A stretch of 64,000 nt of DNA from an uncultured Mageeibacillus sp. (GCA_964486135.1 CAZAKT010000001.1:18631-82630), one strand, 5' to 3'; numbered from the stretch's first letter, positions 1-64,000 are shown. The notes: a model not told the origin generated them from the sequence alone. A program made the numbers and translations.

Positions 1-10
1 TGACCCGGGC

Positions 11-1444
11 TTGCTTAAGACCGGCCGGATCAGCGCCTCCCACCGGCATATGTCGCTGGCCTTTCTCCTGGTCTGGCTGATCCTTGTCCTCTTTGGCCTT
101 CTGACCATGTTCAGCGCCAGCTATGGAATCAGCTTCGTCCAATCCGGGGCCGAAATGAGAACGAACCTGGACGAGGCGGTCGGGATTGACGAGGAGCCCC
201 CTGTCCGCGCCATCCTGGAGGCGGACGCCACTGCTTTGGCGCGAAAACAAGCCCTGCTCACCCTGATTGGTACCACGGCCGCCATCAGCCTGGGGGCTTT
301 TATCAGTTTTCGCCAATTGACGCGGCCGGCCCTGCGGACAATCGTCTATTTGACTGTGACTGCCAGCCTCCTCTACTGCTGGTTGGGGGGTGTGGTCATC
401 AATGGGGCCAAGCGTTGGGTCTATCTCGGCCCCATCCGTTTTCAGCCCTCTGAGCTGGCAAAGATTGGGGCTGTATTCTTCCTGGCCAGTTATTTCTCAA
501 AAAGAAGGTCGATCCGCCAGCAGGAAGAGCAAAGGAGCCGTGCCAGGGCCACAGGCGGTAAGCTTGGACAGAAGACAGGCCTGGCCCGGCAAGCCTTCCT
601 TGACGTCACTCTGCCCGGCCTGCTGATGACGGTCTGGATTGTCCTGACCCTTATACAACCTCACTTGTCCGGTGCCGTAATCATAGCCCTCATCAGCCTG
701 ACGGTATTTATCCTGGCTGACATCCCTGTGAAATCCAGGATAGCCGGCCTCTTTCAGTTGCTTGTCATTCTATGTGTCTTTGCGATTGTCCTGGGATTCG
801 GCTACCAGCTTGTGACTAAAAAATCCACGGTCGACCTGGTCACGGATCGTTTCGCCCACGCCTTCAAGCGGGTCGGTACCTTTCAGGACCGGGAGGGGGC
901 CAATCTGGATGACCGCCTTCAGATTGAGCAGGCGGAGCTGGCTTTGGGTTCGGGGGGTTTGACGGGAAAGGGGATTGGCAAAAGCGTCCAGAAGCTGAAC
1001 TGGCTGTCGGAGGCGCATAATGATTTCATCCTGCCTGTCATAGGGGAAGAGCTTGGATTCATTGGCGTCGTCAGTGTCATACTTCTCTTTCTTGCCTTCC
1101 TTGTCACGGGCATCCTGGTCGCCCGGAAGGCGGCTGGCCATATGGCCATGTTGGTCGCTGCCGGCAACACCATCCTGATCGTACTCCAAGCCTTCCTCAA
1201 TATGGCTGTATCCGTCAGCCTTATTCCCACGACAGGGATCTCCCTGCCCTTTTTCAGTTATGGCGGGACAGCCAGCCTTTTCTTTGCCCTTTCAGCGGGC
1301 CTTGTGCTGTGTGTATCAAAATCAGCAAGCAGGACGGATCCCCAGCTGGCCAGGATCGTGGACAGGCGGCAGCTGAAAGCGGGGAGGTCCCAAAAGCATA
1401 AAAACCGGCTTGAGGAAGACGACGCCATGCGTTACGCTGTATAA
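11..1444 (+). CDS. ftsW: SEDS-family peptidoglycan glycosyltransferase (FtsW/SpoVE/RodA family)
   Basis: The protein is multi-TM and carries the family motifs 'SEAHNDFILPVIGEELGFIGV' and 'GISLPFFSYGGTA'. It sits directly upstream of murG. The frame is open to the window edge, so the true start may be at 11, at 50, or upstream of the window. Confidence 0.85.
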   Translation: MLKTGRISASHRHMSLAFLLVWLILVLFGLLTMFSASYGISFVQSGAEMRTNLDEAVGIDEEPPVRAILEADATALARKQALLTLIGTTAAISLGAFISFRQLTRPALRTIVYLTVTASLLYCWLGGVVINGAKRWVYLGPIRFQPSELAKIGAVFFLASYFSKRRSIRQQEEQRSRARATGGKLGQKTGLARQAFLDVTLPGLLMTVWIVLTLIQPHLSGAVIIALISLTVFILADIPVKSRIAGLFQLLVILCVFAIVLGFGYQLVTKKSTVDLVTDRFAHAFKRVGTFQDREGANLDDRLQIEQAELALGSGGLTGKGIGKSVQKLNWLSEAHNDFILPVIGEELGFIGVVSVILLFLAFLVTGILVARKAAGHMAMLVAAGNTILIVLQAFLNMAVSVSLIPTTGISLPFFSYGGTASLFFALSAGLVLCVSKSASRTDPQLARIVDRRQLKAGRSQKHKNRLEEDDAMRYAV

Positions 1445-1489
1445 GGTAGTTCAGGTCAAATAGCAGCCAGCCTCCAGCCGGGGAAATGA

Positions 1490-2623
1490 ATGAAAAGAAA
1501 GCGGTCCTACAACACAATCCTCATAGCCGCCGGCGGAACAAGCGGGCACATTTACCCGGCACTTGCCATCGCCTCAGCCCTTAAAGAAAGCCTGCCCTCG
1601 ACTGGCCTTGTCTTTTGTGGGGTTCCCGGCAGCCTTGAGCAGGCCATGGTGGAAGCTGAAGGCTACGATTTTCGCCCCATCATGGCACAGAACATGCCCT
1701 CACGCCAAGACCGACGCTACTGGGGCTGGTTCACCCGAAATACCCGTGGACTTTTTAAGAGCCTGGCGATCTTGAGAGAAGAGCGTCCCCGTTTGGTGAT
1801 CGGAACGGGCGGCTACGTGTCGGCGCCCCTGGTCGCAGCTGCCCGCTTCTTGCGGATTCCCTACCTATTACATGAACAGAATTCCGTGCCGGGGAGGGCC
1901 AACCGGCTCTTTGCCTCAAGGGCCAAAACCGTCTTCATCAGCTATGACGTAAGCCGCAGTTTTTTCCGGAGAAAAGACCATCTGGTCTTGAGTGGCAACC
2001 CTATCCGGCCTCTTTTCTCGACACTGGATCGTTCCAAGGCCAGGCAGGCACTGTCCCTATCCGAAGATTTGTTTTTGATCCTGGTCATGGGAGGCAGCCT
2101 TGGCGCCCGAACCTTGAATACAGCGGTCGCCCGCCTGGATGATGACGGCAGCTGGTCCTCCTTGTTGAAGGAGCATCCTGAACTCAGGCTGACCATCAGC
2201 GCGGGCGTTCAAAGCAAGGAGGCCTGTGTTCGTGAACTGGCTGGCCTGCCAGGTATGCTCCGGGCGGAAGCTTTTTTCCACGACGCGCCTTACTGGATCG
2301 CGGCCTGTGATCTCTTCGTTGGGCGCGCGGGCGCCATGACCTGTGCCGAGATCGCAGCCCAGGCCAAAGCTTCCATCCTGATTCCCTTCCCCTATGCCGC
2401 AGATGACCATCAGACGGCGAACGCACGCGCCATGGAGGAAGCCGGGGCGGCAATTGTCGTTCCCGATAAGGAATTTGACAGTCAGAAATTGCTGGAAACA
2501 ATTAAGGTCCTGATTGATGATCCGGATCGGCTTGCCCGTATGGGTGAAGGCGCGGGGCGATGGGCCTTACCTGACGCGGCGGGGATTATTGCTGAAAACG
2601 TTTTGGCAATCTTGGGAAAATGA
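1490..2623 (+). CDS. murG: UDP-GlcNAc:lipid I N-acetylglucosaminyltransferase MurG
   Basis: It has the N-terminal 'AAGGTSGHIYPALAIA' G-loop and a C-terminal 'GRAGAMTCAEIAA...HQTANA' motif. The position is the classic one between ftsW and ftsQ. Confidence 0.9.
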   Translation: MKRKRSYNTILIAAGGTSGHIYPALAIASALKESLPSTGLVFCGVPGSLEQAMVEAEGYDFRPIMAQNMPSRQDRRYWGWFTRNTRGLFKSLAILREERPRLVIGTGGYVSAPLVAAARFLRIPYLLHEQNSVPGRANRLFASRAKTVFISYDVSRSFFRRKDHLVLSGNPIRPLFSTLDRSKARQALSLSEDLFLILVMGGSLGARTLNTAVARLDDDGSWSSLLKEHPELRLTISAGVQSKEACVRELAGLPGMLRAEAFFHDAPYWIAACDLFVGRAGAMTCAEIAAQAKASILIPFPYAADDHQTANARAMEEAGAAIVVPDKEFDSQKLLETIKVLIDDPDRLARMGEGAGRWALPDAAGIIAENVLAILGK

Positions 2624-3597
2624 ACCTTTCCAGGGGGAAAAAAACTGTAAAAGGCAGACAAGGCCAAAGCAGTTATTCAGGTAGACGGCCAGCTGCGTCC
2701 AAAAGGGGAGGTCGTGGTGAGGAATATCCAAGCCTCTTTCAACCCTCACCCTTCACGGAGGAGAGCCGGCGAAAACGTGCCAAGGCGCGCAGAAGGCGTG
2801 CCTTTTTCGGCTGGCCTCTCAAGCTTCTCACCGCGGTGGCGATCCTCCTTTCCCTGGCCACCCTGCTCATAGTCCTCCCCCAGTTCAGCCTGGAAACAGT
2901 CAGCATAGAGGGCACCCGACTGGTCAGTGAGGCGGAGGTGGCCGCCCTGGTTGAACCCTTGAAGGGAAAACACTTTTTTCAAGGTATAGGAGGGTCGGCA
3001 AAAGCCTACTTTACCCTTCGTTACGGAGCTGTGGAAGAAAAAATCAAGGACCTGTCCCCCCTGATTCGGGGAGTGGATGTCCGCTTCCGCTTTCCTTCGC
3101 AGATAAAGGTGACGGTGGAGGAAAAGGTGGAGGTCCTGGCCATCCGGGTTTCGGGAGGCTATGCCCTGATTGACCGGGAACACTGTCTGTTGCGGCTGAC
3201 AGAAGTAATTGATTTCACCCTTCCCGTGCTTGAGGGGGTCTCGGTTTTGCAGGAACCGACCATCGGATCCGTGCTGGAGGTAGAGAATCCCAGCCAGCTT
3301 TTGGCCGCTGCCCGCGTGACGGCTGCCCTGATCCGTCATGATCAGATCAATGAGGCGGGCCGGAGTCTAATGGGGGATGTCCGGCAATTCAGGCAGATTT
3401 CCGGCCGTCTCTTTTATCTCTTCATACCGCTTTCTCAGGGGGGCGAGGTTCGTGTTAAACTGGAGGACAACAGGTTATTACAAGACAAGCTTATGCTGTT
3501 AAGCTACTTGCTTGAACGAGAGGATATCTTGAGGGGCTCGGCGGGCGAACTCGACCTAAGTGGAGAGACACCCTATTTTCGGCCCGATGCCAATTAA
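2620..3597 (+). CDS. ftsQ: Cell division protein FtsQ/DivIB (basic N-terminus, single TM, POTRA-like region)
   Basis: The start overlaps the murG stop (ATGA). It has an Arg/Lys-rich N-terminus, one TM segment (LKLLTAVAILLSLATLLIVL), then 'VSIEGTRLVSEAEV', which is typical of a POTRA start. The dcw position also fits. Confidence 0.7.
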   Translation: MNLSRGKKTVKGRQGQSSYSGRRPAASKRGGRGEEYPSLFQPSPFTEESRRKRAKARRRRAFFGWPLKLLTAVAILLSLATLLIVLPQFSLETVSIEGTRLVSEAEVAALVEPLKGKHFFQGIGGSAKAYFTLRYGAVEEKIKDLSPLIRGVDVRFRFPSQIKVTVEEKVEVLAIRVSGGYALIDREHCLLRLTEVIDFTLPVLEGVSVLQEPTIGSVLEVENPSQLLAAARVTAALIRHDQINEAGRSLMGDVRQFRQISGRLFYLFIPLSQGGEVRVKLEDNRLLQDKLMLLSYLLEREDILRGSAGELDLSGETPYFRPDAN

Positions 3598-3657
3598 GCC
3601 CTTGACAGGGCAGACAGCATGTCATTACAGGATTGCTTTTGTTGGGAGGGTACCTAG

Positions 3658-4065
3658 GTGTTGATCATTATCGGCCTGCTCTTGGGTCTATTGTTCGGTC
3701 TCTTTGCGAACATACTTGTACCTGCCAGTCTGGTACCCTATCTGGCCGTCTTTACCCTGGTTGGAATTGAAGCCCTGACCGGCTCCTGGAAGGCGCTCAG
3801 GGAGGGTGATTTCGCAGCCGACAGATTCCTGCTGGAGTTCGGGGCAAACAGCCTGGTCGCCTTTCTCATGACAGCTTTGGGCACTCAGCTGAAGTATGAT
3901 TTTTCCCTTCTCGTTGCCTTCATATTTGCCTATCGGATCTTTCGCAATATCAGTTATATTACGCGCTGGTTCTACCTCAAGCTGAAAGCCCGGACCCACA
4001 AGGAAGGAAGCCCCCTTGTGGAAGAGGAGCAGGTTTCGGAGGAGGCCGGCGAGCTTCCCCTTTGA
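3658..4065 (+). CDS. Small integral membrane protein, DUF1290/Sbp-like
   Basis: It is 135 aa with a GTG start preceded by GGGAGG. It has several hydrophobic helices and an acidic C-terminal tail. It occupies the ftsQ-to-ftsZ slot where B. subtilis-type genomes carry sbp. The call rests on size, hydrophobicity and synteny only. Confidence 0.5.
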   Translation: MLIIIGLLLGLLFGLFANILVPASLVPYLAVFTLVGIEALTGSWKALREGDFAADRFLLEFGANSLVAFLMTALGTQLKYDFSLLVAFIFAYRIFRNISYITRWFYLKLKARTHKEGSPLVEEEQVSEEAGELPL

Positions 4066-4296
4066 TCAGGCCAGGGAAGCTGACAAGGACCTGCCTGTTC
4101 TGGGCAGGCCCCCCATACTGCGCAGACAGGCCGCTTTGCTTGCGCCTGTAAACCGGTTAGGTTAGAATGTTACGAGCATACTTGCCTTTTGAGTCTTTTG
4201 AGATAATTGTGATCTTTCTTGCTTGTAAGCTTGTAATTACATCCATTGATAAAGAACACAATACCCGACAGGTGAAGGCGGAAGGAGTTGCAGGAA

Positions 4297-5673
4297 GTGA
4301 CTGATTATTCTTTTGATATAGGGATGAGCCGGGGGGTCTACGCTACCATCCGTGTAGTCGGTGTCGGTGGTGGGGGCTGCAATGCCGTCAACCGCATGAT
4401 TGACGATGGGGTACAGGGGATAGAGTTTATCGCTATCAACACGGATCACCAGTCCCTGCAAAGTTCGAAGGCGAGTGAAGCCCTTCAGATAGGTGAGAAG
4501 GTAACCCGTGGGCTTGGAGCCGGGGCACAGCCGGAGCTGGGACAAAAGGCTGCCGAGGAGAACATCGAGGAGATTTCGAAGGCCTTGGAAGGCTCTGACA
4601 TGCTCTTCATCACAGCGGGAATGGGAGGGGGTACCGGTACGGGCGCCGCGCCTATTGTCGCCCAGGTAGCCGACAAGCTTGGTATCCTGACAGTTGGGGT
4701 TGTCACGACGCCCTTCAGGTTCGAGGGGTCGCGTCGTCGTCAAAATGCTGAAAAAGGGGTCCGTGAGCTCCAGCAATACGTGGACTCCCTGATTGTGGTC
4801 CCCAATGACAAATTACTCGAAATCGCCAGTGACGATACGACACTTGACGAGGCCTTTGGCCTGGCTGACCGCATTCTCCAGTATGGGGTGTCCAGTATTT
4901 CGGATCTGGTCGCCGTTCCCGGCCTGATCAACCTTGACCTGGCAGACGTCAGGCGGGTAATGACCAATGCGGGCGTTTGCCATATGGGGATCGGGCGTGG
5001 CAACGGTGAGAGCAGGGCGGCCACGGCCGTCAAGCAGGCCATGACCAGCCCGCTCCTCGAAACGACCATCGACGGGGCGAATAGCATCATCATCAACTTT
5101 ACCGGCGGCCACGATATGAGGATCAAGGAAATCAACGAGGCGGCCTCACAGGTACGCGAAGCGGTTTCTCCTGACGCGGATATTATTTTCGGCGCTGTTG
5201 TCGATGAGAATATGCAGGATGATCTGGTGATTACCATCATTGCCAGCCGCTTCGGCGAAGGCGCGCAGTCCAGGGTTATGCGGTCCGTACAGACTCAGGT
5301 CCCGGCCCCTTCCTTCAGTATTCCCCAGCGCCAGACCCAGCCCGCAGCCAGTTCCAGGTCGACCATAGATGACCTGCCCGAATTCCTCCGGCCGCCAAGG
5401 GGCGGACAGCCTCAAACCCGCAGCCAGGCATCGGATCAGCGGGCGACCGGGTTCAGTCATAGCGGCCAACGTCAAGCTGAACAAGCCATGGCTGATATGA
5501 TTGACCGGGCAACCGAGCATGCGACCAAACAGAATATTACGGCCCCACGCCTGCTTGACGAGGCGCCTGGAGACGATCCCGTGAGAGAACCGGCTTCGCG
5601 CCCGCGACAAAGCCGGCAGGAGGGGCGGGTGCTGCCCTGGTTCCTCCAGGACGATGATCTGGACCGTTCCTGA
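4297..5673 (+). CDS. ftsZ: Cell division GTPase FtsZ with a long C-terminal extension
   Basis: It carries '[15 protein letters not shown]' and the tubulin signature '[12 protein letters not shown]'. The start is probably GTG 4297, about 9 nt after GGAAGGAG. TTG 4288 and ATG 4324 are alternatives. Confidence 0.93.
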
Positions 5674-5790
5674 CGCCTGGAGGCCAGGTCAGGCGGTCGA
5701 CAAGCTTGTCTATCGAATATTTGAAAGCGCGGCCGGATTCCAGATCCGGCCGACTTGTCTGCCTACCAGGCCCAAAGCGGAAAGGAGGGG

Positions 5791-6282
5791 ATGACAATCA
5801 AGTGTCCAAACTGTGAAGGCAATGACGACCGGGTTGTCGATTCGCGTCCATCTGATGACGGGAGCTCCATCCGACGAAGGCGGGAGTGCCTCTTGTGCGG
5901 TGGCCGGTTCACAACCTACGAGAAAATTGAAGACATGCCCCTTATGGTTATCAAGAAGGATGGAAGCCGGCAGGCCTTTGATCGGCAAAAACTCCTGAAT
6001 GGGATCATGAAGAGCTGTGAAAAGAGGCCGGTGACGACAGAGCAGATAGAGGCTTTGATTGATAATGTGGAGCGGGCTGCCGGCAATGCTTTAAAACGTG
6101 AAATTTCGAGCTCGGAAATCGGCGAATTGGTTCTTGGTCAACTGCGGGGGATAGATGAGGTCGCCTATATCCGCTTCGCTTCGGTTTACCGGGCTTTTCG
6201 CGACATCCGATCATTTGTGTATGAGATTTCCCGACTTCTTGGGGAGGAAGGGGAGGACTTGGGTAAGGGGCTGGAGGGCTAG
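5791..6282 (+). CDS. nrdR: Transcriptional repressor NrdR (zinc ribbon + ATP-cone)
   Basis: It starts 'MTIKCPNCEG..DRVVDSRP...RRRECLLCGGRFTTYE', a zinc ribbon, followed by an ATP-cone. ATG 5791 is preceded by GGAGGGG. The longer ORF from 5755 was rejected. Confidence 0.9.
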   Translation: MTIKCPNCEGNDDRVVDSRPSDDGSSIRRRRECLLCGGRFTTYEKIEDMPLMVIKKDGSRQAFDRQKLLNGIMKSCEKRPVTTEQIEALIDNVERAAGNALKREISSSEIGELVLGQLRGIDEVAYIRFASVYRAFRDIRSFVYEISRLLGEEGEDLGKGLEG

Positions 6283-6284
6283 CA

Positions 6285-7010
6285 ATGGAAGATGCCAGGC
6301 GTGTATTGATCGTCGACGACGATAAACATATCAGTGAATTGCTGAAACTCTATTTTGAAAAGGATGGCTTTGAGGTAAGTTCCTGCTACACTGGGGACGC
6401 GGTTATGCCCATGGTCCGCGCGGTCTCCCCCCATGTGATCATCCTCGACCTCATGTTGCCCGGAGTGAGCGGTTTTGACATCATGCGGGAGCTCCGCCGT
6501 GAATCTGATGTTCCGGTACTTATGCTGACGGCCCGAAGCGATACGCTCGATAAAATTATCGGCCTGGAGCTCGGGGCCGACGACTATATCCTGAAGCCTT
6601 TCGATCCCAAGGAACTCCTGGCCCGGGTCAAAGCTGTCCTCAGGCGCTTCCGTTCCTCGCCGCTCCCGGATATCCTGGAGGGCAAGAAGGATGATGTCGT
6701 CATTTATCAAGACCTCATCGTCGACCGGATCCGCTACACGGTGCGGATCGGTCAGGAGGAGGTCGATATGCCGCCCAAGGAATTGGAGTTGCTCTTCTTT
6801 CTTGCCTCCCATCCCAACCGGGTGTTCACCCGCGACCAGATCCTTGAGCACATCTGGGGCATGGATTACTACGGGGAGCAGCGCACGGTGGATGTCCATA
6901 TCAAGCGTATCCGGGAAAAGCTCGATATCATTGAACATCCGCTCTGGCAGATCAAGACAGTCTGGAGCGTTGGCTACAAGTTTGAGGTGAAGGATCCGGA
7001 CGGGACGTGA
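6285..7010 (+). CDS. OmpR/PhoB-family response regulator
   Basis: The receiver domain shows 'VLIVDDD...IILDLMLPG...LMLTAR'. The winged-helix output shows 'VDVHIKRIREKL...IKTVWSVGYKF'. Confidence 0.9.
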   Translation: MEDARRVLIVDDDKHISELLKLYFEKDGFEVSSCYTGDAVMPMVRAVSPHVIILDLMLPGVSGFDIMRELRRESDVPVLMLTARSDTLDKIIGLELGADDYILKPFDPKELLARVKAVLRRFRSSPLPDILEGKKDDVVIYQDLIVDRIRYTVRIGQEEVDMPPKELELLFFLASHPNRVFTRDQILEHIWGMDYYGEQRTVDVHIKRIREKLDIIEHPLWQIKTVWSVGYKFEVKDPDGT

Positions 7011-8545
7011 GACGAAGACTGTCGATCTACGCGCGGACCCTCCTGAAGATATCCGCGGCCATCCTGGTCATCTTCATCGTTCTGGCGACCGTTTATGGGG
7101 CTGTATACAGTATTTCATCAGATTATCAGAGGAAGGAGGAGCTGAGGCGCAATGCCGTCGAGCTGTCCAACCTGACGGAGGACAGGATGGATGCAGGCCA
7201 TACGACCTTTACCAGTACGGACATCACCGGGCACATTGCCTTTGCGGCCCGGTCGACCGGCGCCTTTGTCTGGATCGTCAACGCCCATGGGGCCATCATC
7301 TACCATACCGGCATACCCGCCGATACCATCGCCCAGATGGAAAGAAGCGGTGAACTTCCCGGTGGAGACCCCCTCCTGCCGACCGAGGCCCGGAACTCGA
7401 TCCGTGCCGTTTATTGTGAAGCGGGGAATAAGACGGGCTTTTCGTCACTCCTGACGGATTCGGCCGGCTGGCTTATCGCCAGTTCACCACTGGGCGTTCA
7501 TGGAGACCTCTACACGGGTGAGGTCATCCTCTTGAAACACCAGCGGCCTGAAAGTCTGGTCTCCTTTCTGCGTGAGCATAATGTGCCCATCTCCTTCTCC
7601 CTTGCCTTCCTGCTTTCCTTGGCCATTATCATCTGGCTTTCCCGTGATATTACCCGGCCAATATCCGAGTTGGCCAAGACGGCCAATTCCGTCTACGCGG
7701 GTGACTTGTCCGCCCGGGTAACACTGAGGGGGGATAAGAGGACCCTCACCCTGGATGAGGAAGAGGCGGAAGAGGAGAAGGCTGGGGGCCATCCGCACGA
7801 GGACGATTTGACAAGACTTGTGCGCACTTTCAATACCTTGATCGCGACCTTCGAGGAGCGCGAACAGCAACACTCCGAATTTCTGGGCAATGTATCCCAC
7901 GATCTTCGAACGCCTGTGACATCGATCGGCGGCTTTGTCGAGGGTATGCGTGACGGCACCATTCCAAAGGAAAGATACGCTTATTACCTGGACATCATCA
8001 AGGATGAGACGGACAGGCTCAAGCGGCTGATCGACGATCTCTTTGAGGGCAAGGGCCTGGATGACTCAAAGGGGTTGAAGCAAGAGGTGTTCGACCTCTA
8101 CGAATTGGTTTGCCAGGTCAAGCAGTCCTTCGAGCCCATGCTTTTTGAAAAAAATATTGATTTGGAGATCAACTGCGATCACCGCTTTGATGGCCCCCTT
8201 CGGGCTGTCGGGGATCGGGGCCAACTAACGCGTGTGCTGAACAATATTATCGCAAACGCGGTGAGGTATACGCCGCAAAGGGGCCTTATCCTGGTGAGCC
8301 TGGAGGTTGGGGACCGCTTCATCAGTGTTTCGGTTGACGATAACGGTCCCGGTATTCCAGCCGAAGATCTCCCACACATCTTTGATCGTTTCTACAAGGC
8401 CGACAAATCACGCGGCGGGGAAGGTTCAGGCTTGGGGCTTTACATCGCGCGCGCCCTGATCAAGCGCCACGGCCAGGAAATAGAGGCCGCCAGATCGACC
8501 CGGCTGGGCGGGGCCCGGATCAGCTTTACAGTGGCCCGCCCCTGA
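7007..8545 (+). CDS. Sensor histidine kinase (2 TM, HAMP, HisKA, HATPase_c)
   Basis: The H-box is 'FLGNVSHDLRTP', the N-box 'NNIIANAVRYTP', and the G-boxes 'DDNGPGIP' and 'GSGLGLYIA'. The start overlaps the response-regulator stop. Confidence 0.87.
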   Translation: MRRRLSIYARTLLKISAAILVIFIVLATVYGAVYSISSDYQRKEELRRNAVELSNLTEDRMDAGHTTFTSTDITGHIAFAARSTGAFVWIVNAHGAIIYHTGIPADTIAQMERSGELPGGDPLLPTEARNSIRAVYCEAGNKTGFSSLLTDSAGWLIASSPLGVHGDLYTGEVILLKHQRPESLVSFLREHNVPISFSLAFLLSLAIIIWLSRDITRPISELAKTANSVYAGDLSARVTLRGDKRTLTLDEEEAEEEKAGGHPHEDDLTRLVRTFNTLIATFEEREQQHSEFLGNVSHDLRTPVTSIGGFVEGMRDGTIPKERYAYYLDIIKDETDRLKRLIDDLFEGKGLDDSKGLKQEVFDLYELVCQVKQSFEPMLFEKNIDLEINCDHRFDGPLRAVGDRGQLTRVLNNIIANAVRYTPQRGLILVSLEVGDRFISVSVDDNGPGIPAEDLPHIFDRFYKADKSRGGEGSGLGLYIARALIKRHGQEIEAARSTRLGGARISFTVARP

Positions 8546-8633
8546 CCCGCCCCTTTGCAGGGCTCTGTTAACAGAATGGCTATAAATAATCGCTAGACTA
8601 CATAAAAATCCTAAAGTGGGGAGGAGCAATAAC

Positions 8634-9848
8634 ATGGGGAAGGACAGGAGAGGATTAATCATTCTGATCGCCGTATTCCTGCTTGCGGCCCTGCTGATCC
8701 CCCTATCCTGTCCCGGCCGGGGTTCGGAGGAAACCGAGCCGTCCACCGAGAGCACGACCTCCAGCTCAACGCCGAAGCTGACGACCTCTACAAGGACCTT
8801 GACCACGACGCCCCCCTCGACAAGGAGCTCGGAACCGGTTACTGAACCAGACCCGGTCGACCAGGATCCCAAATCCTCCCCGGAGGAAATCTTCGAGGCT
8901 GTCGCTCCCTCGGTGGTCTCCGTCCATGTGACCATTCCGGCATCCTCACTCTATTCGAAGCGGGAGGAATTCTTCTCCGGCCTGATCATCGATGAATCAG
9001 GTATCATCGTCACCTGCTACAGCTTGCTTGAACGCGCGCTTGATTATAAGGGGAGCCTGCTGGCGGATGCCTCGATCCGGATTTATACCCGCGGGTCAAA
9101 TGAGGTGTTTTCAGCCTCACTCCTGGGCTTCCACTCCCTGGCGGACCTGGCCCTCCTCAAGATAAAGGAGGGGGACGGAGAGGAATTCCCCGCCCTTCCC
9201 CTGGCCAAGGCCCCCGATCTCGCTATCGGGAGTCAGGTCTACGCTGTCGGTTATCCACCTTCCATGGTCAGGGAGGGTGGATTCTCCATGGGCCACATCA
9301 CCTCACTTTACCGGACATCCTTTGAGGAGGACGGTTCCCCCGTCGGCTTGATTGAAACAAGTATCGCGACCTTGTCGATCTACGCCGGCAGCCCCCTGGT
9401 CAACCCTGACGGCCAGGTGGTCGCCCTGGCCAGTGGTTATCTGAAGCGGATCTACTCGCAAAACCAGGGTTACGCCGTTCCCTCCCCTGTTGTGGCCGAT
9501 GTGGTCGAGAGAATACTGGCCGCGCCTGACCAGTCGCCGGATATAAAGGCTGAGTTGGGTATTACGGTTCTGGGCGATGAGGACGCGGAGGAACTACGTG
9601 AAAGATTCGGCTATCCGGCGGGGCTCTATATAAATTACGTCAAGCCGGAAAGCGCCGCCTATACAGCGGGTCTGGATACGGATGATATCCTCCTTAGCAT
9701 AAACGGGGAAGCCATGGAGGTGACAAGAGATTTCCTCACTTTCATGGACGGCCAAGTGGTAGGGACCCTGGTTGAAATGACCCTGTTCAGGCCATCAGAT
9801 GGGAGGACCCTGATTAAAAGTTGCTATCTTCTTGAGGCTTCGCCGTGA
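8634..9848 (+). CDS. Membrane-anchored trypsin-like (HtrA/DegP-family) protein with a C-terminal PDZ-like region
   Basis: ATG 8634 follows GGGGAGGAG. The protein has an N-terminal TM segment, a Ser/Thr/Pro-rich linker, then 'DLALLKI', 'VYAVGYP' and 'AGSPLVNPDGQVVAL' in the order seen in HtrA proteins. The C-terminal part is PDZ-like (LYINYV...AYTAGLDTDDILLSINGE). Confidence 0.7.
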   Translation: MGKDRRGLIILIAVFLLAALLIPLSCPGRGSEETEPSTESTTSSSTPKLTTSTRTLTTTPPSTRSSEPVTEPDPVDQDPKSSPEEIFEAVAPSVVSVHVTIPASSLYSKREEFFSGLIIDESGIIVTCYSLLERALDYKGSLLADASIRIYTRGSNEVFSASLLGFHSLADLALLKIKEGDGEEFPALPLAKAPDLAIGSQVYAVGYPPSMVREGGFSMGHITSLYRTSFEEDGSPVGLIETSIATLSIYAGSPLVNPDGQVVALASGYLKRIYSQNQGYAVPSPVVADVVERILAAPDQSPDIKAELGITVLGDEDAEELRERFGYPAGLYINYVKPESAAYTAGLDTDDILLSINGEAMEVTRDFLTFMDGQVVGTLVEMTLFRPSDGRTLIKSCYLLEASP

Positions 9849-10519
9849 GCCGGCTTTCAAAGGTCGGACGGGCCCGCGACATTGCGGACCTTTTGTTGGC
9901 GCGCTATCCCGAGGCCAGTTGCACCCTCTCGCACCGATCCCCCTGGGAGCTGCTTGTGGGTGCCATCCTGGCCTCCCAATGTACGGACGAGCGTGTAAAC
10001 AGGATTACACCTGCCCTCTTTACCCGTTATCCCGATGCGGAGGCCATGGCCGGGGCCGAACTGGGAGAGCTTGAGGGGCTGATCCGGAGCTGTGGTCTTT
10101 TCCGGTCGAAGGCGCGGGCCCTGATCGGAAGCGCCCAGGCGATCCTGGACCAGCACGGGGGGCGGGTGCCTTCTTCAGCCCCCGCCCTGATGGAACTGCC
10201 CGGTGTCGGCCGCAAGATTGCCAATCTGCTTATGGGCGACGCCTTCGGGGCCCAGGCGGTTGTTGTCGACACACATTGCGCCAGGATAAGCCATCTGATC
10301 GGCTTCACTGACAGCGATAAACCACTAAGGATCGAGCGGGACCTGATGGATCAACTGCCGGAGGACTTGTGGACCCTATGGGGCCACCTTATGGTCGCCC
10401 ACGGACGGGTACTCTGCCGGGCCCGCTGCCGGGACTGCCTTGCCTGTCCCATCCGCCAACTTTGCCGCTATGGAGCGGCCGTCGATCCTGCTTCCGGAAA
10501 AGAGGGCGATTGTGTCTGA
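9845..10519 (+). CDS. nth: Endonuclease III (HhH-GPD DNA glycosylase/AP lyase with a 4Fe-4S cluster)
   Basis: It has 'WELLVGAILASQCTDERVN', the HhH motif 'LPGVGRKIANLL', and a C-terminal Cys cluster 'CRARCRDCLACPIRQLC'. Confidence 0.9.
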   Translation: MSRLSKVGRARDIADLLLARYPEASCTLSHRSPWELLVGAILASQCTDERVNRITPALFTRYPDAEAMAGAELGELEGLIRSCGLFRSKARALIGSAQAILDQHGGRVPSSAPALMELPGVGRKIANLLMGDAFGAQAVVVDTHCARISHLIGFTDSDKPLRIERDLMDQLPEDLWTLWGHLMVAHGRVLCRARCRDCLACPIRQLCRYGAAVDPASGKEGDCV

Positions 10520-12593
10520 GCCGGGAAGGGAGGACTGGCTGGGTCAGAGGCCAGGGGTTCTTCCCGGTATTTCGGACAAGAGGGAGCGGCTTTTTTCCAA
10601 GCTGGGCATCGAAAGCATAGGTGAACTCCTTTGGCACCTGCCCCGATCCTACGAAAATTGGCAGGATCGCCTGTCCGTCAGCTCATTGCGAAGCGGGGAG
10701 ATCGCTGTATTCGAAGCGGTAGTCGAGAATGTCCCTTCCCTCTCCAGGCGGGGGAAATTGACCTACACGCGTGCCCGGCTTGCCGATGACAGCGGATCAA
10801 TCCAGGCGGTCTGGTTCAACCAGCCCTGGGTCGCCAACCAGATCCGGAGGGGGGAAGCCTATATCTTTCGGGGCAGGATTGAGAGCGGCCGGGGCCGGTC
10901 TGTCGTCAATCCGGAATTTCGTCCGGCGGACCAGGCTGCCAACCTGCCCCCCCTCCTGCCGGTTTATCCCCTGACGGCAGGCCTCTTCCAGTCCAATATC
11001 AGGCAGGCAGTCTCGGCTGCCCTGAAGAAGCCGGGCCTCCACTTTGAAGAGACCTTGCCGGCCGCCATCCGCCGGGAGGGGAAGTTGGCCACGGCCGATT
11101 TTTCCATCCGGCGCATTCATTTCCCCGCTGACCTCCATGAGGTGGACTTGGCCCGGCGACGCCTGGCCTTTGAGGAACTCTTTTTAGTCCTGGCGGGGCT
11201 TCGCGCCCTGAAAGCTGGCCGGCAGAAGGTAAAGGGACCGGCCATGAGGGTGGAAAAAGAGACAGGAGAAAAGCTGGACCAGCTGCTTGTCGGACTGCCT
11301 TACGATTTGACCCCCTCCCAGCGATCGACTGTGGAAGCCATCCTGGATGACTACCGCAGGCAGAAACCGGCCAACCGCCTCATACAAGGTGATGTCGGTT
11401 CGGGCAAGACGGTCGTGGCCGCCGCCGCCATGGCTGTGGCCTGCTGGGAGGGCTATCAGTCGGTGCTCCTGGCGCCGACAACGATTCTGGCGGACCAGCA
11501 TGCCCGGACAGTCGCGGACCTGCTGGAGGGGAGCGGCCTTGAGATCGCCTTGCTCACGGGGGCCGTGCCCCCCTCCAAACGACGGCTTTTGCTCCAGGGA
11601 TTGGCCGACGGGACCATCGACATCCTGATCGGGACCCACGCCATACTTGAGCAGGATGTCGTCTTCTCGAAACTGGCTTGCTGTGTGACGGATGAGCAGC
11701 ATCGCTTCGGTGTCAGGCAGCGTCTTAGCTTGACGGGGAGGGGGGATCTGCATCCCCACGTTTTGGTTATGTCGGCCACCCCCATTCCCAGGACCCTGGC
11801 CATGATTCTGTACGGGGACCTTGACATATCGGAGATAAGGGATATGCCTCAAGGCCGCCTGCCCGTCAAGACCTATACAGCGACTGAAAAGGACAGGCCG
11901 CGCATCGATCGCATGATCAGGGGAGAGGTGGAAAAGGGGGGGAAGGTTTATGTGGTCTGTCCCACCATTGAGGAGGCCGAGGGGCTGGATCTTCAATCGG
12001 CGGAGGCCATCTACGAAAGACTGTCAGGACAGGTCTTCAGTGACAGGCGGGTCGCTCTCCTGCACGGTCGCCTGAAAGCGAAGGAAAAGGCCGAGGTCAT
12101 GGCTGCCTTTGGCCGCGGGGAAATCGATATCCTGGTGTCGACAACCGTCATTGAGGTCGGGATAGACCAACCGGAGGCAACCCTGCTCCTGGTCGAGAAC
12201 GCGGAACGGTTTGGTCTGTCACAGCTCCATCAATTGCGGGGTCGGGTCGGCCGGTCACAGCTTCAATCCTACTGTGTCCTGGTAAGCGACAGCGAGGATC
12301 CCCTGATCAAGCGGCGGCTGAGGGCGCTTTGCAAAAACCACAGCGGTTTTGCCATTGCGGAGGAGGACCTGAAACTGAGGGGGCCGGGTGACTTGTTCGG
12401 TATGCAACAACATGGTCTTCCCGACTTCAAGATCGCGAATCTCTATGAGGATAGCCAACTCCTGAAGGAAGCAGCCGCCGCCTCCGAAAGCATTTTCAGG
12501 GATGATCCCGATCTGAAGAAGCCGGAAAACAGCAGGATCCTGGAAGCCTTCCGGTCGCGCTACGGTGATCGCCTGTCACGACCAGGCTTATAA
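10470..12593 (+). CDS. recG: ATP-dependent DNA helicase RecG
   Basis: The start region reads 'LGIESIGELLWHLPRSY'. Helicase motifs are Walker A 'GDVGSGKT', 'DEQHRFG', 'MSATPIPRT' and 'QLHQLRGRVGR'. The start is uncertain between ATG 10470 and GTG 10512. Confidence 0.9.
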   Translation: MERPSILLPEKRAIVSEPGREDWLGQRPGVLPGISDKRERLFSKLGIESIGELLWHLPRSYENWQDRLSVSSLRSGEIAVFEAVVENVPSLSRRGKLTYTRARLADDSGSIQAVWFNQPWVANQIRRGEAYIFRGRIESGRGRSVVNPEFRPADQAANLPPLLPVYPLTAGLFQSNIRQAVSAALKKPGLHFEETLPAAIRREGKLATADFSIRRIHFPADLHEVDLARRRLAFEELFLVLAGLRALKAGRQKVKGPAMRVEKETGEKLDQLLVGLPYDLTPSQRSTVEAILDDYRRQKPANRLIQGDVGSGKTVVAAAAMAVACWEGYQSVLLAPTTILADQHARTVADLLEGSGLEIALLTGAVPPSKRRLLLQGLADGTIDILIGTHAILEQDVVFSKLACCVTDEQHRFGVRQRLSLTGRGDLHPHVLVMSATPIPRTLAMILYGDLDISEIRDMPQGRLPVKTYTATEKDRPRIDRMIRGEVEKGGKVYVVCPTIEEAEGLDLQSAEAIYERLSGQVFSDRRVALLHGRLKAKEKAEVMAAFGRGEIDILVSTTVIEVGIDQPEATLLLVENAERFGLSQLHQLRGRVGRSQLQSYCVLVSDSEDPLIKRRLRALCKNHSGFAIAEEDLKLRGPGDLFGMQQHGLPDFKIANLYEDSQLLKEAAAASESIFRDDPDLKKPENSRILEAFRSRYGDRLSRPGL

Positions 12594-12603
12594 GGGGGAA
12601 CTT

Positions 12604-13206
12604 GTGCCCAGGATCATCACAGGGAAAGCCAAGGGGACAAAACTTGTCACCCCCGCGGGATCAGCCTGCCGGCCGACTTCAGGCCGGACAAAGGAGGCGC
12701 TTTTCTCCCTCCTGGGGAGCCGGGTCGAAGGCGCCCGCCTCCTGGATCTCTTTGCCGGTTCTGGCCAGATCGCCTTGGAGGCCCTCTCGCGCGGTGCCGC
12801 TGAGGCCGTCTTGATTGAGAGGGACCGGCTGGCGCTCAAGGCAATTAAGACCAACATCCAAAAGACCGGTTTAAGCAAGGGAGCCCGCTTGCTGGCGGGT
12901 GATTACAGGGGTCGGCTCAAGCAGCTGAAAAGGGCCGGTGAGAGCTTTGACATCATCTATGTCGACCCACCCTGGCGCAGGTCGGCCGGTATCTGGAAGG
13001 CAATGGAAGACTTGCTCCTTCCCCTCCTCCTGCCTGACGGGATGATCATTCTGGAGTCTGACAAGACTGATGGGCTGGAAGGCTTGCCAGACACGGCGCT
13101 GACACTTGTCCGCAGTTGTCAGTACGGTAGCGGCGTGCTATCCTTTTACCAGTTTAAAGCCGGATTCAGCGGGAAGGAACCGCCCAGGGACAGGATTATA
13201 GAATGA
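12604..13206 (+). CDS. rsmD: 16S rRNA (guanine966-N2)-methyltransferase RsmD
   Basis: It reads 'RIITGKAKGTKL..P....RPTSGRTKEALFS', with 'DLFAGSGQIALEALSRGA' and 'VDPPW'. GTG 12604 follows AAGGGGGA. The upstream extension overlapping recG was rejected. Confidence 0.85.
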   Translation: MPRIITGKAKGTKLVTPAGSACRPTSGRTKEALFSLLGSRVEGARLLDLFAGSGQIALEALSRGAAEAVLIERDRLALKAIKTNIQKTGLSKGARLLAGDYRGRLKQLKRAGESFDIIYVDPPWRRSAGIWKAMEDLLLPLLLPDGMIILESDKTDGLEGLPDTALTLVRSCQYGSGVLSFYQFKAGFSGKEPPRDRIIE

Positions 13207-13238
13207 CCAGGAATTTTGATCTCAAGGGGAGAAACCCT

Positions 13239-13736
13239 ATGGTATTTCCGGGGACTTTCGACCCCTTTACGGCGGGTCACCTCAGTATTGTGCGGCGGGC
13301 GGCAGGCCTATGTGATGAACTGGTGGTGGCCGTTTTTGACAACTACAGCAAGAGGCCGGTTATGAAGCGGGAAGACAGGGTCTGCCTGATAAGGAAAGCC
13401 TTGGCGGATCTTCCCCTTGTAACCGTCGTCGCTTTCGACGGACTTCTGGTCGAATTTTGCCGGGAAAACAATATCGGGACCGTTATCCGCGGTATCCGGG
13501 ATCCCTCCCAATTCGAGGAGGAACAGACCATGGCTGAAATCAACCGTCGGATTGGCCAGGGGATCGAGACCCTTTTTCTGCCGGCCTGGTCCGAACTGAG
13601 GCATGTGTCATCGTCGGCTGTTCGTGAGATTGCCAAGCTGGGGGGAGACATCACTGGATTTGTTCCCGGGCTGATTGAAGAGGATATCGTGAAATCCTAT
13701 GCAGGAGAATCACGGGGAGGTGAGACCAATGAATGA
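13239..13736 (+). CDS. coaD: Phosphopantetheine adenylyltransferase CoaD
   Basis: It starts 'MVFPGTFDPFTAGHLSIVRRA' (the T/HxGH motif) and has 'ISSSAVREI' near the C-terminus. An RBS (AAGGGGA) precedes ATG 13239. Confidence 0.9.
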   Translation: MVFPGTFDPFTAGHLSIVRRAAGLCDELVVAVFDNYSKRPVMKREDRVCLIRKALADLPLVTVVAFDGLLVEFCRENNIGTVIRGIRDPSQFEEEQTMAEINRRIGQGIETLFLPAWSELRHVSSSAVREIAKLGGDITGFVPGLIEEDIVKSYAGESRGGETNE

Positions 13737-14253
13737 CTATCAGGGCAGGCGTTCCAATGAGAGGGAAGAGCCGCGCAGACCGGCCCGGCCGCGTGATGAC
13801 AGGAGCGTGGAGACCTTGCTCGACCGCCTGGAGGCTGAATTGATGGACGCGAAGAATCTTCCCTTCTCGGACAAGTGTGTGGTCGAGAGAGAGGAGATGC
13901 TCTTCCTGGTCAGGATGATCCGTGAGGGCCTGCCCGAGGAATTTGAGCGGGCCAAATGGGTACTCCAGCAAAATCGCCAATTGATCAGTCAGGCGAGGCG
14001 GGAGGCGGACACGATAATGCGGGACGCCGAAGCGCAGATGGCCCGTATGATCGATGAGCACGAAGTGACCCAGCAGGCGCTTAACAACGCATCCGTCATG
14101 ATCGACGACGCGACCCGTCAAGGCTCTGAAATCAGGGCCGCTGCCATTGATTACGCTCACGAGATGATGACCAATCTGGAGAATCATCTGACAGATATCC
14201 TGGTCAACATCACAAGAAACAAGAAGAGCCTGGGAGATTCCGATGGCGTCTGA
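13729..14253 (+). CDS. Conserved coiled-coil protein of unknown function
   Basis: ATG 13729 follows GGAGGTG. The protein has an Arg-rich N-terminus, then a continuous heptad-like helical sequence (LLDRLEAEL...READTIMRDAEAQ...). From memory, proteins with this layout sit next to coaD in Clostridia and are often annotated 'ATPase' or V-ATPase subunit H-like. I saw no catalytic motif. Confidence 0.5.
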   Translation: MNDYQGRRSNEREEPRRPARPRDDRSVETLLDRLEAELMDAKNLPFSDKCVVEREEMLFLVRMIREGLPEEFERAKWVLQQNRQLISQARREADTIMRDAEAQMARMIDEHEVTQQALNNASVMIDDATRQGSEIRAAAIDYAHEMMTNLENHLTDILVNITRNKKSLGDSDGV

Positions 14254-15337
14254 ACTTAATATTGTCGTTCTGTTCGGTGGGAAATCGGGAGAACATGATG
14301 TCTCGCGGTCTTCGGCCGCCTATATCATCGAAACACTGGGCCAGTGCCCGGAATACAGGATCCTGCCCGTCGGCATTACCAGAGAGGGCAGCTGGTACGC
14401 CTACGGGGGTCCCGTCTCCGCCATGCGGGAGGGTAACTGGCTGGAAGAAGGCCCGGTAAGTCCCGCCACCCTCCTGCCCGACACGGGCAGGCATTTTCTC
14501 TTTACCAGGCGGCAGGGGCAGACGGTAAGCCATTCCGTTGATTGCGTCTTCCCCGTCCTTCATGGAAGATATGGAGAGGATGGCACCATCCAAGGGATGT
14601 TGGAAATGGCTGGCATTCCTTTTGTCGGCTGCGGAATGACTTCCTGCGCCCTGGCCATGGACAAGGTCTTCGCCAATACCATCTTCGACTATAAAGGAAT
14701 TCCGCACACGCCCTGGCAGTCCCTGGACCGCGATTCCTGGCTCAAGGACGGCTCACGGATCCTCCCTGACCTGGTCAAGGGCTTCACCTATCCCTTATTT
14801 GTCAAGCCGGCCCGGGCGGGTTCCTCACTGGGGATCAGCCGGGTACTCGAGCAGCAGGATCTGCCGGCTGCCATTGACCGGGCCCTGGTCCATGACCGGA
14901 AGGTAATCATTGAAGAGGCGGTCCGGGGCAGAGAGCTGGAGATTGCCGCCCTTGGCGGCTATGGGGAACCGGTTCTCTCCCCTATAGGCGAGATCATTCC
15001 CGACCGTGATTTCTATGATTATGATTCCAAGTATGAGGAGCATTCGGCTTCACAGTTGATCATACCGGCGGAACTGACGGATGGGGAGGAGGCTGCCTTG
15101 CGAAAAATCGCGGTGGATGCCTGGGGGGCGCTTGAATGCTATGGCCTGGCCCGGATTGATTTCTTCCTCTCGGAGGATGGCCGGATTCTCTTGAATGAGA
15201 TTAATACCATGCCGGGATTTGTCAGTATCAGTATGTATCCGAGACTCTTCCGCGCCGCCGGTTATGGCGACGCGCAACTCTTGAGGGAATTAATCAACCT
15301 GGCCCTGGCGCGGGGATGGAATGGGGATATGAGGTAA
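14243..15337 (+). CDS. ddl: D-alanine--D-alanine ligase
   Basis: It has 'VLFGGKSGEHDVS', 'VFPVLHGRYGEDGTIQG', and an ATP-grasp C-terminus 'RIDFF......LNEINTMPG'. Confidence 0.92.
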   Translation: MASELNIVVLFGGKSGEHDVSRSSAAYIIETLGQCPEYRILPVGITREGSWYAYGGPVSAMREGNWLEEGPVSPATLLPDTGRHFLFTRRQGQTVSHSVDCVFPVLHGRYGEDGTIQGMLEMAGIPFVGCGMTSCALAMDKVFANTIFDYKGIPHTPWQSLDRDSWLKDGSRILPDLVKGFTYPLFVKPARAGSSLGISRVLEQQDLPAAIDRALVHDRKVIIEEAVRGRELEIAALGGYGEPVLSPIGEIIPDRDFYDYDSKYEEHSASQLIIPAELTDGEEAALRKIAVDAWGALECYGLARIDFFLSEDGRILLNEINTMPGFVSISMYPRLFRAAGYGDAQLLRELINLALARGWNGDMR

Positions 15338-15340
15338 AAA

Positions 15341-16852
15341 ATGCTGAACCCAGATATGATCTTGATTGTGATTGTGGCCTTTTCTGCCGTCTTGGCCACT
15401 GCTCTTGTGGTCTTTATGACGCTTGTCCTTTTGAAGAACCGCCGGCAGCTTGACCAGGCCCGACTCCTGACCGAGGATGGCCTGGCCCTCCTGGACAGGG
15501 CAGGGAGCAGGGATACTGATTCCGTGACGGCCCTCTTTTCCTTGTCGGACCGGCCTGAACTGCAGGCCTTTGGTGAAAGGCTTGCAAGTATCAGCCAGCT
15601 GCATTTCCAGGGGCGTTTCCTGCCCGACCCGGGGCCTGTCCTGGCCTCACTCGGACTCTTCCCCTCCCAGCAAATGAAAGAGAGCGGGAGGCTTTCCTCC
15701 CTGATATGCTTCTCCTTGGGGGCAGGCGGCTTTGTTTTGGCCCTCCTCCTTCCCTTTGCGGCCGGTTTGACCACCCTCGCCCTGCCTGTCTCCCTCTCCC
15801 TTCTCCTCCTGGCCCTGGTCTGCGCCCTGGTTACCCTCTGGCACACCTACAAATCGGCTCTCGTCCTGGAAGAAGAGAAGAATAGGCTCTGTGTCGTATT
15901 GGCGGCCAAGGCGCCTGTTTTCATGGACTCGACAGGTGTTGCCGTCCTGGTGAGTGAGATGATTGGCTATGGGGAAAGAATAAGGAGCGAAGTGGTCGAA
16001 TTCTCGAGACTGGCCGACGAGTTGGCCGCGGGAGAATTTGCGGAAGGAATTAAGACAAGCGTCAGGGAGATTATGAAAGAAGAGGTGGCGCCGCCCCTGA
16101 AGGACTCCAATTATGCCCTGACTGAACTTGCCCGCTCCCTTGCCGAGAAGCAGGAGCAGGGTATGGCTGACCTTGCTGACTCTTTTTCCGATTCCGTCGC
16201 GCAGGCCCTGTCCCAGCACCTGGCGCCCCTGCCCGATAAGCTGCAGATCCTTCATCAGGTCGCGGCTCACAGCTCCGATATGATGGAAGAGGCTACTGCC
16301 TCCATGGCAAGGACAAGGGATGAGAGCAAGGAGATCAACGAGGATGTCCGCGAGGCGCTCCGCTTGATGGCCCTGGCAAAAAATGATATTGCTGACGAAA
16401 TGGCCTCCATCAGTGACAGTCTGGAGATACTGGCAGAGAGTACCGGGAAAATGACGGCCCTCTACGCCGATGAAGAGACTGACCTGGCCTCCCATATCAA
16501 GGAAATGACTGAACAGCTGCGGATTTATTCCGAAAAGATTGGCCAAGGGATCACCGAGAGTTCGAAGGCAATCGAGGCTTCTGTAAAGATGTCGGCATCC
16601 CATAACAAGAACGCGGCCATCCTGATGGAGCGCCTCGATGAACAACTCAGCATCCTTGAGGATCTGGGCCGGCAAATCAGCGATAATACGACCAATTTCA
16701 CCAAGGAATCAGCCAGTTTCGTCAGCAGGACCCTGGAAGAGTACGATGTCAGTCTGGCCGAGGTGGTTGAGCGCCTGACCTTTACGACGGCGGAAATCCG
16801 CGACGCCATTGACGTTCTGCCCCAGGCCATCCGGGGAGCGGGCGACAATTAG
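15341..16852 (+). CDS. Hypothetical membrane protein: TM1, about 85-aa loop, TM2-TM3 hairpin, then an all-helical tail of about 335 aa
   Basis: ATG lies 3 nt after the ddl stop, with GAGG upstream. Hydrophobic segments are at aa 6-31 and 119-167. The rest is rich in E/A/L/S/D with few prolines and no glycine-rich stretches. I recognised no family motif. Confidence 0.6.
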   Translation: MLNPDMILIVIVAFSAVLATALVVFMTLVLLKNRRQLDQARLLTEDGLALLDRAGSRDTDSVTALFSLSDRPELQAFGERLASISQLHFQGRFLPDPGPVLASLGLFPSQQMKESGRLSSLICFSLGAGGFVLALLLPFAAGLTTLALPVSLSLLLLALVCALVTLWHTYKSALVLEEEKNRLCVVLAAKAPVFMDSTGVAVLVSEMIGYGERIRSEVVEFSRLADELAAGEFAEGIKTSVREIMKEEVAPPLKDSNYALTELARSLAEKQEQGMADLADSFSDSVAQALSQHLAPLPDKLQILHQVAAHSSDMMEEATASMARTRDESKEINEDVREALRLMALAKNDIADEMASISDSLEILAESTGKMTALYADEETDLASHIKEMTEQLRIYSEKIGQGITESSKAIEASVKMSASHNKNAAILMERLDEQLSILEDLGRQISDNTTNFTKESASFVSRTLEEYDVSLAEVVERLTFTTAEIRDAIDVLPQAIRGAGDN

Positions 16853-16854
16853 GC

Positions 16855-17814
16855 ATGGATGGGAAGAGCAAGCAGGACCAGGGGCCGGTCCCCAAAAGGG
16901 ATAGGAGCCAGAGGGGCGGTTCAATCAGACCCGTCACCCTCAACTTGCCCAAATCAGCGGAAGAAGATACAAGCCGGTTGGATCCGGCAGTAATCCCTGA
17001 GCTTCGCCCCCGCAAGCTTGATCTACCTGTATCCCCGGAAAAAACACCGGCCGTCCCGCCCCTTCGTCAGAAGCCTGCCAAACGGGCCCTTCCGCCCCGC
17101 CGAGAGATCCCCCTGGTCTACAAGAGCCTGGGAGAGGCCTTGGAGGGCTGCCGCGACAAGCACCCCTTGCCGGTTGAATTGATTTTCAGCCAGGAAGCCT
17201 CCCATTCGACCTGGCTCCTTTCCCAGTTGAGGGGGGTCAGGACGAGAAGGGAGCTTCAGAAATTTGCTGACAGCTTGGGTCCCCGGGACCTGGCCCTGCT
17301 TTTCACAACGCTTTCAACCTTGAAACGTCGCGAGGAAACGGCCCAAATCCAAAACTTGATTCGTCTCAGGGCCTCTCATTACTTGTATTTATGTGGTTGG
17401 CTGACGCTCCAATATACCTATCCGAGGGCTTCTGTTTCCGATGCCCTGGCCGACCTTTGCATGATCCTGGAGGATATCCGTTTTGTCCGTGACAATGAAC
17501 GGAGGATGAGCCGCAGGACGGTCAGGCCCTTGCCGGCTATTCCACTTGGTCCAGGCCGTGTCCTCTGGAGCCGGGTTCCGCTGATTTCGGGGATAGCCTT
17601 GCCCAACAGCAGGCACTTCATTTCAGATATCGCAGGTGAGATCTATGATTCAAAGCTGGATCTGAGTGAATTCTATCTGGAGTACGCGCTTTTCCCTGAT
17701 CTCCCCCTCGCCGAGGCCATTACGGCGCGTTACAACGAGATGGTCTCAGGTGTGTCCGCCAACCCCCTTTTATCCCAGGATTTCTTCGACCGCTTCCGAA
17801 AACCGGGTCAATAA
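16855..17814 (+). CDS. Hypothetical protein: Pro/Arg/Lys-rich N-terminus of about 85 aa plus an aromatic-rich helical domain of about 230 aa
   Basis: ATG lies 2 nt after the preceding stop, so the two genes are translationally coupled. The codon pattern matches the neighbouring genes. I recognised no motif. Confidence 0.55.
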   Translation: MDGKSKQDQGPVPKRDRSQRGGSIRPVTLNLPKSAEEDTSRLDPAVIPELRPRKLDLPVSPEKTPAVPPLRQKPAKRALPPRREIPLVYKSLGEALEGCRDKHPLPVELIFSQEASHSTWLLSQLRGVRTRRELQKFADSLGPRDLALLFTTLSTLKRREETAQIQNLIRLRASHYLYLCGWLTLQYTYPRASVSDALADLCMILEDIRFVRDNERRMSRRTVRPLPAIPLGPGRVLWSRVPLISGIALPNSRHFISDIAGEIYDSKLDLSEFYLEYALFPDLPLAEAITARYNEMVSGVSANPLLSQDFFDRFRKPGQ

Positions 17815-17848
17815 ATAAGGACTGTACTCTACGACAAGGCGTGGAAGA

Positions 17849-26935: not shown

Positions 26936-26957
26936 TGAATGGCCGGATCTTCCAGGT

Positions 26958-27707
26958 TCAGCCCTTGATTAAGGCTTTGGTGGCCGAGGTCAGCTGGAGG
27001 ATCTGCCGGTCGGCCCGGTCAGCGTAACGGCCGATCAGTTCGACCAGGGCATCTTCGATGATGACCCCGTCCGCCTCCGATGCAAAGAGCTTGATCTGAT
27101 CCAGGTTTTTCCCCGCGCATCCGACCAAGATGGGGAGACTTGTGGCCTTCCTTGTCCGGGCAATCAGCCCGGCGTCCGTCTGGTCACCTTCCGGAATCAG
27201 TTGATAGACGAAAGCCTGGGCCTCCCGGACAATGGGTTCCAGCCGATGGCTGGTGGTGGGCGCGGTCTGGCTGATCAGGACAATGCCCTTGTCTTGCGCC
27301 TGCTGCAGAAGCTCCTCTTTTTCTTCGAAGGGGAGATCGGGAATTACTATCCCGTCCAAACCCGATAGCCTGGCTTCCTTGAAGAAATTTTCATAACCGT
27401 AGCGGAAGAGGGGATTCAGGTAGGATCTGAAGAGGAGGGCTTTTTCGCTTTCTTCCCGGATCCGCCTGACCAGGGAAAATAGTCCGTCCACATTTGTGCC
27501 TGTAGCCAGAGCCCGGACGTTTGCCTCCTGTACCAGCCGGCTCTCCCCGGCGGGGTCCGAGAAGGGGATCCCGATCATGACCATGTCGGCGCCGGCCTTG
27601 AGCAGGAGTCTCAGGTAATCTTCCGTTTTTTCCAGGTCGGGATCACCGCCCAAAAGGTGGACAATCAGTGCTTTTCCGTTGGCGAATGCCTTTTCAATTC
27701 TAGTCAT
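26958..27707 (-). CDS. trpA: Tryptophan synthase alpha-chain homolog with most active-site positions substituted
   Basis: The TIM-barrel layout is TrpA-like ('[14 protein letters not shown]', '[10 protein letters not shown]'). ATG 27707 overlaps the trpB stop. The residues aligned to E. coli E49, T183, G213, G234 and S235 are changed, and the one aligned to D60 is Glu (see findings). The long N-terminal ORF extension was rejected. Confidence 0.72.
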
Positions 27708-28884
27708 GCAGGCTCCTCCCTCTGTAACGCGCGATAGCCGCGACATCCTTGTCACCTCTGCCTGACAGGCAGACAATGATGAGGTCGTCTTTCGCCAGGC
27801 TTGGTGCCATTGCCAGGACCTGGGCGATGGCGTGAGAGCTTTCAATCGCCGGGATTATGCCTTCCATACGGGACAGGTATTCGAAGGCTTCGACAGCTTC
27901 CCGGTCTGTAATCGGATAATATTCAGCCCGTCCCCTGTCATGGAGCCAGGCATGTTCCGGTCCGATGCCGGGATAATCAAGTCCCGCGGATATTGAATAG
28001 ACGGGGGCTATCTGGCCGCAGTCATCCTGGCAGAAATAGGATTTCATCCCATGAAAGACGCCGGCCTGGCCCCGGGCAATGCTTGCGGCATGCCTGCCGG
28101 TCTCCAGGCCAAGTCCCGCGGCCTCGCAAGCGATCAAACGGACTGTCTCATCCGGGATGAAGGCGTAAAAGAGCCCCATGGCATTGCTCCCACCGCCGCA
28201 GCAGGCGACCAAGGCCGTGGGTAGGCGGCCTTCACGCTCCAGGATCTGGGATCGGGCTTCCTGTCCGATGACACTCTGGAAGTCGCGGACCATGGTGGGG
28301 TAGGGGTGTGGCCCCACAACTGAACCCAGGACATAGAAGCTGTCTCCGGTCCGCCTGGCCCATTCACCCAGGGTTTCGTTGACCGCGTCCTTCAGTACTT
28401 TTGTCCCTGATTCAACCGCCTGGACCCGGGCTCCCAGAAGTTCCATGCGGTAGACGTTCAGGGATTGCCTTTCCGTGTCCTCCCTGCCCATGAAGACCTC
28501 ACATTCGAGGTCGAGCAGGGCGGCGGCCGTCGCCGTCGCCACCCCATGCTGGCCCGCGCCGGTTTCGGCGATCAAGCGTCTTTTACCCATTTTTTTCGCC
28601 AGCAGAGCCTGGCCGAGCACATTGTTGATCTTGTGGGCACCGGTGTGGTTCAGATCCTCACGTTTCAGGTAGATCTTCGCGCCACCCAGATCCCGGGTCA
28701 TTTTCTCCGCGTAATAGAGCAGGGAGGGCCTGCCGACATACTCCCGGAGCAATTGCTTGAGTTCCGATTGAAAGGCAGGATCCGCCCCATATTGGCGGTA
28801 GGCCTCCTCCAGGGCTTTGATCTCGCTCATCAGCACCTCAGGGATGTACTGCCCGCCGTAAATCCCAAAGCGTCCCTTCTTCAT
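27700..28884 (-). CDS. trpB: Tryptophan synthase beta chain (TrpB1 type)
   Basis: It starts '[14 protein letters not shown]' and has the PLP-lysine region '[16 protein letters not shown]' and 'GGGSNAMG'. ATG 28884 follows GGAGGAG. Confidence 0.93.
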
Positions 28885-28937
28885 TTTTTCTCCTCCTGAC
28901 AGATAGTCTCGCTTCACGCTTTCCTTGGGAGGCAAAT

Positions 28938-28977
28938 CAAAAAACCCGCCCCCGACTCTATTAAGTCAAGGACGGGT
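28938..28977 (-). terminator. Intrinsic terminator of the T-box leader (attenuator)
   Basis: On the minus strand it reads ACCCGTCCTTGACT-loop-AGTCGGGGGCGGGT followed by TTTTTT. The stem has 14 pairs including G-U wobbles. Confidence 0.7.
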
Positions 28978-29205
28978 GAGTTATCATCCGCGGTGCCACC
29001 TTGGTTCACGGCCTGCCGTGCTCTCATCGGGATACCATCATATCCCCCGCAACTAACGTATGCGTCACGTCGTGGAATACTCAAAAAGCGATACTTTTCT
29101 TTGACCACGCCCTCAGCGGTCCATTTGATGTACTGCCTGGTACGGGTTTCCAGCTTCCCCGCTCTCTGTTACTGCTGGTAGACCTTTATCTCCGCATCAA
29201 CGGTT
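28938..29205 (-). promoter_or_regulatory. T-box riboswitch leader, probable Trp specifier (UGG)
   Basis: Read on the minus strand, stem I contains 'AGAGAG...GCTGGAAA'. The specifier region reads 'AGTACATCAAATGGAC', giving UGG followed by A. The conserved T-box sequence is 'AACCAAGGTGGCACCGCG' (29007-28990). A terminator hairpin and U-run follow immediately, just upstream of trpB. Confidence 0.8.
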
Positions 29206-29236
29206 TTGTTTGGTCTTTATTCAATTGTTGTAAGGC

Positions 29237-29265
29237 ATCATAGTACAGTCAACTGACCCTGTCAA
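29237..29265 (-). promoter_or_regulatory. Sigma-70-type promoter of the T-box/trpBA unit (TTGACA-17 nt-TATGAT)
   Basis: On the minus strand, TTGACA is at 29265-29260 and TATGAT at 29242-29237, with an exact 17-nt spacer. Confidence 0.55.
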
Positions 29266-29316
29266 GATAAATAGGCTTCGGGCCCACGAACGCTGTATTG
29301 TGGACAGCCATTTCCA

Positions 29317-29457
29317 TTACGGTTTGCCCTTTCTTTCGCTGACGATTCTGTCAATTAACTTATATTCTTGTTTAATCTTCCTATACTCTCGATCAAAGTT
29401 CGGATCTTGCCTTTTTTCTACTACCAGGTCCTTCACACAAATTTTTTCAAATTTCAT
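29317..29457 (-). pseudogene. Truncated XRE/HigA-type antitoxin fragment (46 codons, HTH part missing)
   Basis: The translation is MKFEKICVKDLVVEKRQDPNFDREYRKIKQEYKLIDRIVSERKGKP*. The 'DPxFxxEYxx..xEYxLIxxIxxxRK' pattern matches the N-terminal segment of many XRE-type antitoxins. The ORF stops exactly where the HTH would begin. A 29-codon ORF (29463-29552) precedes it by 5 nt. Confidence 0.3.
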
Positions 29458-29565
29458 GATGATCAACTCTTTCCATTAATTTTCTTGACACAATATTGGG
29501 GTTCCACAATCATTATAGAAGAGCCAATGAAACGGGCATCCGAAATATCCATATAAGCTTAGGTC

Positions 29566-29610
29566 AAACCAAAAAGACTCCGTTACGGATCAACACATAA
29601 CGGAGTCTTT
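29566..29610 (-). terminator. Intrinsic terminator downstream of tRNA-Ser
   Basis: A perfect 13-bp stem, AAAGACTCCGTTA / TAACGGAGTCTTT (29573-29585 / 29598-29610), is followed on the minus strand by TTTTT. Confidence 0.72.
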
Positions 29611-29613
29611 AAC

Positions 29614-29704
29614 TGGCGGAGATGGTGGGATTCGAACCCACGTGTCGGTCACCCGACAAACGCTTTTCGAGAGCGCCCCGTTACGGCCACTTCGGTACAT
29701 CTCC
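29614..29704 (-). tRNA. tRNA-Ser (anticodon CGA), class II with a long variable arm, CCA encoded
   Basis: The minus strand reads GGAGATG-TA-CCG..CGG-G-GCGCT-CTCGAAA-AGCGT-variable arm-GTGGG-TTCGAAT-CCCAC-CATCTCC-G-CCA. I folded the cloverleaf by hand. Confidence 0.9.
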
Positions 29705-29768
29705 CTATGCTTATACCATCGGCCGGGCCGGGCACCAGTCTAACATAAACGGTAGCGATATTTCCAGT

Positions 29769-30362
29769 TCAGTTTCGCGCTTGCGGGGGACCGGAAGACT
29801 TCTCGTAGAGGAGGTCCAGAAGTGGATCCTCCATGGCGGACCAGTTGTCTGTGAGCCAGTCAGTTATCCGTTCCTGGGGGATGATGACCGGCATCCGATT
29901 ATGGATATGACTGAATCCCGGGGCGGCCTCCCGGGTCAAGATGACAAAACTCGGGAAGGGACTAGCCTTGTCCTCACGGTAACAGCCTGCCAGGAAGAGG
30001 GGGCTCTGGGGGAGGAAGAAGGCATACCTTTCCTTCCTGCCGCCTAGGTTTGCCCATTCGTAGTAGCCGCTGGCAGGGAGGAGGCAACGGTGATCGCGCA
30101 TAGCCCGGCTGAACATGGGTTTTTCAAGGGCTGTTTCACTCCGGGCGTTGATGATCAGCCGCCCCGTGTAGGCCTTGAAACCCCAGTTCATCGTCAGGTA
30201 GCGACCTGGGCCCGTTTGGGCGGGGACAAGGTCGGAGGGGAAGAGCTCGCCCTTTGTTTTGAGCTTGGGGGGCGGACTTGTTCCCGCTATCTCTTCCTCC
30301 AGGTTTTTTTCGATTTCGAGGAACCAGGCCTCATCCGGATTGATGTAATAGCGTCCACACAT
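29769..30362 (-). CDS. SOS-response-associated peptidase (SRAP/YedK/HMCES family, abasic-site sensor)
   Basis: The N-terminus 'MCGRYY' has the catalytic Cys2. It also has 'INARSETALEKPMFSRA' and 'PASGYYEW'. ATG 30362 follows GGGAG. Confidence 0.85.
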   Translation of the reverse strand: MCGRYYINPDEAWFLEIEKNLEEEIAGTSPPPKLKTKGELFPSDLVPAQTGPGRYLTMNWGFKAYTGRLIINARSETALEKPMFSRAMRDHRCLLPASGYYEWANLGGRKERYAFFLPQSPLFLAGCYREDKASPFPSFVILTREAAPGFSHIHNRMPVIIPQERITDWLTDNWSAMEDPLLDLLYEKSSGPPQARN

Positions 30363-30398
30363 AGGTTCTCCCTTTCCTAACAGCTTCATGTCATTGTA

Positions 30399-31799
30399 AT
30401 GCAATTGTGGTTTAATAAACGGGTGGCCAAGAATCCAATAGACAAAACGACAAGAATGGTTGAAGCGCCCATCCTGCCTCTCTTATTGAGGATGTCGGGT
30501 CCTGCAGTCTTCTCCATGCTGATCATGTCCCTTTACAATATTGTGGACAGCCTTTTCGTGAGTATGGTTTCAGAGACCGCCCTTCGGGCCGTCAGTATCA
30601 TATCCCCTGTCCAGATGCTCATGGTATCTTTCGCCGTCGGCACTTCGATAGGCGTCAATTCCTACGTGGCCCGCAGTCTGGGTTCGGAGGATTATGAGAG
30701 GGCTAGTCTGGCGGCGACCCATGGTTTCCTCCTCTCCTTCTTCAACTGGGCCATCTTTTTGATTGCCGGCTATTTTGCTTCGCCTATGATCCTGCGCTTG
30801 TTTACGAATCACGCGGAGGTCTTCCAGGATGGAACGGCTTATCTGCGGATCGTCACGGTCGCCTCGCTGGGTCTCTTCTGGCAGATCCATTGCGAAAAGA
30901 TCTTCCAGGCGACAGGCAATATGACCCGGGCCATGTATATCCAGCTGGCGGGGGCCCTGATCAATATCGCCCTGGACCCCGTCTTTATTTTCGGCTGGTT
31001 CGGTTTGCCGGCCATGGGTGTGAGCGGCGCCGCTATCGCCACTGTTTTAGCCCAGCTGATCGCGGGAGCCATAGCCGTCTACCTCTTACTCAGACGGGAG
31101 AGTGTCCTGTCGATCCGCCTCAAGGGTTTCCGGGTCAACGGCCATATCCTGGCGGAAATCTACCGGGTTGGCCTGCCCTCCCTGGTTTTGCAATCGGTAA
31201 CCGCTTTTGTTGGTATGGTCTTCAATATGATCATCAAGCCTTTTTCCGAGGTTGCCATTACCGTCCTGGGCGTCTACCTGAAACTGGAATCCTTCGTCTT
31301 CATGCCCGTCTTCGGTGTAGGACAGGGGATGTTGCCCCTCATGGCATACAACTACGGGGCTGAGCGCTATGACCGTGTGAAGCTTGTCCTGAAAAACGGA
31401 CTTTTTCTGGTCCTGGGCATCATGTCGGTTTCCATGGTCGTCTTTCAGCTTATCCCTGGCCTGCTGCTGGGTATCTTCAACGCGACGGAGGAGATGTATA
31501 TCATGGGGATGCCCGCCTTCAGGAGCATTTCAACCTGCTTTGTCTTCGCCGGGGTAACCATAGTCCTGTCCAATGCCTTTCAGGCGCTGGGCAGAGGTAG
31601 TTACAGCCTCTTTATCTCCGTATTCCGGCAACTGGCGCTCATGCTGCCGATCGCCCGCTACTTTGCCGCCTGGCACCTCGACTATGTCTGGTTTGCCTTC
31701 GTCATCTCCGATTTTGGAGCCATGCTGGTGGCAATCGGCCTCTTTATCTGGTTGTCCAGGAGAATAATGCCTGAGCCGGTCAGTCAGCCAGTCGGTTAG
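30399..31799 (+). CDS. MATE-family efflux transporter
   Basis: It has 12 predicted TM segments and an N-terminal 'ILPLLLRMSGPAVFSMLIMSLYNIVDSLFV', which is typical of MATE/NorM proteins. The start could be 30399 or 30456. Confidence 0.85.
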   Translation: MQLWFNKRVAKNPIDKTTRMVEAPILPLLLRMSGPAVFSMLIMSLYNIVDSLFVSMVSETALRAVSIISPVQMLMVSFAVGTSIGVNSYVARSLGSEDYERASLAATHGFLLSFFNWAIFLIAGYFASPMILRLFTNHAEVFQDGTAYLRIVTVASLGLFWQIHCEKIFQATGNMTRAMYIQLAGALINIALDPVFIFGWFGLPAMGVSGAAIATVLAQLIAGAIAVYLLLRRESVLSIRLKGFRVNGHILAEIYRVGLPSLVLQSVTAFVGMVFNMIIKPFSEVAITVLGVYLKLESFVFMPVFGVGQGMLPLMAYNYGAERYDRVKLVLKNGLFLVLGIMSVSMVVFQLIPGLLLGIFNATEEMYIMGMPAFRSISTCFVFAGVTIVLSNAFQALGRGSYSLFISVFRQLALMLPIARYFAAWHLDYVWFAFVISDFGAMLVAIGLFIWLSRRIMPEPVSQPVG

Positions 31800-31923
31800 T
31801 CCTCTGGATGTGCGTCCGCCAGGCGCTCGTGATATAGTAATCAATGAATTTATTCTAAAAGGGTGCGGGGCCAGGAAGGCGCCGTCCGGGTGGCGGCTGA
31901 CTGGGGATTTCGGGGAACAAAAG

Positions 31924-33564
31924 ATGGCAACCAGATATATTTTTGTGACAGGCGGCGTGGTGTCGGGACTTGGCAAGGGAATTACGGCGGCGGCGCTCGG
32001 CCGGCTGCTGATCGCCAGAGGCCTTAGCGTACGCATCCAGAAATTTGATCCTTATATCAATGTCGACCCGGCGCTTATGAGCCCGACCCAGCACGGGGAA
32101 ATCTTCGTGACGGAGGATGGGGCCGAAACCGACCTTGATATCGGCCACTATGAACGCTTTACCGATGTCGACCTCACCAGCGAAAGTGATATAACTTCGG
32201 GACGCGTCTACCTCAATGTCATCCAGCACGAGCGGACCGGCGGTTATTTCGGACGGACGGTCCAGGTTGTCCCCCACATAATCAATGAGATAAAAGAACA
32301 TATCTATAAGGTTGCCGAGGAGGATCAGATCGATGTCGTCATCTGCGAAATCGGTGGAACCATAGGCGACATGGAGGGACAGCCCTTCATTGAAGCCATC
32401 AGGCAGGTCAGCTATGAGGTAGGTCGCGGGAACTGCCTCTTTATTCATGTGACCTTGTTGCCTTATGTAAAAAAACCGGGTGAGATCAAGACCAAGCCAA
32501 CCCAGCACAGTGTGCAAAAGCTCCTCTCCTTTGGAATCCAGCCTGATATCCTGGTCTGCCGAACGGAGAAGCCCCTTGACCAGAGCATCCGGGAGAAACT
32601 GGCCCTCTTCTGCAATGTCCGTATGGACTCCGTAATCCAGAATGTTGACTGTGATTCCGTTTATGAACTCCCCCTCATCTTTGAGAAGGAGGGTTTCGCC
32701 CGTGTCGTCTGCGAACGGCTTGGACTGGATCATCCGAAGCCCTATCTGGAAGACTGGGAGTGCCTGGTGAGGAAGGCCCGTCTGCCTCGGGAAAGGCTCG
32801 AAGTTGCCCTGGTAGGGAAGTATACGGAGCTTCAGGATGCCTACTACAGCGTAGTGGAGGCCTTGGATCATGCCGGCATTGACCTGGGCGTTGAACCGGT
32901 GATCGATTGGGTTTCCAGTGAGGAATTGGAGGGACTCTCGCCGGAAGAGGTCGACCGCCGCCTGGCGTCCGCCGATGCCATCGTGATCCCCAGCGGCTTC
33001 GGCGCGCGGGGTATGGAGGGCATGATCAATGCCAGCCGGAGTGCCCGGGAGCGGGGGATACCTTTCCTGGGTATCGGCCTTGGCATGCAGATGGCAGTTG
33101 TCGATATAGCCAGGCAGGTGGCAGGGATTGAAAAGGCTCATACGGATGAGTTCGGAACGGATTGCCAGGATATCTTCTATTACGCGGGACTGACGGAGAG
33201 CATGAGAAAGGAGGAGGCATCCCTGCCTTTCAGTGAACGACCTATGCGACGTGGGGCCTCCCCCATCCTTATCGAGGAGGGCTCACTCCTGGGGGAAATC
33301 TATGGCCTGCCCGAGGTGTCAGAACGCCATCATCACAGAAGGGAGTTCAACCCCGCCTACTCAGGCGTGCTGGCCGCCACGGGCCTCCGGTATTCCGGCA
33401 TGTCCCCCGACGGGCGGTACGTGGAGGCGGTCGAATGGCCAGACCACCCCTTCTTCGTCGGGACCATCTACCATCCAGAATTCAAGTCGAGACCCATCAG
33501 GCCCCACCCCCTCTTTCTGTCTTTTGTCAAAAAAGCGATTGACCACAAGAAAGGAGAATCGTGA
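31924..33564 (+). CDS. pyrG: CTP synthase
   Basis: It starts '[20 protein letters not shown]' and has the glutaminase domain motifs 'GIGLGMQ' and 'HRHRREFN'. The upstream ORF extension was rejected. Confidence 0.95.
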
Positions 33565-35069
33565 TGGCAGAACTTTTACCGGAATTGTCACGTACCTTCA
33601 GCGAGTACCTGCTGGTACCCAACAGGACGACCCACACCTGTACCCCGGATCGCGTATCCTTGAGAACACCCCTGGTCAAGTATGGAAAAGGACGGGAGGA
33701 TAGCCGGATCAAGCTGACCATACCCTTTGTCTCCGCTATCATGCAGGCCGTATCCGATGACCGTATGGCCATCGCCCTGGCCCGCCAGGGCGGCCTCTCC
33801 TTTATCTTCGGCTCACAGCCAGTCGAGGAGCAGTGCGACATGGTAAGGTGTGTCAAGAAGTTCAAGGCCGGTTTCGTTCCGAGTGACAGCAATCTCCGCC
33901 CCGACCATAAATTGTCGGACATCATCCGCCTGAAGCGAAGTACAGGCCATTCAACCGTGCCGATCACGGAAGATGGCAGCTCCAACGGCAAACTGGTCGG
34001 CATCGTGACCAGCCGCGACTACCGTATCTCCCGCCTGGATCCCGATACACCGGTCAGCAGTTTCATGACCCCCGGGGAGGCGATCGTATACGGCCGGGAG
34101 GGGATAAGCCTGAGCGAGGCCAACGACATTATCTGGGAGCACAAACTGAACCAGCTCCCCATCCTGGACGAAAGAGGCCACCTGGTCTCCCTGGTCTTCC
34201 GCAAGGACTATGACCAGCACAAGGAGAATCCGGGGGAGATGCTGGACGCGCAAAAACGCCTTCTGGTGGGAGCGGGAATCAATACCCATGACTACAGGGA
34301 GCGGGTCCCGGCCCTTTTGGAGGCCGGCTGTGACGTCCTGTGCATCGACTCATCGGACGGCTTCTCGGATTGGCAAAGGGACACCATTGAATTCGTCCGC
34401 GAACATTATGGCCCTGACCTGCCGCTTGGCGCCGGCAATGTCGTCGATGAGCAGGGTTTCCGCTTCCTGGCCGCCGCCGGTGCTTCCTTTATCAAGGTAG
34501 GGATCGGTGGAGGCTCGATCTGTATCACACGGGAACAAAAGGGCATCGGACGGGGACAGGCATCCGCCCTCATGGATGTCGCGCAGGCACGGGATCGTTG
34601 GTTCGAAGAGACAGGGGTCTATATCCCTATCTGTTCCGACGGTGGGGTTGTCCACGACTACCATATGACCCTGGCGCTTGCCATGGGTGCGGACTTCCTC
34701 ATGCTGGGCCGGTATTTCGCCCGTTTCGATGAAAGTCCGACCCGTCGTGTTCTCTTCAATGGCAGCTATGTCAAGGAATACTGGGGGGAAGGATCCAACC
34801 GCGCCCGCAACTGGCAGCGCTACGAGGACGGGGGCGAGGGTCAAATGATCTTCGAGGAGGGGGTTGACTCCTACGTACCCTATGCCGGTAAACTGGCCGA
34901 CAATGTCGAGACGACCCTGGCCAAGGTCAAGGCCACCATGTGTGCCTGTGGGGCAGTAAGTCTGTCCGAATTACAGGAAAAGGCCAGGCTGGTTCTTGTA
35001 TCGCCGACCAGCATCGTAGAAGGGGGCGCGCACGATGTCATCCACAAGGAAAGTGATCTTGGCAGGTGA
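33564..35069 (+). CDS. guaB: IMP dehydrogenase (type with the '[20 protein letters not shown]' active-site loop, CBS pair present)
   Basis: It has '[13 protein letters not shown]', the catalytic Cys loop '[12 protein letters not shown]', and a CBS-like insert. ATG follows GGAGA and overlaps the pyrG stop. Confidence 0.85.
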
Positions 35070-35093
35070 CAAATTTTTGTGGATGGGTATAAT
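35066..35093 (+). promoter_or_regulatory. Candidate promoter upstream of greA (GTGACA-16 nt-TATAAT)
   Basis: GTGACA is at 35066-35071 and TATAAT at 35088-35093. This is a sequence match only. Confidence 0.4.
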
Positions 35094-35167
35094 GATTTGA
35101 TTCATCCTGTTCCGCCGCCAGGTTTGAACAGGAGCTAGAAGTACAAGAAAAGAGGCTAGCAGTAGAG

Positions 35168-35662
35168 ATGACGCAAGCAGTCTACGAAATGACATATGGG
35201 AAAATCCGTGAATACCAAGAGGAGCTTGAGGATCGGAAGACACGGGTCGCAGCTGAGATCGCCGAACGTCTGAAGGAGGCGCGCGGCCACGGGGACATCA
35301 CGGAAAACTCGGAATTCGACGATGCCAAACAAGCTTATGCGGACAATGATCTCAGAATCATGGAGATCGAGCAAATCCTGAAAAACGCCAAAGTAATCGA
35401 CGAAAAAGAGATCAGCCGTACCCGGGTTACCTTGGGTGGCCGGGTTCTTCTGCGACATGAGGACTCAGGAGTCGAGCAGGAGTATATGATTGTCTCTGCC
35501 AAGGAAGAGGATATTATGATCGGTAAGCTCTCCAGTGAGTCCCCCGTCGGTCAGGCTATTTTAGGCAAGAAAAAGGGAGATACGGTGGAAGTCAAGACGC
35601 CGACAGGCATTTTGAAATACACAGTCGCCCGGATTTCAAGACCGAAAGGGTCGGAGGAATGA
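35168..35662 (+). CDS. greA: Transcription elongation factor GreA
   Basis: It has the coiled-coil N-terminus with '[14 protein letters not shown]' and the C-terminal domain '[21 protein letters not shown]'. Confidence 0.9.
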
Positions 35663-37170
35663 CACAGGACAAGGAAGAAAGAAGACAGCTTGATTCCCTT
35701 CCCGAGCAGATGCGTTTTCGCCTCGAAAAGCTGGATAGACTTGAAAAGGCGGGAGAGAGCCCTTATTTACTGACCAGCTGTCAGGTAAGCCACCAGGCCG
35801 CGGCTATCATTGCCAATTTTGAAGAATTGGAGGGCAGGGAGGTAAAGGTTGCCGGCCGTCTTATGGGCAAGCGCGGCATGGGCAAGGTTTCCTTTGCCGA
35901 TCTTCTGGACCGCTCCGGCTCGATTCAAATCTTCAGCCGTCTGGACAACCTGGGCCAGGAGTCCTATGCCGGCTGGCAGGATCTGGATCTGGGCGATTAC
36001 CTGGCCGTGACGGGTGAGGTATTCAAGACCCGGATGGGAGAGATATCCATCCGAAACGCTTCCTGGACCCTCCTGGCCAAAGCCCTTCGCCCTCTCCCTG
36101 AAAAATACCACGGTCTTCGGGATACGGACCTCCGTTATCGCAAACGTTATCTTGACTTGATGGTCAATCCCGAGGTGAGGGACACCTTCATCAAACGGAG
36201 CCGGATTATCCGGCTTATGCGGGAAGAGCTCGATAAAAATGGCTTCCTGGAAGTTGAGACACCCCTGCTCAATACCATTGCGGGTGGCGCTTCGGCCAGA
36301 CCCTTCATCACCCATCATAATGCCCTGGACCTGGACCTCTTTCTCCGTGTGTCGCCGGAATTGTATCTGAAACGCCTCATTGTAGGTGGTCTGGAGCGGG
36401 TTTACGAGATCGGACGCAGCTTCAGGAATGAGGGGATGAGTACAAAACATAACCCCGAATTCACCATGCTGGAAGTCTATCAGGCCTATGGTGACTACGA
36501 GACCATGATGGCCTTGACCGAGACCCTCTTCTCCAAATTATGCCTTGATATTTGTGGGGGCTACGAAATCGAATACCAGGGTGTTTCCCTTTCCTTGAAA
36601 CCACCTTTCAGAAGGATCTCAATGATTGAGGCCGTCCGCGAGCATACGGGACTGGATTTTGACTCGATCAAGGGTGATCCGGAGGCGAGAAAGGCGGCCC
36701 TTGATTACGGTCTCGAGGAGGTCACCGCGGGCATGACCTGGGGTGAGGTCCTTAATGCCTGCTTTGAGGCCTATGCGGAGGAAAAGTTGATTCAGCCGAC
36801 CTTCCTGACCGACTATCCGATTGAGATATCGCCTCTGACCAAGATCAAACCGGGTACGGGGGGAAGGCTGACCGAGCGTTTTGAGATCTTCATCAGCGGG
36901 CGGGAGTATGGGAATGCCTACTCAGAATTGAATGACCCCTTCGACCAGCGCCGCCGCTTCGAGGATCAGCAACGCCGCCATGAGGCCGGCGATGAGGAGG
37001 CGCAACTGCCGGATGAGGATTTTGTTGAGGCGCTTGAATACGGTTTGCCTCCAACGGGCGGACTCGGAATCGGGGTTGACCGCCTGGTCATGCTCCTGAC
37101 CGACCAGGCCTCCATCCGGGATGTCCTTTTATTCCCCACCATGAAGCCACTGGACGGAAGAGATGACTGA
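35659..37170 (+). CDS. lysS: Lysine--tRNA ligase (class II)
   Basis: It has '[10 protein letters not shown]', 'FLEVETP', 'FRNEG', 'NPEFTMLE' and '[13 protein letters not shown]'. Confidence 0.95.
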
Positions 37171-37765
37171 CAGGCTTCCGGAATCCAGGGAGAACTGGCA
37201 GGTCTTTGTCGATAAATGCATGAATTGCCGATCCTGCGGCCTGGCTGAATCAAGGCAGAATGTAGTCATTTGGCGAGGTGGTATCAGAGCCCCCCTCATG
37301 ATCCTGGGGGAAGGGCCCGGCGCCGATGAGGACCGGCAGGGGATCCCCTTCGTCGGCCGGTCCGGAAAATTGCTGGACCTTCTCCTGAAGGCCTTTGGCT
37401 TCAAGGAGGAAGACTACCACATCTGCAATATCGTCAAGTGCCGTCCACCGGGCAACCGGGTGCCGACACGTGAGGAAGCCGTTGCTTGCCGGCCCCTTCT
37501 CAAGGAACAGATGCAGACCGTAAGGCCGGCGGTCTACCTTCTCATGGGGGCGACGGCCTACCGCTACTTCACCGGTGCGGAAGAGGGGATAAGCAAGGCC
37601 CGGGGAAATTGGACCGTCTCCAACGGCTGTCACGTCCTGCCAACCTTCCATCCGGCTTACGTCTTGCGTGATCCTTCGAAAAAAACACTCTTGTGGCAGG
37701 ATTTTGCCTCAGTGAGGAAAAAGCTGGAAGAACTTGACTTGCTCAGCCCCCTCCAAAAAGAATGA
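37163..37765 (+). CDS. Uracil-DNA glycosylase, family 4 (Fe-S type)
   Basis: It has 'CMNCRSCGL', '[26 protein letters not shown]' and 'HPAYVLR'. Confidence 0.85.
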
Positions 37766-39783
37766 CCATGGAAAAACTGCCGGGATCCTTCAGCCTCAGA
37801 ACCGATATGACCCCCAAGGGCGATCAGCCGGAGGCCATTGACCAGCTGGTCCATGGCATTGAAAGAGGGGATCGCGGCCAAACCCTTCTGGGCGTTACGG
37901 GATCGGGCAAGACCTTCACCATGGCCAGTGTCATTGAAAAAACCCAGAGGCCAGCCCTGGTCATAGCCCATAACAAGACATTGGCCGGCCAGCTTTGTGC
38001 CGAATTCATGGCCCTCTTTCCCGATAATGCCGTCGAATACTTCGTCAGCTACTACGATTATTATCAACCGGAGGCCTACCTGCCGACGCGGGACCTCTAC
38101 ATCGAAAAGGATTCCTCCATCAATGATGAGATAGACCGGCTCCGTCACAAGGCGACCTCATCCCTGCTCGAGCGCCGGGATGTCATTGTGGTCGCCTCCG
38201 TATCCTGTATTTATGGACTGGGCGACCCTGACGACTACAGGAATCTCATGGTGAGCGTCCGCCCGGGCATGACAAGAAGCCGAGACGCCATCATTGCCGA
38301 CCTGGTCGGGATCCAGTATGTGCGAAATGACTTTGAGCTGAAGCGTGGTACTTTCCGGGTCCGGGGTGACACCTTGGATATTTTCCCTGCCTCGGAAGAG
38401 AATACCCTGACACGTATCCAGTTCTTTGGCGATGAGGTCGAGGAGATCCGGGAGATTGACGCCATTACGGGCAGATCGATTACAGGACGGAATTATGTCG
38501 CCATCTTCCCTGCCAGCCATTACGCGACGACCCGGGAAAAAATGAAAAGGGCCGTCATTTCAATAGGGGCGGAGTTGGAGGAGAGGCTGGACTGGTTCAG
38601 GAAAGAGGGCAGGCTGGTTGAGGCCTATCGGCTTGAGCAGCGGACCCGCTACGACATGGAGATGATGTTGGAGACAGGTTTTTGCAAGGGGATCGAAAAC
38701 TATTCCAGACATCTGACGGGGCGCACGGAAGGCCAGCCCCCCTTTACCCTCATGGACTTTTTCCCTGATGATTACTTGCTTCTTATCGACGAATCCCATG
38801 TTACCGTCCCCCAGATCGGCGCCATGATCCGCGGTGACCGATCCCGCAAGGAGTCTCTGGTTGAATACGGTTTTCGCCTGCCTTCGGCCTTTGATAACAG
38901 GCCCTTGAGTTTTGAGGAATTCAAGGAAAGGGCCGGGCAGACCCTCTATGTGTCGGCCACACCCGCCGCCTATGAGTTGGAGGAATCGGTCCAGATCGTT
39001 GAGCAGATCATCAGGCCGACAGGGCTGGTTGATCCGCTTGTCTACGTCCGGCCCGTCGAAAACCAGATTGAGGACCTCCTGGCGGAGATAAGGGCGACAA
39101 CAGAGAGGGGGGAGCGCACCCTGGTGCTTACCCTGACCAAGCGTATGGCCGAAGACCTGGCGGACTTCTTCAAGGAGGAGAAACTGAAGGTGGAGTATCT
39201 CCACTCAGATATCGCCACGGTGGAGCGTCTGGAGATCTTGAGAAAACTTCGAAAAGGTGATTTCGATGTCCTGGTTGGCATCAATCTCCTGCGGGAGGGT
39301 TTGGATCTTCCGGAAGTTTCCCTGATCGCCATCCTGGATGCCGACAAGGAAGGATTTTTACGCTCAACAAGTTCCCTGGTCCAGATCATCGGCCGGGCCG
39401 CCCGGAATGTCAACGGCCGGGTCATCCTGTACGCGGACGAGGTGACGGCTTCCATGGAGCGGGCTATCCGGGAGACCAACAGGCGGCGGGAGATACAAAG
39501 CGCCTACAATCAGGCCCACGGCATCACGCCGACCAGCATTAAAAAAGAAATCCGTGACCTGATCGACACCTCCTTTGAACTGGTGGCCGATGAGCCGCTG
39601 GAGACAAGCGACGATATAGAGCGCTATGACAGGGAGCTTTCAAAACTCTCCTATACCGATCTGCAAAAGCGGGCCAAACGGATAGAAAAAGAAATGAACC
39701 AGGCTTCCCGCCGTCTGGATTTCGAACTGGCAGCCCTTCTTCGCGATCAGTTGATCCTGATTCGCGGCCATCTTTCCGTCTGA
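37762..39783 (+). CDS. uvrB: Excinuclease ABC subunit B
   Basis: It has '[14 protein letters not shown]', '[10 protein letters not shown]', 'DESHVTVPQ', and a C-terminal UVR motif '[11 protein letters not shown]'. Confidence 0.95.
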
Positions 39784-39810
39784 TTATCCTGGGGAAGCCC
39801 CCTTCATTTG

Positions 39811-39838
39811 TTGCCGAAACAGCCGCTTATGCTAGACT
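39811..39838 (+). promoter_or_regulatory. Candidate promoter upstream of the phosphoglucomutase gene (TTGCCG-16 nt-TAGACT)
   Basis: This is a sequence match only. A 21-bp palindrome starts inside its -10 element (see findings). Confidence 0.3.
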
Positions 39839-39878
39839 TGTTTTACGGTAAAACAAGGTCTATTTCAAGGAGTTCACC

Positions 39879-41633
39879 ATGTCAAAAACACGCGCGCAAA
39901 CCAGCTATGAAAATTGGATTTCCAACCCCAAAATGGATGAAGTGACGCTTTCGGAATTGGTCGCCATAGCCGATGACCGGGAGGAAATCGAGGATCGCTT
40001 CTACCAGGAATTGCAGTTCGGAACAGCCGGGCTCAGGGGCATCATGGGGGCGGGCACCAACAGGATGAACCGCTATACGGTGGCCCGCGCGGCAGAAGGT
40101 TTTGCCCTCCACCTGAGGAGCCTGGGCGGGGAGGCCTGCCGCAGGGGAATCGCTATTTCCTATGACTCCCGGAACAGGTCCAGGGAGTTCGCGGAACTGG
40201 CGGCCTCGGTTTTCATCACCCAGGGCTTGACCGTCCATTTTTCCGATGAGCTCCGCCCTGTACCCATGCTCTCCTTTGCCATCCGGCATTTTGATTGCGC
40301 CGGCGGCATTATGATGACGGCCAGCCATAACCCCAAGCAATACAATGGATTCAAGGCCTATGGCGACGACGGGGCCCAGCTGGGCCCGGAAGAGGCGGAT
40401 CAGGTGGCGGCCAGGATGGAGACCGTGACAGATCTGACCGGTGTCCTGGAAAAAACCTTGTCCTTTGAGGAAGCCAGCCGGTCCCCCCTCTTCCATTTAA
40501 TGGGGGAAGACCTGGATCGGGTCTACGATGACTCCCTTCTGGACCTGACCTTGAACGGCAGCCTGGTGAGGGAACAGGCCGACCTGCCCATCGTTTACTC
40601 GCCCTTTAACGGGACAGGTAACAAGCCAGTCCGCCGGATCTTGAAAAAACACGGTTTCAGACAGGTTCAGGTGGTTGCGGAACAGGAATTGCCGGACGGC
40701 AATTTCCCCACAACCCCCACCCCCAACCCCGAGCTTCCCGAAACCCTCGAACTTGCCTTGGCACAGGCGAAGGAAGCTGGCGCTGATCTTGTCTTGGCGA
40801 CCGACCCGGATGCTGACCGGACTGGGGTAGCCCTCCGGAGGAAAGACGGCTCTTTCCTCCTCCTGTCAGGGAATGAGATCGGCCTGCTCCTTATGGACTA
40901 TATTCTGGGGACCAAGGCCGGCCGGGGTGAACTGCCTCCGGCTTCCTTCTGCGTGTCGACCGTGGTCTCCTCACGGCTGACGCGGGCCATATCGGACCAT
41001 TATGGAACGGATCTCTACCTTACGCTTACAGGTTTCAAGCATATTGCAGCTGAAATATTTAAGCAGGGTGACCTTGCCGGGGGTAGCTTCCAGTTCGGTT
41101 ACGAGGAGAGCTTCGGCTACCTCCTGGGCCGGAATGTCCGGGATAAGGACGCCGTGGTCACCTGCCTCATGGTGGCGGAGATGGCGGCCGTATCGGCGGC
41201 TGCAGGGGAGACCCTGATAGACAGGTTGGACCGCCTCTACGGGAAATACGGCCACGCCGCCGAAAACACCATCTCCATCATCCGGGAGGGGAAGACCGGG
41301 CTTGAGAAGATCGCGAGCACCATGAGTGCCCTCCGTGAACGACCCTTGGAAGGCTTTGAGACACTTGGGGTCGAGTCACTGTCCGATTTCCAGGAGGGCC
41401 GGATAAGCTATGTCAAGACAGGTCGGGAGGAAGAACTCGATTATCCCTCAAGCAATGTCCTCCTCTACCAGCTGGAGGGGCTCGATTTTATGTGTATCAG
41501 GCCCTCGGGAACCGAGCCCAAGATCAAAATCTACCTTGGCTGCTATGGCCAGGACCCGGAAGAATGCCAGGCGCGTGAGAAGGAATTTGAGGCCAGGGTC
41601 CTGGAGCGGGTGAACAAGCTGCTCGAAGGCTAG
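39879..41633 (+). CDS. Phospho-sugar mutase (alpha-phosphoglucomutase/phosphomannomutase, PgcA-like)
   Basis: The active-site Ser loop is 'TASHNPKQYNGFK' and the Mg site is 'ATDPDADR'. At 584 aa the size matches PgcA-type enzymes. Confidence 0.85.
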   Translation: MSKTRAQTSYENWISNPKMDEVTLSELVAIADDREEIEDRFYQELQFGTAGLRGIMGAGTNRMNRYTVARAAEGFALHLRSLGGEACRRGIAISYDSRNRSREFAELAASVFITQGLTVHFSDELRPVPMLSFAIRHFDCAGGIMMTASHNPKQYNGFKAYGDDGAQLGPEEADQVAARMETVTDLTGVLEKTLSFEEASRSPLFHLMGEDLDRVYDDSLLDLTLNGSLVREQADLPIVYSPFNGTGNKPVRRILKKHGFRQVQVVAEQELPDGNFPTTPTPNPELPETLELALAQAKEAGADLVLATDPDADRTGVALRRKDGSFLLLSGNEIGLLLMDYILGTKAGRGELPPASFCVSTVVSSRLTRAISDHYGTDLYLTLTGFKHIAAEIFKQGDLAGGSFQFGYEESFGYLLGRNVRDKDAVVTCLMVAEMAAVSAAAGETLIDRLDRLYGKYGHAAENTISIIREGKTGLEKIASTMSALRERPLEGFETLGVESLSDFQEGRISYVKTGREEELDYPSSNVLLYQLEGLDFMCIRPSGTEPKIKIYLGCYGQDPEECQAREKEFEARVLERVNKLLEG

Positions 41634-41657
41634 GCTGGATGGATCGACTGAGGAATC

Positions 41658-44600
41658 ATGGCTTTTACACATCTTCACTTACATACGGAATACAGCCTGC
41701 TTGACGGCGCCAACAGGATCAAGGAGCTGCCCGACCGCTTGAAAGAGCTGGGAATGGACGCCTGTGCCATCACCGATCATGGGGCCATGTATGGGGTCCT
41801 CGATTTCTATCGGACCATGAAGAAGAAGGGTATCCACCCCATCATCGGCTGTGAGGTTTATGTGGCGCCAAGAAGCCATCGGGAAAAGGAGGGCGCCCTG
41901 GACCGGGAACCCCACCACCTCATATTGCTGGCTGAAAATAATGTGGGCTATCACAACCTTGTCAAGCTGGTGTCAGCCGGTTTCGTCCAGGGTTTCTATT
42001 ACAGGCCCCGGGTCGACAAGGAACTCCTGAGAGAGCACCAGGAGGGCTTGATCGCCCTGTCGGCCTGTCTGTCAGGGGAAGTGCCCCGCTTCATCCTGGA
42101 GGGTCAGCGTGAAAAGGCGGTCGAGGCGGCGCTGGAGCACAGGGACCTGTTCGGGCCTGGTAACTATTTCCTGGAAATACAGGGGAATGGCCTGGCTGAT
42201 CAGGCAAGCGTCAATGCCGAGCTGATCAGGATCAGCCGCGAGACGGGGATTCCACTGGTTGCCACCAATGATTGCCATTATCTCTTCCAGGAAGACGCCT
42301 TTGCCCACGATGTTCTCCTTTGCATGCAAACGGGCAAGACCATCAATTCACCCGACAGGATGCGCATGGAGACGGATACCCTCTATGTCCGATCACCCCA
42401 GGAGATGGAAGAGCTTTTCGCCAATGTGCCCGAGGCCCTGGAAAATACGGAAAAGATCGCCAAACGCTGCCAGGTTGACTTAAAAACCGGTGATATCTCC
42501 CTCCCCCATTTTGAGACGGTGGGCGGGGAGACGGCGGAAGCCATGCTGAAACGGCTCTGCTATGAGGGTCTTGAGAAGCGGCTCACTCAACGGGAAACGG
42601 GGATCGGGCGGGAAGTCTATGAGGACCGGCTGGAGAAGGAATTGTCCGTCATCAACAGCATGGGTTACACGGACTATTATCTGATTGTCTGGGACTTCAT
42701 CCGATTCGCCCATGAGCGCAAGATCATGGTTGGACCGGGCCGGGGCTCCGGCGCCGCCTCCCTGGCCGCCTATACCCTTTTCATTACCGATATTGATCCC
42801 TTGAAGTATGACCTCCTTTTCGAACGCTTCCTGAATAAGGAACGGGTCAGCATGCCGGATTTCGATATCGATTTCTGTTACGAGCGACGGGGCGAAGTCA
42901 TCGATTACGTGACAGAAAAATATGGGGAGGAACAGGTCTGCCAGGTCATTACCTTTGGTACCCTGGCGGCACGTGCCGTCATCCGTGATGTGGGACGGGC
43001 CCTGGATGTCTCCTATGCCGAGACGGACAGGATTGCCAAGATGGTGCCCAACCTGCTCAAGATGACGATTGATCTGGCGCTTGAGATGAACCCCGACCTG
43101 CGCAGTCTCTATGAAGAGGACGAGAATACCCGCCGTATCATCGACCTGGCCCGGCGCTTCGAGGGCATGCCCAGACATGCCTCCACGCATGCGGCCGGGG
43201 TCATCATCGCTGGTAAGCCGGTCTGCGAGATCGCCCCTCTGTCGAGAAATGAAGACCTGGTCGTGGTCCAGTTCACCAAGGACGATATCGAGGATGTGGG
43301 ACTCCTGAAATTCGATTTTCTCGGGCTCCGGACCCTGACCGTGCTCCAGGAGACCTCCAGGCTTGTTGAGGAAAAAACCGGCCAAGGCATCGACTTTGAA
43401 ACCATGACCTATGACGATCCCCAGGTCTACAAGATGATCAGCCGGGGGGATACCGAGGCCGTCTTTCAACTTGAGGGCGGAGGTATGACCCAGTTCCTGA
43501 AGGAGCTCCAACCCGAGTCATTCGAGGATATTATCGCCGGTGTCGCCCTCTTCCGGCCCGGCCCCATGGAGCAGATCCCCCGCTATGTGGGGGCCCGGCA
43601 TGACCCGAAAAAGATCCGCTATGACTGGCCCCTCCTCGAGCCCATCCTCAAGGTGACCTATGGCGTCATTGTCTATCAGGAACAGGTTATCCGCATCGTC
43701 CGCGACTTGGCCGGCTTTTCGCTTGCCCAGGCGGATAATGTCCGCCGGGCCATGGGCAAAAAGGATGAGTCGCTCCTTCAAAGCTACCGGAAGCTGTTTA
43801 TTGAAGGCGGAGTCGATGAAAACGGGGTAGCCGTGGAGGGCGCCATGGCAAACGGCCTGCCCCGCAAGGTGGCGGAGAAGTTGTTTGATGACATCCACGC
43901 CTTTGCAGGATACGCCTTCAACAAGGCGCACGCGGCCTCCTATGCTGCCGTCGCCTACTACACGGCCTGGTGCAAATACTACTTCCCCGTCGAGTATATG
44001 GCGGCTATCCTGAACTCGCACCTGGGGGATCTTGACAAGGCTGAGCGCTATGTGCGCGTTTCCCATGCCATGGGGGTCGAGGTCCTGCCCCCGGACATCA
44101 ACAGGAGTGGTCCGCGTTTTCAACCCGAGGGCAAGGCTATCCGCTTTGGCCTGGGGGCTGTCAAGAATGTGGGGAAGGACGCCATCTCGGCCCTGGTCGG
44201 GGAACGGGAGCAAGGGGGCCCATTCTCGACCTACGGTGACTTTTTGCGCCGGATGTGTGACCTCTCTTTCAACAGGAAGATGATAGAGAGTCTTATCCGT
44301 TCATCTGCTTGTGATTCTTTTGGTGTCGGCCGTTCAAAGATGGTGGCGGTCATCGATCCCTTCTGCAACAGTATCCTGTCCGCGAAAAAAGGAGTAATGG
44401 AGGGTCAGCTCTCCCTCTTCGATTTTTCGGATGACCTGGCTCTGACAAGGAAGGAGGAACCCGATTACCCCAATGTACCTGAATTCCCACCGCTGGAGCG
44501 CCTGACCATGGAAAAAGAAATGACGGGCCTTTACGTGACGGGGCACCCGCTATCCTCCTACCGGGAGGCGCTCGACGCCCTCCCGCTTACACTGAGCAGT

Positions 44601-45314
44601 GACTTCAGGCCGGATCAGGGGAGTGACCCGGCCGGACTGGGGGAATTGCAGGGGGAGGGGACCCTCCGACCCCAGCCTGCTGACCGCGAACGGCATGTTA
44701 TGGCTGGCCTTGTCATCGAGAGGCGGGATCTCTTTACCAGGAACAACGATCGCATGGCCTTCATTACACTTGAGGATGACGGTGGCAGTTGGGAAGCTAT
44801 TCTCTTCCCCAGGACTTACGAGGCATTCCATCACCTGCTTGACAACACCAGCGCCCTGGTCCTGGGCGGTTCGCTCGATCTGCGTGAGGAGGATCCCAAG
44901 CTCCTGGTTGATGTTATGGCGCCGCTGGACCCGGATATGAGGGTCCTTCCCCCGGAGTTCGAGGAAGCTGCCAAGAAGAGAAGGCCTCGTCGTAACGGGA
45001 ATGGAAGACCTGCCAGGACGTCCTCTGTTCAGGGGACAAAAAAACAGGTGGCCGAAGTTGCCGACCGGGATGAACCGGCGCCGGCCACGCCCGGATTCCT
45101 TGTGATCAGGATCCCTTCCGACGCAGGCAGCGACTATCTGGATTCGCTCTATGCGGCCCTCGCCTACTTCCCGGGCAGGATACCTGTCCGCCTCTTCCAC
45201 GAGGGAAAGGGCCATTTCCTGGAGGCCAGGGATCTGCCCTCCATAGAGTGGAATGAAAAAACCGCCGCCTTGCTCATGGACCGCTTTGGCCCCGAGAATT
45301 TTGGTATCCTCTGA
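41658..45314 (+). CDS. dnaE: DNA polymerase III alpha subunit (DnaE type)
   Basis: The PHP domain starts 'FTHLHLHTEYSLLDG'. It also has 'PDFDIDF', 'HAAGVII' and 'FDFLGLRTLT'. It is 1218 aa. Confidence 0.95.
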   Translation: MAFTHLHLHTEYSLLDGANRIKELPDRLKELGMDACAITDHGAMYGVLDFYRTMKKKGIHPIIGCEVYVAPRSHREKEGALDREPHHLILLAENNVGYHNLVKLVSAGFVQGFYYRPRVDKELLREHQEGLIALSACLSGEVPRFILEGQREKAVEAALEHRDLFGPGNYFLEIQGNGLADQASVNAELIRISRETGIPLVATNDCHYLFQEDAFAHDVLLCMQTGKTINSPDRMRMETDTLYVRSPQEMEELFANVPEALENTEKIAKRCQVDLKTGDISLPHFETVGGETAEAMLKRLCYEGLEKRLTQRETGIGREVYEDRLEKELSVINSMGYTDYYLIVWDFIRFAHERKIMVGPGRGSGAASLAAYTLFITDIDPLKYDLLFERFLNKERVSMPDFDIDFCYERRGEVIDYVTEKYGEEQVCQVITFGTLAARAVIRDVGRALDVSYAETDRIAKMVPNLLKMTIDLALEMNPDLRSLYEEDENTRRIIDLARRFEGMPRHASTHAAGVIIAGKPVCEIAPLSRNEDLVVVQFTKDDIEDVGLLKFDFLGLRTLTVLQETSRLVEEKTGQGIDFETMTYDDPQVYKMISRGDTEAVFQLEGGGMTQFLKELQPESFEDIIAGVALFRPGPMEQIPRYVGARHDPKKIRYDWPLLEPILKVTYGVIVYQEQVIRIVRDLAGFSLAQADNVRRAMGKKDESLLQSYRKLFIEGGVDENGVAVEGAMANGLPRKVAEKLFDDIHAFAGYAFNKAHAASYAAVAYYTAWCKYYFPVEYMAAILNSHLGDLDKAERYVRVSHAMGVEVLPPDINRSGPRFQPEGKAIRFGLGAVKNVGKDAISALVGEREQGGPFSTYGDFLRRMCDLSFNRKMIESLIRSSACDSFGVGRSKMVAVIDPFCNSILSAKKGVMEGQLSLFDFSDDLALTRKEEPDYPNVPEFPPLERLTMEKEMTGLYVTGHPLSSYREALDALPLTLSSDFRPDQGSDPAGLGELQGEGTLRPQPADRERHVMAGLVIERRDLFTRNNDRMAFITLEDDGGSWEAILFPRTYEAFHHLLDNTSALVLGGSLDLREEDPKLLVDVMAPLDPDMRVLPPEFEEAAKKRRPRRNGNGRPARTSSVQGTKKQVAEVADRDEPAPATPGFLVIRIPSDAGSDYLDSLYAALAYFPGRIPVRLFHEGKGHFLEARDLPSIEWNEKTAALLMDRFGPENFGIL

Positions 45315-45425
45315 TTTCTAGAATCAGGGCCTGCTTTGTGAGACAATACATTAGTGGAGTGAGAGTTACAGCTGTCTCCGACTTGACGGGCCGGGGTTCG
45401 AAAAAGGAATGGGACAAGGTGGGGC

Positions 45426-46046
45426 ATGGACCTGGATGACCAAGAAAGAATGGACGATCCTGACAAGCGGGGGAGGATCCGCTTTGTTCTCAATGTTCCC
45501 AACATACTGACCCTGATCCGCCTTATAGCCATCGCTCCCCTGGCCATTACGCTGTCACGGTGGCCTGAACACAGGGCCGCGACAATCCTCTTGTTCCTCT
45601 TGATCTGGGCGACCGACTTTCTTGACGGCTATATCGCCAGGCGTTTCAATCTGACGACAGAGTTTGGCAAACTATTTGATCCCTTTGTAGACAAGGTCTT
45701 CCAGATAGTGACAGCCATTATGTTGTTCACGGTCGGTTTGACACCGGTCTGGGTACCCCTCTACTATGCTGCCCGGGAATCCTTCATGCTCTTCGGGAGT
45801 ACCCTCTTGTTGACCAAACGGAACATCGTTGTTTTCTCGGATCGACTGGGCAAGGTGGCCACCTTCCTCTTTGTCCTGGCCACCGTCATTATGTTTTTCT
45901 GCGGGAATACGGGAGGCTTGCTGAGGCAACTTGTCTTTATCCCCGCTGTCCTCTGTTCCTTTTTCGCGACCTTCCACTATATTTCCCAGCAAGCTGGCCT
46001 GGGCAAGGGAAAAGATGATCCGGAAGAAGACACTCAAGACGCTTGA
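45426..46046 (+). CDS. pgsA: CDP-alcohol phosphatidyltransferase (PgsA-like)
   Basis: The CDP-alcohol motif is 'DFLDGYIARRFNLTTEFGKLFDPFVDK'. It is a multi-TM protein. Confidence 0.8.
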   Translation: MDLDDQERMDDPDKRGRIRFVLNVPNILTLIRLIAIAPLAITLSRWPEHRAATILLFLLIWATDFLDGYIARRFNLTTEFGKLFDPFVDKVFQIVTAIMLFTVGLTPVWVPLYYAARESFMLFGSTLLLTKRNIVVFSDRLGKVATFLFVLATVIMFFCGNTGGLLRQLVFIPAVLCSFFATFHYISQQAGLGKGKDDPEEDTQDA

Positions 46047-48408
46047 ATATGACGCGGTGATCCGGACCCTGGCCGCATTCGCTTCAACGGCGCCCGGCCG
46101 GGCCCTCTGTGAATCCCTTTTGCCTTTTCCCTCTTTTGAGGAGGCGGAGGCGGCCCTGAACGAAACGGATGACGCGCTCCTCCGCTTGCTCAAATATGGG
46201 GAGCTTCCTCTAGGGGGTATCAACGCCATTGGCCCGGCTGTCCGGCAGGCGGAATCCGGCGCTGTCCTGGAATGCCCGGATTTCCTCCGTCTGGCCTCTT
46301 TTTTAAGGGCAGTCGAGCGTCTCCTCGACCAGGTCGCGGAGGACAAAGACTCCGGCGATCCTCTGATGATCCACGAAAAGCTAAGAAGCCTTGAAGCGCT
46401 CCCGGGTTTCAGGCGCCGGCTGGAGCAGTCGATCAAGGATGACCAGGATCTCTTTGACCAGGCCAGTGGGAAACTCCAGCAGATCAGGCAAAATTTGCGT
46501 GAAGCCCAGGCATCCGTCAAGCGTGAACTGGACCGGGTTCTGGCCAAGCAGGGAGACGCGCTCCAGGAAAATCTGATCACCTTGCGGGGGGGCCGGTATG
46601 TTGTCCCGGTCCGGTCGGACCGGAGGGGCGCCGTCCCCGGCATTGTCCACGACACCTCGTCGACGGGAAGCACACTTTTCATTGAACCCCTGGCTGTGGT
46701 TGAGCAGAATAACAGGATCCGGGAACTGGAGTCGGCGGAGAGGCACGAGATCCGAAAAATCCTGACTGAGCTTTCCGGCATTGTATCCAATCAGTCAGCT
46801 GTCTTGAGAAAAGATGCCGAGATTCTCGCGGACCTCGATTTTCTTATGGCCAAGGCCAAACTGGCTGTCCATTACGAGGCCGTCCGACCTCTCCTCAATG
46901 AGAGGGGGGTCATTGTCCTCGGTAAGGCCAGGCACCCGCTCATCGCACCTGACCGGGTCGTGCCCATTGATTTTGAGTTGGGCAGGACCTTCAATACCCT
47001 GGTCATCACAGGGCCCAACACAGGGGGGAAAACGGTGACCCTCAAAACCTGTGGTCTGCTCACCCTCATGGCCATGTCGGGCTTATTCATACCGGCAGCG
47101 CCCGGGTCGGAACTGGCCTGGTTTCGCAGGATAGAGGCCGATATCGGGGATGAGCAGAGTATTGAGCAAAATCTTTCCACCTTTTCATCCCATATGAAGG
47201 AAATCGTCAATATTACGCGGACTGCCGGGCCGGGAAGCCTGATCCTGCTTGACGAGCTGGGGGCCGGGACGGATCCCTCGGAAGGCGCGGCCCTGGCCAT
47301 CGCCATTCTCGATCATCTCAAGGCTTCCGGCAGCCATACGGTGGCGACCACCCATTACCGGGAGTTGAAGGGTTATGCCCTGAACGAGCCCGGGGTCGAA
47401 AATGCCTGCTGTGAGTTTGATACCGATAGCTTGCAGCCGACCTACAGACTCCTGATCGGTGTCCCCGGCGTGAGCAATGCCTTTGTCATATCGGGCAAGC
47501 TGGGTCTTTCACCCAAAATCATCGACAGCGCCCGGGCCCTGATCTCGGAAGAGGGGACGCGTTTTGAGGATTTGGTCTCGGCCATAGAACAAAGCCATCG
47601 GGAAGCCCGGGCCATGGAGGCCCGGATAGAAAAACTCCGGGAGGAAACGGACCGGACGAGTGAAAGACTGGAGGCCGAGCGCCATAAGCTGGAGAATGAG
47701 CGGGCCGGCATCCTGGAACAGGCGAGGGCCGAAGCCTCAAAAATTGTCCATGAGGCCAGGGAAGAGGTCGATCGTTTTCTGGAAGAGACGCGCAAGGAAG
47801 CAGCCGGTTCTTCAGGGGCCGACCACAGGATCAGGTCCGAGGCGCGTGGCCGGCTGGCGGCCATGGGGAAAAAATATCCCCTAAGCCGGATGCGGAAGGA
47901 TTCCTCGACCGGTGGCCCGCTCAAGCCGGAGGATATTGAGCTGGGCGGTCACTATCATCTGCCCTCCCTGGGCGTCTCGGGAATCGTCCGGGAGGGACCG
48001 GATTCAAAAAACCAGGTCCTGGTGGAGGCTGGGTCCTTCCGGGTCTCCGTGCCGGTCAGTGAATTGAGGCAGGCCGGTAAGAGGCAGGCGGACAAGCGGA
48101 GGGAATCGAGTCGCCCTGTGGCCGGCCCGTCGGCACTTCGTTCCGACCTGATCCTGCGGGCAGGTGGCGAACTTATGCTTTTGGGGAAGCGGGTGGACGA
48201 GGCGGTTGGTCTGATCGACCTTTTCCTGGACCAGGCCCTCTTGGCCGGTCTGTCTCCCGTCCGGATCGTGCACGGCAAAGGCACCGGTGCCTTGCGTAAA
48301 GCGACCCAGGATTTTCTTGCGAGGGATAAACGGGTTCACACTTTCCGGGCCGGGGGAGAGGGCGAGGGTGGCGATGGCGTCACCGTGGCGGAACTGAATC
48401 TTTCCTGA
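46015..48408 (+). CDS. mutS2: Endonuclease MutS2 (MutS domain + C-terminal Smr)
   Basis: It starts 'KTLKTLEYDAVI' and has Walker A 'ITGPNTGGKT', 'LLDELGAGTDP', and the Smr domain 'LLGKRVDEA...VRIVHGKGTGALR'. ATG 46015 was chosen over the 45931 extension. Confidence 0.92.
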   Translation: MIRKKTLKTLEYDAVIRTLAAFASTAPGRALCESLLPFPSFEEAEAALNETDDALLRLLKYGELPLGGINAIGPAVRQAESGAVLECPDFLRLASFLRAVERLLDQVAEDKDSGDPLMIHEKLRSLEALPGFRRRLEQSIKDDQDLFDQASGKLQQIRQNLREAQASVKRELDRVLAKQGDALQENLITLRGGRYVVPVRSDRRGAVPGIVHDTSSTGSTLFIEPLAVVEQNNRIRELESAERHEIRKILTELSGIVSNQSAVLRKDAEILADLDFLMAKAKLAVHYEAVRPLLNERGVIVLGKARHPLIAPDRVVPIDFELGRTFNTLVITGPNTGGKTVTLKTCGLLTLMAMSGLFIPAAPGSELAWFRRIEADIGDEQSIEQNLSTFSSHMKEIVNITRTAGPGSLILLDELGAGTDPSEGAALAIAILDHLKASGSHTVATTHYRELKGYALNEPGVENACCEFDTDSLQPTYRLLIGVPGVSNAFVISGKLGLSPKIIDSARALISEEGTRFEDLVSAIEQSHREARAMEARIEKLREETDRTSERLEAERHKLENERAGILEQARAEASKIVHEAREEVDRFLEETRKEAAGSSGADHRIRSEARGRLAAMGKKYPLSRMRKDSSTGGPLKPEDIELGGHYHLPSLGVSGIVREGPDSKNQVLVEAGSFRVSVPVSELRQAGKRQADKRRESSRPVAGPSALRSDLILRAGGELMLLGKRVDEAVGLIDLFLDQALLAGLSPVRIVHGKGTGALRKATQDFLARDKRVHTFRAGGEGEGGDGVTVAELNLS

Positions 48409-48517
48409 TCCATCATGTATAATGATGACAGGATGATTTTCGATTTTCATCCTTGCTCCATCCGCCACGGCGATAAGATGGTTGCCGTATTTGGTTAATC
48501 AGGGAGTGACGGGCGAT

Positions 48518-50413
48518 ATGAACCAAGCTTGGCTTTTCAATCAGGGAGAGAATTACCAAAGCTACAGAATGCTCGGTGCCCGTCCGGACCTCTCCCCTGA
48601 AGGAGACCCCGGCTTCCGTTTCGCCGTCTGGGCGCCGCGCGCGTCCGGCGTCAGTGTCGTCGGCGATTTCAATGGCTGGGATCCCAACTCCAATCATTTG
48701 CTCCCCTACGGAACGACCGGTATCTGGCAGGGCTTCGTCCCCGGCGCGGTTGAATGGCAGCGCTACAAATTTGCCATCCGGACCTCGGCGGGCCGGATCC
48801 TGTTAAAGGCCGACCCCTACGCGCGTCACGCTGAGACCAGGCCGGGCACGGCCTCAATCCTCTATCAGGCTGAAGACGATTATGAGTGGGGTGACGCGGC
48901 TTATAGGGAGGCCAGGCCTGACGCCCTGGAAGTGGGGCCACTCAATATCTATGAAGTACACCTGGGAAGCTGGCGGCGATACGCCGATGGCCAGGTCTAC
49001 AATTACCGGGACATCGCCCCCCAGCTGGCTGAGTATTGTCTTGAAATGGGTTACAACGCGGTGGAGTTGATGCCTGTTATGGAGTATCCGCTCGATGCCT
49101 CCTGGGGCTACCAGGTGACTGGCTATTTCGCGGTGACCTCCCGTTACGGGACGCCGGCCGATCTCAAATATCTGATCGATACAATGCACCAATCGGGAAT
49201 CCGGGTCATCCTTGATTGGGTGCCCTCGCATTTCCCCAGGGACGATTTCGCCCTGGCCCGATTCGATGGACAGCCGCTCTACGAGGATCCGGACACAAGG
49301 CGGGGCGAGCATTCAGACTGGGGCACGCTGGTCTTCAACTACAAGCTCCATGAGGTCAAGTCCTTCCTCCTTTCAAGCGCCTGGTTCTGGGTTAACGAGT
49401 TTCACGCTGACGGCTTGCGTGTTGACGCAGTCAGCAGCATGCTTTATCTGGATTTCGGCCGCCCTGAGGCTGAGCCCAACCAGGAGGGAACTTATGAAGA
49501 TCTGGAAGCCATCCAGTTTCTCAAGACCCTGAACGGTCTTATTCGAAAACATTTCCCCCACTGTGTCCTGGCAGCTGAGGAGTCGACACCCTATCCCCTG
49601 GTTACGACACCGGTTTCGGGAGGGGGGCTGGGCTTCACCCATAAATGGAATATGGGCTGGATGAATGACACCCTGTCCTATATGGAGGCCGATTACTACG
49701 CCCGCGGCCATTTCCATGACAAGATCACCTTTTCGATGACCTACGCTTTCAGTGAGAACTTTATCCTCCCCTTTTCACATGATGAGGTGGTTCACGGGAA
49801 AAAATCCCTCCTGGGCCGTATGCCGGGCGATTATTGGCGTCAATTTGCCTCCCTCAGGGCCTGCTATATGTATCAGATGTCGCATCCGGGCGCCAAACTG
49901 AATTTCATGGGCAATGAATTCTCCCCCTTTATTGAATGGCGCTACTATGAGGAACTGGAATGGTTTCTGCTCAAGTATCCCCGGCACAGCCAGATGAGGG
50001 ATTTTGTCAGAATCCTCAACCATCTCTACCTGAAACACCCGGCTTTCTGGGAGGTCGACCGGTCCTGGGAAGGCTTCCAGTGGCTCCATGCCGATGATCG
50101 TGAGGGGAGCACCTTTGCCTATAGGCGGAAGTCGGTCGGGGATGCAGAGGTCCTCCTGGTTATTTTGAATATGACTCCCGCCTCCTTTGACAATTACTCC
50201 ATCCGGCTGCCTGCGGCCGGCCGCTATCGCCTGCTCCTGAACAGTGACGCCGTCCGTTTCGGGGGCAGTGGCTACGGTGGGCTTGACGGGGAGGCGGTTT
50301 ATTTTGAAACGGAAGACAGGGGCGGTGAGGGCGGTCAGAATCATGAGTTGCTGCTTACCCTGCCACCGCTGGCCGGTATCTATCTGATTGAAGACAAGGA
50401 AAAGGAGGACTGA
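48518..50413 (+). CDS. glgB: 1,4-alpha-glucan branching enzyme
   Basis: It has '[17 protein letters not shown]', and the GH13 regions '[10 protein letters not shown]', 'GLRVDAV' and 'AEEST'. Confidence 0.92.
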
Positions 50414-50417
50414 CAGG

Positions 50418-51698
50418 GTGGCTAGAAAAGAGACGATCGCAATGATTCTCGCAGGAGGACAGGGCTCGAGGCTGGGTGTCCTGACGGACTTCATTGCCAA
50501 GCCCGCCGTACCCTTCGGCGGCCGCTACAGAATAATCGATTTCCCTCTCAGCAACTGTATGAATTCGGGCATCGAAACGGTTGGGGTGTTGACCCAGTAT
50601 CAGCCGCTAGAACTCAATTCCTATATAGGCAACGGTCACTCCTGGGACCTGGACCGGAACAACGGTGGTACCTATATCCTGCCGCCCTATCTGAGCCAGG
50701 AGGGCAATGAGTGGTACAAGGGAACGGCCAACGCCATCTATCAGAATATTCCCTTCGTCGACGGTTTCCAGCCCCGCTATGTCCTGATCCTTTCAGGTGA
50801 CCATATTTATAAGATGAACTATGCCGCCCTGGTGGCCCGCCATATTGAGAAGGAGGCCGAAGCGACGATCGCTGTCATTGAGGTTCCCTGGAGCGAGGCT
50901 CCTCGTTTTGGGATTATGAATACCGATGAAGAGCATCGGGTTCTGGAGTTTGAAGAGAAACCGGCCCAACCGAAGAATAATCTCGCCTCCATGGGGGTCT
51001 ATTGTTTCAGTTGGGATGTGTTGAGAAGGGTCCTGATCGAGGACGAGCGGAAAACAGATTCCAGGAATGATTTTGGTGGCGACGTCATCCCGGCCATGAT
51101 TGAGGAGGGACGCAAGGTCTACACCTATCATTTCGACGGCTACTGGAAGGATGTCGGGACCATCGCCTCCCTTTGGGAATCCAATATGGACCTGCTCGCC
51201 AAGCCGGACCAGATCGACCTTCGCGACATGTCCTGGCCGGTCTATTCGAAGAACCCCCAGCGTCCCTCTCACTATTTTGGTCCCGATTCCCTGGTAAACA
51301 ACGTGGCCGTGACAGATGGGGCCGAGATCTTCGGACAGGTCCAGAATTCCATAATCGGACACAATGTTGTGGTGGAAGAGGGGGCCCTGGTCCGGGATTC
51401 CATCCTCATGCCGGGCTCCCAGGTCGGGGCGGGCGCGGTCCTGGTACGCTGTATCGTCGGGATGAATACCATCATCGAGGCGGGTGTGCGCGCCAGTCCG
51501 GAGGAAGAGGACGGTTCGGATACCTTTTTGAGTGCCCTCTGCCAGGACGATATCACGGTTTTTGGCCCGGACCTGGTGATCCACGCCGGAGCCAGGATTA
51601 CCGGGAATTCCATGCTGGCCCTGGAGCATGCCAGGACGCATCCTGAACTTGTATCTGAAAGACCCAACCAAATAAGAAAGGAGATGGAACTATGTTGA
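50418..51698 (+). CDS. glgC: Glucose-1-phosphate adenylyltransferase, catalytic subunit
   Basis: It has '[16 protein letters not shown]...[19 protein letters not shown]'. GTG 50418 lies 9 nt after GGAGG. Confidence 0.92.
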
Positions 51699-52801
51699 AT
51701 CACGCCATGGGCCTGATCCTTGCCGATAACCGGCGTATCGAGCTTGGCGCCCTGAATCAACCCAGGGCACTCGCCGCCATCCCCTTTGCCGGCCGCTTCC
51801 GGATTATCGATTTTACCCTGTCCAATATGGTCAACTGCGGCATCAAGCGGATCGGGGTGGTTGCCTTGACCCGTTACAAATCGCTTATGGATCACATAGG
51901 TACAGGGTCCTGGTGGGACCTTGACCGGATGCGGCAGGGCCTTTACCTGATCCCACCCTATATTAACCCGGTAACCCGGGCTCCCGACCGGACCGACGCC
52001 CAGAGTATCATCGATTATGTCGACAGTGGGGACCAGGACTATGTCTTCATCTCCTCCAGCGACTACGTCTCCAATATCCGCTACCAGACCCTCCTGGCCC
52101 GCCATCTTGAATCAGGGGCTGATATATCCGTTTATTACGCCCGTGACGGTCTGGACACGGCCTCGTTTTCACTGGCGCTCGAACTGGACGAACAATCCTT
52201 CATCAAGGATCTGATGATTAACTACCCTGACCCCTCAAGCGAGCGGAATGCCTTCGGCCTGCTTGTCATTTCCAAGAAACTCTTGCTCCAGATACTGACC
52301 GAGATGATGGCCCGAGGCGTCACCGATTTTTCCATCGTCCGCCTCCTGCAGCTCTATGAACGCTATAAGATTTTGGCCGTTGAATGTGAAGGGATGATCT
52401 TGCGGATCTATGACGTGGCCAGTTATTTCGACGCCTCAATGAAATTACTGGACAACCAGGTCCGGAGCGAGCTTTTCCAGCTTGACCGGCCCATCTATAC
52501 CAAGGTTAAAAACAGGGCGCCCTGCATAGTCTCCCAGGAGAGCGGCAAAGTCAGCAATGTTCTGGCTTCGGATGGCTGTGCCATCATGGGAGAAGTGGAA
52601 AATAGCCTGCTCTTCCGGGGTTGCGTGATCGGAAGAAATGCCCGCGTGACCAACAGTGTACTCTTCCAGGATGTCCAGGTCTCGGAAGGTGTCGTCCTTG
52701 ATCACGTCATTATCGACAAGAACAGCGTGGTGAAAATGGGCGGCAGACTGCACGGGCGGCCGGGCTACCCCCTGGTCATCGAAAAAAATGCCATTGTCTG
52801 A
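51692..52801 (+). CDS. glgD: Glucose-1-phosphate adenylyltransferase, GlgD subunit
   Basis: It is a GlgC paralog lacking the GGxGxRL loop ('[15 protein letters not shown]'). It has '[16 protein letters not shown]' and sits in the Firmicute glgC-glgD arrangement. Confidence 0.85.
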
Positions 52802-52812
52802 GGGAGTCAACC

Positions 52813-54264
52813 GTGAAGATACTCTTTGTCACTTCTGAATTAAGCCCCCTGGCCTCGACCGGCGGACTGGGAGACGTCGCGGGTTCCCTGCCCGCGGCCT
52901 TGAGGCGGCAGGGACTGGATGTGCGCCTTATCCTCCCACTTTACAAGACCATAAAACAGGCCTATGCCTCGGAGCTTCATTTTATCCGCTGGTCGACCAT
53001 CCGGCTAGGCTGGCGGACCATGTATAGTGGCCTCTTCTCCATGGACCTGGGCGGTGTCCCGGTCTACTTGGTCGACAATGATTATTATTTTGGCCACGAA
53101 AGTCTCTATATTGATCCCGCCTTCGACATAGAGCGCTTTTCCTTCTTCCAGCGGGCCGTGCTCGAAGCCCTGGGTGAACCCATGGGCTTTGATCCAGACA
53201 TCCTGCACCTGAATGACTGGCAAACCGGCATGATACCCGTCATACTCGAAAGCCACTATCAAGCCTCCGGCTATCTTACCGATACACGGACCCTCCTGAC
53301 ACTCCACAACCTGAAGCATCAAGGGATCTTTGACCGGGAGACGGTACAGGATCTCTTTGACCTGGGCGATGAGTATATGACGGATTCAAAGGTCCTTCTC
53401 AAGGGGATCCCCAACTTCCTGAAGGCCGGGATTGTCTTCGCCAACCGGGTAACCACCGTTTCTCCCACCTATTCACGTGAAATAATGACGGAATTCTTCG
53501 GAGAAGGTCTGGACGAGCTCCTGGTCTCCCAGGGCTGGAAACTATCCGGCATATTGAACGGGATTGACACGGAGCTCTATAATCCGGAGACCGATCCTGA
53601 AATTGCCGCTACCTACACGCCAAGGGCCTGGGCACGGGGCAAGGCAGCCTGTAAAAAGGCCCTCCAGGAAGAACTGGGCCTGCCCACCGAATCCAAAACC
53701 CCGCTTCTTGCCATGATAAGCCGGCTGGATCGACAAAAGGGGATCGACCTTCTCTTACATATCCTGGATGAACTCCTGGAGGAAGAGCTTCAGTTGGTAC
53801 TGCTTGGAACCGGTGATCCCTTCTATGAGAAGGAACTCCAGGACGCGGAGGATAGGCATCCTGACAGGATGCGGGCCATCATCCAATATGATCGCCATCT
53901 GTCAAGGCGGATCTACGCGGGCGCTGACCTCTTTGTCATGCCCTCCCTTTTTGAACCCTGCGGCCTCTCCCAGATGATCGCCATGCGCTATGGAACCCTG
54001 CCTATCGTGCGCCAGACAGGTGGCCTTGCCGACACGGTGGACCCCTTCAATAAATTTGAGAAAACAGGGACCGGTTTTGGCTTTCTGAATATTAACGCCC
54101 ACGAACTGCTTTTCACTTCGAAGGAAGCGATCCGGGTTTTCCGGGAGGACCGGGAGAGCTGGAAGAATATGGTCAAGGCTGCTATGACCGGCGATTACAC
54201 CTGGAACCGGTCGGCTGAAGCCTATGAGGCTCTCTACCGCGATCTGCTTGAAGAATCGAGGTAG
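52813..54264 (+). CDS. glgA: Glycogen synthase (ADP-glucose type, GT5)
   Basis: It starts 'MKILFVTSELSPLASTGGLGDV' (KxGGL-type motif) and has 'PSLFEPCGLSQM'. Confidence 0.92.
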   Translation: MKILFVTSELSPLASTGGLGDVAGSLPAALRRQGLDVRLILPLYKTIKQAYASELHFIRWSTIRLGWRTMYSGLFSMDLGGVPVYLVDNDYYFGHESLYIDPAFDIERFSFFQRAVLEALGEPMGFDPDILHLNDWQTGMIPVILESHYQASGYLTDTRTLLTLHNLKHQGIFDRETVQDLFDLGDEYMTDSKVLLKGIPNFLKAGIVFANRVTTVSPTYSREIMTEFFGEGLDELLVSQGWKLSGILNGIDTELYNPETDPEIAATYTPRAWARGKAACKKALQEELGLPTESKTPLLAMISRLDRQKGIDLLLHILDELLEEELQLVLLGTGDPFYEKELQDAEDRHPDRMRAIIQYDRHLSRRIYAGADLFVMPSLFEPCGLSQMIAMRYGTLPIVRQTGGLADTVDPFNKFEKTGTGFGFLNINAHELLFTSKEAIRVFREDRESWKNMVKAAMTGDYTWNRSAEAYEALYRDLLEESR

Positions 54265-54269
54265 ACCCC

Positions 54270-56306
54270 TTGCTCACAATCCAGCATGACGTCAGGTCGA
54301 ATTACTACCGTTCGCCGACGGGACCGGTCCCGGGAGGCAGCTTCATCCGCTTCAGGATAGGGGTGGAGGAAGAAGAGGAAAAGCTTGAATCCGTCCGCCT
54401 TTTTTACGTCTATGGCCTGAATCCCTTCCGTGAAGGCTTCAGTCGTATGGAAGGGGAGAGGGTGGGCCAGGCCCAGCTTTTTAGCGCCACAATCCAGATG
54501 GACCTGGAGCCAGGCCTCTTTTTTTATTGGTTTGAGGTCCGACTGACGGATGGCCGTTATCGATGGGGTTTTCCTGACCCTGCCAGCTATGGCCTGTGGG
54601 CGGAGACGCGGGTGTCAAGCCCTGATTTCCAACTCGACGGTTCGGAAGCGATCCCGGGCTTTCAGGTGACGGTCTTCGAGCCTGCTTTCAGAACGCCCGA
54701 TTGGATGAAGGGGGCAGTCCAGTATCAGATCTTTCCCGACCGCTATAACCGGGGCAGCCGCTTTGATGAGAGCCGGGCCCTGGCCCTTATGAAATGGCCT
54801 GAGCGCATCTGGCACAGTTCCTGGGAGGGGGAGCTTGATTATGAGGGCAAGGCGCCTGCTGGCTATCAGGCCTGCGATTTTTATGGGGGGACCTTGGCAG
54901 GGATTACAGAAAAACTCCCCCAATTGGCCTCCTGGGGCGTGACCGTCCTCTACCTCAATCCTGTTTTCCAGTCTCAGTCCAATCACCGCTACGATACGGG
55001 TGATTATTTGACGGTTGACCCCCTGCTCGGAAGCAATGGAGATCTGGTCGATCTCTTTAGGGAAGCCAGGGCGCTTGGTATCCGGGTAATCCTGGATGGG
55101 GTTTTCAGCCATACAGGTGCTGACAGTATCTATTTCAACCGTTATGACCGTTACGATTCGATCGGGGCTTGGCAGGAGATGCGGGACGGCACCCCTTCGG
55201 ATTACAGCTCCTGGTTTCGTTTTGCGGGCGACAAGAAGGTCCTGGATTTCACGGAGGAAGGAAGACTCATCTGCCTGGACAGTGAGGCCAGCCCCTCTGA
55301 CCCCCTGATTGCCTATGAGTGCTGGTGGGACTTCCCATCCCTGCCCAACGTCAACGAGGACGACCTTTCCTACAGGACCTTCATCTGCGGTCCTGAAGGG
55401 GTGCTGGCCCATTGGATCCGGCTGGGTTGCGCGGGCTTCAGGCTGGATGTGTCGGATGAGCTTCCCGACTCTTTCCTCCGCCTTCTCCGCTGGAGGGTGA
55501 AGGAGGAGGATCCGGATGCCCTGGTCCTGGGCGAGGTTTGGGAGGAGCCGACGGCCAAGATCAGTTATGGACACCACAGGGACTTCCTTTTCGGACGTAC
55601 CCACGACACGGTCATGGCCTACCCCTTCCGTGGGGCCGTCCTAGCCTTCCTGAAGAATGAAATCCAAGGGGAGGAGCTTGCCCTGTCCTTTGACCGGATG
55701 CTTTCCGTCACACCAAAAGAATCTCTTTACGCCCAGATGAACCTCCTGGGCAGCCATGATACGACCCGGGTCATCACTGAACTGGCAGGGCCTCCCTGCC
55801 CGGCCTCCCGCCCGGAGCAGGCCCGGCTCAAACTTGGCGATGACGAACGCAGGCGGGGGGAGGAGCTGGTTGTCACCGCCACTTTGCTCCAGCTGGCCTT
55901 TCCGGGTGCCCTGGCCCTCTATTACGGCGATGAGATCGGCATGGAGGGTTACCGGGATCCATTTAATCGCAGGACTTATCCCTGGCAGGACGGCGGCAGC
56001 CTGGATGAAAAGGAGATGACGGGACAGATTACCGACCTCATGCGCCTGAAGAGCCGGACGCCTGTCCTGAGGACGGGGAATTTTGAGATCCTCTACGCCA
56101 AGGGGCCAGCTCTCCTGTTCAGGCGCTCTCTGGATGCCCAGGCTTTGGATGCCTTCGGGAAGAGGCAGCCGGGTCCCCGGGAGGCCCTGATCACCGTCAA
56201 CCGTGACCCTTGTCCGGCTGCCCTCTCTGAAGAGTTTGGGGTCCAGCCCCTGCAGGGCAGGGGCGGCGCCCTTTATCTTGACGGAAAAGTGGTATTTATG
56301 ACTTAA
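54270..56306 (+). CDS. GH13 alpha-amylase-family enzyme (neopullulanase/cyclomaltodextrinase-like, with an N-terminal Ig-like domain)
   Basis: The four GH13 conserved regions are 'VILDGVFSHTG', 'GFRLDVSDEL', 'GEVWEE' and 'LLGSHDT'. The start is TTG. Confidence 0.8.
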   Translation: MLTIQHDVRSNYYRSPTGPVPGGSFIRFRIGVEEEEEKLESVRLFYVYGLNPFREGFSRMEGERVGQAQLFSATIQMDLEPGLFFYWFEVRLTDGRYRWGFPDPASYGLWAETRVSSPDFQLDGSEAIPGFQVTVFEPAFRTPDWMKGAVQYQIFPDRYNRGSRFDESRALALMKWPERIWHSSWEGELDYEGKAPAGYQACDFYGGTLAGITEKLPQLASWGVTVLYLNPVFQSQSNHRYDTGDYLTVDPLLGSNGDLVDLFREARALGIRVILDGVFSHTGADSIYFNRYDRYDSIGAWQEMRDGTPSDYSSWFRFAGDKKVLDFTEEGRLICLDSEASPSDPLIAYECWWDFPSLPNVNEDDLSYRTFICGPEGVLAHWIRLGCAGFRLDVSDELPDSFLRLLRWRVKEEDPDALVLGEVWEEPTAKISYGHHRDFLFGRTHDTVMAYPFRGAVLAFLKNEIQGEELALSFDRMLSVTPKESLYAQMNLLGSHDTTRVITELAGPPCPASRPEQARLKLGDDERRRGEELVVTATLLQLAFPGALALYYGDEIGMEGYRDPFNRRTYPWQDGGSLDEKEMTGQITDLMRLKSRTPVLRTGNFEILYAKGPALLFRRSLDAQALDAFGKRQPGPREALITVNRDPCPAALSEEFGVQPLQGRGGALYLDGKVVFMT

Positions 56307-56307
56307 A

Positions 56308-56334
56308 AAGCCCCCGCGCCGGGCGCGGGGGCTT
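56308..56334. terminator. Bidirectional intrinsic terminator between the GH13 gene and the pfk gene
   Basis: It is an 11-bp GC stem, AAGCCCCCGCG / CGCGGGGGCTT. The U-run (TTTTT) is on the minus-strand reading, downstream of pfp. The plus-strand side is flanked by an A-run. Confidence 0.75.
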
Positions 56335-56360
56335 CTCCAGAAAGATAGGGAAAATCAGCT

Positions 56361-57602
56361 TTATTCAACCGGGATTTTCTTCAGCCGGGCAAAGCGGGGG
56401 AGTCCATTCTCCCGACGCTGGTGAGCTTCCCCTTGGATCAGGGGGAGGGCATAATCGATGAAGTCCTGGGTCAGGCCATTGCCTTGCGGGTTGATCCAGT
56501 CAAGGGGTACCTGTTTCTCGTGATTGGCCACCTGCTCTAGGGGTACCTGGATGATCTCACAGCGGTAGGGCCCGGCTTCCGGCCTGGCAAATCCCATCAT
56601 GACATCGCTGACCCCTTCAAGGGCAGCCTTGACGCCGGAACGGCCGGCAAGGACCGCCTCTTCAATATCTGTGCCTGAGGCGGCATGGGCAGCTGAGCGC
56701 TGGAGCAGGGAGAACTCTATGCCTCTGACCTTGACGCCCAGTTCCTCGGAAAGAAGCTTGGCCAGGAGGGAGGCGACACCGCCCAGCTGCTTATGTCCGA
56801 AGGAGTCAGTTGAACGGGCGGAAAGCTGTTCGACGACCAGTTGGCCATCCGCCGTCATGATCCCCTCTGAAACACTGATCAGGACAATGTTCTTCTCCTT
56901 CAGGACCTCTTTGGCGTCGGCGATCATCTTATCCTGATCGAAGGGTATCTCCGGCAGGTAGATCAGGTCAGGCCCGCGGCCTATGGTAGTTGCCAGTGCC
57001 GACGCGCCAGCCAACCAGCCGGCATGCCGGCCCATACATTCGAAGATGACGGCGGTCGGATTCTTATAGGAATGCGCGTCGTGCCAAACTTCGGCAATTG
57101 AGGTGGCGACGTAGCGGGCAGCTGAACCGAAACCGGGGCAGTGGTCTGTACCGCACAGATCGTTATCGACAGTTTTGGGTATGCCGATCACCCGGCATTC
57201 GTAGTCGTGGTCCTTGAGATATTTTGAAATCTTGAGGCAGGTATCCATGGAGTCGTTGCCGCCATTATAGAAAAAGTAGCGGATATTGTGCTTGCGAAAG
57301 ACTTCAAGGATCCTCTTGTAATCGCTGTCATCCACGGCCGGATCGGCCAGTTTATAGCGGCAGGTGCCCAGGATGGAGGAGGGTGTACCGCAAAGGAGTT
57401 CGAGTTCTTCCCTGTCCTCCTTGGAAATATCGAGCAGATCGTCATTCAACACACCCTCGATCCCATGCCGCATTCCAAAAACACGGGGGATCAGGTCGGG
57501 GTGGTCAAGCGCTTCCAGAAATACACCGGCTGCGCTCGAATTGATGACGGAAGTCGGTCCACCCGACTGTCCAAAAACGAGATTACCTATTAATTTTGTC
57601 AT
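56361..57602 (-). CDS. pfp: 6-phosphofructokinase, predicted pyrophosphate-dependent (Pfp type)
   Basis: It has 'GQSGGPTSVINSS'. 'GGNDS' has Asp where ATP-dependent PFKs have Gly, and 'IPKTVDNDL' has Lys where ATP-dependent PFKs have Gly. Both are published discriminators of PPi specificity. GGAGG precedes the ATG. Confidence 0.82.
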   Translation of the reverse strand: MTKLIGNLVFGQSGGPTSVINSSAAGVFLEALDHPDLIPRVFGMRHGIEGVLNDDLLDISKEDREELELLCGTPSSILGTCRYKLADPAVDDSDYKRILEVFRKHNIRYFFYNGGNDSMDTCLKISKYLKDHDYECRVIGIPKTVDNDLCGTDHCPGFGSAARYVATSIAEVWHDAHSYKNPTAVIFECMGRHAGWLAGASALATTIGRGPDLIYLPEIPFDQDKMIADAKEVLKEKNIVLISVSEGIMTADGQLVVEQLSARSTDSFGHKQLGGVASLLAKLLSEELGVKVRGIEFSLLQRSAAHAASGTDIEEAVLAGRSGVKAALEGVSDVMMGFARPEAGPYRCEIIQVPLEQVANHEKQVPLDWINPQGNGLTQDFIDYALPLIQGEAHQRRENGLPRFARLKKIPVE

Positions 57603-57626
57603 TATTTTACCTCCATAACAGGTTCA

Positions 57627-59381
57627 TTATAGATCAAGTGAAGCGAAGAGACGGCTGGCCCGTTTTTTTACAAGCCAGGTCAAAAGGACAGACAGGGACA
57701 AGGAGAGGGCAAACAGGGATCCGGCCACAAGATAGGAATGGCCATTGCTTATCCGGCGGATCAAAAAGCCGAAGCCGATGAACAAGCCCAGATAGACGAA
57801 CATACCCAGGGCAGAAACCAGCGTGGCTTTCGTGTTTTTTACCGGTTGAATTTCATTGGTCCAGTCGAGGAGGGGAGAGAGCATATCAGTGTAAAAACCC
57901 ATGATCTGTATCAGATAGGCGTTGACCCAGGCCGTCACAAAAAGGGTCAGGCCAAAAAGGGAAGAGGCCCCCAAAAACAAGGTGGTGGCCAGGGAAATCA
58001 AGATCCAGGTCCCCGTCAAGGTAAGAATTCCGGGGGTTAGCCAGGCCAATATCTGAATATTTACAGGGACCGGCATTAGCTTTGAGTAGGCAAAGAGTTT
58101 TCCCTGTCGTGAAATTGAGGAAGCCGACATCATATTGGTGCCTGACAGGAAGACGGCGGCCCCCGAACTTATCATGACCAGGATCCAGAGGGATTCCTTC
58201 CAAAGGCCGGAGCCGGCCCACAGTCGGAGGAAACTTATTAGGGATATGCCTATCTCATTGGATTTTTCCAGATTGACGAAGGTGATGACCAGGATGACAA
58301 GCAGGAGAATTGGAATGAGGAGGGAGGACAGGACCGTCTGTGTAAAAAAGGCGGGTGTCCTGAGGAGTAGCTTCCATTCCCGGTCGAGGATGGCAAGGTA
58401 GGGCTTCCTGGGCTTCAGGGCCCGGGCCTGCTGTGAGTCGCTCAGCAGTTTAACCGGCCTGCCTCCCGCCTTCATTCCCAGAACGCCCGGCAGATAGAGG
58501 CGGCTGGCCAAAAGGAGGAGGGCAGCCAGGGCCCCGACATTTATAGCGAGGGCGATCAGACCATTGAGGAGGGTGTGCCAGGATCCGGCCTGGACGAGCA
58601 TGGCGGCGCTGAACCAGGAAGAGGGAAGAAAACGGAGGGGCCCCTGGATCAAGGGAGACGATCCATCCGGGGCAAAGAGCGCCCTTCCGGGTATCTGGCC
58701 ACCCGAAGACTGCAGGTTGATGAAGATGGAAAAGCTGATGGCGAGGACGACCGCAATGATCGAGGTGGCCATCTGGAAACGGTCCTTGTCCCGGGCGAAT
58801 TTTGTGTAGCGCATGAGGAGCATGATCAGGATGACTACCAGGGCGAAGGGGGCGAAGGTTGTCAGGAACATAAAGGGCAGGGCCTGGATGTAAAAGAGCC
58901 AAGGCCTGGCAGTCACCACGGCGTGGGCGATCAGGGCAGGGAAGAAGAGGGCGACGGGAAAGATCACGACAGGGATATAGGCCTGGGTCATCTTGCCGGC
59001 AATTATGATTGAGGGCTTGACTGGCAGGACCAGGAGGGCCTCAAGGCTGCTTTCATGATAGAGGGTGGGGATGGCCTGCAGGATGCCGAATAAGAGGACA
59101 AGAAGCGGGGCGCCAAGGGCAACCATCTGGATGAAGCCATCCTCATTTCCACTGACAAGGAGCTGTTTTGTGAAGCCGATCCCGTAGAGGACCGAATAAA
59201 AGGCCAGCATGGCGTAAATGAAGACGAAGAGAAGGCCGGTAGCCAGCTTGGAGGGTGGCTTACGATTCAAGGCCAATTTGCTTTTTCTCTTCTTTTTTCT
59301 TTTGCTCCCGGAGAAACCCTGGCTCAGGGCTCCCAACATTTCACTCCACAAGGGCCGCATCAGGATCAGGTACTGCTTCAT
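57627..59381 (-). CDS. Large polytopic ABC exporter permease ('putative ABC exporter' type)
   Basis: It is about 584 aa with more than 10 hydrophobic helices and a Lys-rich N-terminal stretch (SKRKKKRKSK). It lies 13 nt downstream of its ATPase gene. Confidence 0.68.
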   Translation of the reverse strand: MKQYLILMRPLWSEMLGALSQGFSGSKRKKKRKSKLALNRKPPSKLATGLLFVFIYAMLAFYSVLYGIGFTKQLLVSGNEDGFIQMVALGAPLLVLLFGILQAIPTLYHESSLEALLVLPVKPSIIIAGKMTQAYIPVVIFPVALFFPALIAHAVVTARPWLFYIQALPFMFLTTFAPFALVVILIMLLMRYTKFARDKDRFQMATSIIAVVLAISFSIFINLQSSGGQIPGRALFAPDGSSPLIQGPLRFLPSSWFSAAMLVQAGSWHTLLNGLIALAINVGALAALLLLASRLYLPGVLGMKAGGRPVKLLSDSQQARALKPRKPYLAILDREWKLLLRTPAFFTQTVLSSLLIPILLLVILVITFVNLEKSNEIGISLISFLRLWAGSGLWKESLWILVMISSGAAVFLSGTNMMSASSISRQGKLFAYSKLMPVPVNIQILAWLTPGILTLTGTWILISLATTLFLGASSLFGLTLFVTAWVNAYLIQIMGFYTDMLSPLLDWTNEIQPVKNTKATLVSALGMFVYLGLFIGFGFLIRRISNGHSYLVAGSLFALSLSLSVLLTWLVKKRASRLFASLDL

Positions 59382-59394
59382 CGGGGCGATTCCC

Positions 59395-60153
59395 TTACCA
59401 GGCGTCCAATTCCGTAAAGGAGCTATTGGACTCATCGTTGACCAGTCGCAGGAAAAGGGATTCAAGGGAGCTGTCGTCCGCGTACCGTTCCTTTAATTCA
59501 TCCATGGTTCCGACGAAAAGCAATCTGCCATTATCGATTACGCTGAGACGATCACATATCTTCTCCGCAACCTCCAGGACATGGGTCGAAAATAGGACGG
59601 TCTTGCCTTCATCCGCGTGTTGGCGCATCAATTGTTTCAACTGGAAGGAGGAAGCCGGATCCAGACCCGTCATAGGCTCATCCAGCAACCAGGCCTCGGG
59701 GTCGTGGAGGAGGGCTCCTGTCAGGATAAGTTTTTGCTTCATCCCGTGGGAGTAGGTCTTGATCATCTGATTCAGGGCCTGGTCGATACCAAAGCGGCGG
59801 GTCAGTTCCTGGACCCGGGCTTCCCTCTCCTCCTGGCCGACCTGGTAGATATCCCCGATGAAGCGGAGGTATTCAATCCCTTTCAATCGGACAAAGATAT
59901 CAGGATTGTCCGGAACGAAGGAGAAGGAGCGCTTGGCCTCGATCGGCATCTTTTCAATGTCAAAGCCATTTACAGAGATGGATCCCTGGTCAAGGGACAA
60001 AAGCCCGGTGATCAGTTTCAGTGTCGTCGTCTTTCCGGCCCCGTTGGGTCCGAGGAAGCCGAATATTTCACCCTCCTGTATATCGAGGGTAAGGTCGTCA
60101 ACCGCATTACGGACTCCGTCGTAACTCTTGCTTACATTTTTCAGTTTAATCAT
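59395..60153 (-). CDS. ABC transporter ATP-binding protein (ABC-2/CcmA-like)
   Basis: It has Walker A 'GPNGAGKTT', the signature 'YSHGMKQKL' and Walker B 'WLLDEPMTGLD'. The start is ATG 60153 or TTG 60165. Neither has a clear SD sequence. Confidence 0.85.
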   Translation of the reverse strand: MIKLKNVSKSYDGVRNAVDDLTLDIQEGEIFGFLGPNGAGKTTTLKLITGLLSLDQGSISVNGFDIEKMPIEAKRSFSFVPDNPDIFVRLKGIEYLRFIGDIYQVGQEEREARVQELTRRFGIDQALNQMIKTYSHGMKQKLILTGALLHDPEAWLLDEPMTGLDPASSFQLKQLMRQHADEGKTVLFSTHVLEVAEKICDRLSVIDNGRLLFVGTMDELKERYADDSSLESLFLRLVNDESNSSFTELDAW

Positions 60154-60210
60154 AAAAGGACCCAATTCAATCGCTGCAGAGCTGGATTACCCGACTTGTC
60201 AACCTTACCA

Positions 60211-60239
60211 AGTATAGAAAACCGGGGGCTTAATTTCAA
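60211..60239 (-). promoter_or_regulatory. Candidate promoter of the ABC exporter operon (TTGAAA-17 nt-TATACT)
   Basis: On the minus strand, TTGAAA is at 60239-60234 and TATACT at 60216-60211, with a 17-nt spacer. Confidence 0.45.
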
Positions 60240-60294
60240 TGACGCGGGTCCGGAACTTCCTTTCAAATCCTGCCGGAACCGGGGGTCCCTTAAG

Positions 60295-60323
60295 TTGACA
60301 AGGGCATCATCCTTTGCCATAAT
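60295..60323 (+). promoter_or_regulatory. Promoter of tRNA-Leu (TTGACA-17 nt-CATAAT)
   Basis: TTGACA is at 60295-60300 and CATAAT at 60318-60323. It lies about 29 nt upstream of the mature tRNA 5' end. Confidence 0.55.
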
Positions 60324-60351
60324 GGCTTGGCTGGCCGGGCGCCAGCTCCGG

Positions 60352-60434
60352 GCGGCCATGGCGGAATTGGCATACGCGCACGTTTGAGGGGCGTGTGGGA
60401 GACCGTACGAGTTCGAGTCTCGTTGGCCGCACCA
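60352..60434 (+). tRNA. tRNA-Leu (anticodon GAG), class II, CCA encoded
   Basis: It reads GCGGCCA-TG-GCG..CGC-G-CACGT-TTGAGGG-GCGTG-variable arm-ACGAG-TTCGAGT-CTCGT-TGGCCGC-A-CCA. I folded it by hand. Confidence 0.88.
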
Positions 60435-60515
60435 TTTGAGAACCATCTGTCGATCCGTGAACCGGACCGGCGGGTGGTTTTTTAGTACAATGTTTCAGGG
60501 GGTATAGGCGCTTTG

Positions 60516-61841
60516 ATGGACAGATTTTCATGGTACAGGTCACAGGGCATAAGCCGTGAGGTTTATGCGCTTTCGGAGCAGGCTCTCCTGCGGGTGCGCG
60601 AAGCTTTCGAAAGGGTGGACCTGATCAGGGAAAAAAGGCAGCTTGAGGTCCTGGCCGCCTTTCTGGATTCAAGGGTATCGGAGAGCGCCTTCCAGGCAAA
60701 GACAGGCTATGGCTATGATGATCCGGGCCGAGAGCAGACGGAAACCGTCTTTGCCCGGGCCTTCGGTGCCGAAGATGCCCTAGTCCGGCTCCAGTTCAGT
60801 TCGGGGACCCAGGTGCTCGCCACCTGCCTTCGCGCCCTGCTTAACCCGGGTGACGATCTGCTTATCGTGACGGGCAGGCCCTATGATTCGCTCCTACCGA
60901 CCCTGGGGCAACTGGAGCGGGCCGGCAGCGGCCCACCCGACCCGGCCCAGGACCCAGAAGCCCGTCAGAGTCTTGCTGCCCGGGGCGTCTCCATCCGCTG
61001 GCTGGACCTCAAGGACGACGGAAGCCCGGATCTTGCGGCAATCCGATCTCAGGTCAGCCCGTCGACGCGCTTGGTCTACATCCAGAAATCCAGGGGCTAT
61101 TCTGAAAGAAGGGCCCTGCTGATCCGGGATATCCGGGCGATCGCGGAGGCGGTCAAGTCAGTCAATCCCGAGACCATCGTCTTTGTCGATCACTGTTATT
61201 CCGAGTTTGTTGAAATGACGGAAGCCCCCCAGGCGGGGGCCGACCTGATCGCCGGTTCCCTGATCAAGAATCCTGGTTCAGGAATCGCGCCGGCCGGCGG
61301 TTACATTGCCGGCCGGGCCGACTTGATCGAGGAAATCAGTCAGGGAATGACTGCTGTCGGTGTCGGACGGCATGTGGGGCCCTCCTTTGGCATGACCCGC
61401 TTGCTTCTCCAGGGCCTGTATTTTGCGCCAACGGTGGTGGCCTCTGCTATGAAGGGGGCCATACACCTGGCTGCCCTTTTCGAAGAGGCTGGATTCCAGG
61501 TCCTGCCTGGCCCGGAGGATGAGCGTGGCGATATTGTCCAGGCCATCCGTCTGGGAACGGCAAGGAAGCTTGAGGCCTTTTGCCAGGCCATCCAGTCGTC
61601 GTCACCGGTGGATTCCTTTGTCACACCCATAGCCGCGCCCATGCCAGGTTACGCCTGTGATGTCATCATGGCTTCAGGTTCATTTATCCAGGGATCAACC
61701 ATTGAACTTTCCGCTGACGGGCCCATGCGGGCCCCCTTCCTGGTTTTTGCCCAGGGGGGGCTTACTTTTGAGAATGCCAGGCTCGGGGCCATGAAGGCAC
61801 TCGAGTTTGTCCGGGGGAGGGACGCGGAGGTAAGGACTTGA
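60516..61841 (+). CDS. PLP-dependent 'aluminium resistance'/methionine gamma-lyase-family protein (YnbB-like)
   Basis: The N-terminal 'FQAKTGYGYDDPGRE..E.VFA..FGAEDALVR.QF.SGT' pattern and the size (about 441 aa) are typical of the YnbB family as I remember it. Confidence 0.72.
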   Translation: MDRFSWYRSQGISREVYALSEQALLRVREAFERVDLIREKRQLEVLAAFLDSRVSESAFQAKTGYGYDDPGREQTETVFARAFGAEDALVRLQFSSGTQVLATCLRALLNPGDDLLIVTGRPYDSLLPTLGQLERAGSGPPDPAQDPEARQSLAARGVSIRWLDLKDDGSPDLAAIRSQVSPSTRLVYIQKSRGYSERRALLIRDIRAIAEAVKSVNPETIVFVDHCYSEFVEMTEAPQAGADLIAGSLIKNPGSGIAPAGGYIAGRADLIEEISQGMTAVGVGRHVGPSFGMTRLLLQGLYFAPTVVASAMKGAIHLAALFEEAGFQVLPGPEDERGDIVQAIRLGTARKLEAFCQAIQSSSPVDSFVTPIAAPMPGYACDVIMASGSFIQGSTIELSADGPMRAPFLVFAQGGLTFENARLGAMKALEFVRGRDAEVRT

Positions 61842-63190
61842 TGGGGGGAGGACAGGAGAAGAGGCCAGGGCCCTTAGCCGGGACCGATGAACTGGGCGCG
61901 AAGCGGATTCAATACCTGCGCAGGACCAGGATCCGCCTGATCCTTGTTACGGTGCTGGTCCTGTCAGCTGCGGTTTTCACGGTTTGGTCCATCTTTTTTA
62001 TCCTGACAAGCGAGCGGGAGGCCATGCGCCTGTCCTTCCTTTCCCAGGGGTCCATAGATATCGTCTCCCCCTGTTCCCTGGTATTCCTGGATGACTCTGT
62101 CCCAGTGACCGCGCCTGGCGGCGGGCTCCTGGTACCACTTGTCAACGAGGGGGAACGGGTGGGTAGAGGCGGAAAGATCGCCCTCATTGTGGCCAATGAT
62201 CTGGAGGCTGAGGCCATTCGCTACCGGGAAGCCAGGGCCGAGTATCAGGCCAGGCTCTTGCTGACAAGTGGCTTCGGGGATGCCACCCGCTACCCCCAAG
62301 CACTTTCACCCGCCGACGGCCAGCTCCGGGAAGCGATCGCCGGGGTGGCCCGTTCGGAGGCCTGGGCCTGGGACTCCGGGCAAAGCCAGGCAATACGAGA
62401 ATTCAGAGGCTTTTTCTTGCGGGCCCGCGCAGAGGCCGCCCTCATAGCCGGGAGGGACCCGGAGCTTGATCAGCTTCAGGCCGAGTGCTCCCGCCTGATC
62501 AACTTACTGGAAGGGGACGGGCGCACACTCGTGCTACAATCACCGCAGGCGGGGGAGCTTGCCTTTTCAATCCTCAATTCCTCTGAGGCAATCGAAGCAG
62601 TTGAAGGTGATCCGGAAAGAGTCGTAGACCTCTTGATCTCCGCGAAGTATGAAAGCCGGGACCTAAGCTACCAAAGGGTCGAGCCCGGTGCCAAAGTGGC
62701 ATCCGTCAGCAGATTCAGCGGCAGGAGTCTGGCGGCCTGGCTGGCAGAGCCAGTGGAAGGGGACTATGAGATCAGGAAGGGTGCCTCCCTGACGGTGAGT
62801 CCGGAAGCGGGAGGGGCTGTCCTTGGTGATTGCGAGGTGACAAGCGTGGAGAAGGTATACGATGGTATTCTCCTCCACATGTCCTGTGAAGACTGGGCCG
62901 GCTATAGGCCGGAGCGCCTGGCGGTCAAGGACGCTTCCCTTGTGAGGAGCCGTGTTGAGGGGATGCGCCTGCCCTTGTCCAGCCTCATCGACCTTGATCT
63001 CGAAAGGGGAAGCGCCCGCCTACGGACGGTCAAGGGAGGCATTACAAAAACAAGTGCGGTCGAGCTCAAGGCCACAGATGACCTCTACGCCATAATTGAG
63101 ACGGTTGAACCTGGGGCAAGCCCACTGGCCGCGACAGATCTCTACGTCGTCAACCCCTGGACGACAGAAGACGGCGTTCTGATTGATTGA
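61841..63190 (+). CDS. Membrane-anchored protein resembling an HlyD-type membrane-fusion (periplasmic adaptor) protein
   Basis: It has an N-terminal TM segment (LILVTVLVLSAAVFTVWSIFFIL). Split lipoyl-like half-motifs are 'VTAPGGGLLVPLVNEGERVGRGGKIALI' and 'LQSPQAGELAF'. These are separated by a helical region. The C-terminal part looks beta-rich. Confidence 0.45.
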   Translation: MGGGQEKRPGPLAGTDELGAKRIQYLRRTRIRLILVTVLVLSAAVFTVWSIFFILTSEREAMRLSFLSQGSIDIVSPCSLVFLDDSVPVTAPGGGLLVPLVNEGERVGRGGKIALIVANDLEAEAIRYREARAEYQARLLLTSGFGDATRYPQALSPADGQLREAIAGVARSEAWAWDSGQSQAIREFRGFFLRARAEAALIAGRDPELDQLQAECSRLINLLEGDGRTLVLQSPQAGELAFSILNSSEAIEAVEGDPERVVDLLISAKYESRDLSYQRVEPGAKVASVSRFSGRSLAAWLAEPVEGDYEIRKGASLTVSPEAGGAVLGDCEVTSVEKVYDGILLHMSCEDWAGYRPERLAVKDASLVRSRVEGMRLPLSSLIDLDLERGSARLRTVKGGITKTSAVELKATDDLYAIIETVEPGASPLAATDLYVVNPWTTEDGVLID

Positions 63191-63217
63191 AAGGAGGCAG
63201 GGCCCTGGGCCCTTCCT

Positions 63218-63931
63218 ATGAAGACAGATAGAATAAATACCCTTGGCCGGAGGCTGAGAGAGCTTGAAGAGAGGATAGAGGGCTTGGCCCTTGCTGCGGG
63301 CCGTGACCCGAACACAATTAAACTCCTTGCCGTAAGCAAGAATTTTCCGGCAGAAGACCTGGCGGCCGCCTACTCTTTCGGCCAGCGCGCCTTCGGGGAG
63401 AACAGAGCCCAGGAGCTGGTGAAAAAAAGTGAAGAAGTTGCAAGCCTGGGCCTGGATTGTGAATGGCATATGATCGGCAGCCTCCAGACCAATAAAGTGA
63501 AGCAGGTTCTGGGAGTCGTGAGCCTCATCCATTCGGTGGACAGGATCAGACTGATGGAAGTGATCCAACGCCAGGCCTTGGCCCGGGGGATGGTCCAGCC
63601 CGTCCTCCTCCAGGTCAATATAGCGGAGGAAGCGACAAAGCAGGGATTTCGCGTGGAAGAGCTGGAGGCTGTCCTGAAGGCCAGGGAGGCCTACCCCAAC
63701 CTGGCGATCCGGGGTTTGATGACAATGGCGCCCTTCTATGACGACCCTGAAGACGCCCGACCCGTCTTCCGCCAGCTCCGTGAATTGCGCGACAGCCTGC
63801 TGGAAAAACTTGATCTTCCGGACTTCACCGAGCTTTCCATGGGCATGACCCAGGACTATGCCCAGGCAATCGGGGAGGGGGCGACCTTACTGAGGATTGG
63901 CAGTGCCATCTTTGGATCCCGACAGACCTGA
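63218..63931 (+). CDS. yggS: PLP homeostasis protein YggS/YlmE family
   Basis: It has 'LLAVSKNFP' (the PLP lysine), 'GENRAQE', 'WHMIGSLQTNKVK', 'ELSMGMT.D' and 'LRIGSAIFG'. Confidence 0.9.
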   Translation: MKTDRINTLGRRLRELEERIEGLALAAGRDPNTIKLLAVSKNFPAEDLAAAYSFGQRAFGENRAQELVKKSEEVASLGLDCEWHMIGSLQTNKVKQVLGVVSLIHSVDRIRLMEVIQRQALARGMVQPVLLQVNIAEEATKQGFRVEELEAVLKAREAYPNLAIRGLMTMAPFYDDPEDARPVFRQLRELRDSLLEKLDLPDFTELSMGMTQDYAQAIGEGATLLRIGSAIFGSRQT

Positions 63932-64000
63932 TCCTGTATAAAATCACAAAATGATGACAGATTGATGACGGTTTGCCCCTTTTCTTGCAAGCAGGGCAGG

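What the first reader, a model, noticed from the sequence alone, without database searches (positions are those of the whole stretch)
15341..17814. Two coupled genes of unknown function at the end of the nth-recG-rsmD-coaD-ddl gene chain
From 8634 to 17814 every plus-strand gene overlaps or nearly abuts the next (gaps of 0-32 nt). The last two genes gave me no recognisable family signature.

Gene 1 is 503 aa. It has one N-terminal TM segment (aa 6-31), a loop of about 85 aa, and a TM hairpin (aa 119-167, nt 15695-15841). The remaining tail of about 335 aa (nt 15842-16849) is uninterrupted E/A/L/S/D-rich helix-forming sequence.

Gene 2 is 319 aa and starts 2 nt after gene 1 stops. It has a Pro/Arg/Lys-rich, probably disordered N-terminus of about 85 aa (nt 16855-17109), then an aromatic-rich helical domain.

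The layout '3 TM plus a very long helical tail' loosely resembles scaffolds and stator-like proteins such as EzrA, or MotA/ExbB/ZorA-like proteins with tails. I could not find the MotA/ExbB TM motifs, and there is no MotB/ZorB-like partner.

The pair is coupled to ddl and sits next to the envelope-polymer cluster at 17849-24035. Together these point to a lineage-specific cell-envelope or division module rather than a mobile defence cassette. Codon and GC texture match the neighbouring genes.
Basis: partly seen in the sequence, partly recalled or inferred. Interest (0 to 1): 0.6.

Follow-up and report, generated by a model that had tools for sequence, protein, structure and literature searches.

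The report
Zorya-derived ZorA/ZorC pair without motor
The two "unknown" genes are diverged relatives of ZorA and ZorC from the Zorya anti-phage system that have lost the motor partner ZorB, the ion-path residues, the DNA-binding half of ZorC and the nuclease ZorD, yet are kept as conserved core genes in a whole order of Clostridia, and in related bacteria the same pair sits inside type IV pilus operons.

Summary
They are not family-less.

- **Gene 1** (15341-16852) is a full-length homologue of type I ZorA (hhalign 99.7 %, E 3e-27), including the conserved tail-tip motif. Its TM2/TM3 ion-filter residues are hydrophobic, and its TM region is less conserved than its tail.
- **Gene 2** (16855-17814) is homologous to the N-terminal half of ZorC. 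It lacks the EH-signature half and carries a new basic, proline-rich N-terminus.
- **Missing parts:** no ZorB, ZorD or pilus gene lies in the 64-kb window or within 6 kb of the pair in the 72 Saccharofermentanales loci I fetched.
- **Conservation:** the pair is adjacent in 61 of 63 species loci; the other two contigs end too early. It sits in three fixed housekeeping contexts (ddl, pyrG, fabD-M29) and has dN/dS 0.08-0.18, like ddl.
- **Relatives:** more distant ZorB-less relatives lie between the pilin gene and pilD-pilB-pilT.

The most likely reading is a non-rotary, membrane-anchored ZorA-like stalk whose tip holds a ZorC-like adaptor, put to a non-defence use. The homology is shown; the function is inferred. 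The link to ddl is specific to one lineage.

The parts
15341..16852 (+). Gene 1: ZorA-like protein, 503 aa (3 TM segments plus a long cytoplasmic helical tail)
   Evidence: ORF and translation. hhalign of family alignment A1 against bona fide type I ZorA alignment A8 gives prob 99.7 %, E 3.4e-27, 469 columns. The exhaustive profile search recovers true ZorA proteins. Foldseek top hits are ZorA, ExbB and TolQ. dN/dS is 0.11-0.12.
15356..15433 (+). TM1 (aa 6-31), followed by KNRR; the inferred topology is N-out, as in ExbB and ZorA
   Evidence: Hydropathy and flanking charges. AF2 pLDDT is about 90. The 3-TM layout is conserved across 257 family representatives.
15434..15694 (+). Membrane-proximal cytoplasmic domain (aa 32-118), with the conserved G-R-x-L-P-D-P motif at aa 91-97 (nt 15611-15631)
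   Evidence: Nearly invariant G91, R92, P97 and D96. The motif aligns with the 'PDI..YF' motif of true ZorA.
15695..15841 (+). TM2-TM3 hairpin (aa 119-167), aligned to the MotA_ExbB channel helices of ZorA but without the ion-filter residues
   Evidence: The position equivalent to ZorA T147 is F131 (family: L9 A3 F2 S2 G2 T1 I1). The position equivalent to S184 is L155 (family: F10 L7 V2 M1). Mean conservation is 0.45, against 0.81 in the tail tip. No PF01618 hit in any of 20 members.
15842..16660 (+). Cytoplasmic helical tail (aa 168-440), including the conserved post-TM block PVF..G.A.LVSE..YGE and the Q..GM..LA..F motif
   Evidence: Alignments. All-helical AF2 model with low monomer confidence. 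Weak PADLOC ZorA tail hits. The region aligns to the ZorA tail in hhalign.
16661..16834 (+). Tail tip (aa 441-498), with the near-invariant motif F-T-x-E-S...D-x-S-L-A-E-V-V-E-R-L-T-F-T-T-A-E-I-R-D-A-x-D-x-L-P
   Evidence: This is the most conserved part of the protein (0.81). The same motif lies at the C-terminus of true type I ZorA ('FDxGLSEIxxRLSGTITEIxDxVDELP'). The broad family profile hits the last residues of E. coli ZorA 8qyd_A (533-726 of 729).
16855..17814 (+). Gene 2: ZorC-like protein, 319 aa (short form)
   Evidence: ORF. 39-42 homologues, all unnamed. It lies directly downstream of the gene 1 homologue in 61 of 63 species loci, and the other 2 contigs end too early. dN/dS is 0.08-0.18.
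16855..17109 (+). Disordered basic, proline-rich N-terminus (aa 1-85), variable in length between species, with the conserved I-R-P-x-x-L motif at aa 24-29 (nt 16924-16941)
   Evidence: Composition and charge. No secondary structure in AF2. Length variation and conserved R25. The motif is present twice in the L005 homologue. This region is absent from long-form and ZorC relatives.
17110..17811 (+). Conserved helical domain (aa 86-319), homologous to the N-terminal half of the ZorC core; the EH-signature half is missing
   Evidence: An HMM built only from short-form sequences (A3) hits true ZorC of L074 (E 3e-8) and the ZorC-like protein of L099 (E 1e-12). hhalign of broad family A6 against ZorC A7 gives prob 98.5 %, E 2e-15, 317 columns, with window residues 88-301 aligned to the first half of ZorC. 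The short form alone against ZorC gives prob 34 %, E 4e-4. The C-terminal W...IGSHC...F.IAD region of long forms and the VxEF...RxIH motif of ZorC are absent.

Best explanation
The pair is a reduced, vertically inherited derivative, or sister, of the type I Zorya ZorA-ZorC pair.

**Gene 1** keeps the ZorA architecture: N-out TM1, a membrane-proximal cytoplasmic domain, a TM2-TM3 hairpin, a long helical tail and a conserved tail tip. It has lost what makes ZorA a proton-driven 5:2 rotor. The two ion-filter residues are hydrophobic, the channel helices are the least conserved part of the protein, and no ZorB is present.

**Gene 2** keeps only the N-terminal half of the ZorC core. It has lost the EH-motif half that binds DNA and has gained a basic, proline-rich disordered N-terminus with an IRPxxL motif. 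No ZorD nuclease is present.

**Inferred mechanism.** Gene 1 forms a static, probably oligomeric, membrane-anchored cytoplasmic stalk. Its conserved tip docks the ZorC-like domain of gene 2, and the disordered arm of gene 2 engages a third, unknown partner close to the membrane. It would therefore be a scaffold or adaptor rather than a motor or a DNA-degrading defence system. Its fixed position among housekeeping genes and its housekeeping-like selection suggest a cellular role. The placement of more distant ZorB-less pairs inside type IV pilus operons suggests that this role began in connection with the pilus or DNA-uptake machinery.

**Shown:** the homology, the losses, the co-conservation, the selection and the genomic contexts. 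**Inferred:** oligomerisation, tip-to-gene 2 docking, a non-rotary mode of action and the cellular role.
For: **Gene 1 is a ZorA homologue.**
- The exhaustive A1 profile search finds 257 representatives. They include proteins that are MotA_ExbB-positive and match PADLOC ZorA1 at E 1e-33 to 1e-38.
- Two of them (P0199, P0213) were looked up, and both sit in ZorA-ZorB(OmpA)-ZorC-ZorD(SNF2) loci; the ZorC gene has an EH_Signature Pfam hit in L074 and L075 but none on record in L076.
- hhalign gives 99.7 %, E 3.4e-27, full length, with a shared tail-tip motif.
- Foldseek top hits are ZorA, ExbB and TolQ.

**Gene 2 is related to ZorC.**, plus weak PADLOC ZorC hits for two divergent partner proteins.

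**Losses.**
- The T147 and S184 equivalents are hydrophobic, and TM conservation is 0.45 against 0.81 for the tail tip.
- No PF01618 match.
- No ZorB, ZorD or type IV pilus gene in the window or within 6 kb in 72 loci.
- The EH region is absent. Published work shows that ZorB D26, ZorA T147/S184, ZorC E400/H443 and the tail tip are each required for Zorya defence (PMC11946911).

**Core-gene behaviour.**
- The two genes are adjacent in 61 of 63 GTDB species loci.
- There are three stable housekeeping synteny classes.
- dN/dS is 0.08-0.18, against 0.12 for ddl.
- No relatives were found in IMG/VR.

**Pilus link in relatives.** The layout pilin | ZorA-like | ZorC-like | PilD | PilB | PilT recurs across the loci from the metagenome scan.
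Against: - No experiment or complex prediction supports the proposed tip-to-gene 2 contact.
- The AF2 tail model has low confidence (pLDDT about 50), and the gene 2 model is poor (pLDDT 58).
- A B-type subunit or an effector encoded elsewhere in the genome cannot be excluded from a 64-kb window.
- The window's lineage has no pilus genes nearby, so the pilus link is an extrapolation from relatives at about 15-20 % identity.
- The deep branching of the rough NJ tree has bootstrap support below 60, so the direction of evolution (loss from Zorya, or Zorya built from such a pair) is open.
- The direct profile-profile score of the short form alone against ZorC is weak (prob 34 %).
Confidence: 0.55

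Rival explanations
1. It is still an anti-phage defence system: a minimal Zorya variant in which the ZorA-like sensor and ZorC-like adaptor activate an effector encoded elsewhere, or act by another route.
For: Homology to two Zorya I components. Co-conservation of the tail tip and ZorC-like domain, the parts implicated in effector recruitment. Some phages use pili as receptors, which could explain the pilus-linked relatives (the receptor point is my inference).
Against: Every element shown to be essential for Zorya defence is missing: ZorB D26, the ZorA ion filter, the ZorC EH motif and ZorD. The pair is found in 63 species loci at fixed housekeeping positions and under housekeeping-like selection, which is unlike the usual defence-island pattern. 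Nothing was found in viral contigs.
Confidence: 0.15
2. It is an accessory of type IV pili or DNA uptake that acts in trans with pilus genes encoded elsewhere in the genome, for example by sensing or positioning the pilus base.
For: In more distant ZorB-less relatives the pair lies between the major pilin gene and pilD-pilB-pilT-pilM in most loci that have enough flanking sequence. An intermediate locus (L099/L100) has ZorA-like, ZorB-like and ZorC-like genes directly followed by pilB-pilT-pilM.
Against: No pilus genes lie within 6 kb in any of the 72 Saccharofermentanales loci, nor in the 64-kb window. Another ZorB-less relative (L105) is in a prfC/YebC context. The window's gene 2 has a different architecture from the pilus-linked long form. 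Whether these genomes encode pili at all was not tested.
Confidence: 0.15
3. It is a lineage-specific cell-envelope or division module functionally tied to ddl and the neighbouring teichoic-acid genes.
For: Gene 1 starts 3 nt after ddl ends, and no strong terminator lies between them. LtaS-like, YidC-TagF-like and LicC/LicA-like genes are adjacent. The ddl-pair order is conserved in class I loci.
Against: In classes II and III and in L105 the pair lies next to pyrG, fabD-M29 peptidase or prfC. In some class II loci ddl lies 4-5 kb away on the other strand. The downstream teichoic-acid genes are replaced by ABC transporters in L003/L004 and L027. No Pfam family, including division families such as EzrA, reached E <= 1 for gene 1.
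Confidence: 0.1
4. Gene 1 is an active 5:2-type ion-driven motor that uses a B subunit encoded elsewhere.
For: Fold and topology are those of ZorA/ExbB/TolQ. The equivalents of G143 and G146 are partly kept: G127 is present in 18 of 20 members.
Against: The ion-filter positions are hydrophobic and variable, and the TM helices are the least conserved region. No B subunit is next to the pair in any of about 100 ZorB-less loci. In the one intermediate locus the ZorB-like protein appears to have Asn where the essential Asp is expected (read by eye, not aligned).
Confidence: 0.05

Closest known systems
ZorA of type I Zorya (E. coli EcZorI; PDB 8qyd; PADLOC ZorA1; Pfam ZorA-like_t1 / MotA_ExbB)
   Same: Full-length homology (hhalign 99.7 %). 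Same 3-TM topology with a membrane-proximal cytoplasmic domain, a long helical tail and the same C-terminal tail-tip motif. Foldseek best hits.
   Different: No GxxGTFxG or AFxTS channel motif. The T147 and S184 equivalents are hydrophobic. The TM region is poorly conserved. There is no ZorB partner. The tail is shorter (about 335 aa, against about 500 in EcZorA). The gene is a core syntenic gene rather than part of a defence island.
ZorC of type I Zorya (EH_Signature, PF15611)
   Same: The conserved domain of gene 2 (aa 86-319) aligns with the N-terminal half of the ZorC core. As in Zorya, the gene lies downstream of the ZorA-type gene.
   Different: It lacks the C-terminal half that carries the Glu/His EH motif, which is needed for DNA binding (PMC11946911; alignment). 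It has a new disordered basic N-terminus with an IRPxxL motif. It gives no Pfam or PADLOC hit on its own.
ExbB / TolQ / MotA stator A subunits (5:2 motors)
   Same: Fold-level similarity and N-out 3-TM topology, as in ExbB and TolQ.
   Different: No PF01618 sequence match, no B subunit, no conserved polar channel residues, and a very long tail.
Pilus-linked ZorA-like/ZorC-like pairs (undescribed; seen here in metagenomic loci L073, L081-L103)
   Same: Same two-gene order, same absence of ZorB and ZorD, same degenerate channel helices and the same tail-tip motif. They group with the window's family in the rough tree.
   Different: They are embedded between the pilin gene and pilD-pilB-pilT. Their tails are longer (640-940 aa proteins). 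The ZorC-like partner is the long form (about 400-440 aa), which keeps the C-terminal half with Asp in place of the EH Glu and no His.
EzrA
   Same: A membrane anchor plus a long helical cytoplasmic region.
   Different: EzrA has one TM segment and a spectrin-like repeat fold (my own background knowledge). No Pfam family, EzrA included, reached E <= 1 in any of 20 family members. The homology is to ZorA instead.

Membership tests
Zorya type I system (ZorABCD) | ZorA: 3-TM MotA/ExbB-like protein with a long cytoplasmic tail and a conserved tip | tested here: met
   hhalign of A1 against true ZorA gives 99.7 %, E 3.4e-27, 469 columns including the tip. True ZorA proteins are recovered by the A1 profile.
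Zorya type I system (ZorABCD) | ZorA ion-permeation residues (Thr147 and Ser184 in EcZorA) and the MotA_ExbB channel motif | tested here: not met
   The equivalents are F131 and L155, and both positions are hydrophobic or variable across the family. No PF01618 hit in 20 members.
Zorya type I system (ZorABCD) | ZorB: single-pass protein with an essential Asp and a peptidoglycan-binding domain, encoded next to ZorA | tested here: not met
   Gene 2 starts 2 nt after gene 1 and has no TM segment. phmmer with three ZorB or ZorB-like proteins finds nothing in the window or in 72 related loci.
Zorya type I system (ZorABCD) | ZorC with the EH signature (Glu...His) core that binds DNA | tested here: not met
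   The N-terminal half is homologous, but the half that carries VxEF...RxIH is absent from the window protein. No PF15611 or PADLOC ZorC hit.
Zorya type I system (ZorABCD) | ZorD: SNF2-type helicase/nuclease effector in the same locus | tested here: not met
   The next gene is a convergent LtaS-like gene. There is no ZorD homologue in the window or in the related loci.
Zorya type I system (ZorABCD) | Anti-phage activity | not testable with these tools
   This needs phage challenge experiments.
MotA/ExbB/TolQ 5:2 stator A subunits (PF01618) | Sequence match to PF01618 above the gathering threshold | tested here: not met
   No hit at E <= 10 in any of 20 family members. True ZorA relatives do match.
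MotA/ExbB/TolQ 5:2 stator A subunits (PF01618) | Fold of the TM and membrane-proximal domain | tested here: inconclusive
MotA/ExbB/TolQ 5:2 stator A subunits (PF01618) | Pentamer around a B-subunit dimer | not testable with these tools
EzrA-type division scaffold | Match to the EzrA family profile | tested here: not met
   No Pfam family, EzrA included, reached E <= 1 for gene 1, or appeared among the recurrent weak hits of 20 family members. Gene 1 has 3 TM segments.
Pilus-operon ZorA-like/ZorC-like pairs (undescribed group seen here) | Pair embedded between the pilin gene and pilD-pilB-pilT | tested here: not met
   No PilB, PilD, PilM, PilT homologue or prepilin motif in the 64-kb window, nor within 6 kb in the 72 Saccharofermentanales loci.

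The most novel reading that the evidence does not exclude
There is a large, undescribed branch of ZorA/ZorC homologues that never had, or has lost, ZorB and ZorD and is not a rotary motor. It serves as a membrane-anchored signalling or scaffolding stalk for cellular machines: type IV pili in some lineages, and an unknown housekeeping process in Saccharofermentanales. If so, Zorya defence and this branch are two uses of one tail-tip plus ZorC-N-half docking module. The window's maximally reduced pair would then define the minimal interface by which ZorA tails recruit ZorC, which is an open point in the Zorya mechanism.
Probability: 0.35. Interest if true: 0.8.

Novelty: new variant of a known kind. 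Interest (0 to 1): 0.66.

Why it matters
**How it differs from known Zorya.** Zorya is described as a ZorAB proton-driven rotor that recruits ZorC and ZorD to destroy phage DNA, and as under-represented in single-membrane bacteria (PMC11946911). Here a whole order of Gram-positive Clostridia keeps a ZorA/ZorC pair as conserved, syntenic core genes. The pair is stripped of every part shown to be essential for defence.

**What the relatives add.** Related pairs are built into type IV pilus operons. This would be an example of a defence-type module in a cellular role, or a glimpse of the cellular ancestor of Zorya.

**A testable consequence.** The two parts that survive in the most reduced version are the ZorA tail tip and the N-terminal half of ZorC. 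That gives a concrete hypothesis for the still unknown ZorA-ZorC contact.

**Annotation.** It also gives a name to about 250 clusters of proteins currently labelled 'hypothetical'.

Tried and rejected
- **Direct HMM scans.** Pfam, NCBIfam and PADLOC scans of both window proteins gave only weak ZorA tail hits for gene 1 (E 2e-4) and nothing for gene 2.
- **PDB sequence searches.** The narrow family profiles gave nothing significant. The broad gene 2 profile and a Firmicute ZorC did not reach E. coli ZorC. I therefore placed the EH motif by its conserved VxEF...RxIH pattern and 47-residue spacing in three true ZorCs, not by direct alignment to EcZorC.
- **Gene 2 structure.** The AF2 model was poor (pLDDT 58), and its Foldseek matches are meaningless (best E 1.3).
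- **Apparent gene fusion.** The gene 1-gene 2 fusion in L016 is an artefact of a run of N.
- **Viral contigs.** No relatives were found.
- **Readings I rejected.** EzrA, PspA/ESCRT-like, HBL/ClyA-like and apolipoprotein-like readings of the tail rest only on compositional coiled-coil hits. A pseudogene or relic reading is rejected by dN/dS.
- **Literature.** Searches for ZorA-like proteins, a Zorya-pilus link and the EH signature found no prior description.
Full report
**1. The observation**

The two ORFs are at the stated coordinates. Gene 1 is 15341-16852 (503 aa) and gene 2 is 16855-17814 (319 aa). They are separated by TAG-GC-ATG, at the end of a tightly packed plus-strand chain.

Pfam confirms that chain as an HtrA-like protease, Nth, RecG, RsmD, CoaD, a 184-aa protein without a family, and Ddl. 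Downstream, on the minus strand, are an LtaS-like sulfatase-fold protein and a YidC + CDP-glycerol glycerophosphotransferase fusion. A plus-strand HTH + nucleotidyltransferase + choline-kinase protein follows.

Gene 1 has hydrophobic segments at aa 1-34 and 117-172, and the rest is helical and rich in A/E/L/S/D. Gene 2 has no TM segment and a Pro/Arg/Lys-rich, structure-less first 85 aa. GC content is uniform across the region. The description is therefore correct.

**2. Direct family scans and close homologues**

Pfam and NCBIfam give nothing for either protein. PADLOC gives only weak hits of the gene 1 tail to ZorA models (best E 2e-4).

Word-indexed searches find 32 homologues of gene 1 and 39 of gene 2. 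All are unnamed proteins of Clostridia or Saccharofermentanales MAGs.

The alignments show an unusual conservation pattern.
- **Gene 1:** the tail, and especially its last 60 residues (…LAEVVERLTFTTAEIRDAVDALP…), are nearly invariant, while the TM helices vary.
- **Gene 2:** a variable-length disordered N-terminus with a conserved IRPxxL motif precedes a well-conserved domain of about 235 aa.

**3. Gene 1 is a ZorA homologue**

- **Structure.** The AF2 model is confident for residues 1-190 (pLDDT about 85-90). Its best Foldseek matches in the PDB are ZorA (8qyk, 8qyd), ExbB and TolQ, with marginal E-values (3e-3 and up).
- **Exhaustive profile search.** A search of 1.84 billion representatives with the family alignment finds 257 proteins at E <= 1e-3. 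Almost all the full-length ones share the same 3-TM layout.
- **True ZorA proteins among the hits.** P0186, P0199, P0206 and P0213 carry the classic GILGTFLGL / AFxTS channel motif. Three of them pass the Pfam MotA_ExbB threshold (P0186 falls just short at 20.8 bits against 22.9). The three scanned with PADLOC (P0186, P0199, P0213) match ZorA1 models at E 1e-33 to 1e-38.
- **Their loci.** Two of these, P0199 and P0213, were looked up, and both sit in canonical ZorA-ZorB(OmpA)-ZorC-ZorD(SNF2) loci. The ZorC gene has an EH_Signature hit in L074 and L075, and none on record in L076.
- **Profile-profile comparison.** The window's family against eight such ZorA proteins gives 99.7 % probability, E 3.4e-27, over 469 columns. 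The aligned region includes the cytoplasmic PD-motif, both channel helices, the post-TM block and the tail tip. At the tip, 'FDxxLAEVVERLTFTTAEIRDAVDALP' faces 'FDxGLSEIxxRLSGTITEIxDxVDELP'.
- **Solved structure.** The broad family profile also reaches the extreme C-terminus of the solved E. coli ZorA, residues 533-726 of 729.

**4. What gene 1 has lost**

I used the alignment of a true ZorA to the E. coli structure sequence to fix the numbering. In the window protein the ion-filter residues Thr147 and Ser184 correspond to F131 and L155.

Across the 20-member family these columns read L9 A3 F2 S2 G2 T1 I1 and F10 L7 V2 M1. Mean column conservation is 0.45 in TM2-TM3 and 0.81 in the tail tip. 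None of the 20 members touches PF01618, even at E <= 10.

Published mutagenesis shows that the T147A/S184A double mutant, ZorB D26N and tail-tip deletions all abolish Zorya function (PMC11946911).

**5. Gene 2 is a truncated ZorC relative**

A second search with the conserved domain added distant homologues of about 420 aa. Neighbours of gene 1 relatives supplied more.

These long forms carry an extra 190-aa C-terminal half (W…IGSHC…F.IAD) that the window's short form lacks.

| Comparison | Result |
|---|---|
| Broad gene 2 family (A6) against two true ZorC proteins, hhalign | 98.5 %, E 2e-15, 317 columns; window residues 88-301 cover the first half of ZorC |
| HMM built only from short-form sequences (A3) against true ZorC | 22 bits, E 3e-8 |
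| Same HMM against the ZorC-like protein of L099 | 37 bits, E 1e-12 |
| Short form alone (A3) against ZorC, hhalign | weak: 34 %, E 4e-4 |
| Two divergent partner proteins against PADLOC | weak but specific ZorC hits |

In the joint alignment, true ZorCs show VxEF … RxIH with 47-residue spacing. That is consistent with the published Glu400/His443 EH motif. Every ZorB-less long form has Asp and no His at these positions, and the window protein lacks the region altogether. The EH motif is required for DNA binding and defence.

**6. Co-occurrence, context and selection**

A scan of one genome per GTDB species found 63 loci. All are from Saccharofermentanales, Mageeibacillus, Saccharofermentans or 'Oscillospiraceae' MAGs.

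A gene 2 homologue lies immediately downstream, often overlapping by 4 nt, in 61 of them. The other two contigs end within about 0.5 kb. One apparent fusion is a scaffold gap.

The loci fall into three stable contexts:
- **Class I**, the window's type: htrA-nth-recG-rsmD-coaD-unk-ddl-pair.
- **Class II:** the pair is divergent from pyrG-guaB-greA-lysS. In some of these loci ddl lies 4-5 kb downstream on the other strand.
- **Class III:** fabD-M29 peptidase-pair, with the long-form gene 2.

Another relative sits beside prfC and yebC. No ZorB, ZorD or pilus homologue occurs in the window or within 6 kb in these loci, and none of the family is found in IMG/VR.

dN/dS is 0.11-0.12 for gene 1 and 0.08-0.18 for gene 2. 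ddl gives 0.12 on the same window-versus-L010 comparison. The pair therefore behaves like a vertically inherited core gene pair. The ddl linkage is a lineage-specific arrangement rather than a constant functional association.

**7. Pilus-linked relatives**

Two distant family members were found next to PilM, pilins, prepilin peptidase and a PilB-type ATPase.

A metagenome scan with that subgroup returned 24 loci. Wherever flanks allow, the order is pilin (minus strand) | ZorA-like | ZorC-like long form | PilD (minus strand) | PilB | PilT … PilM. No ZorB or ZorD homologue was seen between or beside them.

L099 and L100 are intermediate. They have a ZorA-like gene, a ZorB-like gene, a ZorC-like gene, then pilB-pilT-pilM, with no ZorD. 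The ZorB-like protein has an OmpA-type C-terminus and appears to have Asn where the essential Asp is expected; I read this by eye and did not align it.

A rough NJ tree puts all ZorB-less proteins together, with the pilus-linked groups branching before the Saccharofermentanales classes. Deep bootstrap support is below 60, so this is only suggestive. I found no publication describing any of this.

**8. Interpretation**

The homology and the losses are shown. The following is inference.

Without an ion path or a B subunit, gene 1 cannot work as a proton-driven rotor. What selection preserves is the membrane anchor, the tail and above all the tip.

The only part of ZorC kept in the window's lineage is its N-terminal half. 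This suggests that the tip and the ZorC N-half form the conserved contact. The new basic IRPxxL arm of gene 2 would then bind something else.

I propose a static membrane-anchored stalk-and-adaptor with a cellular role. That role may have originated with pilus or DNA-uptake machines.

The rivals are a residual defence function, a trans-acting pilus accessory, a ddl-linked envelope module, and a motor with a distant B subunit. They are scored in the rival explanations, each with the result that would refute it.

**9. Verdict**

Its 'loosely ZorA-like' hunch is right and can be made precise. Its envelope or division reading is not supported.

The finding is a new variant of a known kind: a ZorB- and ZorD-less, core-genome ZorA/ZorC pair. 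It is of real interest to people working on Zorya, on 5:2 motors and on Gram-positive pili.

Noticed in passing
L073 6001-9300; L081-L083, L087, L090-L095, L097, L101, L103 (metagenomic loci): A ZorB-less ZorA-like/ZorC-like pair is a recurrent component of type IV pilus operons, in the order pilin | ZorA-like | ZorC-like | PilD | PilB | PilT … PilM. I found no description of this in the searched literature. The taxonomy of these contigs was not determined.
   Followed up: partly
L099 7017-12297 and L100 1661-6941: An intermediate locus has a ZorA-like gene (506 aa, partly preserved GIGIVASF motif), a ZorB-like gene with an OmpA-type C-terminus, and a ZorC-like gene, directly followed by pilB-pilT-pilM with no ZorD. 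The ZorB-like protein appears to have Asn where the essential TM Asp is expected (…WNHINTTAVALL…); I read this by eye and did not align it.
   Followed up: partly
window 13699-14253 (+): A 184-aa protein without a family lies between coaD and ddl. It has a disordered basic N-terminus and a coiled-coil region with weak V-ATPase_G, DivIVA and ATP-synt_B hits (E about 1e-3). It stays next to ddl in all class I loci and in several class II loci where ddl is on the other strand, so it is linked to ddl rather than to the pair.
   Followed up: partly
window 17849-24035: This is an envelope cluster. It holds an LtaS-like sulfatase-fold protein (17849-19837, -), an unusual single ORF that combines YidC (60KD_IMP) with a CDP-glycerol glycerophosphotransferase domain (19834-22116, -), and an HTH + nucleotidyltransferase + choline/aminoglycoside-kinase protein (22206-24035, +). 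In relatives L003/L004 and L027 the cluster is replaced by ABC transporters.
   Followed up: no
L045+L051 (SABL01), L061+L062 (SLHU01), L042+L066 (JAAYFZ01): Some MAGs carry two copies of the pair on different contigs, so paralogous pairs may coexist in one genome. Because the scan used one exact peptide pattern, further copies would have been missed.
   Followed up: no
L005 9516-10187: The class II gene 2 homologue has the IRPxRL motif twice in a much longer disordered N-terminus (GIRPARLPF and AIRPFRLNL). This suggests a short linear motif that can be multiplied.
   Followed up: no
L016 about 7480-7590: The apparent gene 1-gene 2 fusion ORF in this MAG is caused by a run of N (a scaffold gap) across the junction. 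It is not a real fusion.
   Followed up: yes
P0054 (gene 2 homologue, 375 aa, 2-kb contig): One gene 2 homologue carries a precomputed Pfam hit to PF04326, and none of the other 38 does. It may be a chance hit or a lineage-specific N-terminal addition.
   Followed up: no
L105 8001-12801 (GCA_030537565.1): Another ZorB-less ZorA-like protein (637 aa) with a 447-aa partner lies between prfC/yebC and a DUF4015 gene. This is a further housekeeping context, outside Saccharofermentanales classes I-III.
   Followed up: no
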